Positions 1 through 64,000 of a stretch of 64,000 nt of DNA are shown here, one piece after another. The stretch's first letter is position 1. Each line of letters begins with the position of its first letter. The translations under genes were made by a program, and so were the position numbers. Origin of the DNA: Piromyces finnis finn (taxonomy: Eukaryota; Fungi; Neocallimastigomycota); NCBI GenBank assembly GCA_002104945.1, contig MCFH01000043.1, positions 414,763-478,762 on the forward strand. Direction: 5' to 3'. Under the pieces are notes generated by a model. The model made no database searches. It saw only the letters and a list, made by a program, of their open reading frames with translations, and was not told the DNA's origin.

Positions 1-1249
1 AATCAGTTAAAAGAGTCTTACCATCCATAGCACATTGTCTAACTGGTTGGGTGACATCAGCCTTACCTGGCCATGAACAAGATGGCTTACAACAATCGTA
101 GTAACGAGTGGTGACACCTTTTTCAGTACCAACTGGGTATTCTTGTGGACCCCAAGTTTTGTTAATAAGATCGTAACATTCATATTCTGGAATTTCACAA
201 CCTTCATCATTAACAACATCATAACCCCAGTTGTAACCCATTTGGTTTTCAGTAACAACACAGTTTGGTAATTTACACCATGGTTTACCGTGAACACCAA
301 CAGGACCAACAGCTGGTCTAATTGGAGCAGTTGGATCTGGTTCACATAAGGAAACCCATTCGTTAACTTCCTTACAACTAGTACCAACCATACAACAGGT
401 AGAACCAGTCCAATCCTTACCACCACACTTACCATAGGCTTCAATATCTTCACCATGACAACATTGACCGTAAGAGAATACATCTGGTGGGGTACATTCC
501 ATTTCTTCATATTGTGGATAGAGAACTTCAGTAGAGGAAGAGGAAGTAGAAGTAGACTTTTTAGTAGTAGTCTTGGTTGGTTCCTTAGAAGTAGTAGCAG
601 ATGATTTTACAATACCACACCATTCGTCGTTTTCAACACCCCAGTCACCACTTTCATCACTGTAAATTACGGTATCACCTTCACAGCATGGGTAGTCTTT
701 TAAATATAGATAATTATTAATAATTTATTTAAAAAAATTTTATATATTAAAATTGAATTATTATTACATAATAATCTTTTTTTTTTAACGTATTTTTATA
801 AATACATATTAATTTTAAATATACCTGGAAGTGACCAGCAGGAAGCATCATTATTTGAAGATGGATTACATTTGGCTTCATCAATACCACACCAATCATC
901 ATTTTCTACACCCCATTTACCTTTTTATCCATTTTTTTTTTTTGAAAACAATTTTTTCACATAAAGTAATTTAAATAATAAAAATATATTGAATAATGTA
1001 CATATTTTTAATTTTATTATAAATAAAATGAGTTAATAATTAATTAATAATAATATTAAATAATTGATTGTTTTTTTATTTGTTTAAAAATATTTATCAG
1101 TATTGTTTTTTCAATAAATTACCATCATCATCTTCATAGATATCTTCACATCCTGAACAACATGGGTATCCCATACTTGTAGAAAAGCAATCAGCTTTAG
1201 CCATGGTAACTAAGGCTGATAAAATAGTAAAAATAGTTAACTTGTTCAT
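1..1249 (-). CDS. Secreted modular GH45 endoglucanase, truncated by the window edge: signal peptide, 2 fungal dockerins (CBM10-type), S/T/K linker, CBM1, small Cys/Trp module, start of GH45 domain
   Basis: Exons 1249-1123, 920-825, 696-<1 (GT-AG, both phase 1). Translation: [54 protein letters not shown]; [33 protein letters not shown]; [31 protein letters not shown] (CBM1); [20 protein letters not shown] (GH45 signature TTRYWDCCKPSC). ORF-track entry 7..510 is a wrong-frame shadow. Confidence 0.93.
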
Positions 1250-3345
1250 TGTTTTTTTATTGTATTAATTGTTTTATTGAATCAATCAATATTTGGTTTT
1301 TGTATTATTGTTAATTTTTAATTTGATAATAATTTTTTTCTTTTTTTTTTTTCAAGTTTCTTTATTTTTAAACCTATTCGAATCAATCGAACTTTTTTTT
1401 TTAGAATATTAGTTTGTTTAAATTTAAAAAAACTGTAAAAAAAAATTAAAAATAAAAATAAAAAAAAAAAAAGAAATATATTTAAAAAATTAAAAAATTA
1501 AAACTTTTTTTATTTATATATTACAAAAAAGTGTTTGTTTGTATATTCGTTATATATTATTAAAATATAAAATGAATATATTAAAAAAAAATTAAAATAA
1601 AATAAAATAATTAAAAAAAAACAATTATTTAAAATTTTTTTTAAAAGGTTAAAATTAATTTTTTATATTAAAAGGATAAAAAATAATAATAAATAAGGTT
1701 TGGAATTTAATGAATAACAATGAAATTACTAATTTTTTTTTTTAATATAAAATTCCTTTTAAATAAAAAAGATAATGTGCTTATCCTTTTTTATAATAAA
1801 TTAAATATTATAATAAACAATGAAAAAGATAATATATTCGATTATAATAAAATTATTTATTATATTAAATAGATAATTAAAATTTATTATGTATCAATTT
1901 TCATATTTTATAAATATAATAAAATATTATAATAGACTTTTTAAAAATGTGAACCATCTTTAAAAGGAAATGATACCATTTATATCATATTAATTTATAT
2001 AGAATAAAGTTATTCTTACATTAAATTAATATATAAATTATACTAAATTATTTTAAAAATATTATTAAATAAAATTTATAATCTATTATTTTTATATATG
2101 AATTAATTAATAATTAATTTAATAATGATAATATAATTTACCATCACTATTTCTATATAATAATATTTAAACTTTGTTTAATATTAAATTATATTAAATA
2201 TAATTGATAATACCATAAATAATATTTTAATATATTGACTATTATATACGAATAATTACATAATATATTGTTGAATTAATTAACAGTTGACTACCTTTTT
2301 TTTTGTGTAAATGATTTTCATATATTACAATTACACAAATTACACAATATTAAATAAGATAATGAATAATGGAAGTGGGTAGTTGATGTATTTATTGAAT
2401 ATATTATTATTCTAATATAATAATATAATATATTATAATATGAATGATTTATATTTTTGTAATAATTACACAAGAAATTACTAATATTTTAATTATCGAT
2501 GATTCATTCCTCTCGAAATGTACAATAAATGCTACAAATAATTAATACATAATACATTATTATTTAAATGATTACATAGTAAAAATAGTACAATATTGTA
2601 TTTTAACAATACTAATAATAATGATACTATTTTTTAACATTGTTATTTTTACCTATTATTGAAAGTTTTTTTTATTATATTCAACTTTACCTATATGAAA
2701 TTAGTAAATATTTTATTTTCTTGATTATTTAAAGTTAAATGAATGAAGTAGGATGTATTGGAATTTAATAAAATACGCATTTGATGAATAATATTCTATA
2801 TTTATAATATATAGCTTTTTGTAATGAATGAAAAATTTTTTTTAGATATAATAAAATATATATAAAATTATTTAAATTTTTATTACTATAATGATTGATC
2901 CTTCTTTTGAATGCTTTTCTAAAGGATAATAGTTTAGTTGGAAGTATATACAAGATATTTTAAATTATGAATGATGTATGAATACTATGTATTAATAATC
3001 ATAATGAATCAAATATACCGTTTTTTTTTCTGCTAAAAGAGCCATAAACATGTTAAATAAAAATTATATATAAAAAGTAAATTATTTAATTTTTACTATT
3101 ACTTTATTTCAAATTATTTCAATTTTATAATAAATTATGTATAAGATATGTAGTATATTTTTTTAAATATTAATATAATTTTATTTACAATAGAAAGTAT
3201 GGAACGTTTTTACTACTTATTTATCTATGATAGTTTTATTTTTTATAATTATTTTTAAAATAAAAGAATGATCTTTGGTTAAACATTAAAAAATGGTGTA
3301 TTGAATCATGTATTTTTTTAATTTTTATATATAATTAAAAAACTC

Positions 3346-3488
<143 letters not shown>

Positions 3489-4119
3489 TAATAATAATAG
3501 CAACAGATAATACTGAAAATAATAATCACAATTTAAAGCTTACATTCAAAATTTTAATCAAAGAATATTGCCGCTTTGTGTAAAATTCTAACCTTTAAAT
3601 TAAAATTTTGTCCTAACATAATTAAATTAAATTTGATGAAACAAATGAAACAAAAAAGCAAAAAAGACATTTTTTTACCCATTTACTTTACACCTGCTTT
3701 TTTGTTTTAGTAGGAAAAAAAAGTTTTGAATATTGTTTTTTATTATATGGCATTTATAAAATGCATATTTTATTATTTTTATTTATTGTTTATTATATCA
3801 ATATTATTATCACCTAATATAATGTAATATCACAAATTAAATAAATATATACAAGAAGTGTATCCTTTTTCTATTTACTAAAAAAAAAAGACATTCATAA
3901 AATAAAAAAAAGCATTAAAAATAAATGAATTTATAATAAATATTTATTATATATACAATCCACTTTTTGTTATATTATTAATAAATTCAATATTTGTTAT
4001 TAAAAATATAATGAATAAAATTATATGTTGTAGAGAAAGAATAGTTTTATAGTCATTCTAATAATTTTATTCTATAGAATGGATCAAATGATTATCATTA
4101 TTTGCATGATGCTCATGTG

Positions 4120-4190
4120 TTATGCGTTATTTTATGTAAATTAAACTTTGAATTTTTTTAAATATCTCCCAAAAATAAATTAACGCATAA
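4120..4190. repeat. 16-bp inverted repeat with 1 mismatch in the GH45/GH11 divergent intergenic region
   Basis: ttatgcgttattttat (4120-4135) and ataaattaacgcataa (4175-4190; reverse complement ttatgcgttaatttat). Confidence 0.6.
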
Positions 4191-5022
4191 AATTTGAATG
4201 GTTTAAAAATTTATTTCAAACACTTTTTTTACTATTTTACTTTCTTTGATCTTCATTTAAAGTTTTTTTTTTATTATTTAAAAAACAAAAAAAAAAAAAA
4301 AAGAAACCTAAATTTGAATAAAGAAACATTTTATTAATAAAATTATATATAAAATTATATATATTATATAATTTTTATTATATGTTCATTATATGTTCAT
4401 TACAAATTAAATTTTCATGATATAAAAATCATTATAAATCATTTATTCTTCATCTCTTTTTTTATCTATTTTTTTTATTTAAAAAAAACTTACCGTTTTA
4501 ATAAATTATATATTAATTATCCTTTTTTTTTTTAAATAATAATAATTAAAAAAAAACTTTTTATAATTTAACCACCAACTAACAACCAGAAATTAATTTA
4601 TTTTTGGTGTAACTTTTCCAACTTTTTAATATTAATATCTTTAATAAAAATTAAAAATTCACCAATAATTTTAGTTTATTTTTCATGTTCAACCTAAAGT
4701 GTAAGGACAAAATATTAAAATTTAAAAAAATGTTTCAAAAATTTAAATAATATCAAAGTTTTATTTAAAAGGTTCTACCAATAATAATAATAATAATAAT
4801 TATACATAATAATAATAATAACAAAAAAATATATAAAGAAACTATTTTCTTTATTTTTTTTGGTAATATTTTATAGAAAATAAAAAAAGTTAATTATTAT
4901 TATTGATTAATAATAAAAATAACTAGATAAAAAAAATTATTATATATATATTTCACTGGTTGAAATCTTTTTTTTTTTTAAACTATATACTCAAACACTC
5001 TCGTTTATTTAATTAATAAAAA

Positions 5023-6084
5023 ATGAAATTTTCAATTGCTACTCTCGCTTTACCATTAGCTTCTTCTTTAGTTGCTGCTCAAAGTTTCTGTTCAGGTTCT
5101 AGTCACTCTGGTCAAAGTGTCAAAGTTACTTCCAATAAGGTTGGTTCTATTGGTAGTGTTGGTTATGAATTATGGGCTGATAGTGGTAACAACAGTGCTA
5201 CTTTCTATTCTGATGGTTCATTCTCATGTACTTTCCAAAACGCTAAGGATTATTTATGTCGTACTGGTCTTTCATTCGATAGTACTAAGACCCACGATCA
5301 ACTTGGTCACATGTACGCTGATTTCAAGCTTGTTAAGCAAAACATTCAAAATGTTGATTACTCCTATGTTGGTATTTACGGTTGGAGTAGAAGTCCACTT
5401 GTAGAATATTACATTGTTGATAACTGGCTCAGTCAATGGCGTCCAGGAGATTGGGTTGGTAACAAGAAGCACGGTGATTTCGTTATTGATGGTGCTACTT
5501 ACACTGTCTACGAAAACACTCGTTACGGTCCATCTATTGATGGTGATACTCAATTCAAGCAATTCTTCAGTATTCGTCAACAAGCTCGTGACTGTGGTAC
5601 TATTGATATTACTGCTCACTTCCAACAATGGGAAAAGCTTGGTATGAAGCTTGGTAAGATGCACGAAGCTAAGGTTTTAGGTGAAGCTGGTAGTACTGGT
5701 TCTGGTACTAGTGGTACTGCTGATTTCCCATACGCTAAGGTTTACATTGGTAGTAATAATTCTAGCAGCAATAGCAACAGTAACAACAACAACAACAATA
5801 ACAACAACAATAACAGCAACAGTAGTTCATGTTCTGCCAAAATTCAACAACAAGGTTACAAGTGCTGTTCAAGTAAATGTAATGTTACTTATGTTGATTC
5901 TGATGGTACTTGGGGTTATGAAAACAACCAATGGTGTGGATGTAACAATGTTAACAACAACTCCAACTGCAGAAAAGTTGGTGATTATTCATGCTGTAAG
6001 TACACTACCGAAGTTGCTTTCGTTGATAGTGATGCTAAATGGGGTGTTGAAAACAATGACTGGTGTGTAATTAGCAATTTTTAA
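5023..6084 (+). CDS. Intronless GH11 endo-1,4-beta-xylanase with signal peptide, poly-Asn/Ser linker and two C-terminal fungal dockerins (cellulosomal)
   Basis: 353-aa ORF. GH11 motifs YVGIYGW, PLVEYYIVD (nucleophile Glu), TFKQFFSIR-like TQFKQFFSIRQ, GTIDITAHFQQWEKLG and LGEAG (acid/base Glu). Dockerins GYKCC...DSDGTWGYENNQWCG and YSCC...DSDAKWGVENNDWCV. Confidence 0.97.
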   Translation: MKFSIATLALPLASSLVAAQSFCSGSSHSGQSVKVTSNKVGSIGSVGYELWADSGNNSATFYSDGSFSCTFQNAKDYLCRTGLSFDSTKTHDQLGHMYADFKLVKQNIQNVDYSYVGIYGWSRSPLVEYYIVDNWLSQWRPGDWVGNKKHGDFVIDGATYTVYENTRYGPSIDGDTQFKQFFSIRQQARDCGTIDITAHFQQWEKLGMKLGKMHEAKVLGEAGSTGSGTSGTADFPYAKVYIGSNNSSSNSNSNNNNNNNNNNNSNSSSCSAKIQQQGYKCCSSKCNVTYVDSDGTWGYENNQWCGCNNVNNNSNCRKVGDYSCCKYTTEVAFVDSDAKWGVENNDWCVISNF

Positions 6085-6926
6085 ATTCTTAAATGAATAA
6101 AAATTATTCATTTTGAAAGATATGAAATTTTTATATGATATTTATTATTGATTAATAAATATCATAAAAATTCATAATATATTTATTGTTATTATATTAA
6201 ATGTATTTATTGTATCTTTGTATATTTTTATAAAGTAAAAATAATAAATAAAATATAATTTAAATTATAATTTATTAAATAATTGAAAATCAATTATTGA
6301 GTAAAAAAAATAATGTTGATCTATATATTTAGAAATAGTCTGATTAAAATATAAAAATTGTTCAAGTTATTGAACGCCTACAAATTAATACATGTTTGGG
6401 TTTTAATGAATGGTTGAGTTAAACTAAAAGAGGAAATATTAGAATATTTGATAGGATAGTGTATAAGTAAATTATGAATATAAATATAATACATAAAGCA
6501 TTATTATTTAATTATTTTCATATTACATTATATGTAATTATTATATAATATATAATAGTATAATAATGAATAATGCATTTAATATGGTATTTTTTTAAAA
6601 TAATATAATTTAAAGGTTGTACTAAAGGTAAAAATATCTTTAAAAAAACTATTTTTTTTATTATTATTTCTACCCTTTTAATAATTATAAATAATAATGT
6701 TTTATTTATTTATATAAGCATTTTACTTCTATAATAATTTATTAAATAATTTTAAAATTATACATTATCTAAAATACATATTATCAATATTCCCATAGTT
6801 TTTTTTTTTTTTTCTTTTTAAAATATTTTTGTAAATATATTTTTATAACATTCAAAAATAATAAAAAAAAAATTTTTTTTTCTGACATTTTTCTTCAGGA
6901 AAAGACTTTTTTTTTATTTTTTCCTT

Positions 6927-8657
6927 TTAAATTTTGCTGTAATTTTAATATTGAAAATTTAAAAAAAAATTAATATATTAATATTTTAATAGTGTATTTA
7001 ATGGGGTTATGATGAATACTTACATTTTACATCTTTTCTTCATTTCATCAAAACTATCTGGTAACTTTTTAATTTTGTTTTTACTTATATTTCTAATAAT
7101 ATTAAAAAAAAATTTTTTTTTATTAATAATATTATTTTCCATTAATTGGATTTAATTCTATTTTAATACTATTGCTGATGTTAAAATCTACATACAATTC
7201 TGTTAAATTGATGAGCTTTACAACGGTATTTGGTATGGAGATTAATTGGTTATTTTGTAATGATCTATATTATATTTTAAAAATATTAATGTTAGAGAAA
7301 ATAACTTTTTTGTAAACATAAACTTTAAAATGTTAGTTTAAAAATTAAAAAAAAAAAAAAAAACTTACAACATCTTTAATTCAGTAATTGAACCTATTTC
7401 TTCTGGTAATTCTGTTAATTTATTACCATTTAAAATTCTATTTTAATTAAGATTTAAAAAAAAACGAAAACAAATAAGAAATTATTTTAACTAAAATTTT
7501 TAAAATAAGATATATTTTTTTTTTTAATTCTTACAATTTTCTTAAATTTTTAAGATTTCCAATTTCTTTAGGTATACTTGTTAATAAATTAAAGGAAAAA
7601 TCTCTATATAAATTTATTAATATATATAATTAATATAATCAAAAAAAATATTATTTAAAATTTAAAATATTAAAGAGGTTTTTTTTTTTATTTTTTATTT
7701 TTGATATACATACAAATGTATTAAATTAACAAGTCTTCCTATATCAGGTGGTATTGATCTAATTTTATTATCATTCAGATACCTATATTATTGAGAATAT
7801 ATTATAGAATTAAAAAAAAAAAAAAAAGAAATATTTTTATTATTTCAATCTTTCAATATAGTATTAATAAAATCTAACAATAAAATTCTTACAAATATCT
7901 CATGTTAACCAAGTCTCCAATTTCACCGGGCAAGATATCAATTTTTTTATAGTAAACTTCCCTATAAATTTTGTATTTTTTTAAAATAATAAATATTAAT
8001 TAATATCTTTCAAGGTATGTATAAATTTTTATCATAAGGAACGAAGTATAAACTAATTATTATTATTATTTTTTTTTTTTAGCTTAACTTACAATGAATT
8101 TAAAGCTAAAAATTCTTCATCGGTTTTTTTCATATCTAATAATTTCATTAATGTATAATATTTACTGATTGGTTTTTCTTCAATAAGAGCATACTTTTTA
8201 CGCATCTTTTCAATATCTTTTCTATAATCATAGTCAGTTTTAATACTGTTATTACTACCACTAATATTGTTACTACTATTGGCATTACTATTAGTTTCAC
8301 TATTATTATTATTATAATTATTATTATTGTTATTATTATTATTATTATTATATTTTCCTATTTTTGAAAAGGATAAACGTCTACAATGACTTATAATTTT
8401 ATCAACTTTAGATGGATGATTTTCTTCTGCTTTTGGAACAATAAGATTATTATTATTTTCAACATCATTAAGTAATTCGGTGGTAATAATAACTTCTATT
8501 TTTTTTTAATTCAAATTCATTATATTAAATATATATATTTAATTTTTTAGTTACTTTCTTTTAAATATGATCTAAAGAAAAATTCATTATTGTTAACTAT
8601 TACTACTACTACTACTACTACTACTATTATTATTATTATTATTATTATTATTACTAC

Positions 8658-8693
<36 letters not shown>

Positions 8694-10229
8694 TACTACT
8701 ACTACTACTATTATTATTATTATTACTACTACTACTACTACTACTATTATTATTATTATTATTATTACTACTACTACTACTATTATTATTATTATTAATT
8801 TTTTTATATTTACCTCCTAATTTTGAATTTTGGTTATTGTTTGTTTTTGTTGTGCTAGGTGTTAAAGATTTTCTAAGTGATCTAAAACCATAAAATGGTC
8901 CCTTCTTTAAGTTTGATTTTCTGTCATCTTCTTTAGGATTAATAATGGTAACAGAATCCAAAATTCTAACATGATTTTCCTTTCTTGGTAATTGACGATA
9001 ATCCGAACTAAACATACTAATTTTCTTTAAAGATGATTTCAATACCATACCAGTAGATTCACTAGCTGTCGAATTTAAGGAATAATTCGAAAATTTTGAT
9101 TTTTTAATTGGGTTATTGTTTTCGTTTTCTATACATGTACATTTTGAAATGGTATTGTATTTAATATTACTAATATTACTATTATTACTATTATTATTAG
9201 ATTTAGCTTTATTATCTTTTTTATAATTAAAAGTTATTAGGTATGATAAAAAGAAAGAAAAAAAAAGATTAGTAAATAATTAATATTTAAATGAATTGAT
9301 ATAATAAGTTAATATTATATATTATATATACAAAAAAATAAAAAATAAATTATCTTACTAAATATGGCATCAAGATCAATGGATTCCTTAAGTAATTTAT
9401 TTTCTTTTATTGAAGAAAGACTCATATTACTGTTATCCTTTTCCACAGATTTATTATAATGGGGTATTGATGGTATAGCATCATTAATATCACTCTTTAA
9501 AATGTTTTTATTAATGGAATGAATTGTATTATCATTATTATTTAATTGATTAACATCTATTGATAATGATATCTCTTGATTCAATTCATTATTTATACTT
9601 TCACAAGAATGAAATTGTGAATCATCATCTTCTAAACTACCTTTATTTTCATCCATACCTTTAGTTGTATTATCAGTTACTTTAATGCTTGAGATGCTAG
9701 TTGAACTATTTTCAATATCAATTGTTAAATCATCCAAATTTTCAAGTTTGGTTATACTTTTATGATGATTTAATTCTATACTATCATTGGATCGAATTCG
9801 TTTCAAAAATTGATTATTCACAAGATATTCTATGGATTCATCATCAATACTAGTAATTTTATGATGAGTATATATATGGGATGGAAATTTTAAATGAGCT
9901 TTTGAATGATCATTATTTTCATTGTCATTATTGACATTATTAGTATTATTATTATCACTGTTGTTGTTGTTGTTACTGATGTTATTTGTAGATTCATTAT
10001 TATTATTTTTTAATAAATCCAAAAATGATGTTTTTTTACCATCACTATCGGTTATATAACTATTATTAATAATAGTATTTTCATTATCATCTAATTTTAA
10101 ATTTTCAATTGATGTAAATGATTTTTCATCTAATAATGAATCAATAAAAGTTTTTGATTCTTCTTTTACGAGTTTTGGCTCATTATCATCGTTTAAAATA
10201 TTTTTGATTTGAACTTGAATATCACTCAT
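6927..10229 (-). CDS. Intracellular leucine-rich-repeat protein (about 699 aa): long N/S/D-rich low-complexity N-terminus plus six C-terminal 23-aa LRRs
   Basis: Exons 10229-9359, 9215-8814, 8495-8093, six 69-nt exons (7961-7893, 7782-7714, 7603-7535, 7437-7369, 7264-7196, 7092-7024) and a probable terminal exon 6936-6927. The frame stays open throughout. LRRs include YLNDNKIRSIPPDIGRLVNLIHL, DFSFNLLTSIPKEIGNLKNLRKL and ILNGNKLTELPEEIGSITELKML. The last exon is less certain. Confidence 0.85.
8595..8797. repeat. Compound (AAT)/(AGT) microsatellite inside intron 2 of the LRR gene
   Basis: Alternating blocks of act and att triplets on the + strand; lies between donor 8813 and acceptor 8496. Confidence 0.9.
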
Positions 10230-11513
10230 TTTTTTTAATGGTAATTGACACTTTTTATAATCAAATGTATATATATTTCTTTTTATATAGATTTTAAAAT
10301 AAATAAACTATTATTATATATGATTATATAAGGGACATATATATATATACAAATACATATATATTTATTGTTTCAAATATAAATTAGCTATATATAAATG
10401 TTAATTTTCTTTTTTTTTTTAAGAAAAAAAGAAATAATAAGATTACATAATTCAAAAAAAAAAAAAATAAAAGAAAAAAAAAATAGAAATAGAAATAGAA
10501 ATAGAAATAGAAATCAAAAATAGAAATTAAAATTAATTATATTCATTTAAGATAAATCCAACCGAAAGAAAAAAAGGAAAAAGATATGAAAAATATAAAG
10601 TCAAATTAAAGTTTTATAATTTGATGACTTAATTCAATTAGAAAATGTTTTATTTGTCAAATTTAATGGTTAATTATAAAAAAATTAAAATTATGAATTA
10701 AGGTTAATTAAAGCAATAATGTCAACAAATTCAATAAATTATTAAAAAAATTCACGAAATTCAAATGATAATTTAGTTTCATTAAGAAAATATCTTTTTT
10801 TTTTTTTTTTAATATCATCAATTATTTTATAAATTATTTTATATATAATTAATATTTAATTATAAAATAGATTATGGTTTCATTTAGTAATTAAAAACGA
10901 AAACACTAGTTAAGTTTAAAAATCATCAATCTTATTTTATGATTTAATTTATTCAATGTTTTATCAAAAAGTTATTAAAGTTAATTTTGTTAAAATATTC
11001 CTGAAATAAAATATATTTATATGTAATATATGTATTGAAGAATAATTAGAATTACTTTGTTCGATATTATTGTTTTATTCAATATTATAACATTATTAAT
11101 TTATATATATATATATAATAAACCAATAATCATTGATGTATGAATTAAATTTATTCATATTGAAACTTTTCCATTGCTTTTCTTCTACATTACCAAATAT
11201 TATACCAAAATTTACAAAATTAAAATATTTTGGTTATGTTAATTATTATAAATATTATAAAAGAGAGAGTATGTGTATAGATGACTAAAAGGATAATTTT
11301 AAACTCTTAATGATTGATTAATTTTTATAAATAAATTCTTTATTATTTTATTTTTTATATAATTTTTTAATTTACAAAGACCAAAATTGTTTAAAAGAAA
11401 AAAAAAAATAAATTAATATATATATATATAATAAAATTAAATACTGATAATTCTATATTAAATATAATTTCTTTTTTTTTATAATCTTTAGAAAATTTAC
11501 ATAAAGGATTACT

Positions 11514-11547
<34 letters not shown>

Positions 11548-11913
11548 TGAGTTTTCACAAGCTCACAATATAATATAATAACAACTACTAATAATAAATT
11601 CTATTGCATTAATGTATTAATTTTGAAATATTATATTATTTTAAATATTCTTAAAAATATTTTATTTTATTATTATTTTTTTGTTTTTTCTTTGATTTAT
11701 TTCTTTTTTTTTTTTAAAAAAAGTTATTATTTTATTGTTGAAAATGTTTGTAATTATTGATATGTAATAAAGAATTTAATTGTTTTGTGATTGAAATAAC
11801 TACAATTAAAAAAAATATAATTTTGTTTTATTATATATATATCAATAGTGTTATAATTGTTTAATGAAACTTTTTATATTTTTGATTTCCTTTTCATTTT
11901 TTTATACGATAAT

Positions 11914-13147
11914 TTAATCGGATTTTCTTGGCATTGCTAAATCATGATTTGTATTACTTGCTTCCGAGGAAAATTGTTGTAAGGCTTCTTCTTTAACACA
12001 ACCCGATCTTGGAGGAGATGAAACTCTTTTCTCTTTATTTCCATTTATTATATCTGTATTGGAATCAATAATAACGTTTATTTTTTCTTTTTCTTTATCC
12101 TTGGTTTTTATTAAACAAGATTTAAGTTCCATATCTATTATATAAAAAGTGAGATTTATAATTACAACAATAATAATGGTAATGATATTATATATTTTTA
12201 TGTATGTGATTTTAATAAAAATAAATAATTAATTATTAGTAAAAATAAATATTATAATAGTATCGATCATAATATTATTTTATTTAAAAAAAAAAGAGAT
12301 AATTACTATTTAGATTTGTATTTACTGGATAATTATTAGAATTAACCTTCATTGAAGATCTTAGAGTACTACCTTGTTCAGTTTTCACTTTTCTTAAACT
12401 TCCAGGATCTTCTTTATTAATATCTTTATATTCATTTACGGATCTGGAACGGTTTCTATTGAGACTATTTTTATCTTTTCTTGGAGATTCACTTTTACTT
12501 CTTTCTTTATTTACACTTACAGTTCTACTTCTACTTCTATAATTTTCTTCATCATCATTTTTATCTTCTTCATTTGAATTATTATTATTGTTATTATTAT
12601 TATTAGTATTAATATAATTATTATTTCTATTAAAAGTATATTTATGTTTCTTGAATGAATTGGCATTATATTTAATATCAATAAATGGTTCATTGTAACT
12701 TGCAGCTACATATTCTTTTTCATTTTCTAATTGATCAATACTTGTAATTTTTTTACCAGACATATTATACAAAATTTTAATACATCCCGTAATTAAATGA
12801 ACATTACTATCAATAAATCTCATGAGCTATAAATTATTTAATATTATATTGATTATAAAAAATACATTTATATAATTGATATACGTATGTTAATAATCAA
12901 AATAAAATTAAATCTTAACTTTTTTAATAAATAAAAAAAAAAAATATAAACTTACTTTTTCAAATGTTGGAAATTTTTGATAAGTAACACGAATATTTGT
13001 TGGAATACTTAAACCATCACCATTTGGATATACATGTATAATCATTGGAGCAATCTTTTAAAAATTATTAATAAATATATGATTGTTTAAAAAATATAAA
13101 TAAATAATATAATTAAAAATAAATTTCATAATATTTTTAATATTTTT

Positions 13148-13183
<36 letters not shown>

Positions 13184-13481
13184 TTAACTTCATCTGGAAT
13201 AGTTTTATATGATTGATCTTTTCTTAATAATTCTTTTCCTGTAATAATATAATGTTTATCATCCTCAATTTCTTCTATTTTTTGAATTCTTTTAAATGTA
13301 GTAATATCAAATATTCTTCTAGCATTCCAAAAATCCGATAAAGTTTCTCGAATACTTAAAACCATTGCTAAAAGGGATGAACTGTTATTAAAATTTAATA
13401 CAAAACGTGTACCAGTTGATTGGAAATCTCCATTTTTATGTAAAAATATACGATATCCTTTGGTCTTAACATTTATTTTTA

Positions 13482-13514
<33 letters not shown>

Positions 13515-14095
13515 TTTTTTATAAAATAAATTTTTAAATTTAAATAAAAAAATTTTTTAAATATTAATAATTAAAATTTACTTTTCACTGTACTATAAAA
13601 AATATATATATAGTATTCTCTATTCCCCTTTTTTTTTATATTTTTTAAAAAAAATACTTACTTCTCGATCAAAAACTTTTTCTGGTTCAACATTTGTTAA
13701 AGATCGATTAATATTAACATTACCAATTTCTCTATTTTTTTGTTTATAACGAATTCTTCTTTCTTCTTGATCAATTCTTTCTATTCTAATTTTTCTTAAT
13801 AATTCCTTTTTTTTACTATAATCTTCTATACTTCTATTTTTGTTTGTAATAACTACTCTTTTATTTTCTAAATCAACTATTCTTTGCTGTTCCTTTTGAA
13901 AAATCCAATTATTCTTTTTTTTTTTGTATTTTTCATTCATTTTTTCTAACTTTTTTTGTTCCTCTGCATCTTTTTGAATTTTATATTCTTTATTTTCTTT
14001 AAGAGTTCTATAATTAATATTTAAATTTAATCGTTCATTTTTACATGCTGCAATATATCTAATAATATCATATCATGAAGAATGTTTTTTTATTG

Positions 14096-14127
<32 letters not shown>

Positions 14128-14939
14128 GCAGGAATAATTTATATTCGTATATATTTATATATTTAATAGATAGATGTTATTAAAAATTTCTTAATCATTA
14201 ATCATTATTATTATTATATATATTTTTTTTCATTTTAACATGATATATATATATAATAGTAGGTATTTTTTTTACTTTTCACCATCAATTAATTCAGAAC
14301 AATCGGTGACTTCTTTTCCTGATGTTAAATTAAAAAGACGACATGAACTTTTTACAAGTTGTACATTTTTAATTACACTAATAATAAACTTTTTTTTTTA
14401 ATTATATATAAAAAACATTATATAATTGAATAAAAATAATACTAATATTTAATAACCGTTATTTTATTATAGTTCATTATTAATATTACTCTGAATTTAA
14501 ATTCGAATATGAATATGAATTTAAATTTAATTTTTTTTTTTTTTTTATTTTTTTCTTCATTTACCTGTTCCCAATTTCTATATATTTTTTCGGTGACTAA
14601 CATTTTTTTTCCAAGGAAAAATGGATTATTATTTCTAAAAACATAAATATAAATACCACCAGTATCTGTGTAAGATTTTGTATTTTGTTTTGAAAGTTCA
14701 CTTTTATTATCATCATATTCACTATATTCTCTAGTTCTATCATTTGTTCTTCCTCTCGATTTTATTTGATCTTCATCATATTCAACATGATTTCCTCTTG
14801 TTTTTAATTGTCTTCGGGTAAGATCTTTATTCGATAATGGAAACATATATTCACATACTTTTTCTTGACTTCTATTTACATTTCCATTTCTGACAATATG
14901 ACCATTGCCATTATTGTCTACATGATATATATTTGGCAT
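11914..14939 (-). CDS. Doublecortin (DCX)-domain protein with three DCX repeats (about 669 aa); probable microtubule/axonemal protein
   Basis: Exons 14939-14565, 14388-14276, 14058-13662, 13464-13180, 13054-12956, 12826-12307, 12134-11914, all in frame. DCX1: IYIYVFRNNNPFFLGKKMLVTEKIYRNWEQFI...CRLFNLTSGKEVTDCSELIDGEKYIAA. DCX2: YRIFLHKNGDFQSTGTRFVL...RRIFDITTFKRIQKIEEIEDDKHYIITG. DCX3: IHVYPNGDGLSIPTNIRVTYQKFPTFEKLMRFI...KILYNMSGKKITSIDQLENEKEYVAA. Confidence 0.88.
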
Positions 14940-15274
14940 ATTTTTTATCTTTTTAGTATTATTACTTGAGAGATAATATCATTAAAAAAAAGTTCAAGTA
15001 AAAAAAAATTTTTTTTTTTTTTCTTTTTTCTTAATAAAGTACAATTAAAAAGAAGAAAAAAAAAATATTATTTATTTTACTTTATAGTTAAATAGTTAAA
15101 AACAACAACAAAAATTCAAAAATGAGAAAAAAGAAGAAAAGAAAAAAGAAATTATATTACTATTAAATAAAATATTTCGAAAAAAAAAAAAAAGAAAAAA
15201 TAGTTTAAATTATATGAATAGAAAATAATTTTAATTTATATAATTTTTATATGCCACAGCATGTCATGGTTCAT

Positions 15275-15309
<35 letters not shown>

Positions 15310-16093
15310 TCAAAAACAAATGAACCAAATGAATATTAATATTTAATATTAAAAGTAAAATAAAATAAAATACTAATTAGTATTACTATTATTATTTATT
15401 TTATTATTTATTGTTATTATTATTCAATAATAAATAAAATGGATAAAAATAAAAATACCTAAGGTATAAAAATAAAATTAAAATCAAAATTTAAAATGAT
15501 AATAATTGCTTGGAGAGACAATTAAAATAGTTTAAACCTTATAAATTAATAAATAAAAAGTGTAAAACCATATAGTTATAAAAAAAAATTTTAGCAAAAA
15601 AAATTCCCTATGAATGACGTGAATGACCTACCTTTTTTTTTTTTTTTTTTCAGAAAAAAAGTTATAAATAAATAGAGTTAAGAATTAACATGTTTCACAT
15701 TTTATCTACCATAAATAAAATCTTTCCAAATTTTCTAAAATCTTTATTTTTTCTTCTTCTTTATTAATATAAAAAAAGAATACAATTTAAAAAATGTACT
15801 TCACAATAATATTTATTTATTTATTTTAAACTATCAAAAAATTTTCTAATCCTTTTTATAAATAATGTCTTTTTTTTTTTTTTTTTTTATCTTCAAGGAT
15901 TAAAATCTTTATATTATTTTAATACAGATATTTATTGGAATTTAAACAATATTAATATAGGATATATGTTTTGTGATTTTTTTTTTTTATTTTTTTTATT
16001 TTTTTTTATTTTTTTTAAATTTTATTATTATTATTAATTTTGTTAAAGGTTGGAATGGGGTATCGAAATATGTTAAGTGTTTAAAATTACTAT

Positions 16094-16135
<42 letters not shown>

Positions 16136-16420
16136 AAAATTCTTGAATTGAAATAAATAAATAATTGGCAATAAAAATATGAATTATATTATTAAATAAG
16201 AAACAAAGATAAAAACAAGTTTTGTTTTATATACACGATTGTATTAATAAAATATGGAATATTATAATATTCTAGATATATATATTCTAAAAAAACATGA
16301 TATTAATAATATTAATTAAAAATGGGGGAAAATATATATATAGATTTTAATCATCGTATATTACTATCATTTATATTTAATAATTATAGTTGTTGTTTTT
16401 TCCTAGTTATTTTTTTTTTT

Positions 16421-17216
16421 TTAATTGTTGTCCGATTCAATTTTATTTTGTTCTTTTAATTGATTAAAAAGATCTAATGTAACACTCGCTAAAAGTCCAG
16501 GTATACTTCCATATTGACCAACGAAATAATCTATTCTTTTTTCTAATGATTGAATATACGATTTTCCACCTCCAATTAATTCCATTGAACCAGAATCATT
16601 TGAACTTGAAGCAAAAACAAAACTTTGATTTCCATTTTGACTATACATTGAAGTTAATTTGACACGTCCATCCTGTAAGAAATCAAATCTATAACCTATT
16701 TATTTAAAAAAATTTATTGTTAACAAATAAATTTATATATGATATAGCTAAGCCAATACAATCAAATCACCATAATTATTATTACTACTATTATAATGAA
16801 ATAAAAAAAAAAAAATTATAATCATTTTATATTTACCTAATAAAGAATAAACAACTTCACGATATTCTTTTGATTTTTGTCTAAATACAGTTTTTAAACG
16901 ATCTAATTTCTTTTCTAATTCCTCAATTTTATTATTTTCAATTTCTAATCTTTTATATGTTTCAATTGGAATATTTTCTATATGTTCCTCAGCAACATCA
17001 TCATTATCGTTCATTACTTCATCTATAGATGGATTATCATTTAAGTTATGTTTTTTGATAATTTTTAATAATGCTTTATTTTCATTTCGTAAAGCATCTA
17101 AAGTTGCTTTTCTTATAGAATAATCTTCTAATTCAGGGTTCTTTGCCAATTGTAATACCTTATATTATCATATTGTTATTTTTTTTTTTTTAAAAAAAAA
17201 GAGATAATTTATACAA

Positions 17217-17266
<50 letters not shown>

Positions 17267-20200
17267 GTATTATTATTATTATATAGTATTATTATTATTA
17301 TTATTATTATATTTATATACATTATACTATTACTTACTCTTGTTGTTTCAGGATTATATTCCCCTCTACCTAATGAATATTCCATTTTTTCTACTAATTT
17401 ATCAAGAGAAGCATTTTCTTTTAAAAGCATAGCATTTTTCTTTTTCAAATCTTGGATTTCTATTAAATTAGATTCAATATTTATGATATGTCAGGATAAG
17501 AAATAAACATTAATAAAAGTTATTATTCATAAAAAAATAAATATTAATAATACTATATAAAAAATTATAATCTCAAGTCTATAATTTTACCTTTATCAGC
17601 ATTCAATAATTCTGATGTTAAACTATTGGTATAATTGGAAATAGTTTCATCTTTAAAATCCATGGTTGTTTTATTTTCATCTCTTTCAACAACATCTTTT
17701 TCTAATTCATAAATTCTATTTTGATATTGATTCAACATATCTTGTAATTCTTTTATTCTATTATTTTTTCTTTCTAATTCCATTTTGGTTTCTTCATCAT
17801 GATTTTTCATCGTCATTTCTTCCAAATCATAACTTTTCTATTAATTGATGAAAGGATATACATAAAGATAAATTTATATGTCAGAATGTCAGAATAATTA
17901 AAAACTTTTTCTTTTTATTAATACAAAAGATATTTACTAATTGTTCTTCAAGCATAAGTATTCTACGTTGGGTTAATTCTTTACTTTTTTCTTTATAACT
18001 AATAATTTTTAAATTATTTTGATTATTGGTATATTCCTTTTGATATTTTGAATTAAGTTCATTAACCTTAATAAGGTATATAGATGAGACAACAATATTA
18101 ATTATACATCACAAAATTATTTATTTATAGAATTAACATATATATAAAAGAGGCCTATTATATTTACCTTGTTTTCAAGTTCATTAATATATTCCTGTTG
18201 ACTTGCGAATTTTACATTAAATTTACCTTCTTTTTCTTTCAATAATGCATATTCAATTCTTTGTTCAGTCAATGCTTTAGCTAGATCATGTGGTGAATTA
18301 AAGCCGACCGTATCGTTTTCTTCTAAAAATGATGTCCATTGAATATGCTCATCTAATAATTTAGATTTTTCAATTTCTAATTGAGAAATTTTTTCATGAA
18401 GTTTAGTCATTGCTTTTGCTTTATTTTCTAATGTTTTAATCTCTTCCTTCAAAATTTGAATATTTTCATTTCTTTCTTTATAATAATCATTTTGCTTTTT
18501 CAAATCCTTGTTCTTTTTTTCAATTTTCCGTATAAATTTTAATTGATCTATGATGTATTGTTATTGTTTTATATGTCATTAATTTTTACAATAATTTAAA
18601 TGTTTTAGTAATTAAATATATTTTTATTATATAAGTCAATAAAATTATATAAATACTAAAAAAAAAAAAAATAATAATAATAATAAATAAATAAATAAAA
18701 ATAAAAATTCGTACTTTCTAATTCTTTTTTAATTATATTCATTTCTTCAGTTGATGCATTTTGTTTTAATTTTTTATTTTCTAATTGGGTATCTTTATAT
18801 TTGACTTCAATCTCCTGTAATTGTTTTATTTTTTCGTTTAGTTGTTCTGTTCTTTTATCAAACTATAATTTTATAATATATAATAAGTATATAATCAATA
18901 TATAGATATTAATAATTTGATTTTTTTTTTTTTATTAGTATTATTATTCCATATTATTTAAATTATTAATTGCTTTTATACCTCTTTTCTTATTCTATTG
19001 ATTTCATTTTGATAATTTTTGAAATTACTATTTATTGAATCGTTTAGTTCATTAACACTAATGTTATCTTGTAAATGTTGCTGAGAATTAAAGAGTGCTT
19101 CTTTTAATGAAATAGATTCATTATTAGTTTGATAAATTTCCAATTTAGTTTCATTCTTTCAAATGTATTAAAAATTGAAAAATTATTTTATAAAAAAAAA
19201 AAAAGTTGTTAAAATTTCTTGAAAACTAATGCATATTTATATATATCAATAATTTAAATTTATTATTTAATTACCTTTAAAGTCTTTAATTCTTCTTCCA
19301 ATTTTTCAATTGTTTCTTTACTTTTTAATTCCTTTTCATATAATAATCTTCGAGTAGTTTCTAGATTCTTTATTGCATAAATTATTAGAGATAAAAATAA
19401 TTTAAAAATTAATAAGTAAATAATAATAATAAAAAATGATTTAAAATTTAGAATTCAAATGATTTATTATTATAAAAATTAAAATTTACCTGTTTTTCAA
19501 GATCTAAATCTTGTGTTAATTTTTCATACTCAATATTTTCGATTCTTAGAATATCTATATTATGTTCCAGATTCATATTTTCTTCTATATATTTATTATT
19601 TAATTCAGATATTTTTAATTCATAATCAAGTTTTTGTGCTTCCATTTGATGTTCTAAATCCTTTATTTTCTTTCTTAACTCATACTCAGTTTCTAATTAT
19701 ATATACATATCAAAATTGTAGGTTAATTTAGCTGTGCCTTCATTTATCTAATTTTTAATAACAAAAATAATTGTAAAATACCTATTATCATTGTTTTTTT
19801 ATTACGTAATAAAGGCTTTTTTTTATAAATTTTCATATTAAAAAAAAAAAAAAAAAAAGATTAAATAATTTATTAGAAAAAATATTAATTTAATTTGTAT
19901 ATGATAATAATTTTATATATCATTATTATTGTTGTTATTGTTGTTATTGTTGTTGTTGTTGTTTCGTTGTATGTAAATAATTAGTGTAAGTGGTATAAAA
20001 AGGTTTATATTGCCTACCGAATAAAATGATTGAGGAGTATTCTCTATTTCATCTGAATTTGGAATTTTTGGTGAGACCTTTTCAGTACTACTAGAATTTT
20101 CCTTTTTTTCTTCTTCTTCCTTTTCATATTGCTTTAAATGTTTAACATTATTTAAATAGTTATTTGGTGATACCAGCAATACATCTCTTTTTTTCGTTGA

Positions 20201-20284
20201 CCTAACAAATGGATGATAATTTAAGTTAACTTTATCTTGATTTTCATCAAGTTTCCGTTTTTTATTATTATTTGGTTCATTCAT
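16421..20284 (-). CDS. MAD1: Spindle assembly checkpoint protein Mad1 (multi-exon, long coiled coil plus C-terminal RWD-like domain)
   Basis: Coiled-coil exons throughout; Mad1 motifs LGRGEYNPETTRVLQLAKNP, RLKTVFRQKSKEYREVVYSLLG, DGRVKLTSMY and SIPGLLASVTLDLFNQ. Internal exon boundaries were not all resolved. Confidence 0.92.
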
Positions 20285-20373
20285 ATTTATAAATATTTAA
20301 AATATTTACTATATATATACGTTGAATAGTTTTAAAATATAATAATATTGATATAATATAATGTTAATATTTA

Positions 20374-20405
<32 letters not shown>

Positions 20406-21013
20406 AATAATTATTTAAATTTCAAAAATTAATTCTTACAACAATGACTTTTCTAGTTATTTTATTATAATTATAATTTTAAAAATAATTTCTTTTATGG
20501 TATTTTAATCTCCATTAATTAAATTTTTTTAATAAAAAATTTAAAAAAACACATAAATTTATAATAATTTTATAAAATAGATTAAAATATCACATGAAGT
20601 CACAAACCAATATTTAATGATAAATTTTTAAATTTTTTATTTTGTCTTTTTTTTTTATTTTATTTTAATAGAATGTGCTTTTTTTTTATTATTATTATTT
20701 TTTTTTTTTTTTTTTTACTTTTTCAATGTCGTCGTTATTATTATATTCAAAAATGATAAAGCTAATGCTTTTTTTTATATTATTTATAATGTAATGTGTG
20801 GGTAAAATTTTTTAAAATATGTAAATGATAATTAAACCTTTTTTTTTTTCTTTTTTTATTCACTACGGAACAGTAAGAAAAAAAAAAAAGTTATTACAAT
20901 ATAAAAAAAAAACTTTTTTTAAAGTTTAATATCTTAATGAAAAAAATAGTGAGGTTCTAATTATTATTTATAATAATGGATGGTATATTACAATTAAATA
21001 TGTTTAAAAGAAA

Positions 21014-23551
21014 TTAAAAGCCTTCTCTCTTTGAGAAAACATCTTCCCATTGAATATAGAAATCGCATGGAACCATAGCAACAATTTGAAGAAGAGACAT
21101 AGCATATTGAGTAGCCATCATTTCTCTTAGTTCTTGACTAATATTTAATATATATATATAATATATAGATTAATTAATCTTTTGACTTTTTTTTTGTAAA
21201 CTTTAATAACTTTTATTTTCCTGAAAAAAAAAAAAAAAAAAATACATACGCAATCTTTTCTTCTCCTAATGTAGTACATTCATCAATAACATCAAAATAG
21301 TTCTTTTTTGTTGGTTCTGGAATAGCCATTCTATACATGAAACTGATTTTTCTATATATCATTTAATAAAATAAAAATTAATTTTTATCCTAAATACAAT
21401 TTAAAAGAAAAAAAATTTTATACTTTTTATCATTAATATTTACTTTGTAATTTCATCCTTTGTTAAACCAACCCACTTAGCAGATGGACAAACTGGTTCA
21501 GTTCTCTTTCCTTCACCCTATTAAGATTCATAAAAAAATAAAAAAAAGTTTTTTTTTTTTAATATTTCATACTATATCAAAAAAAAAAAAAAATTTAAAT
21601 ATATATTTAATATCTTACAGTGGCGTAACCATGCTTTAATGGTAAAACAAATTGATGAACAGCAAGACTAGTAGCATCAGTCATAATTTTAACTGGAATA
21701 CCATTCTTTTCACATGCCTTAGAAACTAAACCAATAAACTTTTGAGTATTGTCATCTAATACATTAGCAAACTTTAAAAATAAAAATAATAATAAAGCAA
21801 TGATGTATAATAAATTATAATTAATTAATATTCTTATTTTCATGGATTCATTTGTATCTACAATACTTTTATATATACTTACGGATATAGCACAAACTGG
21901 CTTTCCATCCTTTTTACATTGTTCAAAGAACTTTATTTCCTTTAATAAGAATAAGAAACTAGAACTTTGGACAAGTAAGAGACAGCTTAAATTTTCTGGG
22001 AATTCGAAATCTAATTTAATTTTAATTAATAAATGAAAATATGTGAATATTTTAAATATCAACTAGAATTTAAAATAGAGTATCATAAATAGGGTGTTTA
22101 TAAGTATTAAATATTTCTTACCTTCAACCTTATATTCATCAGCATTTGGAAGTGGATAAACCTTATTTCAATTATATATATATAAAATTAAATTATTTTA
22201 GGTTTACAATTTCCTAAATTTATAAAAGATAAAATACGCTATTCATTAAATTATTACCATGTATTTTCCTTCAGTATCTAAAACACTGCAATCCTGCTTT
22301 TGAACAAAGACATCACCACATAACATTGGGAATTCAACATCATCCTATCATTAAAAAAAAATTAAAAATGATTAAATATAATTTTATAAAAAGTTAAATC
22401 AACATCACACTAAATAAATAAATACTTACAATGTGAATGATTTGTCTATCACGATCAAGATAATCTAAGCAACTGTCAACAATAGTGGCAAGTTCTTTTT
22501 CATCCTTCCAAATTTGTGGATGAGATTCTCTGATATAACTATAATATTTAATATTAATAATCTTTGTTAGTTTATCATCTTTAAATTAAAAATAATTTTA
22601 ATCTTAATTTATTAATAAAATTAAAAAATAAATAAATAAATAAAAAACCTATAAGTCATTGTAAAGCCATATTCTAAGGCTTCTTCAAGACAATGATAAA
22701 CATGTTGATGTTGAGCTATAATTAATCAATTTAAAACATAAGTATAGACAAAATAAGAAAAAAAAAATATTAAAATGTTGAAATAGCGTGTATGAAGTTT
22801 ATAGCTTTATTACAAATTTAAAATATTAAAATATTTTTTTTAACTTTTTTATTATAATACATACCATATAACTTAGTGTTAGAAACCATGTTAACTTCTC
22901 TTAATAAAGGATATTCACCCTTTTCATTTTTTCTATTATTTATAAATAATACCAAGTATTAATTTCATATGAAGAAATTATTTTAAATAAATTCAATGAA
23001 AAAAAAGTATAACGGATAAGATAATATTAATATTATCCATAAAATTATTTTCAAAAAAAAAAAAATGGATATTTAATAAAAATAACAAATTAGCCATCGT
23101 GAAAAAATATATTTTATAAAATATATTTTCACATACTCTTTAGAAGTATCATAATAAACACATGGAAGGGCGTGTGGTCTTCCATAGGCAAAACAAGCAA
23201 CACTTTTAGTCATTAATTCAGTAATGTGTTTCTTTAAAGTTTCTCTAATGATAACAAAAAATATAAATATATTATAATAATTAAAAAAAAAAATTAATTT
23301 TTAATTTAAAACATTGATTAACAAAAATAATAAAAAAGCTTTTTAATTATTTTTAATTAAAAACTTTTAAATGACTACAGGATATATAATAAATAGGTAT
23401 ATTCTTTTTTATTATTATTATTATTATTATGAAAAAAAAAAAAATAAAATGGTAAAAAAAATATTATATAAAACATTTACGGTGTCTTTTTGTTGAGAAT
23501 TTCAGCAATTTCATCAGTTGGAGTATTAGAAATAACTTCTTCTTGAATCAT
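21014..23551 (-). CDS. Spo11/DNA topoisomerase VI subunit A-fold protein (369 aa, 12 exons) with degenerate catalytic motifs; probable pseudo-enzyme
   Basis: Exons 23551-23481, 23244-23137, 22932-22865, 22715-22649, 22538-22430, 22344-22258, 22161-22122, 22010-21883, 21771-21619, 21517-21444, 21330-21250, 21137-21014. Total 1110 nt, all GT-AG, phases consistent, no internal stop. By-eye match to Spo11/Top6A: KLYAQ..(helix)..TMTYSYIRESHPQIWKDEKELATIVDSCLDYLDRDRQIIHI; MLCGDV; CLLLVQSSS; CAISFANVLDDNTQKF; IPVKIMTDATS; CPSAKWVGLTKDEI; QELREMMATQYAMSLLQI. Confidence 0.8.
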
Positions 23552-24409
23552 TTTGTAATATTAATTCCTTTAAAACCTTTTTGTCTTAATTTTTATTGAA
23601 GTTTATAGTTTTTTTATAATTTTTTTATTATAGTAATTATATATTTTAATTACTCTATCAATTATAATTTTTTTTTTCTTTTTAGTTTTAATTTTTTAAA
23701 ACTATATATGTATATTTATAGTATAATTAATTTAATTATATAAACTAATTACTAATAACACTTTTTATTTTTTTTTTATACTTTATTTTACTTTCTAAAA
23801 AGTATATATAAAAGTTATAAAAAGGTAGAAATGAAAAAAGATAAACTATCAATATAAATGAATAATTAAATTTAAACTTTTTTATCTTTATTAATTAATA
23901 TATTATTTTGTTAATTGATAATTTTATTTATTATTACTTTGGTAAGATAATTAAATTAAAAATGTTTAAAAATTTGTTTAGTCTATCAAAAAAAAAAAAA
24001 AAAAAGATTTTTAGTTTATAACAATACATGAACAATAGTATTAAGATGGAAAAAGATGCTTTTTTTTTAATTAAATAAAAATACTATATAATAAGGAGGA
24101 AATACTTTTTTTTTTTTTCTTAAAAAACATTTATACAACATATAAAATAATGATTATGAAAATCACTTTTTAAGTCTATATTTCTGCAATGCATTATTAG
24201 TAATTCTATTTATTTTTCATGCAATATTACAATACCATTTATTAAATCATTTTCCATTAGTTTTTTCTTTAAATAATAAATAACCAATAGTTTAATATTT
24301 TTAAAAAATAATAACTTTTAGACATCTTTTTTTTCTTCTCTATGACAATTTTATTTAATAGTCTAACTCATCGTTTAAACCTTTACACATCCACAATATG
24401 AATTCTTCT

Positions 24410-24477
24410 CATAGATACAATAGATACAATAGATACAGTAGATACAGTAGATATAATAGATATAATATAGATATAAT
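24410..24477. repeat. Degenerate 9-bp minisatellite (atagataca/gtagataca/atagatata)
   Basis: atagatacaatagatacaatagatacagtagatacagtagatataatagatata seen directly. Confidence 0.8.
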
Positions 24478-26200
24478 GTATAATAATGGATGGTAGAATG
24501 AAATGTATAACTTTTTTTTTTTTTTAGTTTAATTTATTAATGTTGTTATTGCTTTTTTTTAAAGTTGATATTAAATTTTTTTTCTGTATTTAATTAAAAA
24601 ATTGTTTATAAATTTTGATACAATATATTAACAATTATATTATAATAAATAGAATATAAAGAATAATATATAGAAATAATAATATCACAATTATTTAATT
24701 AAAAAATTTATACTTTAATAAATTGATTTCTCTTAATTAAATTTACACATTTTTTTATTTAAGTTCAGTAATTTCTATGCATCAAAATGAAGTATGGATG
24801 ATCAAACAAACAAGTTAAAAAAAAAAGAAAGACGTAATTAAAAAGATTGTTATTGTTGCATATTGTTGTTTTTGTTGTCATGTTGAATTTCAACACACTT
24901 TTATCAATGTTTATATTTCATTAAAAAAAAAAAATAAATATTTTATGGTTTCTCCTATGGTTAGGATTTTTTTATGTTTCAAAAATGTGTTTAAAAGCAA
25001 AGAAAATAAAGAATAGTTTAAAACGATTAATTTCACATTTTTGAAATATATTAAATAATAAAGTAAATATTTTTTATAATTATGGCATATACACTTTTTA
25101 TATATAATTTAAGTCATATTTATATACAATATAATAATTTATCATTCATTGTTTTTTGTATAAATGTTTATGATAAAGATAAAAATGTTAACACTATACA
25201 AAAAAAAAGTTTTTTCATACAATAATTCATTATATTTATGTTTAGAATAAAAAAAATATTATAAAAGACTCATAATAATATTTTTCTCTATAATATTAAT
25301 GCTATTAATAAAAATATTATTAAAAATATAAAAATATGTAATATATTTTTTGTATTAGTTTTTTTTTTATTTGTTTATTAAATAAAAAGTATAAAAAAAA
25401 ATACTAATCGATATTACTATGTTTCATTATATTTCACAATAATGAATTAATAAAAATTAGGTTGTAAATATTCAATAATAATAGATAAAATATTATAATA
25501 ATAAACCTAATAACAATATTAACCACAATACCAACAATACCAACAACAATAATAATAGTAATATTAATAATAAAATTAAAAATTATACATTTATTATTGT
25601 TATTATTAATAGTGTTAAAATAATAATACATTATTATGATGTATATTTATTATATAATATAATATTATAATTATCATTATTGATTGAATTTAGATGGTAT
25701 GATAATAAACTTAATAATAAAAAACAATTAATCAAATATAAGGAATAAAACAATAAAAATAACTGTTTATTTAATAGTCAAATATAGGATATTTTATAGT
25801 TAAGATGGTATTTTATAAAAGAAAACATAGTTAACTCTTTTATTGGATATATTTAATACATTATATAATACATAATGTATTGAAATGTAGTATAGAGAAA
25901 ATTTTATAATAATAATTTATAATATACAAAAGCATTCCTTCCACGTGTAGAAAATAAAAAAAGTAAACAATATTTTAATATGAGTAGAAATTAAAAGGCA
26001 TATTAAAAAAAAGAGCAATATTTATTTAAAATTCTATGAACAATAAATTGAAAGCATTTGCTGTAATTAGAAAGAAATTGTGATTAGAAGCATGAATGAA
26101 TAGGTATTTAGTTAATAATTAATTAATTAATTAATTAATTAATAACAATAATAATAATAAACACAATAATAAATATAATAACAAATAATAATAACAACAG

Positions 26201-26471
<271 letters not shown>

Positions 26472-26742
26472 CAACAACAACAACAGATAATAATAACAAA
26501 AGCAATAATGCAATGATAATAAAAATAATAGATTAACTGTTAAAGAGAATAGAAAAGTAAATAATGTATAAATTTTTTTTTTTTGTTAACAAAGGTAAAG
26601 AAAGGTATAAATAGTAAATATTAGTCCACTTTAAATAAATAATATGTTAAGTAAATAATCCACATAAATAAAAAGATTATTAAATTTTTTTAATAATTAT
26701 TAATGACCAAAATATCAATTGCTTATTTATCCATTTTATTGT

Positions 26743-26781
26743 AATTTTTGACAATCCTATATTATAGATGTGTCAAAAATT
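26743..26781. repeat. Short palindrome/hairpin with an 11-bp perfect stem and further inner pairing
   Basis: aatttttgaca-atcctatattatagatg-tgtcaaaaatt; the inner ctata/tatag also pairs. Confidence 0.55.
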
Positions 26782-27645
26782 TATTTTTAATATTTATTTC
26801 CTTTTTAAAAAAGCGGGTATCTCTTATGATAGTAATTTAAATTGAAATGCTTTTGTTGATACATTTTAAAAAATATTACCTTTCTTAGGTATAAAAAACT
26901 TTTTTAATATTAATTTAAAAGGTAGTTTTCATTTTTCATAATGTAATTTTTTTTTGCTTTGTTCTCTTGTTATTTCATTTTTTATGCATTTTTGATGTGG
27001 GTGATATTTTAACTTTTATTTTTACAGAATACATTAATATTCCATTTTTTTTTTACATTTACAGAAAATTTATAATGTAACATTTTTAATAGAATCAATG
27101 TATTTTAATATATTCTATAATATAATGAATTATATTATTTATATAAATTATCTAAATATAGACATTATATATAAAATATTTTTTGCACCACTCATAAAAT
27201 AAACTTTAAATACTAATTAATTAAAAATTAATTCAAAGAAAAGTAACGTTGTGCAAGTGACACATTAATTTATTCACGAGTACAAAAAAAAGTTAAAATA
27301 AATAGTAAAGTTGAAATGGTTCAAATGGACATTGGATGTTAAAATTAATATAAATTTACTAAAAATGACTTAATTAAATTTGTTATTGAAAATTTAAATT
27401 TAAGCAAAATGGTTTTAATTGAAATATGTATATTTATTATATATTATATTTCATGTTAAAGGCATTCGTTTTATAACAAGAAAAAAAAAATTAAAAAATA
27501 CATTCAATTAATGCCATATCATATTAAAGAAATCATGCATGGTAAATGCATTGATGTTTTTTTTCTTTAAGTTCATTTTTTGTATTTTTAATCTTAAAGC
27601 AATAATTCTACTAACAATAATAAAAATTACTTTTAAAATATTTCT

Positions 27646-27774
27646 TTTCAATATATTTACTAATCACTAGGTTCTTTTTTTTTTCATTTCAATATATTTA
27701 CTAATCACTAGGTTCTTTTTTTTTCATTTCAATATATTTACTAATCACTAGGTTCTTTTTTTTTCATTTCAATA
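27646..27774. repeat. Tandem repeat, three 40-41-bp units plus a partial unit
   Basis: Unit tttcaatatatttactaatcactaggttc(T9-10)ca at 27646, 27687 and 27727, then a partial copy at 27767. The units differ only in T-run length and have no spacers. Confidence 0.95.
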
Positions 27775-30700
27775 GAGACAATACAATTTAACCATTTAAT
27801 ATAATATATAGATTTTACAATTCTATAATTTCTATTTTAAAAATAGAGTTTTAAAATTTTTATGTCATAACTTTAACAACCTTTTTATATTAAAAATACT
27901 TTAATAATTGCCACATTTTTTTAAGGTTAGCATAATGAAATATTTATATATAGTTGAATCATAGGAATACTTATTAATACATATTATAATCCTATTCTAT
28001 TTTTTTTAAAAAATAAAAGTACATTTTTTAAAAAAAGATAAATCAGTCATTTAGGTTATTAAAGAAAAAATTTTATTTATATTTCATAATATTAAATATT
28101 TATTATTAATGAAGAGTTATTAAATTTTACTAGTAAAAATTAATAATATAGTGTATATATAATATATAATTCTTTTTTTTTTTTTTTTTTTTTTATTATT
28201 AGAAAAAAATTACTATGGTCAGTATTTGACTATTTTATCTCTCTGAATAATTTATTAATATTTTAATTGTACTATTAGAAAATAGATTTAATAATATTAT
28301 AATAAATTAGATTTTCAAATTTTATATTAAATGTGATATTTTTTAAAAATTCATTTAACATAATTTGTGTAACATCTAAAAAAGGTATAATTAAAATATT
28401 TTAAGTTATTAAAATTACTTTATTTGGTAAGATTTACTTCATTGCTATCAAATATGGTAATATTAAAAACTCCTATAATTTTTTAAAAAAAGTTTAATCA
28501 AATTACCAAATTTAGTAACAAACTTTTGCATTTGTAACAACTACCCACAATTAATAGATTTATAGTTAATATTACTAATCTAAAAATAATTTTATTATTA
28601 TAGAGTATTTGTGAATATAACCATATATTTTATTACAATAGAAAGAATACATTTCAATTTCAACATTGAATGAATTTATTTAGCATTTTTTAATTTTGTG
28701 GTAAAAAGGATCATTTATTTTGAAATTTATAAATTTGGATTAAAAATACTTTTAAAATTAATGTTCCATTTATTTTACAAATATATTTACATTATAATTC
28801 TGATATATTTATTTATAAAAAGACATAATATATTAAATATTTAAAATAAATATGTTCTATTGCTATTTTAATATACTTCAATATAGTAATTCTAAGTATA
28901 ATGATTTCTTTTTCTATAGATTTAATATTATTGATAGTAAATTAATTTCACCCAATCAACTGAGTATTCCATGTGCCACAACGACGCCTTGAATAAAATT
29001 TTTAAAAAAAGTTAAATACTATAAAGGATTATTCCTGTAGTTTTTTATATTAATAATATATTATTTCATCTAATAAATTAAAATTTATAATATAAACATA
29101 TTACAAGGTATTGTTTATAAATTAAAATAATAAATAATTTAATTAAAATAGTATATTAACTTTATAATGATTATATAAAGTACTATATAATATATATAAT
29201 TACCATTAAAATTTTTTCATAGGAAATTTTTATATATATAAATCTATTTTATATTTTCCACATAAAAATTAAGCTAAACTTATTTATATATTAATATATT
29301 AAATTACATAATATAGTTGAATCATAATATAGGAATAAATTAAAAATATTATAAATTAATATATTTATTTTAAATTAAACGGTAAATTTATAATAAAAAC
29401 ATACTTTTTTAAAATTTATCTATTATATTATTAAAATGTAACATTAAATTATTAATAATAAACTTTGTTAATATATTCATTCCTTTATTTTTTATATTAT
29501 TTAATATATTATGGATATTAATAGTAATTTAATTTATTTTAATAGTTGCGAACCACCAATTTATTGCATTCTATTTTATAGATGAAAAAAAATAAAAATT
29601 TATATTGATTTTTATAAGCAACTATATTTTAATATACTATATATTATATATTAAAATATATTATACAATATATTATGCAAGTACATAAAACTAAAAAAGA
29701 GTACAAACTTTTTATTAGTAATGTAACATGAAAATTTTATTTATCGTGGTTGTTTTTTCCTAACCTCCATTATTTATAAACATTATCTATATTAATTTTA
29801 GCGTTGTTTTTTTTTTTTATATTTTTTTAAATTGAATTATTGTAAAATAAATATTATAAAATAAGGTTAGACCAAACAACACAAAAATTTTATTTATTTT
29901 TTTTTTTGTCATAAAGAATACATATCTATTATTTTTTCTTTTTTTCTTTTCTTTTTTTTTTTTTCTTCTTCATTAATTATTTATTTGTATTGATAATTAT
30001 TAATAATAGTTTATAGTTTTTTTTATTATAAAAAAAAAAAGAGAATATAATAATAAAATTTAGAAAAGAAACACCAGAGTACTTTTTCTCTTTATTATTT
30101 TTAAACTATTAATAAAAAAATAATAAAAGTAGAAAAAAGGAAATATTTTACTTTTCCCTCTTTATTACACCTAAAAAAACAAGTATTTTTTTATAAAAAA
30201 ATTATTAAAAATTTTTATTAAAGTAACCATCCCATAATTTAGAGTATACTTTACTCTATCTTTTAAAAAGTTTAATATTTGTAATAACAGCACAATAATA
30301 TAAATCAAACTTTTTAATTTTTAGAGAAAGTAATAGAGATTAACGTAAATATCTATATTTTAATATTTTTATTTTTTATAAATCATTAAAAATGAAAAAA
30401 ATGTTAAAGGATTTAAGGATAAAAAAAAAATAATCAGGATAAAATATTTAAGAAAATACTAAAAAAAAAAAAAAAAAGAAATAATAGAATAGAATAAAAC
30501 TAGATGAAATAAAGAAAGTTAAAGAACAATAGCAAAAAAATAAAAATAGTATTAAAGAAAAGTAGTTTACTTATTTTTAGTTAGTTTGAAAAATAAAAAG
30601 TATATAAAGTCTTTTTTTAAATTTTAATTATTTTATAAAATAAAAAAAATAAAAGATTAAAAAATAAGAAAAGATAGTAATATTAATAAAAGGACGTTAT

Positions 30701-30885
30701 AGATAGAGCATTAATGAAATAACATAGTAGATAGTAATTATCAAATTAATATTAATATTCCTTAACTATGTATATAAATATTTGTAATATTTAATAACAG
30801 GCAATTAAGTTATAAAAAAAGTTTGATAAAAAAATAAATAATATAATTATATATATATAAAACTATCTTAAAAACATATAAAAAA

Positions 30886-33193
30886 ATGATTTCAGTTGCA
30901 AGAAAAGATGTTAATACTTTATCCTCAAATACTTTATCAAATAATTTATTAGATAATAATACCACCACAATGACTACAACCGAACAAAAAATAGAACCAT
31001 TTGCATACCAAACCAGTACCATTCCTGAGGTAAAGAATGATTTAAAAAAGGATGGTGAAAAGGATAGTGAAAGTGACATTAAACCAAATGTTAATAGAAA
31101 GAGAAGCAGAGCTACTCCAGAACAATTAGCCATTTTAGAAGCTACTTTTGAAAAGAATACTTCACCAAATAGCAAGCTTCGTGAAGTATTGGCAGAAAAA
31201 GTTCATATGTCTGAACGTTCTATTCAAATCTGGTTCCAAAACCGTCGTGCAAAGGTAAAGAATACTCAAAAGCGTAATCAACAAGCTGCTTTCCAAGACC
31301 AACTCTTTAAGAGTCAATTCTATTTACAATATCCAGGAGGTGGTATGTACGGAGGTTATCAACCATATAGTCAACCAATATATCAACCAGGAATGCCAGG
31401 AAAAATTATTAATCGTTCAAAGAGTATTGATGCTACCAATATGTATGGACAATCATTAAATACAGTACCAGAAGGTAGTATTGCTAATCCAATAATGGGA
31501 GGTATTGGCTATGCTACTGCTGGTCAAACGCACACTCACACTGTTCAAGAAATAGCTCCAGCACCAACATTAACTCCAAGTGTAGAAAAGAATTACTACA
31601 ACTTTACAAATAAGGCATTAGTTATTGGTACATGGAGAAGAATATTTATACCAGGAGAAAATGATAGTTTAAGATGTTGTTTCAGTATTGTTGATAAAAA
31701 AATTAGATGGATAATTAAGGAACAAAATATACGTTTCAAAGTAGTAAGTAAAAACATGAAATTATTTTAATTTTTTTTTTTTAATTTATTAAAAATTTAA
31801 AAATACGAATGGCGTTTTTATTATTTAATTTAAAAAATTTTTTTGATAATTATATTAAAAAAAAAAAAATGAATGTATTTTTGTCTGATTTTAAAATATG
31901 AATGGTGTTTTTATTAATTTTATTGAAGAAATACGGATTAATAATGATTGAAAAATTATGAATTATTCTTTTATTAATTTATTAAAAAAAAAAATATTAA
32001 TTTTATGTATATAGGAATTCCCATTCTCATCTATTGGTCAAATAGTATTGGAACCATACAATAATACCGTTAGTACTGGTAAATTATCAATTAATCTTAT
32101 TAAAAGCCCAACATTCTGGATGGAAACCAATGGTCCAACTAACCCAGTATGGAGTATGAGTGGTGATTTCACTGAAAATCAACAAGCATCAAAAGTTTAT
32201 AAACACGTTATTGAAGGTGATTATACTCATTTAAAGGTTGAAGTTTCATCTATTATTCGTAGTTCAATAGATTTACAACAACTTTGTCGTATCGTATCTC
32301 CATCTGAATTATTATATCAACAACAAACAAATCATTTCCAAAGACGTCAATCATGCCCAGCTGGTCTTATATTTAATCCAAATAATCAATATATGACTGG
32401 AGGTAGACGTTTATCTATTCCAGCCAATACCAGTCTCATGACGATACCACAAAATGTTGTTGTCTCTGGTGGTGTTCCAATGGTACAACCACAAATGATT
32501 GATACCACCTCTCAAATGCTTCAAAATGCAGCTGTAAATCCACTAGCTAAGCCATCTACTATTGGAAATACCTTTGTTACTGCTGCCGCTGCTGCCCAAC
32601 CTCTTGTTCAAAAGATGCAATTAACCTCACCTGTTCAACAAAGTACCGTCACAGCAGCAGGTGCTACAGATGCTCAATTACAAAGTGCTACTGCTGCTGT
32701 TGCTGTCACTCTTCCAACTTCAATAAATACTAATACTATTTCACTATCACCAACCGAAACCACAAAAACCACAATTCCAGTTGGAGCTAGTCCGGTTGCT
32801 CCATTAAATACTGCGACTGAGAATACTATCCAATCTGCTGTTCCAGCTGCTACCACAACATTAGCAAATACTAATGTTATTAGTCCATTAGCCTTAAATA
32901 GTACTGCATCTTCTCTAACTGCAACCAATAATCTTTCAACAGCACAATCCATTACTAAGAGTGGAGGCTTTATCATGGACAATTTAAATATAATGAATGG
33001 CGCTCAATTAGCTGATTCTTCAACGAACGTTTTAAACTTTATAAATACTGAAAGTACAGATAGTACCTTGGTTGATAATTCACTTACTTCCTTGGGAAGT
33101 AATTTATCTTTAACAGGTACAGATGCTTCAACCTTTGAATTAAATGGTTTTGACGAACAATTCATTTTAAATTTAGATAAAAACTTTATGTAA
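30886..33193 (+). CDS. Homeobox transcription factor, fungal Pho2/Phx1-like (about 678 aa)
   Basis: Exons 30886-31743 and 32015-33193 (donor GTAAGT, acceptor tatag) join as IRFKV|EFPFSSI. Homeodomain RKRSRATPEQLAILEATFEKNTSPNSKLREVLAEKVHMSERSIQIWFQNRRAKVK. The downstream block LVIGTWRR...F...IRWII..FKVEFPFSSI is typical of this fungal family. Confidence 0.92.
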
Positions 33194-36100
33194 ATAGGTG
33201 AATAATAATAAATATAGCCATCATCCTTTTTTTTTTTTATTTTAATTTAATTTTATTTTGATTACCCTTTGACATATAAATCATAAGAAAAAAAACATCA
33301 CAATCAACCTCTCCATGATCACCTCCACCCACTACCATTTCAAAATTAACAGGTGTCATTATTATAAATAATTACTATTATATAAATAAACTACAATTTC
33401 ATAAATATCTTTAAAATTTTCTTTAGTAAAAATAATTTTTTTAAAACAAAATTTATTAATTTAATATAATCAACAAATTACATCCATAATAATAATAATA
33501 TATATTTATTTTTTTTTTTTTAAAAAAAAAAGAACAGTAAAATCAAAAATTAATGCTATCCAACAACATTTTTTTTTTTTTAACAAAAAGAGAGAAAAGT
33601 ATTTATTTTTAAATGTAATTCAATAATAATAATAAAAGTATCTAATTAATTTATAAAAATTCAACCACTACCACAAGATTTTTTAAAAAAATCTTTATTT
33701 TTATATTTTATAATTAATACAACACCCATTGTAAAAATGTATTCTTTTAATAATTGAAAAAAAAAAAAAGTATTTTAAAATATATGTCAATTTATTTATT
33801 AATATGTATATTAAAAAATACTTTAACTTTTTATTTTTCTTTTTTTTTTTTTTTTATAATAGTAAAAAAATAATAATTAATAAAAAAAAATAAAAAAAAA
33901 AAAAAAAAAAAAATTAATACAATAGTGTGTATTCTAGTATTCTATATATTCTATTGAAACGTGTATTTTTTAAGATCTTTATAATAAATTCTGCCGGGGA
34001 CCAACAACACCACCATTGCTTGACCTGTAATTTTTTAAAATTCCCTGGTAAAAACCCTGATAGAATAAAATTAAAATTTATTCAGGTTATAATATAATAC
34101 ATTCTATGTGAGGTGTATTTTACAATGTTTTATATAAATAATTATTTTAATTCATGTCCAAAAAATAATGATTTTTATCATGATTACCTACTTGTTAAAA
34201 AATAAAGAAATTTTAAATATAAAAAAAAAAAAAAAACTTTAAAAAGTTTGATATTTTTATTTTTTTATTTGTTTTGTATTTTTGCATTTGCATTATAGGT
34301 CTTTTTAAACGATTAAAATTTTTTTTATTTATATATAAATGAGTTGTAGTTTTTTTCTTTCCTTTACTTTTTCTTATTATGAAAAGAATGAAACACTTTT
34401 GTTATAATGAAATAAAAAAAAAAAAAACTTAAAACTTCCCCCATTCCTAAAACTTTCCTATTACTTTTGGTGGTGGTGGTCAACAAAATGTGGTTACAAA
34501 ATTTTTTCTTTTTTCTTTTTGCCATATAAAAAAAAAAGAAATACAATTCATTTACATAATGTATACATTAAAACTTGTTTCTGTCCTGTGTGTAGTCTGT
34601 TGTCATATATAATTATAAATATATTAACAATACTATTGAGCCAATTGTAATTAAAAGGAGAATATTTATTATCATATATTTACTTTATTCATTTATTTAA
34701 TCTGTATATAAAATAAAGTTATCTATTATAATCTAATATATTAACCTTTGATAAAATAAACTATTATATATTAAAATAGTATTGCAATATATAGGTTCAA
34801 CATTTTATATACAGTTCATAGGGTTGATTTAAAAATCCTATTTAAATACTAATATATTTAAACTATATATTATTATTTATATCGATTTATATCTATTGAC
34901 AGCCATAATTATATTATCACATATATAATAGTACATATTTATTGGCTAGTCTTTATCAATCATCCCTTTATAAAATTTTATTATCAAAATTTTTTTGACA
35001 GTCTAAAGGATTAGAAGAAGAATTTCCTTTTTTAATTATAATTTTTTTAAAAAGTGATTTCTATCTGGATAATAAAAAAAAAAAAGAATTATCTTTTTTT
35101 ATCAGGTAAAAAGGTAAAAAAAAACGGTTTTAATCGTTGAAAGTGGTGGTAAGTAAATTTGAAAATTTATAAAAAAATTGTTTTTTTTTTTCTTTAAAAA
35201 AACTCATTTTAAAAAAGAATTTTAAATATTAGTTTCCATTTAATCTTAAAAAATTTAAAAAAAAATTTAATTTTTAAAATTTAAAAAAAAAAAAAAATTA
35301 AAAATTATTAAAAATTTATTTTAATTATTAAATCATTTTTTTTTATTATTAATAAAATTTCAATGGATATAAATAATATAAATATATAATTATTTGTGCT
35401 TTTTTTTTTTTTTTTTTTTTTTTATTTTATTATATTTCTAAAATAATTAATTATTATTTAAAAATAATAGTTTTTTTTTAATTTATTTAATGTTATTCCT
35501 ATAAAAGTTTCAATGATAATAATATAAGAAGAAGGGTTGTTTCTCTAACCTATAAAATATATAAAAGGTAAATATAAATAATATTATTTTTATTATTACT
35601 CTTAATAAAATTCAATTCGATATATCAAAAAATATTATATATAATATCATAACAGTTATCGTTTTATTAAAATAGCATAATTTCTTTAAAACAATCATTA
35701 TATAATAAAATATTTATATATATTATAAATTTATTATCGTTATTATTATTATATTATTATAATAAATTATTTTTATTTTTTTTATAATGAGAAAAAAAAA
35801 AATAAAAGATATCAAATAAACTTACCCCTTTTTTTATATATATTTAAATATAGGAAATATATAATATCATGAAAATATCATAATAATAAATTATTTTTTT
35901 TAAAAAAAAAAAAAAAAAAACAAAAACAAATATGCAAAAGAATACCATATTATTGAAAGAAAAAAGAATTTAATTTCAACTGAAATTTAATAAATATCTA
36001 TTAAGCAAAATACCATTCTATTTATTTAAATATATTATCGATACAACTATTTTAATATAATTTAAAAAATAAATATACAATAATATATAAAAATTATTTA

Positions 36101-36218
36101 TTAATATTGAAAACCTTCCCATACCTATTTAATATTTATTATCCAAAAAAAAGAGATAAACTTAATTTAAAAGCAATCTAAAAAAAACTTTTTAAAAATC
36201 ATAAAATAATCAATACTC

Positions 36219-36325
36219 TATAAAATAATCGATATTTTTTTTTAAAACAAATTTAAATATATAATACATAATATTATAAAATAATCAATATTTTTTTTTA
36301 AAAAACAAATTTAAATATATAATAC
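36219..36325. repeat. Imperfect 56-bp-period tandem duplication just upstream of the F-box gene ATG
   Basis: tataaaataatc[g/a]ata(T9)aaaacaaatttaaatatataatac at 36219-36267 and 36275-36325. Confidence 0.8.
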
Positions 36326-36346
36326 TTAATATAATACTAAAGAAAA

Positions 36347-37141
36347 ATGTCTTCCAGTACTACTACAAGTTGTGATCCTTTTGAAGTTTTAAATGTTAGG
36401 ATTAAGGGTGCTCCACGTACCTATACCATTATTCATCATATTCTTTATGAATTTACCCCACGTGAACTTGCTAAATTAGAAAGAGTTAGTAAAAGTTGGA
36501 ATAAATTTATTAATTCAGATACCGAACTTTGGTGGAATAAATGGATGACTTTAGTATGGGGTCAAAAGAATATAGTTGGTGCCTCCCCAGCTCCAAAATT
36601 ATCAGAAGCTAATTTAAAAGATTTAGCTCATCTTCAAAGCCAATTAACATTCTCTGAATTAAATTCCTCCTCCACTTTAAATCTTTCAGATACCGATGCT
36701 ATTAGTGATAGCATGAGTTATAGTAGTTCTGTTATCACTTTAACTGATGTTTCTACTTGTGGAGAAAGTAACAGTATTGCTAAGAAAGCTAATAGTGTTT
36801 GTTCATTAAATACATCAAAAAAGATTTCAAGATCGGAAAAGAAGAGAGGTACAAAGGTTTGGAAGAAACTTACAATTGAAGAATACCGTAAACAAGAAGT
36901 TCGTAATGTATTTGTTACCTCTGATAATGAAGAATCTGATTCAGACAATACTGTTATAAATCAAGATAAAACATCCTCTTCTACTAGTAATGTTAGAGGA
37001 AAATTAACAACAGAAGAAAAAATTCAAGCTAGAGCTATGTATAAGAGTAATAGAGCTAAACCAAAATCTAAAAATTCATGGAGAACTTCATCTAATGTTT
37101 CAAAGGAATGGATGGCCTTTGAAGATTATTATAATGAGTAA
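36347..37141 (+). CDS. Intronless F-box-domain protein (264 aa)
   Basis: F-box-like segment PRTYTIIHHILYEFTPRELAKLERVSKSWNKFINSDTELWWNKW, then a Ser-rich region and a basic C-terminal tail. Confidence 0.7.
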   Translation: MSSSTTTSCDPFEVLNVRIKGAPRTYTIIHHILYEFTPRELAKLERVSKSWNKFINSDTELWWNKWMTLVWGQKNIVGASPAPKLSEANLKDLAHLQSQLTFSELNSSSTLNLSDTDAISDSMSYSSSVITLTDVSTCGESNSIAKKANSVCSLNTSKKISRSEKKRGTKVWKKLTIEEYRKQEVRNVFVTSDNEESDSDNTVINQDKTSSSTSNVRGKLTTEEKIQARAMYKSNRAKPKSKNSWRTSSNVSKEWMAFEDYYNE

Positions 37142-38429
37142 AAAAAAAAAAGGCATTTAGGAATTTATTTTTTCTTTTACCTTTTTAAAAAAATATTATC
37201 AACATATATAGTTTTTTTTTTTTTTTTTTTTAGTATATATAATAGATAAATTAATTATACTTTAAAATTATAGAGAATATATTATATAGTATAATGATTA
37301 ATTAGCACATAATTTTGAAAATTATGAAAAAAAAAAAGAGTAAATATTTTTTATCAACATTTTTTATTCATCATCCTTCTTTTTTATATATATAAATTAA
37401 TTTAATACAATGAATATAGGAATTTTTTTTTTTTTTAAAAAAAACAAAACAAAACAAAATAATTTTATTAATAATAATTCATTTTTTCATTTTCTTAAAA
37501 TTTATAATTATTCATAATTTAATCTCATTTCCCTATAAATAAAATAAAAATGAATTCTTTATTATTTCAAAAACAAAGAAATATTAAATTTAAATGATCA
37601 TCTATAAGAATGGAAAAGTTTTTTATTTTTGTAAAGAAAGAAAGAAAGAAAGAAAAAAAAAGAACAAATCCTTTGTGTAAAAAACTATACTAAATTTAGC
37701 GCCTTAAATGAAAAATTCTTTTCCTTTAAAAAAAAAAATTAACAATAAAAAGTTTTTTTTTGTGTGTTGTTATGTTTCTGATTAAGATTAAAATCTTTAC
37801 CAGTAAGGACTCTGGCCAAAAAAACCAAAAAAAAAATTAGAATATTTAGTAATTCATTATTGCAAACATAGCTAATGTCTTGTTGAAATGCCCTAATAAC
37901 AATTGTTAATAATAATTGTTAATATTAATTGTTAATAATAAATGATAATTATATAAACATGATATTTATATCTTTTTTTTTTTTTCATATAAAAACATTC
38001 TCATAATGAATATAAAATTTATATTAAAAAAAATTTTTTTTTTTCTTTTTTATAAAATTTGTTGTCCCATTGTCCATACCTATAAATTATATAATAATTG
38101 ACAAAAATATATTTTATCTTTTATAAAAGTAAAGTTCAATAATAATAATAATAATATTAAATAAAAGTTATGGTTAATAGAAAATAAAAAAAGTAACTAT
38201 TTCTAAAAGATAATTATAGTTTTAAAAGTATATCAAAAATTAATTCCGACTCTTTTTTTTTTATTATTATTATAATTTTTTGAAATTAAACCTAATCAAC
38301 AATCTATAATCCTAAAATAATAGTTTAAAATTCTTTTTTTAACTTTATCGAAAATATTTATTTATTTATTATTTCGATTCTCTCTTCAACCACTGCTTAT
38401 ACGTTATTTGTTATTAAAATAATAAGAAA

Positions 38430-40183
38430 ATGCAAACTTCAGTGAATTATCAACCACAATATTCTCAATATGAAATTAAACCAATTCCTGTTTATCCGTA
38501 TTCTTTAAATCTTTATATGAATTATCCTCAGGAAGATATTGAAATTAATGAATTTGAAATATTTGGTTTAGATCGTCTTAAACTTTTAAAAGAAATTGAA
38601 AATCATCAAATACGAAGTACTGTTCCTTTAAATGAAAATACCAAACTTCTTGATGTTATTAAAAATAATACTTATATTAATTTAAAGGAAAATTCATCAA
38701 CCTATTCTAGTGTTAAAGAAAAATATGAAGAAAGAAGAAAAGATTATTTAAGTCATTATATTTTAAAACTTGCTTATTGTCAAACAGAAGATTTAAGAGA
38801 TTGGTTTATAAAGCAAGAATGTATTCTTTTTCAGATTCGTTGGAATAATTCATCAAAAAGTGAAAAACAAGGATTTGTTCAAAGTTTAAATTTAAATTTA
38901 GAAAATGTTAGTATGAAAGAAAAGGAAAAATTGAGAGATAAATTGGAAACATTAATTTCACTTAAAAGCAATGTTAAAAATGGGGAAGAACTCTCTAGAT
39001 TATTTAGCAATAAAAACTATTTCAAGGTATTGTATAGTACAATTATATTTAATTAAAAAAAAATAAAAAAAAAAAAAAAAAAAAATTAAGATAATAAATA
39101 AATATAATGTATATATTTATTGTTAATTTAAAAAATAAATTCAAAAGTATATTATGAATAAAAATTAAAAAAAAAAAAAAGTAATAATAACACATGATTA
39201 GCAATAAATATAATGGAATGAATAAAATTATGATTAATGAATATTAATGTATATAGAATTAATGCTTTATATCTATTTATTACGTATAACCATACAATTA
39301 GATTAATTTTGAAGAAGTATTAGACCTTGTTCAAAGTCGTTCAGTCCTGATAAAGAATGGTTTAGCTTATGTTCCAGATGAAGAAATTATATCTGTTATT
39401 ATCAGTAAATATAAATCATTTTTGACAGAATCCATGGAATATTTATCTTCTATATATAATAAATTGTTAAAGGAAGATAATGATAGATTAGATCCAATTT
39501 TAAAGAATATAGCTAATCAATATATTGATGAAGGATATACTGCAGGTAATAATGGTGTTATTAACCATCAAGATATACCAAATCTAACAAAATATTTCCC
39601 ATTATGTATGCAAAACTTACAAAAAAGTTTACAAATGGAAAGTCACTTGAGACATGGTGGTAGAATGCAATATGGTTTATTCTTAAAGGGTATTGGTGTA
39701 TCCCTGGAGGAATCTTTATTATTTTGGAAAAAAGCTTTTTCAAAAAAATTCAATGATGATCAATTCCAAAAAGGTTATGCCTATAATATTCGTCACAGTT
39801 ATGGTATGGAAGGAAAGAGAACAAATTATTCTCCTTTCAGTTGTTCAAAGATTATTATGACAAATCCTCCATCTACAGGAGATCATCATGGTTGTCCATT
39901 TAGACATGCATCAACCACAGTACTAGAAAAAATGTTATATCAAACAGGTATAAATAAAAATCATGTTCCAGAGATTTGTAGTCTTGCAAAATTGGGACAT
40001 TATCAATTAGCCTGTACCAAAATGTTAACTATTTTTACAAATGCTAATGAAGAAGAAGTAGAAAATGTGATCCATCCAAATAGATACTTTGATCAATCCT
40101 ACCCTGAAAGTGAATACAATAAAAATAAAAAACAGTCATCAAATACAATGGATACCCAAAAGACTGTTAGTATGGAATTTTAA
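38430..40183 (+). CDS. PRI2: DNA primase large (4Fe-4S) subunit PriL/Pri2 (about 492 aa)
   Basis: Exons 38430-39026 and 39302-40183. Motifs EFEIFGLDRLKLLKEIE, DYLSHYILKLAYC, LAYVP, FPLCM, HLRHGGRMQYGLFLKGIG, YNIRHSYGMEGKRTNYSPFSCSKII, DHHGCPF and YQLAC (four Fe-S cysteines). Confidence 0.97.
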
Positions 40184-42643
40184 TTTTATTATACCTATGC
40201 TAATAAACTTTTAACTACCTATGCTGTTTTTTTTTTTTTTCTTCTTCTTCTTCTTCTTCTTTAGATAGATATATATTTACCAAAATTTCTTATATTTTAA
40301 AATTCTTTATTTTTTTTTTTTTTTTTAAAAAAAAGAAGATAAATAGAATTATAAAATTTTTTATATATTTATTTATTTTTTCAAACAAATTCATGCCTTT
40401 ATTTTTTCTAATCTATGGATAATATTCAGTAGTAATAAATAATAATTAATATAATAATAAATATAATAAACATAATAATAGTAATAAGCATAATAAATAT
40501 GATTACAATAACAATAAAATTTTTAAAAATCAATAGTGAAATCATTTATTTAATAGGGATAATAAATAATGATAATGGTATTATTTATTAATATTATCAT
40601 CATTTTATAAATTATAAAGATTGTTTAATTTTATTCTTTTTTCCCAAAGTCTTTTTTGTAGCCTTACTTTTTGTGGATAAGAAAGGTCAATTCTTTTGTT
40701 TAATTAGTAGAATAACAACGAATAAATCATTCTTTAATATAGAGTAAACTATAGTAAAATAATAATAACACACTTGATCGATTGATAATCATGATTCATT
40801 CCTCATTAGAATAAATAAATATACCTAACACTTCTTTCTTCCCAAAAGTTTTCTATTTAAGATAATTATGTAGGTAAAAAGGTCTATCGTATTTAAGTAA
40901 TAAAGAAAAAGTATAATAATTAAAGTTTAAAATCGTATTAAATAGAATTAATATTTGTGGCTATAGGAATTAAAAATATGAAATATTATTTATTTTTTAC
41001 CCTATAATAATATAATATCGTACAATAATTATGGCGTAATACTTTGATTTAATATTCTTTAATCTAATAAAATTTATTGGCTAAAATTTAATTAATAACA
41101 AAAAAAGAAATATAAAATGATATTTATTATAAATAAAGTTTTTAATTTAATTGAATTGAGTTATATCATTATTATAATAATTATAATATATTACAATATA
41201 TTGTAATATACCAAAATACATTAATTTTTTTTTCATTTCCACACTTCAATTTATTATAATTTTTTTTTATAAATTTGATGGATCTATTGATAAATTTCAT
41301 ATTTTATTAATAAAAAATGAATTTACTATTTTTTTATTTTTTCTTTCATTATTTTTTCTATTAATATGACAATTATTTTGAAATGAAACAAATTTAATTG
41401 AAATGAAAAAAAGAAAAAGAAATCTATAATATCTTTGTTAGTATTATAGCTTTCAAAAGTTTTTCTGGTTTATTATTATATTATATTTCTTGTAATAAAC
41501 AATATAAAAAATTTAATATACAATATATTAAATTGTATTGAAATTTAATGAAATAAATTTTTTAATATATTCAGAACTTTAATTAAAATTAAAAAAAGAA
41601 ATTAAATTTTTTTTTTTTTTTTTTTTTTAATTCATATAGTTTGGCCAATTTCACAAAGATTTTAAGAAAAATTAAAAAAAAAAAGCAAGAAAAAAATACT
41701 AAGAAAAAAAAAAAAAAAAGCAAGAATGAATTGAATAATTTAAAGAAAAATTAAAAAAGATTGTTTAATTCATCAATTGAAATAATAATAATTTTTAAAA
41801 AAAAAAAAAGAATAAAAAAAGAAAAATTACAAAAAAAAAAAAAAGAATAATAAAATCAATAAATATACATAAAACTATATATATAAATAGTATATATTTT
41901 CAATTTTGATTTATATATATATATATATAAAAAAAAAAACAGTCTCATGAAGAAATGTTTTTTTACAATTAAAGATTAAAATATCATAAAAAGAATATTA
42001 TATCGATAAAAATTTTATATTTACTTTTTTATAATATATAAAATATATAAAATGTTTAATTAAATTATATTTATTCAAACTGTATTTTTATTTTTATTAT
42101 GTTAATTGTATTCTATTATATATTTATTTGTTAATATTAATCATTTTTATTTAAATTAAGTAGTATAAAATATAATATCCAAATAATATTATCAAAGAAT
42201 ATTGTAACATTATATTATATATATATAAAAGTTTTTTTTTATTATTATTTATTCACCCTATTAATAAAATTTTGAATATAGTAAGAAATCAATTCAGTTA
42301 TCAATATACCTTAAAAAATATCAATATCAATCATATATATTTTTATATTAAATTATTATTATTATTTTTGTATTTTATTCAATTAAAAAAAAAAAAAAAA
42401 AGAGAGAGAGATTTATCTTATATAAACAATTAAAATTAAAAATTTTATTTATTCACTTATATCAACATAAAAGAAATAGAATATATATATATTTATAACT
42501 TACAACCAATATTATTATTAAAAAAAGTTTTGATTATTTATTAATCTGAAAAAGATTCTCAAAAGATAAAACAACAACTCAAAAATATACATTAAAGTTA
42601 TCTATCTATTAATATCTTTATATAAAAAAATATTTATAAAAAA

Positions 42644-44169
42644 ATGAATTCTCAAGAAACTTTAAATGAGCATGAACCAACCCTCTATGAAATTTTAGGG
42701 GTACCAAATAATGCTACCAAGGAAGAAATTAAAAAGGCTTATAAAAAACAAGCTTTAAAGTAATTATAGATATATATTTTATATTGAAATAGAAAAATAA
42801 AAATTTCAATTTTATATATAAATAGTATAAAATTAATTGAAACAAAAATTTTACTTTTATTTTTTACTCCACTTCATAAGATATCATCCAGATAAAAATC
42901 CAAATGCTGAAGAAATGGTAAGAATAAATTTATATTTATAGATTTTATTGACAATACCAATGGAGTAAAGTAAAATAATAAATATTTTATATTAATATGA
43001 ATAATTTTTTTTTTTTTTTATTTTATTATTGTGTATATGTATATAAATATAATCTTTAGTTTAAGAAAATAAAATTTGCCCAAGAAATTTTAACAGATGA
43101 TAAGAAAAGAAAGTATTATGATTTTGGTGGTGAAAAGATTTTAGACTATTTAGATGATGATTCTCCATTAATGAGTATTGATTCCTTCTCATTCTATATT
43201 ATTCTATTTACTGTAATTCTCGTTTTTGCAGTTATATTTTTGACATTAATTACCATGAGAAAACAAAAAACTGTAACTTGGAGTTGGTGTATCATATTTA
43301 TTCCATTATACATTATTGATGTTTTGCTTTTCATTTTTATATACAAGGTCAATAAAATTATTTCTGGATATGGTCATAAAGATGCTAATGCCGCATTTTA
43401 TGAAGATAGTAGTGAAAGATTAAGACAACAACGTATTCAAAATATGAAAAAATTCCTCACTTCATTCATACTTAATAAATCTTTCCTTCTCTATGTAATC
43501 TTCATTGCTCAACAAATTTTAATTGTTATCTATTTATGCGATAATACCATAATAACACCATTCCAATTGGCAATACCATATATTATCTATGAAGTTGTAT
43601 TACTTGGAGTCGGTATATACCAAACTTATCTTTACTATAAAAATAGAGAAGAAAATGCTTCACCAATTGAAGAAAGAAATGAACCACATCAATTCATTAT
43701 TAGAACTTTTATTCTTCAAGTATTTAGAATTATTCAAATGACATTTATTTTCGTTAATCTCGACAGTCATTTTGCTTCTTGGGGAATCATCTTCATACCA
43801 TCCTATTTATTGTTTGTTTTCATCTTTGTTCGTTTATACTGTACGGAACCAAATCTTGCCAAAACTTATCTATTCTTTGTCATTCCATTCCTTATAGTGT
43901 ACTACCCAACTCTTATTCTTTTAGTTATCTATTTATGTAAATATTCTTACTCCTTTATCATTACTTGTATTCCGGTATTTATTGTTATGGGAATCAGTCT
44001 TTGCTGTTTATCTTGTTGTTTATGTTCAATTAATCAAGAAACATTTGATAGTACTCGATTAAGTATGAGTTTAAATAGTAGTTCGATTTCCTATATACCA
44101 GAAGAAAAACAAATTGAATCTTTCAGTCTGGGACCTTCCTCTAATGAAGTTAAAATCAATATTCAATAA
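42644..44169 (+). CDS. J-domain (DnaJ/Hsp40 class C) protein fused to a multi-pass membrane domain (TMEM185/203-like), about 420 aa
   Basis: Exons 42644-42759, 42881-42917, 43060-44169. J-domain [59 protein letters not shown] with an intact HPD. It is followed by multiple hydrophobic helices with WSWCIIFIPLYIID and SWGIIFIPSYL repeats. Confidence 0.88.
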
Positions 44170-44772
44170 ATATCTTTTTTTTTTTTACCTTTTTTCCTCA
44201 AGCAACCAAAAATGAAAAGATTATTTCAAGAAAGAAAGGATGAAAAAAAAAAAAAAGAATACTTTAAGTAAACAATTTCAAAAAATATAGATTTTTTTTC
44301 TTAATCTTATTCTTTTTTTTTATTAAATAAAAAAAAAAAAGAAAAAGAAAAAGGAAAAAAAAATGAATGAAAATATAGAAAAAAAAAAAAAAAATAGAAA
44401 GAACTTTTTTAATATTAAATCTATATATTTTATCATTGTTTATTTGTTAATTTTTTTTTTTAATATAATTCTATATTCCATATTTAAATGTTTATTAGAT
44501 TCAATTTTTTTTTTTTTAAAAAAAAAAATTATTAATATAATAAAAGGTATATGTATATATATATAAAGAGTTTAACTATTTATTTGAGGAAAATAAGTTA
44601 GTAAAAAAAAAAAAAAAAAAAAAAAACATTTAAAGAGAATGGAAAATAAAATTTTAAAATATCAATTGAATTGTAGTTAGCTTGAATTGATATTAAAAAA
44701 CGTTTTTTTTTTTTTTTTCTTCACCATTTTAATTTATAGTATACAGCATAACTTTTACATTTTTGTTTAAAA

Positions 44773-44774
<2 letters not shown>

Positions 44775-44811
<37 letters not shown>

Positions 44812-44910
44812 TATAATAATAATAATATAATTATCATATTAATAAAGAAAAGGAAAATTTTAGTAAATAAAGCATAATTATTTATTTAAATACATATACA
44901 CACACACAAG

Positions 44911-44950
<40 letters not shown>

Positions 44951-44957
44951 AGCAATA

Positions 44958-45010
<53 letters not shown>
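44775..45010. repeat. Two (AAT)n microsatellites and a poly-A run between the convergent DnaJ and BCAS3-like genes
   Basis: AAT runs at about 44775-44825 and 44960-45010; poly-A at about 44911-44948. Confidence 0.85.
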
Positions 45011-45011
<1 letters not shown>

Positions 45012-45353
45012 CTATTTTTTTAAAAAAAAAAAAAAAAAAAGGAATAAATGGATAGATAAATAAAAAAAAAAAATAAATAAAAATAAAATTTAGAAATTAT
45101 GAAATTTTACATTTTCAATAAATGAAATAAAGAAAGGAAAGAAAAAAACAATAATTTTTATTAATCTTTATCAGTGTGGTTGTTAAAACTAAATCCAAAC
45201 TTTTTTTATTTTTGATAGGTTTTATTTTATATTTAATTATATATATATATTAAATTGATGATTGATAATGAAATATATAAATAGAAAATCGCTTTACAAG
45301 TATATATATTTTAATATTATTGAAAAAAATATTAATTATTTTTTCCTATCTAT

Positions 45354-48300
45354 CTATTTTTTTTTTTTTAAGACATTTTCTGGAGGTTCATGAGATATAT
45401 ATAAATGAGTAATGGTAGTGGTAGTGGAAACATAAGAATTCATATTATTATTTTGGGGTGGACTAATTTTACTGACAATAACTTCATTAGTATCATCTTG
45501 ATCTTCTTCTTGAATAACATAATCCTCATCAACGATTTGAAGATGACTATTTGAATTAGTAATACCATCTTGACATTCAAAGTCATCCTCTGAAGAAAAT
45601 TCATGTCCTTCTTGATCATAACTAATGGTTTTTGTTTTTGTTGAAGAAAGTGTGACACTTTCTACATCATCATTAAATTTATAATTTTCTATATTGGGAT
45701 CTGCTTTATTGAATGAATAGGTATCATCATCCGTAAGAATTAATTGATTTCCCCCTCCTGAATACAAAATATTGTTATCGCCACTTGATTTATTGTTTGT
45801 AGTGGTGACAATTGAAGTTGATGAATAGACATGAAGTGCATCATCAAAGGATAATTCCTCTAAAAGTATTTATATTAAATAGATATATTAAAAAAATTAA
45901 TACATTTTATTTTAATTTTTTTTAAAAAAATTTATCATTAACATTTAAAGATATTATAATTAAATATTAATAATAATTAATAACAATAATATAAAGATAT
46001 AAAGAAATTAATTATGAAATAAAACATACGTTTATTAAGTTCACTACAAGATTTTTGTAATTCAAAATTATCGTAATCAATACCATCATTATTAATAGCA
46101 TTATATAAGGATTCTTATATATTTTATATATATATAAAAAAAGTATTACTATTGAAATTGAAATAATAAAAGAAAAAAAAAAATATTATGTATATAATTT
46201 ATATATACCTTGTAATAAATCAGAATCACCATTCACAACTGGTATAATTCCATAATCATTGGAAGGCTTAGGTTTCTTTTTAAAAATAGTAATGGTCTTT
46301 GTCCTAGGAAATTCTTCATAATCTGGGGTTGCCTTTGAATACGAATCATACACAGGATTACCATATAAATCTATATTATCCTTCTCTTCCACATGTACAG
46401 AATTCATATTTCTTTCTCCACCTTTATTAACATACTCTTGTAATACAAATTGACTATACAGCCAAATAGGAGGACCGGTATGGTATATATCATATGGATT
46501 AATTTCAATATTTTCCATCCATCTATAAATAAAAGGAGTATATAAATATAGAAAAATATTTTTCAAAATAATTTACATTTATATAATAAATAAATAAAAT
46601 AATTTATTATTTATTTTCTTTTCATTTTGTAAATTAATTCATTATTTTAAGAAAAAAAAAATAATTAGATAAATATATAGATTACTTTTTATTTTTCAAT
46701 GCCATAGTTTTTATTGATTCAGGGGAAAGTAATTTTTGTGAATGAATTAAATTTTTGGTATCTTGAGTTGAAATGGATTGATGAGGATGATTACTAATTG
46801 TAGGGGTTGAAAATGAACTTGATGCTGTATTTGTTGTTGTCGTCGTTAATTCTATATTATTCATTTGATTTTGTTTTGCTTTTTCTTTCATTAATTTTTT
46901 ATTATTAAGAAGTTGGGACTGTAATGAACTCATCGATCCTGAAGGTAATAAAGATTCTTGCGGTGGGCTATTCGATTCAACTATAGATGATTTTTTATTT
47001 TTTGTTGATCCTTTGCTTTTTCTACGTCCATTTTGACTTGTATTATTATCTTTTGATAAAGAAACATTCGATATAGAATTAGAATGGGTATTATTTACCG
47101 TATGCATTGATTCATTCATTTTATTTATATTCGAAGAACTTTGTCTTAACGTTACATTTTGTAAATTTAAGGCTAAATTTGATACAGTGGTGGTGGAAGA
47201 ATTAGATTTTGTAAGATCAGATTCAATTAAATTTTCATTTTCTACCTTGCTTATAGGTGCTTTAGAGGAGGTTAAAGAAGGTGTAACTCCTGAAATTTTT
47301 TCATAATCTTTTATAAATGTCATAGATTTAATGGTCTAATTTATAATTATTAGTGGGATTTTTTTTTTTTTAGTATTATTATGGATATCATTATTAATAT
47401 TATCATCATTATCATTATCGTTTTTGTTTTAAGATTATTACAATAATAATCGAAATTTTTTGTATAATCATTTAGATATATATGATAACAAAAAAAAAAT
47501 TAATTTATATATATATATTTTTTTTTTTGATTCTTTAAAATTAAAATTATTTTCAATTTTTTATTTATTACTACTTACATTAATAATTGGCTTAACTTGA
47601 GCCCAATTCTTTTTTCTATGTAAATCCCATTGAATGGATTTTTGTATTTTTAATTTTGAATGTAAAATATCTTCCCCGGGATTACAAACATTTGTTAAAC
47701 CTAAGATTATGAATGAGTTGTAAAAAAAAAAATATTACGTTAATATATATATTATATATATTAAAATAAATAAAGGATAGAGTAATAATGATATTTCTAC
47801 TAATTATACGAAAAACTTATAAAAAAAGAATAGTTAATAATCAACTAATAGTTACTTATAGAATTTGATGGGGAATAAGAAAATGATTTTTTTCGTGGTG
47901 AAATATTATTATTATGATTTGAAGTAGAGATTGGACTGATATCTTGATGAATAGAATTGTCATCGATATCATTACTTATACATTTATACAATTCTAATTG
48001 ACCTTGACGATGCTCTTCTGTCACCCTAAAAATAATAATTTTTTGTTTTTCATTGGGTTCCCGTTTATCACTACTAATCATTATTTTATTAAGGAATTTT
48101 CCACAGGATACTGGAGAATATAGAGTGGAATGAATAATCTCATTACCGTCGAAAGAAGGGATAGAAGAATCATTGATATTTATAGAGGTTGACGAAGAAG
48201 AAGTATTGTTTAAATCTGTTCCTAGCTTATGATTTAGATTCATTGTATGAACATAGGAAACTTGATTTGAATCCACATAATTAAAAAAACATTTCTTAAA

Positions 48301-51162
48301 TTTAATACGGGAAATGGCGAAAGATTGTGTTGGTTTTCCTACCATGGTTAAACTATTACTATTTGGATTGGTATAATTCATATAAGAATTACGATAGGAA
48401 GAAGAATAAGAATTGGATTTAAAGCTGGAACTTAAGTTACCAAATTCATCATTAACACTATTTGTACTATGATAGGAGTGGGCTATTGTAGGATAGTTGC
48501 CTTGTTTCAAAGTATTAATATCTAATGAAGCAGAAGTATTATAGTCACTAACGAAATTAACCCCTTCTCCACTACCATTTCCTGGTAAAGGTTTATTAGA
48601 TGAATTCGGAGGGGAATCGAGTGTAGGTGAATGCTGAGGAGATGGTAATTTTGTTGTAATTAAATTAGTATTTACCATATCATTTATAGATTTACTACGA
48701 ATAGTTTTATAATTGGAACTATTTACATTAGATATTGGCATATCATTATACATTTTCATAACTTCATTTCTCTTATACATTTCTTCCATATTAAATGGAT
48801 CTATATAGTAAAGATGAGCAGTGCCATGATTTGATAAGGCACATATCCATCTTGAATCGGTACTGAAGGTAACATCTTCTATTTTTGCAGAGGTTTTACC
48901 CCTTTTAAGTTTATATAAACAAGTGAAGGAAATGGGTTTTTTATCAAAATGATTTTCCACCTTCCATATATTTAGGGTAAATCCTTCACAAGAAGAAGTA
49001 ATAAGAAGAGAACCACTGTCATTAAATTGAATATATTCCATATAATGATGTTGCGCTTGAAAATGAGCTAATGGAATAACACTATTAATATCTTTGGTTT
49101 TTAAAAGCTTTTGAATATCAAAAATTTTAATCTACACAAAAAAAAAAAAAAAATAGAATGAAATGAGAATAATATTTTAAAAATTTAAAAAAAAAAAGGA
49201 ATTAAAATGGAATTAATATGGAAAGAAAAAAAGAAAAAGTATAATTAATAAAATTTTCCATTTAATAAACAAAAAATTTATAAAATATATATAAGATCAT
49301 AAGGTAAGAAATAGTAAATAAAATATAATCATACCATGCCAACCGGAAATTGATAATTCATTTCATTATTTTTTGAATTTTGATATTCTTCATTAATCAA
49401 GTGAGAATTGGGATCATTAGGATGATTTGATGATGTATTTTGATAATAACTATTTTTAGCTGCTTTAACTGCTTGTAATCCAATATTTCCTAAAACTTTT
49501 ACACCTGAAATTACTTCTTTCGCTACTTTTTCAGCCATAATACTCATTTGTATTTTATTATTTTTTTCCTGAGTATCTGGACTTGTTGTAGTAGCATAGG
49601 CTAAATAATGACAGCCTAAATCAAAAATTGCAGGATGATTATCATATTGAGATGGAGCAACATCTGTTAATACCATAGCAGTTGAAAAATCTTCTAAAGA
49701 TATAATATGAAGTTCATTACTGGATAATGACTATTTTTTTTTAAAAAAAAAAAAAATAATAGTGATAATAATAATTTAAAAAAATTTTTTAATACAAAAA
49801 GAAAATAAAAGAGATTAATAATCATAAAAAACAGATTTAATGAAAAATAATTTAATAATTAAAAAAGAAAAAAAAAAAGAAAAAAAAATTTATACTATAT
49901 TTTACCACAACTAATGCAGATTCATTTGTTTTTATTTTTAGTATTTCTATAGAATTATCAAAAGAAATTGTTTTAACAATATCATAAGTTTTCAATGAAT
50001 AAATTAAAATTTCTGATTTAGTTTTTGTTGGTAAAGTTGGATCTTTTTCTTCTTCATTAATTGATTTAATATTTCTTTTTTTTTTTTTTTTTTTTTTTTT
50101 TGTTATAAAAATGTTCATTATTTATAAAATAAAAAAAAAAAATTTTTTTTTGTATGTTTATTATTATTTTATTGTATTGAATAATACTTATTTAATAAAA
50201 GAATAAATTATTAATAAGTTTTTATTACATTAAAGCAAGAAATGGACAATCACTATCCAATAATGAATTGGATGAATTGGGAGGTATAATCTAAAAAGTA
50301 TATATATAAAGAAAAGAGGGGGGAAAAAAAAGTTTTAATTAATATTTAAAAGATATAATTTATATTACTATAGAGATGAATTCATATAAAAAAAACAATT
50401 AATAATAATAATAAATATAAAAAAGGATTACTTCAATTGCTTTAATTTCATCAACGTTATCATAAATAGAACATAATTCATATATTTTTTCGGGATCTGA
50501 AATATTCCATAGTTGAAAACCTTTTTTATATCCAATAAATAGGCATAAACTTTATAAATTATAGATATAAATTAATATATTTTTTGTATTATTATTAATA
50601 TCAACTTTTTGTATATATATATATAATATACATCGTTTTTTTTTTAAAAAAAATATAAAATATTAATAATTAAGTAGAAAGATATTGATATTTCTTGATA
50701 CCTTTCTTTTTCTTCCTTTTCATCATCAAAGGACCAATTTACCCAAAAAAACTTTGAATAAACAATTAAATTATTGATGTCTTCTTTATTTAGTATAGAT
50801 ACATTATTGGTTTGTTGAAGCGATTTTGTAGGAAATGAATTGAATATATTTGAAGAAAAGGATTGAATATATGAAGTAACTGCTTCTAATTTAGAAGTTT
50901 GTCTTTAAAACAGTAATATAGTTTTAAATTTATTAAAATGAAAAATATATAAAATAAAACAAAAAAGAATAGAAGAACAAAAAAAATGGTTAAAGAGAAA
51001 AAAAAATATTAATATACTTAATATTAAAATATATATTGTTTATATATCTACATTTAATAATATAAAATTAACACAATTATATTTTAATATATATAATAAT
51101 AATAACAAAAATTTTTACTTTATAAATTCTGGTTTTGCTATTTTTCCAATATTATTATCCAT
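45354..51162 (-). CDS. BCAS3: BCAS3-like (Atg18/PROPPIN-related WD40 beta-propeller plus BCAS3 C-terminal domain) protein with long low-complexity inserts
   Basis: Probable first exon 51162-51119 (MDNNIGKIAKPEFIK). Motifs LFIGYKKGFQLWNI, LGCHYLAYA, AKEVISGVKVLG, QFNDSGSLLITSSCEG, LYKLKRGKTSAKIEDVTFSTDSRWICALSNHGTAHLY and WMENIEINPY..GPPIWLYSQF. Not all exon boundaries were resolved. Confidence 0.82.
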
Positions 51163-52956
51163 TATTCTTAATTAATTGATAGTTAAAAAAAATGTTTATA
51201 CTGTTTTTTTATTAAAGTTTTTCTTTTTTTCTTTTTTTTTCCCCAAAAAGGAATATTTAAATAAAAGGTTTCTTTAAAATAAAATTAAATGGAGTAATAA
51301 TCTTGTTTTTTTTTTTTTTAAAATTCCCATTACTTCATAATTTCTATTTGAAAATATATCTATTTTTTCTTTATATTATTATTATTACTGTTGTTGTTGT
51401 TGTTTTATATTTTATCGTTTTTTTCTTTTTTTTTTTAACCTCAAAATAATATAAATTATAAAAAATTATTTATCAATATTAATTTACTTTCACACAACAA
51501 TGATAAGATAAAAATGTACAAAGGGTAATTGTTGAATGAAATTGAAATATTAAATTTAAATATTTACAAAAATACTTTTTTATATTTTTAATTAAACCTT
51601 TGTGATAGAAATATAAAATAGTTATTGAATATGTTATATTAAAAAGTCCGTAATTTATGGCATTCCTTATTGTTCTTATCGCTAATATATTTTCAATAAT
51701 TATTATTATTCAAGTTTTATATGAATAGGTCTAGAGAATGAACTTGTATTAAATAGGTATATTATAGTTATATTATAGCTCTTAATTTTATTTTCTTTTA
51801 TTATTATTATTATTAATATTAATATTTTAATAGTTTATTTAACTATATTTTTTAAATTTCAATTAGTTCAAATAAATGCGAACATGTCATTTTTATTATT
51901 TTTTTTCTTTTAAAATATAAAATAAAAAAAAAAAATTAATTTATTATTAAAAAAATATTCCTTTTTTAATTATAATTAAATAATATATGTAATATATTGC
52001 ATTATATATATTGTATTATATTATATTTTATTAATGTATATTAAATAATTTTCAAAAATGATTTATTTTTAATTTACTATATTATCCATTTACTTTTTAT
52101 ATATAAAATGATCCATTTAATAATAATTCATTCACTTATTTAATTTTTACACACAATATATTCACAATGTATTGATAATATATGAAATAGTTCATATATT
52201 ATTTAATTTAATTTTTATCTCCTTTCTTTAAATTTTGTGGATTACCAAAAATAATGTCTTTAAAAAGAATATTAAAAAAGAACGGATGATGATTAAAATA
52301 ATGAATAATGTGATTATGTCAATTAATATAATTTTATATGGACAGACAGTGTTTTTTCATTATCATATAGAATTATTAAACTAATGATGTTTATTAGTAT
52401 CAATTTCTAACCATTAAATACTTATGTTGTTGGTTGGATATGTTCTAAAAAAGTAGCCATGTGATGAATCTTAATAATTATATTCTCTAATGAAAAAAAA
52501 ATATATATATATATATATATAATATATTTATATGAATTAAAAAAGAATCGTTAATAGTTAGTAGCTTCTGTACTATCATCATCATCATCATCATCATTGG
52601 CATAAATAAATGATAGATCATTAGGTATCAAAGAGAAATAATAAAAACAATTTAATAACTATTAGTAACAACTATTAATAATACTATATAATTATTAATT
52701 ACTACTACTATTAATAATTATTTATAATAGATACAACTATTATTATTATTAATATTAATATTAATATTAATAAATAAAACTTAAAATGATATATATATAT
52801 ATATTATTTACAGTTTATTTATTGCTGCTGCATTATATATTTATATAATTAATAAATATATATATATAATTTCATATACGTCTTTAAAATAATTCTTTTT
52901 ATAAGATTATTATGAAATGTAAAATAAAAACCACATTGTTTTATACATTTTTGTAA

Positions 52957-52957
<1 letters not shown>

Positions 52958-53015
<58 letters not shown>
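52958..53015. repeat. (ATT)n microsatellite
   Basis: Seen directly. Confidence 0.85.
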
Positions 53016-53016
<1 letters not shown>

Positions 53017-53450
53017 GGGAATAGGATAACTTTTTTTTTTCTGTTAATAATGATTGTAAATATATATATATATTTTTTTTATTATCGTGTACACTTTTAC
53101 TCGATTAACACACTTTTTTTTTTTTTTTCATTTCAATAGAATTGTTCAAGAATTTCTTTTTACTGCATCAAAATTAAAAATATGTACTAAAAAAAATTTT
53201 TTTTTTTTCTTTTTAAAAATATATAATAAATTTAAAATTAAAACATAGCTCTAAAGAATATATAATTATTATACGTATTATTATTTTTATTCTTTGTAAT
53301 AGCTTAAACTATTACAATATTTATTATTATTATTACTTTTATTATTATTTATAGATAACAATATAATATAATATAACATATATACATTATTAATTTTTTT
53401 TTTTTTTTTTGTTATTGTTGTTTTTAATCTTTTTTTTTTTATCCCCAATT

Positions 53451-54644
53451 CTAATTCACAAACTTATTAAAATTCTTTTGATCAAAAACATAATCTTCAT
53501 CTACTTCAACATAACGTCTGTGATAATCATCAGAATCCTTTAATTCAATAAATTCACCCAATTCAGAATCATCAATTAATAAAGCTTGATCGCTTAATTT
53601 TTGTTTTGGTTTTCCTGTACGCTTATTTGATGAGCGTTTCTTAACAATAAATATTATTAAAATAAGAGCAGCAATAGCACCTCCTATGATAATAAAAAGA
53701 TTATTATAATTAAAAGTACAAATTGGAGTATTTCCTACGCCACAAACAGCATCTTCCTTAATACATAGGTTTGTTTCTTTATAACTACAAAGCTTTAAAG
53801 ATTTTGGCATATCTGGAACACTTCCCTTTAAATCATTAAAACTTAAATATCTTTTTTTTTTTAAAAAAAGGTTTTTATTGTCATAATATAGATATGAAGA
53901 ATTAATATTATTGATTAATAATATTATGTATTAAATTTTAAGTTCTTAAATACTATGATATATATATAATTTGTTTTTATTTTTTAATAAAAACTTACAA
54001 AATTTCTAATTGATTTAAAGAAGTAAATGAATTCGGTAAGGAACCCTTTAATTTATTATTATTTAAATGTCTTTTAATATATATATAATAATTATCATGA
54101 ATAATATTAAAAAATTTTATTGTTATTATCGCTTTAAAAGTAATGATAAATAAAAAAAAAAAAAAGTTCAAACTATTATTTAACTTGAAAATACTTACAT
54201 TTCTGTAATATTACTTAATTCACGAATACTTTTTGGAATTGTTCCTGATAATTTATTTAAACTTAAATCTCTGTTTTTTTTTTTTTTTTTTTACCAATTA
54301 TTATATTTATTATTAATAAAAAAAAAGGGTTAGTTATAAATTTCTTTCTTTAAAATTAAAAACTAATAACGAAAATAATAATGGAATAGGTATTGACTTA
54401 CAAAATATTCAAATTTGGAGTGGAGGAAAAGAAATCAGTGATATCACCAAATATTAAATTATATCTTATTGAACTTTGTATTGAAATAAAATATTAAAAT
54501 TTAATTAATAATCATTATATATATAAAAAAAATTTTTTAACACTTATATTTAATTATCAACTTACAATACTTCTAATTTTGTTAATTTCTTTATACTTTC
54601 TGGTAGAGTACCTCCAATTTCATTATTACTGATATCACTATTTA

Positions 54645-54687
<43 letters not shown>

Positions 54688-55642
54688 TGTTTGTTATATA
54701 TTGATTATTGATTGTTAGTTATATTTTGTGGTTAATTTCATTTAAAAAAAAAAAAAATACTATTTTTTAAAAGGTAATAGTTACAAAATTCTCAAGTTTG
54801 TCATATCACCGATAAAGAATGGAAAATCACCAGATAACGAATTAGTACTAAGATCTCTAATTTATTAATAAAGTAAATGGCACATATTGTTAATATATAT
54901 ATTTTTGTTGTTTTTGTTTTATTTTCAATATATTAGGTTTAAATGTATTTTTATTGACATTTACAAATGTTCAAGATGAGTTAAACGTTTTAAATCCTCA
55001 GGTATACTTCCTGATAATTTATTGCTACGTAAATCTCTATATATAATTTGGAATTAAAAGCCAAATGTTAAAAAAAAGATATATTTTTTATTTTATATAT
55101 ATATGTATGTGGGTGGGTATATATTGTCTACTAACAATTTTTCAAGCATTGTGAAATTTCCAAAACTTTTTGAAATATTTCCATTCAAATAGTTATAACC
55201 CAAATTTCTACAGATATAAAGTAGGTATAAATTTTATTTAACAAGTGTTTATAAGTAAAAAAAAAAAAAAATGAGTTTAAAATTTCTATTATCTATAAAT
55301 ATCTATAATAGTATATAGTGAATGTATATATATGAAAAATGTTTCATTTTATTACATTTCAGTTATATATGTTGTACCATCAATATTTTTACATATGAAT
55401 TTATCATCGTCACAACAATCCATAGTATGATCTGTGAATATGATATCCTTTTCACTATATTCATTTAGTATAAGTTTTAAATTATCACAATCTGTAAATA
55501 TTGTGGTATTGGTGTTGGTATTCGATGATGGGGTAGTAGTTGATGGAGTTTCGGTTGGTGCTGTATTTTGTGGATTGGCTGTTGTTGTATTAACAAACAC
55601 TCCAGAAATTAATAAAAATAAATTCTTGAAGTTTAATTTCAT
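53451..55642 (-). CDS. Type I membrane LRR receptor-like protein (396 aa): signal peptide, T/P-rich stalk, Cys-cap, about eight plant-type 24-aa LRRs, Cys juxtamembrane region, one TM helix, short cytoplasmic tail, no kinase
   Basis: Exons 55642-55356, seven 72-nt exons (55207-55136, 55036-54965, 54856-54785, 54637-54566, 54473-54402, 54270-54199, 54070-53999) and 53850-53451; total 1191 nt in frame. LRRs include DLRSNKLSGSIPEDLKRLTHLEHL and DLSLNKLSGTIPKSIRELSNITEM. TM helix NLFIIIGGAIAALILIIFIV followed by KKR. Confidence 0.9.
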
Positions 55643-58600
55643 TTTTGTTAAATATGACTTTTTATATAGATATTATTTTTATAATATATATTGATGTTAT
55701 AATATATATTGTTATATATTGTTATACTATTTTTTTCTTTAAAAAATATTATTTTCTTTTTATTATTACTTAATATTATTTTTTTTTTTTTTTTTTTTTT
55801 TTGTAAAAAATTATTAACAAACAAAATAGGTTTTATTTATTTGTTATTGTTGTTGTAGTTGTTGTTTACAATTAAAAAAAAAAATATAAAGTAATGTTTA
55901 AAAAATATATATATCTAAGTTGTTGTTATTATTGTTGTTTTTTAACTATATATTTTATTTTATTATTATTTTTATTTTTTAATTTCTTATTTTGTTTTTC
56001 GATATTTTATTTTTGTTTAAAAGATATGCATTGTTTAAGGATAGTATTTTGAAATTCTTTTTTTAGTTTTTAAATTGGTTAAAAAAAAGAAAATAGAGAT
56101 TATTAATAATTTATATATAAAATTTTGTTATTCTTTTTTTTTATTTTGTTTTATTTTCCTTCTTCTTTTTTTTTTAATATTATTTCGAGAATTTGGATTG
56201 TTTATTAAGATATTTCTTAATTCTATTCAATCTTGATAATAAAATAAAAAAAGTAAAAAGAAATTTGAATTTATATACAATATTCTCTTTTTTTTTTTTT
56301 TCTTTTCTAAATAAAAAAAAAAATGAAAAATTAAAAAAATTTTTTTTATATTAAATTTTAAAACAAATAGTATTAAAATTTAATTTAAATGTATTATACC
56401 TATATTATTGGAATTTTATTATAATCTTGAGGCATAGTATTAGTTTAAATAATGGTAAAAAAAAAAAAAAAAGAGATATTTATGTAAAGTTATTTAGACC
56501 CACTTTTTAAAAAAAGATAAATTCATAGGGAAGAAGAAGAAAAAAAGATTTTTATTTGAGTCAATTAATATTAAATAATATAAAAAATATCATATTCCCT
56601 CTACATTAAACTTTTTTATTTTTTTAATAAAAATAAAGTTTACTTTAAAAAAGAATGTCACCAATTATTATAATTATGTGTATAAATATATAAAAATCGA
56701 ATCTGTCATTCACTGTCACTTTTTTCTATGAATTAAAAGTTTATTTAGAATTATAAAATAAATAAAATATATACAAATTAGTAAGAATAGGTAGGAGGGA
56801 AAAAATAGAAAGAATAAATAATTCTTTTTTTTTTTTACTTTAATTAATGATAGAGCTTATAATATAATCCTAATCTCTAATTTTGAAATTAAAAGGATGA
56901 GTATTGTTGTTAATGAGTAAATTAAAATAAAATAGTTATTGTTATTATTGTTATCCTGATTTAATGATATTAATTTAAAAAAAGAAATTAGTTTACATTT
57001 TACAAAATAGTAACACGCTTTAATCAATATACTATACTAAATATTAATCAAATTTATGAATATATAAATATATAATTGATAACTAATTGTCAAAAAAAAA
57101 AAAAAAAAGTGCATATAGTTTCAAAACTTTATAAAGTTTAATATTACAAATATAAAAGGGGGACCTGATCCAGTTAGAAATAGTCCTCTAATAATTTATT
57201 TAATGACTCGTTCTTGAGCTAAAACTTTATAATTTTTTTTAAAAATAAATCATAATGTATGATGAACAATAATATACCTTGCCTTTTTTTTTTTCATTAA
57301 ATAAACCTTTTTCCAAAAAAAAAAAAAATAATAATAATAAGTAATTAATTAAAAAAAATGAAAATCCAAGATAGTTATAAAGAATTGATAAAATGAATAA
57401 AAAAAAAAACATTTTAAAAACACTTTTATGGTAAAAAAAGATAAAAAGACATATTCGTTTAAACAATCCAACCATTCAGTAAATATGATTTCAAATAACC
57501 ATAATTTAAAAAAAAAAAATAATAATATTTCAAACAAACATATAATATAAATATAAATAAGAAAATAAAAAGAAAAAAAAAATAAAGCAATAGTTTAATA
57601 TTTGTAAAAGAAAGAAAAAAAAAAGTAAATCAAGTGAATTTAATTTATATTTTGTATTGAAAATTGATCTATAATAATAAATTATTATTGAATGTTGATA
57701 ACCATTTTTTGGTTTTGGTTTTGGTTTTATTTTTTTATACTTTATTTTTATTATTTTTTATATAGATTTTATATTTTTATCAAAAAAAAAAGTTTATAGT
57801 AATAAATAGTATAAATACTAAATAAATTAGTTTTAATTTTTTTCTTTTTTTATGTTGTTTTGTTTTTTGTTTTTGTTTTTGTTTTTTTCTGTTTTTGTTA
57901 ATAAAAAGATATTGTATAAAACATCTGTCTTTAAATAATATAAATAAAAAAATAATGAAAAAAAAATATTTTTAAGATAGAAATAGTCAAAACCTATCAT
58001 ATTTCCTTATTTATTTTTGAATTTCTTTTTATTTTTTAACTGTAAAAAAAAATAATAGAAAAAATATATATCTTTTTTTTTTTTTTTTTTTTTAATAAAT
58101 AATAGTTGATTGTTTTTCATTATTATTATATTTTGATTTTATATATTTTTCTGATGATATCGTTGATTTTATTTTTGTTTTTAAATATATAAATATATAT
58201 ATATTTTTCTCTATTTTATATAAACTTTATGTCATTTGTGTTGTTGTTTAGTTTATTTTATTGTTAATATTAATTGTTGTTATAATAGTTTATTTTTTTT
58301 TCTTTTGCAACATCAAAATTGTCAATTTAATTAAAAAACAAAACTTTTTTTAAGTTAAACAAAAATATTGATGATTTACTTTTTTTTTTTTTTTTTTACA
58401 AATTTTTATAAACTATTTTTTTTTTCTTTATTATTAAAAAAACATAAATATGGCATTTTCTTCCTTATATATATATAATAAAAAAGAAATGTTTTATGTT
58501 TTTATTTTTTTTTCTTTTTTTTTTTATTCTTCTGTTGTTGTTTAATTTTATTTATATTTTTTTATTTGTTTGTTTGTTTGTTTGTTTGTTTTTTTTTTTT

Positions 58601-59796
58601 TTATTCTTTTTTAATATTTAATATTTTTTATAAATATATTAGATATTAGTTTAGAAAAATCTTATAAAAAAAAAACTTTATTAATTAGTTTCCTTTTTAA
58701 ATTAAATTATATTATAATAATAATTATATAGTAATTTTTTTAAAAAAAAATATAAATTCATATATCCAAAAAAAAAGAATTTTTTTCGGTTTTTTTTTAT
58801 CTTTTTTTTTTTTTGTATACTTTTAATTTGATGAATTTAATGGATTGTTGTGCTATATGTGCTTTTTTTCAAAATATTTTCTTCTTTTTTTTTTTTTTTT
58901 GACTTTTGCGGTATTTTATTTCTTTTTTCTTTGGTTACTATTTTTATTTAATTTCTTTTTTTTTAAAAAAAAATGATCCTTTTATCAAGTGCTAAGATGT
59001 CTTTTTATAAAACAAATAAATAAAAATGGTAATATAGAATAAATTGTCAAAAAAAAAATAATTTTTTTTTTGATTCATGAATAATTTATGGATATTATTT
59101 TCGGGGTCAGAGTTCAAAAAAAATTATTGGAATAATAGATTATTTTTAAAAACGAATAAAATAGATAAAGAAAACGGATAATAAAAGTGCTTAGTTTTTA
59201 CTAGTCCATCTTCTTTTTCTATTTTATTTAAATAATATAATATGAATTATAAATATTAGGTATAGAAATGACTTTAATTAATTTACAATTACTATTATTA
59301 TTATTCATTATTCATTATTATTCAAAAATGTAAACATAAATAATATATATAATAGTTTTTTTTTTGTAGTTGTTTGTTGTTTGTTGTTGGTGAGATAATA
59401 ATAAAGGATAATGGTATTATATATATATATAATAAATAGTGATGGTAATAATAAAATAATAATAATAATATATAAATAAAAATACTTCATTAATAATTTT
59501 TTTTTTTTTTTTTTTTTTTTTGACTTTTGTTTTGTTTTTTTCTTTTTCCCTTTTCTTTATCAAATATGAATATTTTTTATTTTGCTTTGCTTTTACTATA
59601 AAAAGGAATAATACATTGGTATTTCTTTTGGATAGGCATTTTCCATTTTTTCACTTTATTTTTCTTTTCATATTTTGAATAAAGAATATTTTTTTCCCTT
59701 TAATCCATCTTTAATGAATAGATTTAAAAAAAAATGATTATTAATTAATAGAGTATCTTTTTTTTTCTGCCATTTTTTACATTAGACTAATTCAAA

Positions 59797-61314
59797 TTAA
59801 TTTGGAATTAAAAATTTCAAAAATCTAGGATTTGAATGTTGTTGTTGTTGAGGTGAAGTTGATGTTGGTCTTTGACCTTCACCTTTAACATTTTTTTTTG
59901 AGGAATCTTCATTTAAAAATTTTGTAAGTTGAGCGGTTGCTGGAATCTTTACATCACCATTAACTGGTTTATGATTCACATCATGATTTTGATTAATTAA
60001 AAGGGCTTTTGTACAATTTTTATGTTCCATTGGAGATGAAGATGGAATAATACTTGGAGAAGACATCATCTTTTTGTTGTAAGGAGAGACACAGCCATTT
60101 GAATAAATTGGAGAGTAGGGTGGGGTTAAGATGGCATTTTGAGAGGATGGGGAGGAAAGAACGGCTTGTTGACGATTATCATAGTATTTATTATTATTAC
60201 CACCTTGACTATAGACATTAGCATTCATTTCATTTCCATAACTACCTAATGGGTTATTGTTACTTCCATAAATGGTGGATTCAGAATTAACTGATTCTTC
60301 AGCTAATTTTGGTAATTCCCAATCGTATGGAACATCATAGGGTTTACCAGAAATTCTAAATAAATCATCTATCATTCCTTCTAAAAGATCGTAATCTGGT
60401 TCATCTTCAAATTTTAAGGTCTTTAAATATTGAAGCATATCATTGAATGGAGTTGGTAAATTAGCGACTAAATAAGAATTAGTCATTTGTCTCTTATAAA
60501 TAGCAACTTGTTCTTTTTCTCTACCTTTCCATGGAAGATCTCCAGTCATAAATTCTACTAAAACATAAAATAATGACCATAAATCATCAACCCTTCCAAG
60601 ATCTTTACCATCATGAGCGTTAATAGAAGCATAGGCAGCAGTGCCTCTAAAACCAACAGATCTTCTAGCTTCTTTAATTTCTCCACTAGAAGAAATGTAT
60701 GGACGACAAAGTCCAAAGTCAATGATATAACATCTGGCACGGCCATTATATGAATTAGTAGTATCAATACAGAAGTTACCTGGTTTAATATCACGATGGA
60801 TGACACCACCAATGGTATGACAATCCTTAATGGCATTCAACATTTGTTTGCCAAGTAAGGCGGTAGTGGCTAATGAGAACTTTTTACATTTTCTACGAAG
60901 TTTTGATAAACTTGGACCTAAAAGCTGCATTACCATATAATCATAGGTTGTAGATGAAGTAGAAGATTGAATAGTAATTCTACCACAAGCTTCAAAACGA
61001 CATACATAGTTGCTATTTTGCATTTTACGTAAAACACTAATTTCCATAGCTAATAAAGCTCTCTTACGTCTATTTTTCATAAGTGGACCTTCTACTTTAA
61101 TTGCTACAGTGCTATTAGTTTCCATATCATATGCAGAAAAGAGTTCACCAAAAGCACCCTTACCTATACTATCTAACTATAAAAAGTTTAATTTATTATT
61201 GGATTAATTTACCACTATTCCATTCCTTTTTTTTGTTTAATTACTAAATTTTTATAATAATATGGATATACTTACAATCTTCCAACGCTTTTTAATAACA
61301 ATTGATCTCAACAT
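59797..61314 (-). CDS. TTBK: Tau-tubulin kinase-like Ser/Thr kinase (CK1 group), about 472 aa
   Basis: Exons 61314-61276 (MLRSIVIKKRWKI) and 61176-59797. Motifs IGKGAFGEL, VAIKVE, LAMEISVLRKMQ, YMVMQLLGPSL, IHRDIKPGNF, IIDFGLCR, VGFRGTAAYASINAH, GRVDDLWSLFYVLVEF..G.LPW and EPDYD match the TTBK branch of the CK1 group. S/P/N-rich tail. Confidence 0.88.
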
Positions 61315-64000
61315 TGTTAATAATTATAAATATGTCTTTAAAAAAAGAAGTGAGTTTGATTTTTTTAAAAAAAAATTATAGTGTATTTAAATATTCTATA
61401 TATATAATATAATATATATTAAAATAAATGATTAATACATATATTAATTTTTCAATAAGTTCTTAAAACCTTCAAGTTTTACTATGAATAATCAAACTTT
61501 TTTTTTTTAAAAATAATTAACTTTTACTAATAAAATACTATCAAGTAATATTTATTAAAATTAGTTAATAAATATTATTAATAAATATTTTACTTTTTTT
61601 TTCTTTTATAAATAAAATAAACTAGTTTTCAAAAATAAATGTCATTATTTAATATCATATATAGATATATATAACACAAACGCAAATGATTTATGTTTAT
61701 ATAATTTTCCCTTTTTTTTCTTACTATGATATCTTTTATTTCTTTATTTTATTTATAATATATTTTGAGTGTTTTTTTTTTATAATTATTTTTAAAATGT
61801 TGACATATAAAAATTGGAATATTGAGTCATTTAAAAAAAAAAGGTCAAAATTTTCTATTATTGTTGTTATAGAAAGTGATATTAAAAAAAAAATAAATAG
61901 TTGATATGCTTTGAATATTATAATATATTTATTTCAGGACATTCCTTTTTATTAATAATTTTTTTTTTTTTTTTTTTTGGTTTTCCTAAACTATTGCTAT
62001 TTTTTCTTACTATACTTTTTTTTTTTTCTTAAAGAAAAATAATTTTTTATTGTTTATATATTCATTGCTGCGTTAAAGCAACAACAAAAAGTCTACTTTA
62101 TCTTATTATATTCTTAATATATTGTGGAATATTAATTTTTAATTTATTTATATATTATAAATTATAAATTAATTAATTTTTTTAATATATTTCTATTGTT
62201 TTTTTTTTTTTTTTTTTTAATCTTTCTTTTAAATGATTGTTCCTATACAAAGTTTTTATCGTTTTTTTTTTCAAATCGTACGAATGTTATATATGTTTTA
62301 TTCTATTATTTTATATATTTTCTATACATTATAATATATTATGCATTTTACTTTAATTAATGCTTTCTTTTTATTTTTTTTAATTATTAAAATTCCAAAA
62401 TGGTTAGTATTATTTTCATCATTTTCAATTTTTTAATAAAGATATATTTAGTATTATTAATGTTTTTTTTTAATATATTAATTTTTATTATTAAAACTTA
62501 TTAAAACTTTAATTTATATTAAAATTTTGGTCTATTTTTTTTTTTAATTTAATTTAGCTTTTATATTTTTTAATTTCTAAAAAACTTATTCTGGTTTATC
62601 ACCAACTACATCCATACAACCTATTCCTCTTTATATATAATTATTTTAAATATTGACTATACAACTGTTATTTTCTAAAAGAAATTTCCATACTTATGAT
62701 AATCAACTATATTTTATTTCAATGACCGTTTTGTTAAATTCTATTATAAAAAAAAAGGGTATATAGGATATCATCCAAAGATGTAACTATGATGATGATT
62801 CATTTTTTTGAAACTATCTATCTTTTAATTCTATAGAATTATATTATTGATGAAGCATTTTTCTTTTTCTTTTCTTATAAAAAATATACTATATAATGAA
62901 GGATTTTCTTTACATATATTATAATGATATCTTTCAATTCAATAATTGGAACATTTATTTTTTTTTCTTTTAACAAAAATTTAAATAAAAAAAAAACTAG
63001 ATATTTATGTATAATATAGGGTATAATAGTATTACCTTTTTAATTTTTAAAAAAGAAATATTTGATGAATTTGAATTTTTAGAGTAAGGTGAAAATTTTA
63101 TAATACAATTATTTAATAAATAATAACCTAGTGTTTAAAAAATAAAAAAGTTTATATGGTTAATGATATTAAATATTAAGGATAGAGTTAATTTATCTAC
63201 AATAATTTTATAAAACTATAGGCTTCTTACTTTTTTTTTCTCTTTTAGTTTAGAAAAAAAAACTATACAAAAAGATAGAATAAATATTATGTAAAAGAAT
63301 AGTTTTAGTTACTGATATTTATTGATGTATTTCTTTAATACTTTTAAATATTATTTGCATTATACAACTATATCAATATATATAAGTTGTATGATAACTC
63401 TTTAAAATTTTGGTAGTAAAAAGTATTATTATAAACTTCTAATATGAAATTTAAATTGTTTTTTTTTTATTATTAAGTTGGTTATAATGTTTATTGGTAT
63501 GTTATTTGTTTTAAATAAAGAATTTCAAGTTATTCGTTTTTTAAAATAGTATTTCAAAAATTGTTGTTTTTGTTGTTGTTGTTGTTGTTGTTGTTGGTAG
63601 TGATTTTTTTTTATTGTTACTACTTTTAAATATATTATATTTATTTACAAAATTGGTATATTTTTTAAAACTAAAAAAAAGACTAAAACTCAAAATTTTA
63701 TTGTATATTAAGTAATCTTTATTTTATATTTAGTGTAATGTTGTATTATATTGTATAGTATGTATTATAATACAAATAAGTATTATTTGTAATAACGTCG
63801 TAATGTTTTTAAAAAAAAATATAAAAAAGAAAAGATTTTCTATTGTATTTTTTTTTCCTTATTATATACAAAATTGAAAAATAAAAATAAAATAAAAAAT
63901 CTATCTTTTTTTTATTTTTTTTTTATTTCTCTATTATTTTAAATATATTGTATTATAAAATATATTTTATAATATTTTATTCTTTCTTCATAAAAAACGT

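Follow-up and report, generated by a model that had tools for sequence, protein, structure and literature searches.

The locus and its transcript

The window analysed here is a stretch of 64,000 nucleotides of the genome of the anaerobic gut fungus Piromyces finnis, and the gene under study lies on its minus strand, running from position 23551 to 21014. Twelve exons are joined to a stop-free coding sequence of 1131 nt, which encodes a protein of 376 amino acids plus the stop codon. All of the introns (11/11) begin with GT and end with AG, and an in-frame stop precedes the ATG by four codons. The exons and the 3' untranslated region are listed below in the order of transcription.

23481..23551, minus strand: exon 1, ATG at 23551-23549, residues 1-24; N-terminal tail; colinear with cDNA L004 and identical in P0008
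23137..23244, minus strand: exon 2, residues 24-60; long N-terminal helix (H24-43 of the model)
22865..22932, minus strand: exon 3, residues 60-83; exon 3/4 junction taken from loose-end letters of the RNA contigs
22649..22715, minus strand: exon 4, residues 83-105; HQHVYHC motif on the helix of the CAP/winged-helix domain; conserved Arg replaced by S105
22430..22538, minus strand: exon 5, residues 105-141; catalytic Tyr position occupied by E109 (codon 22528-22526)
22258..22344, minus strand: exon 6, residues 142-170; metagenomic orthologs 100% identical here
22122..22161, minus strand: exon 7, residues 171-184
21883..22010, minus strand: exon 8, residues 184-226; first strand of the Toprim domain; catalytic Glu replaced by Q198 (codon 21969-21967)
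21619..21771, minus strand: exon 9, residues 227-277; FANVLD in place of GKGQPD, D258-A-T260 (21678-21670) in place of DxD; start of the PF21180 match
21444..21517, minus strand: exon 10, residues 278-302; PSAKWVGL, counterpart of the KWLGL motif
21250..21351, minus strand: exon 11, residues 302-336
21014..21137, minus strand: exon 12, residues 336-376 and stop; last Toprim motif with A348 and S350 for the conserved Lys and Glu; C-terminal tail nearly invariant
20949..21013, minus strand: 3' untranslated region, from the extent of the RNA contig, whose record begins at 20949

The codon of S105 is split across the junction of exons 4 and 5. The first-pass annotation, which was made from the sequence alone, had proposed twelve GT-AG exons and a stop-free frame, and this structure was confirmed by RNA contigs and by intronless metatranscriptome cDNAs; its protein length of 369 amino acids was slightly miscounted. 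The residue numbers it gave for S105, E109, Q198 and D258/T260, together with all seven of the peptides it quoted, were found in place. It had also noticed that the ORF track displays only a fragment of the gene: the list holds a single 151-aa ORF (21607-22062), since the reading frame continues through intron 8 without meeting a stop.

RNA contigs of 1322 and 1326 nt, assembled from two runs, reproduced the splice junctions of exons 4-12 and, via a loose end, the joining of exon 4 to exon 3, so the RNA-seq check that had been suggested supports the splice model. These junctions cover the gene from exons 3/4 to 12, and for exons 1-3 the support comes from the cDNA orthologs and the identical GenBank protein. 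The intronless metatranscriptome contig L004 (positions 272-1399) encodes a colinear and gap-free ortholog of 376 amino acids. The spliced model is 100% identical to P0008, that is GenBank entry ORX44886.1 of Piromyces finnis, which carries the automatic UniProt name of a Top6A/Spo11 TOPRIM domain protein; the gene had been called hidden, a description that does not hold for a locus already annotated. The protein searches reported below were run with P0008, identical to the spliced product, and with the cDNA locus L004.

Full-length spliced contigs occurred in the isolate RNA runs at a word depth of 587-783 (the level of expression is given here as contig word depth, not normalised), and transcripts were present in several metatranscriptome and Logan assemblies as well. 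The 12 exons belong to an ordinary nuclear gene of Piromyces finnis that is transcribed.

Relationship to the Top6A/Spo11 family

Homology to Spo11/Top6A over the full length had been claimed from motif order and spacing, and the profile, language-model and structural searches agree on Top6A/Spo11 as the family. All 11 orthologs matched the Top6A/Spo11-type Toprim family of Pfam (PF21180), whose gathering cut-off is 24.1, with scores of 24.8-26.7 bits, and neither the protein nor its orthologs matched PF04406 (TP6A_N, the 5Y-CAP/winged-helix domain), even at E <10; thus only the Toprim half of the anticipated Pfam result was obtained. The NCBIfam profile of Top6A (NF003335) was matched with E values from 2.6e-6 to 1.5e-3, residues 52-319 being colinear with profile positions 50-307 over about 260 residues. 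When the ortholog profile was compared by hhalign with 28 Pfam-verified archaeal Top6A sequences, the alignment began at residue 49, extended over 237 columns and reached a probability of 94.6% (E 7e-8); the reversed control gave 0.9%. The C-terminal half alone retained a probability of 78% (E 1.8e-5), and the N-terminal half alone was not significant (3%, E 0.015).

The ESM features of the whole protein gave a score of 0.93 with 196 shared features, and every top set was Top6A/Spo11; residues 1-185 pointed toward TP6A_N clusters (0.92, 191 shared). From the single sequence AlphaFold gave no usable model (pLDDT 41). With an alignment as input, AF2 produced a model with pLDDT 74.6 and pTM 0.72, and as evidence of family it is partly circular, since Top6A sequences were included in the alignment. 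A Foldseek search against the PDB returned E <0.001 only for ten chains of Topo VI-A/Spo11, and among the Swiss-Prot models SPO11/Top6A occupied all of the top 30 places. VIA-align superposed 202 residues of the model on 1D3Y at an rmsd of 2.3 A (Z 20.9), and the score for yeast Spo11 (8URQ) was Z 16.5, so that the structural check foreseen for this protein turned out in favour of the family; whole-chain alignments were obtained to 9O0G and 8URQ. Other folds scored lower (MksG Z 12.1, JetD Z 10.8, remaining Toprim proteins at most 7.6). Once the canonical Top6A/Spo11 clusters were excluded, JetD/MksG were the nearest families in the feature searches (scores 0.77-0.79). Horizontal transfer of a defence gene of the JetD/MksG type was considered and rejected as the nearest relationship: the scores are far below those of Top6A/Spo11, and the intron positions are common to genera.

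Several simpler searches were not informative. Exon-by-exon searches against Pfam and the PDB gave no matches, the pieces being too short, and phmmer and hmmsearch runs with the protein and the ortholog profile found nothing relevant among the PDB sequences. A similarity of the N-terminal part to alphavirus macro domains in the PDB sequence search (E 1.5) was dismissed as noise. HMMER with the 130-aa read-through of exon 8, intron and exon 9 matched only a genomic fragment of 96 amino acids, which led to the orthologous contigs.

As judged from these profiles and models, the protein descends from the Top6A/Spo11 family and appears to have kept its whole architecture, with predicted N-terminal helix, CAP/winged-helix domain, small beta domain and Toprim domain. 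The assignment of the CAP domain is drawn from the colinear full-length profile alignments, the language-model features and the AF2 model.

Catalytic residues and conservation

The replacement of the nucleophile and of the metal ligands, which had been claimed from the motifs, was reproduced in a residue map based on alignments to the 28 verified Top6A sequences. The CAP-domain Arg is S105 in both the MAFFT and the hhalign alignment, and the Toprim Glu is Q198 in both, EKDA having become QSSS. The two methods disagree around the catalytic Tyr, which is E/D109 in MAFFT and falls in a gap in hhalign, and they differ by one residue at DxD, which corresponds to D258-A-T260 in MAFFT and is shifted in hhalign to A259 and S261. 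The first Asp of DxD is thus kept as D258 in the MAFFT alignment and the second is replaced. Furthermore GKGQPD is changed to FANVLD, the Arg of GxGxPD..TR to Q236, and the C-terminal K..E pair to A348 and S350. Two invariant tyrosines, Y104 and Y106, stand only 3-5 residues away from the catalytic position, and neither was aligned to the catalytic Tyr.

Archaeal Top6A has 60 columns with a conservation of at least 89%; only 16 of these are retained, none of them catalytic except for the first Asp. Some residues of structural motifs persist, namely R136, D232, T235 and K291-W292-G294. Read from the alignments, the signature of a functional Spo11/Topo VI-A (RxxxY, the Mg2+-binding Toprim acids and the other invariant motifs) is absent.

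These substitutions are fixed in all 11 full-length orthologs seen, which come from at least three genera and are 85-94% identical without insertions or deletions; a search for such orthologs in other anaerobic fungi had been recommended, and it found the replaced residues invariant. Exon boundaries are identical in metagenomic genomic contigs of a relative. The ratio dN/dS is 0.08-0.11 at dS 0.35-0.68, and the frames are intact, where decay of a pseudogene had been expected to leave frameshifts or stops and a dN/dS near 1. Because of the high identity without indels and the low dN/dS, the gene is to be regarded as a selected pseudoenzyme and not as a decaying pseudogene, in line with the earlier proposal that selection has kept it. 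The mean column identity of the orthologs is 93%. Invariance is highest at the two ends (89% of residues 1-47 and 87% of the C-terminal tail) and lower in the Toprim domain (68%). Word-indexed searches with the protein and the profile recovered its own 90% cluster only, with no relative seen beyond the anaerobic fungi, and a search with an Asgard Top6A profile that was aimed at eukaryotic or fungal SPO11 had only Asgard proteins among the matches listed.

Possible function and comparison with known systems

The protein is strongly acidic. Its pI is 5.06 and its net charge is -17, as against a median pI of 8.7 and a net charge of +4 in archaeal Top6A (n=28), and all 11 orthologs lie between -15 and -20 with pI about 5.1; a negative net charge is compatible with a local basic DNA-binding surface. 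The basic residues of the family R103, K210, R216, R242, R333 and K361 (L054 numbering) have become S, S, L, Q, A/S/N and A, respectively. The long N-terminal helix, predicted by AF2 at residues 24-43, is highly conserved. In Top6A and Spo11 this helix docks the B subunit, and we know of no Top6B partner in fungi. For the Topo VI accessory proteins BIN4 and RHL1, Brinkmeier et al. 2022 (PMC9665070) report no fungal homolog.

Taken as a whole, the best explanation is a selected, dead Top6A/Spo11 homolog with a non-cutting, partner-binding role, to which we assign a probability of roughly 0.55. That the protein is a selected and catalytically dead member of the family is in itself highly probable; that it works as a protein-binding scaffold is a more tentative proposal. 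On this view the pseudoenzyme, which has lost the DNA-cleavage chemistry of its family with the fold retained, would act through the binding of partners instead of the cutting of DNA, probably without strong DNA binding. The N-terminal tail and helix and the C-terminal tail are its most conserved parts. Transcripts occur in ordinary cultures and in gut metatranscriptomes, which makes a task restricted to meiosis improbable. Spo11 dimers have composite active sites, according to a recent preprint (bioRxiv 10.64898/2026.01.16.699991). Were the protein to pair with a genuine SPO11, the heterodimer would be inert at both composite sites and could serve as a blocker or regulator, not as a nickase. 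The first-pass annotation had suggested a heterodimer that turns double-strand breaks into nicks; this is unlikely and at odds with the composite active site of type IIB enzymes, because the Tyr half and the Toprim half are both lost, which leaves two dead sites. A wider formulation, for which we see some chance but which we regard as doubtful, is that anaerobic gut fungi recruited an acidic, cleavage-less protein of Spo11/Top6A fold into a constitutive and constrained role, either as an inhibitor of SPO11 dimers or B subunits or in a non-cleavage process.

Among the alternatives, the protein might be a decoy that forms heterodimers with meiotic SPO11 or titrates a B-like subunit by its N-terminal helix, and so limits breaks, possibly in vegetative nuclei. 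The complete architecture, including the most conserved helix, and the death of both halves of the composite site would suit such a regulator, as would the presence of meiosis genes such as DMC1 in anaerobic fungi though no sexual cycle has been seen (PMC6883316), but the high, apparently constitutive expression and the very strong conservation exceed what the regulator of a rarely used pathway would need, and we consider it unlikely. An architectural factor that binds or bends DNA through the old Top6A groove without cleaving it, as also suggested earlier, would agree with the fold of a DNA-binding enzyme and with the retained R136, D232, T235 and K291-W292-G294; the acidic charge of every ortholog against the basic archaeal median, together with the replacement of six family-conserved basic residues, disfavours it and makes it a slightly less likely candidate than the decoy. 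It is rather improbable that the protein is a neo-functionalised enzyme or ligand binder, with the pocket of Q198-S-S-S, D258-A-T-S, H265 and K272-H273, or the HQHVYHC helix, as a new site. The replacements are indeed polar instead of random and are invariant across genera, new invariant residues (H85, H87, H90, C91) lie on the CAP helix, and conservation is high with expression in ordinary cultures. However, the idea is purely inferential, at 93% mean column identity invariance singles out no site, and the profile and feature searches gave no similarity to other enzyme families.

The invariant Y104 and Y106 adjoin the catalytic position, D258 is kept and the alignments differ locally, from which one could argue for a still-active, unorthodox Spo11 with one of these tyrosines and a reduced metal site. 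Against this, no ortholog has retained the partner Arg, the Glu of the Toprim domain, the second Asp or the K..E motif, the charge is acidic, and the catalytic Tyr is common to all three plant SPO11 homologs (PMC12203943), so this reading is very improbable. Pseudogene decay, or a likeness to Spo11 that arose by chance, to which a Pfam score barely over the threshold and the missing TP6A_N match could point, is refuted for practical purposes by the intact frames in 11 orthologs of several genera, the dN/dS values, the abundant spliced transcripts and the several independent lines that support homology.

Spo11 is viewed as starting meiotic recombination almost universally and with a uniform function. 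A dead, selected and well-expressed member of the family might act in nature to regulate break formation, or might exemplify reuse of the type IIB A-subunit fold elsewhere. If the inhibitor reading is true, meiotic breaks would be suppressed in a lineage without observed sex, by means of poisoned SPO11 dimers or a sequestered B-like subunit. Our literature searches found no paper describing this protein, in agreement with the earlier remark that no description of such a paralog was known; within the literature searched it would rank as the first conserved Spo11-family pseudoenzyme to be described, provided that the inhibitor or non-cleavage role is true. The finding is tempered by the fact that the gene model and its automatic domain label are already public. 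A recent survey of the Spo11 family discarded tyrosine-less sequences by design (PMC11302465), a filter that would remove proteins of this kind. The sexual cycle of the phylum Neocallimastigomycota lacks experimental confirmation (PMC6883316), and the cleavage reaction of SPO11 can now be reconstituted in vitro (PMC11922746).

The best structural and profile matches of the protein are those to Top6A (1D3Y, 2ZBK, 2Q2E, 9O0G), with Z 18.6-21.2 and rmsd 2.3-2.7 A, the alignments spanning about 200-210 residues of the beta and Toprim part. The spacing after the catalytic position is that of the Asgard Top6A proteins L025 and L037, and the insert of 16 residues that the crenarchaeal-type Top6A proteins carry is absent. 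Unlike Top6A, it keeps a mere 16 of the 60 highly conserved columns, and no catalytic one beyond the first Asp. It resembles Spo11 (yeast 8URQ/8URU, mouse Q9WTK8) in its length class of about 360-400 amino acids and in the succession of N-terminal helix, CAP/WHD and Toprim domain, with a structural Z of 16-16.5 and a Foldseek E of 6.8e-14 to the model of mouse SPO11, whereas sequence identity to Spo11 is only 12-16%. It differs from Spo11 in its acidic charge, in the loss of the catalytic Tyr and Arg, in the changes of Glu to Gln, DxD to DAT and GKGxPD to FANVLD, and in being expressed in ordinary cultures and gut metatranscriptomes and not only in meiosis.

In plants and protists two Spo11-family proteins per genome, SPO11-1 and SPO11-2, may act as a heterodimer (PMC12203943, PMC13143177). 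All three plant SPO11 homologs keep the catalytic Tyr (PMC12203943), whereas the Piromyces protein has lost both Tyr and metal site. The splice isoform SPO11-alpha, which lacks the N-terminal helix and is described in PMC9665070 as predicted to be inactive and possibly regulatory, is likewise a form of Spo11 without predicted catalysis. SPO11-alpha has lost the helix that binds the B subunit and kept the active-site residues, and the Piromyces protein has kept the helix and lost the active site. The Toprim-type fold is also common to JetD and MksG of the Wadjet and MksBEFG systems (Z 10.8-12.1). JetD and MksG serve bacteria as defence nucleases and have an active Toprim site; in contrast, the Piromyces protein is encoded by a gene with introns, has a dead site, was seen only in anaerobic fungi and is much closer to Top6A/Spo11.

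Gene structure, expression and selection

When the minus strand of 20900-23700 was translated in three frames, a chain of short stop-free segments was obtained which, joined at GT..AG, forms a Spo11/Top6A-like gene of twelve exons (23551..21014) with a CDS of 1131 nt, i.e. 376 amino acids and a stop. The exon count, the GT-AG junctions and the stop-free frame of the first-pass annotation were thus recovered, while its length of 369 residues has to be corrected to 376; the seven peptides it quoted, as well as S105, E109, Q198 and D258/T260, lie exactly where it had placed them.

Exons and intron 8 of the Spo11/Top6A-like gene (all exons by GT..AG joining)
23551-23481, minus, exon 1
23244-23137, minus, exon 2
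22932-22865, minus, exon 3, reached by RNA loose ends
22715-22649, minus, exon 4, RNA contigs
22538-22430, minus, exon 5, RNA contigs
22344-22258, minus, exon 6, RNA contigs
22161-22122, minus, exon 7, RNA contigs
22010-21883, minus, exon 8, RNA contigs
21772-21882, minus, intron 8, 111 nt
21771-21619, minus, exon 9, RNA contigs
21517-21444, minus, exon 10, RNA contigs
21351-21250, minus, exon 11, RNA contigs
21137-21014, minus, exon 12, RNA contigs

The mechanical ORF list contains, as had been remarked, only a fragment of this gene, a single ORF of 151 amino acids (21607-22062), because intron 8 is in frame and stop-free and fuses exons 8 and 9. In a relative, metagenome gene calling has taken the same read-through for a 96-aa 'protein' (P0001). 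It is solely from the ORF track that the gene is hidden, as had been claimed more generally: the spliced model is 100% identical to the GenBank protein ORX44886.1 of Piromyces finnis, hence the gene is already annotated and the DNA comes from P. finnis or a nearly identical strain. In a homolog search it fell into a single cluster (29 members at 90% identity), including ORY33335.1 and KAG4088482.1 of Neocallimastix, ORX80552.1 of Anaeromyces robustus, fragments from Piromyces sp. E2 and a Pecoramyces model, which UniProt names automatically as Top6A/Spo11 TOPRIM domain proteins. The query was the protein of L004, the one contig, intronless, found by a metagenome scan with exon 9; its positions 272-1399 encode a colinear 376-aa ortholog (87% identical, gap-free), and thus all eleven junctions are independently confirmed.

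Four RNA-type runs, all from one organism, contained roughly 0.3 of the words sampled from the 2.8-kb stretch, as expected of a spliced message. Two runs gave RNA contigs, 1322 and 1326 nt long, that match predicted exons 4-12 exactly (stretch 20900-22831); the parts they skip are CT..AC on the plus strand, that is GT..AG on the minus strand, and their loose-end letters continue into exon 3. Where exons 4 and 5 meet, the contigs seem to be shifted by 5 nt; TATAG is present on both sides, so the placement is ambiguous and the mRNA is the same either way. Spliced full-length transcripts reached a word depth of 587-783, a non-normalised measure, in isolate RNA runs, and were also seen in several metatranscriptome or Logan assemblies, which suggests that expression is substantial and extends beyond meiosis.

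Eleven full-length orthologs share 85-94% identity with zero indels over 376 columns. Nei-Gojobori estimates between the CDS and three cDNA contigs (L004, L125, L127) gave dN/dS of 0.08-0.11 at dS of 0.35-0.68, in agreement with the earlier proposal that selection maintains the gene. In three genomic contigs of a relative the exon boundaries are the same and the introns have diverged, which argues against recent transfer; the intact orthologs, the low dN/dS and the common boundaries together exclude pseudogene decay.

Directly downstream, on the minus strand, lies a MAD1-type mitotic checkpoint gene (16748-20284), two exon ORFs of which match Pfam PF05557 (E 7e-14, 5e-9); this neighbour is uninformative on the function of the Spo11-like gene. 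A (TAA)n microsatellite at 26140-26530 (~129 copies, 90% matches) explains the pseudo-ORFs of poly-Ile and poly-Leu that the ORF list contains.

Relationship to Top6A and Spo11

Separate exon pieces had no match in Pfam or PDB. Of the two Pfam domains proposed for checking, PF21180 (TOP6A-Spo11_Toprim) was found in 11/11 orthologs at 24.8-26.7 bits, just over the 24.1-bit cut-off, and PF04406 (TP6A_N) gave no match in the full-length protein or its orthologs, even at E below 10. The full-length Top6A model NF003335 of NCBIfam aligned residues 52-319 with profile positions 50-307 (E 2.6e-6 to 1.5e-3).

To obtain family members for comparison, prokaryotic genomes were scanned with a degenerate EKDA...DxDPxG pattern; ten extracted ORFs were verified by Pfam (E 1e-58 to 1e-71) and 28 were aligned. 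Against these, the profile of the 11 fungal orthologs reached an hhalign probability of 94.6% (E 7e-8, 237 colinear columns, 49-302), with 0.9% for reversed fungal sequences, 78% (E 1.8e-5) for the C-terminal half and 3% for the N-terminal half. By protein-language-model features the nearest clusters were all Top6A/Spo11 (score 0.93, 196/256 features in common), and residues 1-185 alone met TP6A_N clusters (0.92, 191 shared); with the canonical families left out scores fell to at most 0.82, the best named being JetD-like (0.77-0.79).

AlphaFold reached a pLDDT of 41 from the single sequence, and 74.6 (pTM 0.72) with an alignment of the 11 orthologs and 28 Top6A, a model with some circularity, as its input included Top6A sequences. 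Ten Topo VI-A/Spo11 chains were its sole Foldseek matches in PDB with E <0.001 (8e-11 to 9e-7), SPO11/Top6A made up all of the best 30 Swiss-Prot models, and the best 30 AFDB clusters were DNA topoisomerase or Spo11, save six unnamed and one labelled cyclin-dependent kinase. VIA-align gave Z 20.9 to 1D3Y (rmsd 2.3 A, 202 residues), 21.2 to the whole chain of 9O0G, 16.5 to yeast Spo11 8URQ, 12.1 to MksG, 10.8 to JetD and at most 7.6 to remaining Toprim proteins. The model and the sequence-only evidence agree on the family: we regard homology as established for the Toprim half and as supported, less rigorously, for the CAP half.

The comparison sequences yielded further observations. Heimdallarchaeal Top6A (L037:1915-3321, P0017-P0040) is uniformly 469 aa, with an N-terminal extension of ~75-100 aa absent from other archaeal Top6A, and several carry the JGI label 'meiotic recombination protein SPO11'; a homolog search with an Asgard Top6A profile returned Asgard Top6A only, among the matches listed. 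P0089, an Asgard archaeal protein of 463 aa, combines the ubiquitin-family domains PF00240 and PF11976 with TP6A_N and the Toprim domain of Top6A, a domain content that suggests a fusion of a ubiquitin-like protein with Top6A. A 359-aa ORF of Methanolapillus millepedarum (L072:6818-7894) with EKDA...DxDPxG has no Pfam family at E <=0.001, and about twenty bacterial ORFs (~270-330 aa, pattern at residue 95-160) with it may match by chance or be Toprim proteins that have escaped recognition.

Replacement of the catalytic residues

The MAFFT alignment bore out the earlier residue map, in which most catalytic positions are changed.

Archaeal residues (numbering of the Top6A L054) and fungal counterparts by MAFFT
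R103: S105
Y107: E/D109
Q132: E/D118
S135: L121
E209-K-D-A: Q198-S-S-S
G-K-G-Q-P-D: F-A-N-V-L-D
R242: Q236
D261-x-D263-P: D258-A-T260-S261
G266: A263
K361: A348
E363: S350

S105 and Q198 were placed alike by hhalign, which leaves an 8-residue gap across the YY motif and differs by one residue at DxD; whichever alignment is used, the tyrosine and at least one Asp are absent from the aligned positions, with the caveat that Y104 and Y106 are invariant near the former nucleophile position. The replacements are invariant in the 11 orthologs, save E or D at 109. Of the 60 columns with 89% conservation or more across archaeal Top6A, only 16 are kept, mostly Gly, Pro, Leu or Asp. Since the motif residues are exon-internal or at an RNA-confirmed junction, and reading into intron 4 gave no RxxYY, alternative splicing restores none of the motifs in the transcripts seen.

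Possible function and comparison with known family members

These results support a Top6A/Spo11 family member that is expressed, strongly selected, lineage-restricted and catalytically dead. The case is firmer than at first reading, now that splicing, homology, residue loss and purifying selection have been shown; its novelty is lower than was claimed because the gene model and an automatic domain name were already public.

As to function, we infer a non-catalytic pseudoenzyme that would act by partner binding. Invariance is highest in residues 1-47 (89%), a low-confidence tail and long helix in the model, and in the C-terminal 31 residues (87%), with 68% for the Toprim domain; in Top6A/Spo11 the long N-terminal helix docks the B subunit. 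It had been suggested that a Spo11 heterodimer with this protein could produce nicks instead of breaks. The active site of type IIB enzymes is established to be composite: one protomer contributes the Tyr and its partner the metal site of the Toprim domain (10.64898/2026.01.16.699991); as the fungal protein has neither half, both sites of such a heterodimer would be inactive, so nicking is unlikely and a blocking role possible.

Full-text literature searches returned no paper on the fungal protein or any Spo11-family pseudoenzyme, consistent with the view that no such paralog had been described. The three plant SPO11 homologs all have the catalytic tyrosine (2025 review, PMC12203943), the paralogs described by Brinkmeier et al. 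2022 (PMC9665070) have catalytic sites that are conserved, and Allen and Maxwell 2024 dropped sequences without the tyrosine (PMC11302465), a filter by which the fungal protein would be excluded. Anaerobic fungi have meiosis genes such as DMC1 and no demonstrated sexual cycle (Wilken et al. 2019, PMC6883316). The fungal orthologs are all acidic, at a pI near 5.06 and with net charges between -15 and -20, whereas the medians for archaeal Top6A (n=28) are pI 8.7 and net charge +4, and several basic residues conserved across the Top6A family are replaced in the fungal protein.
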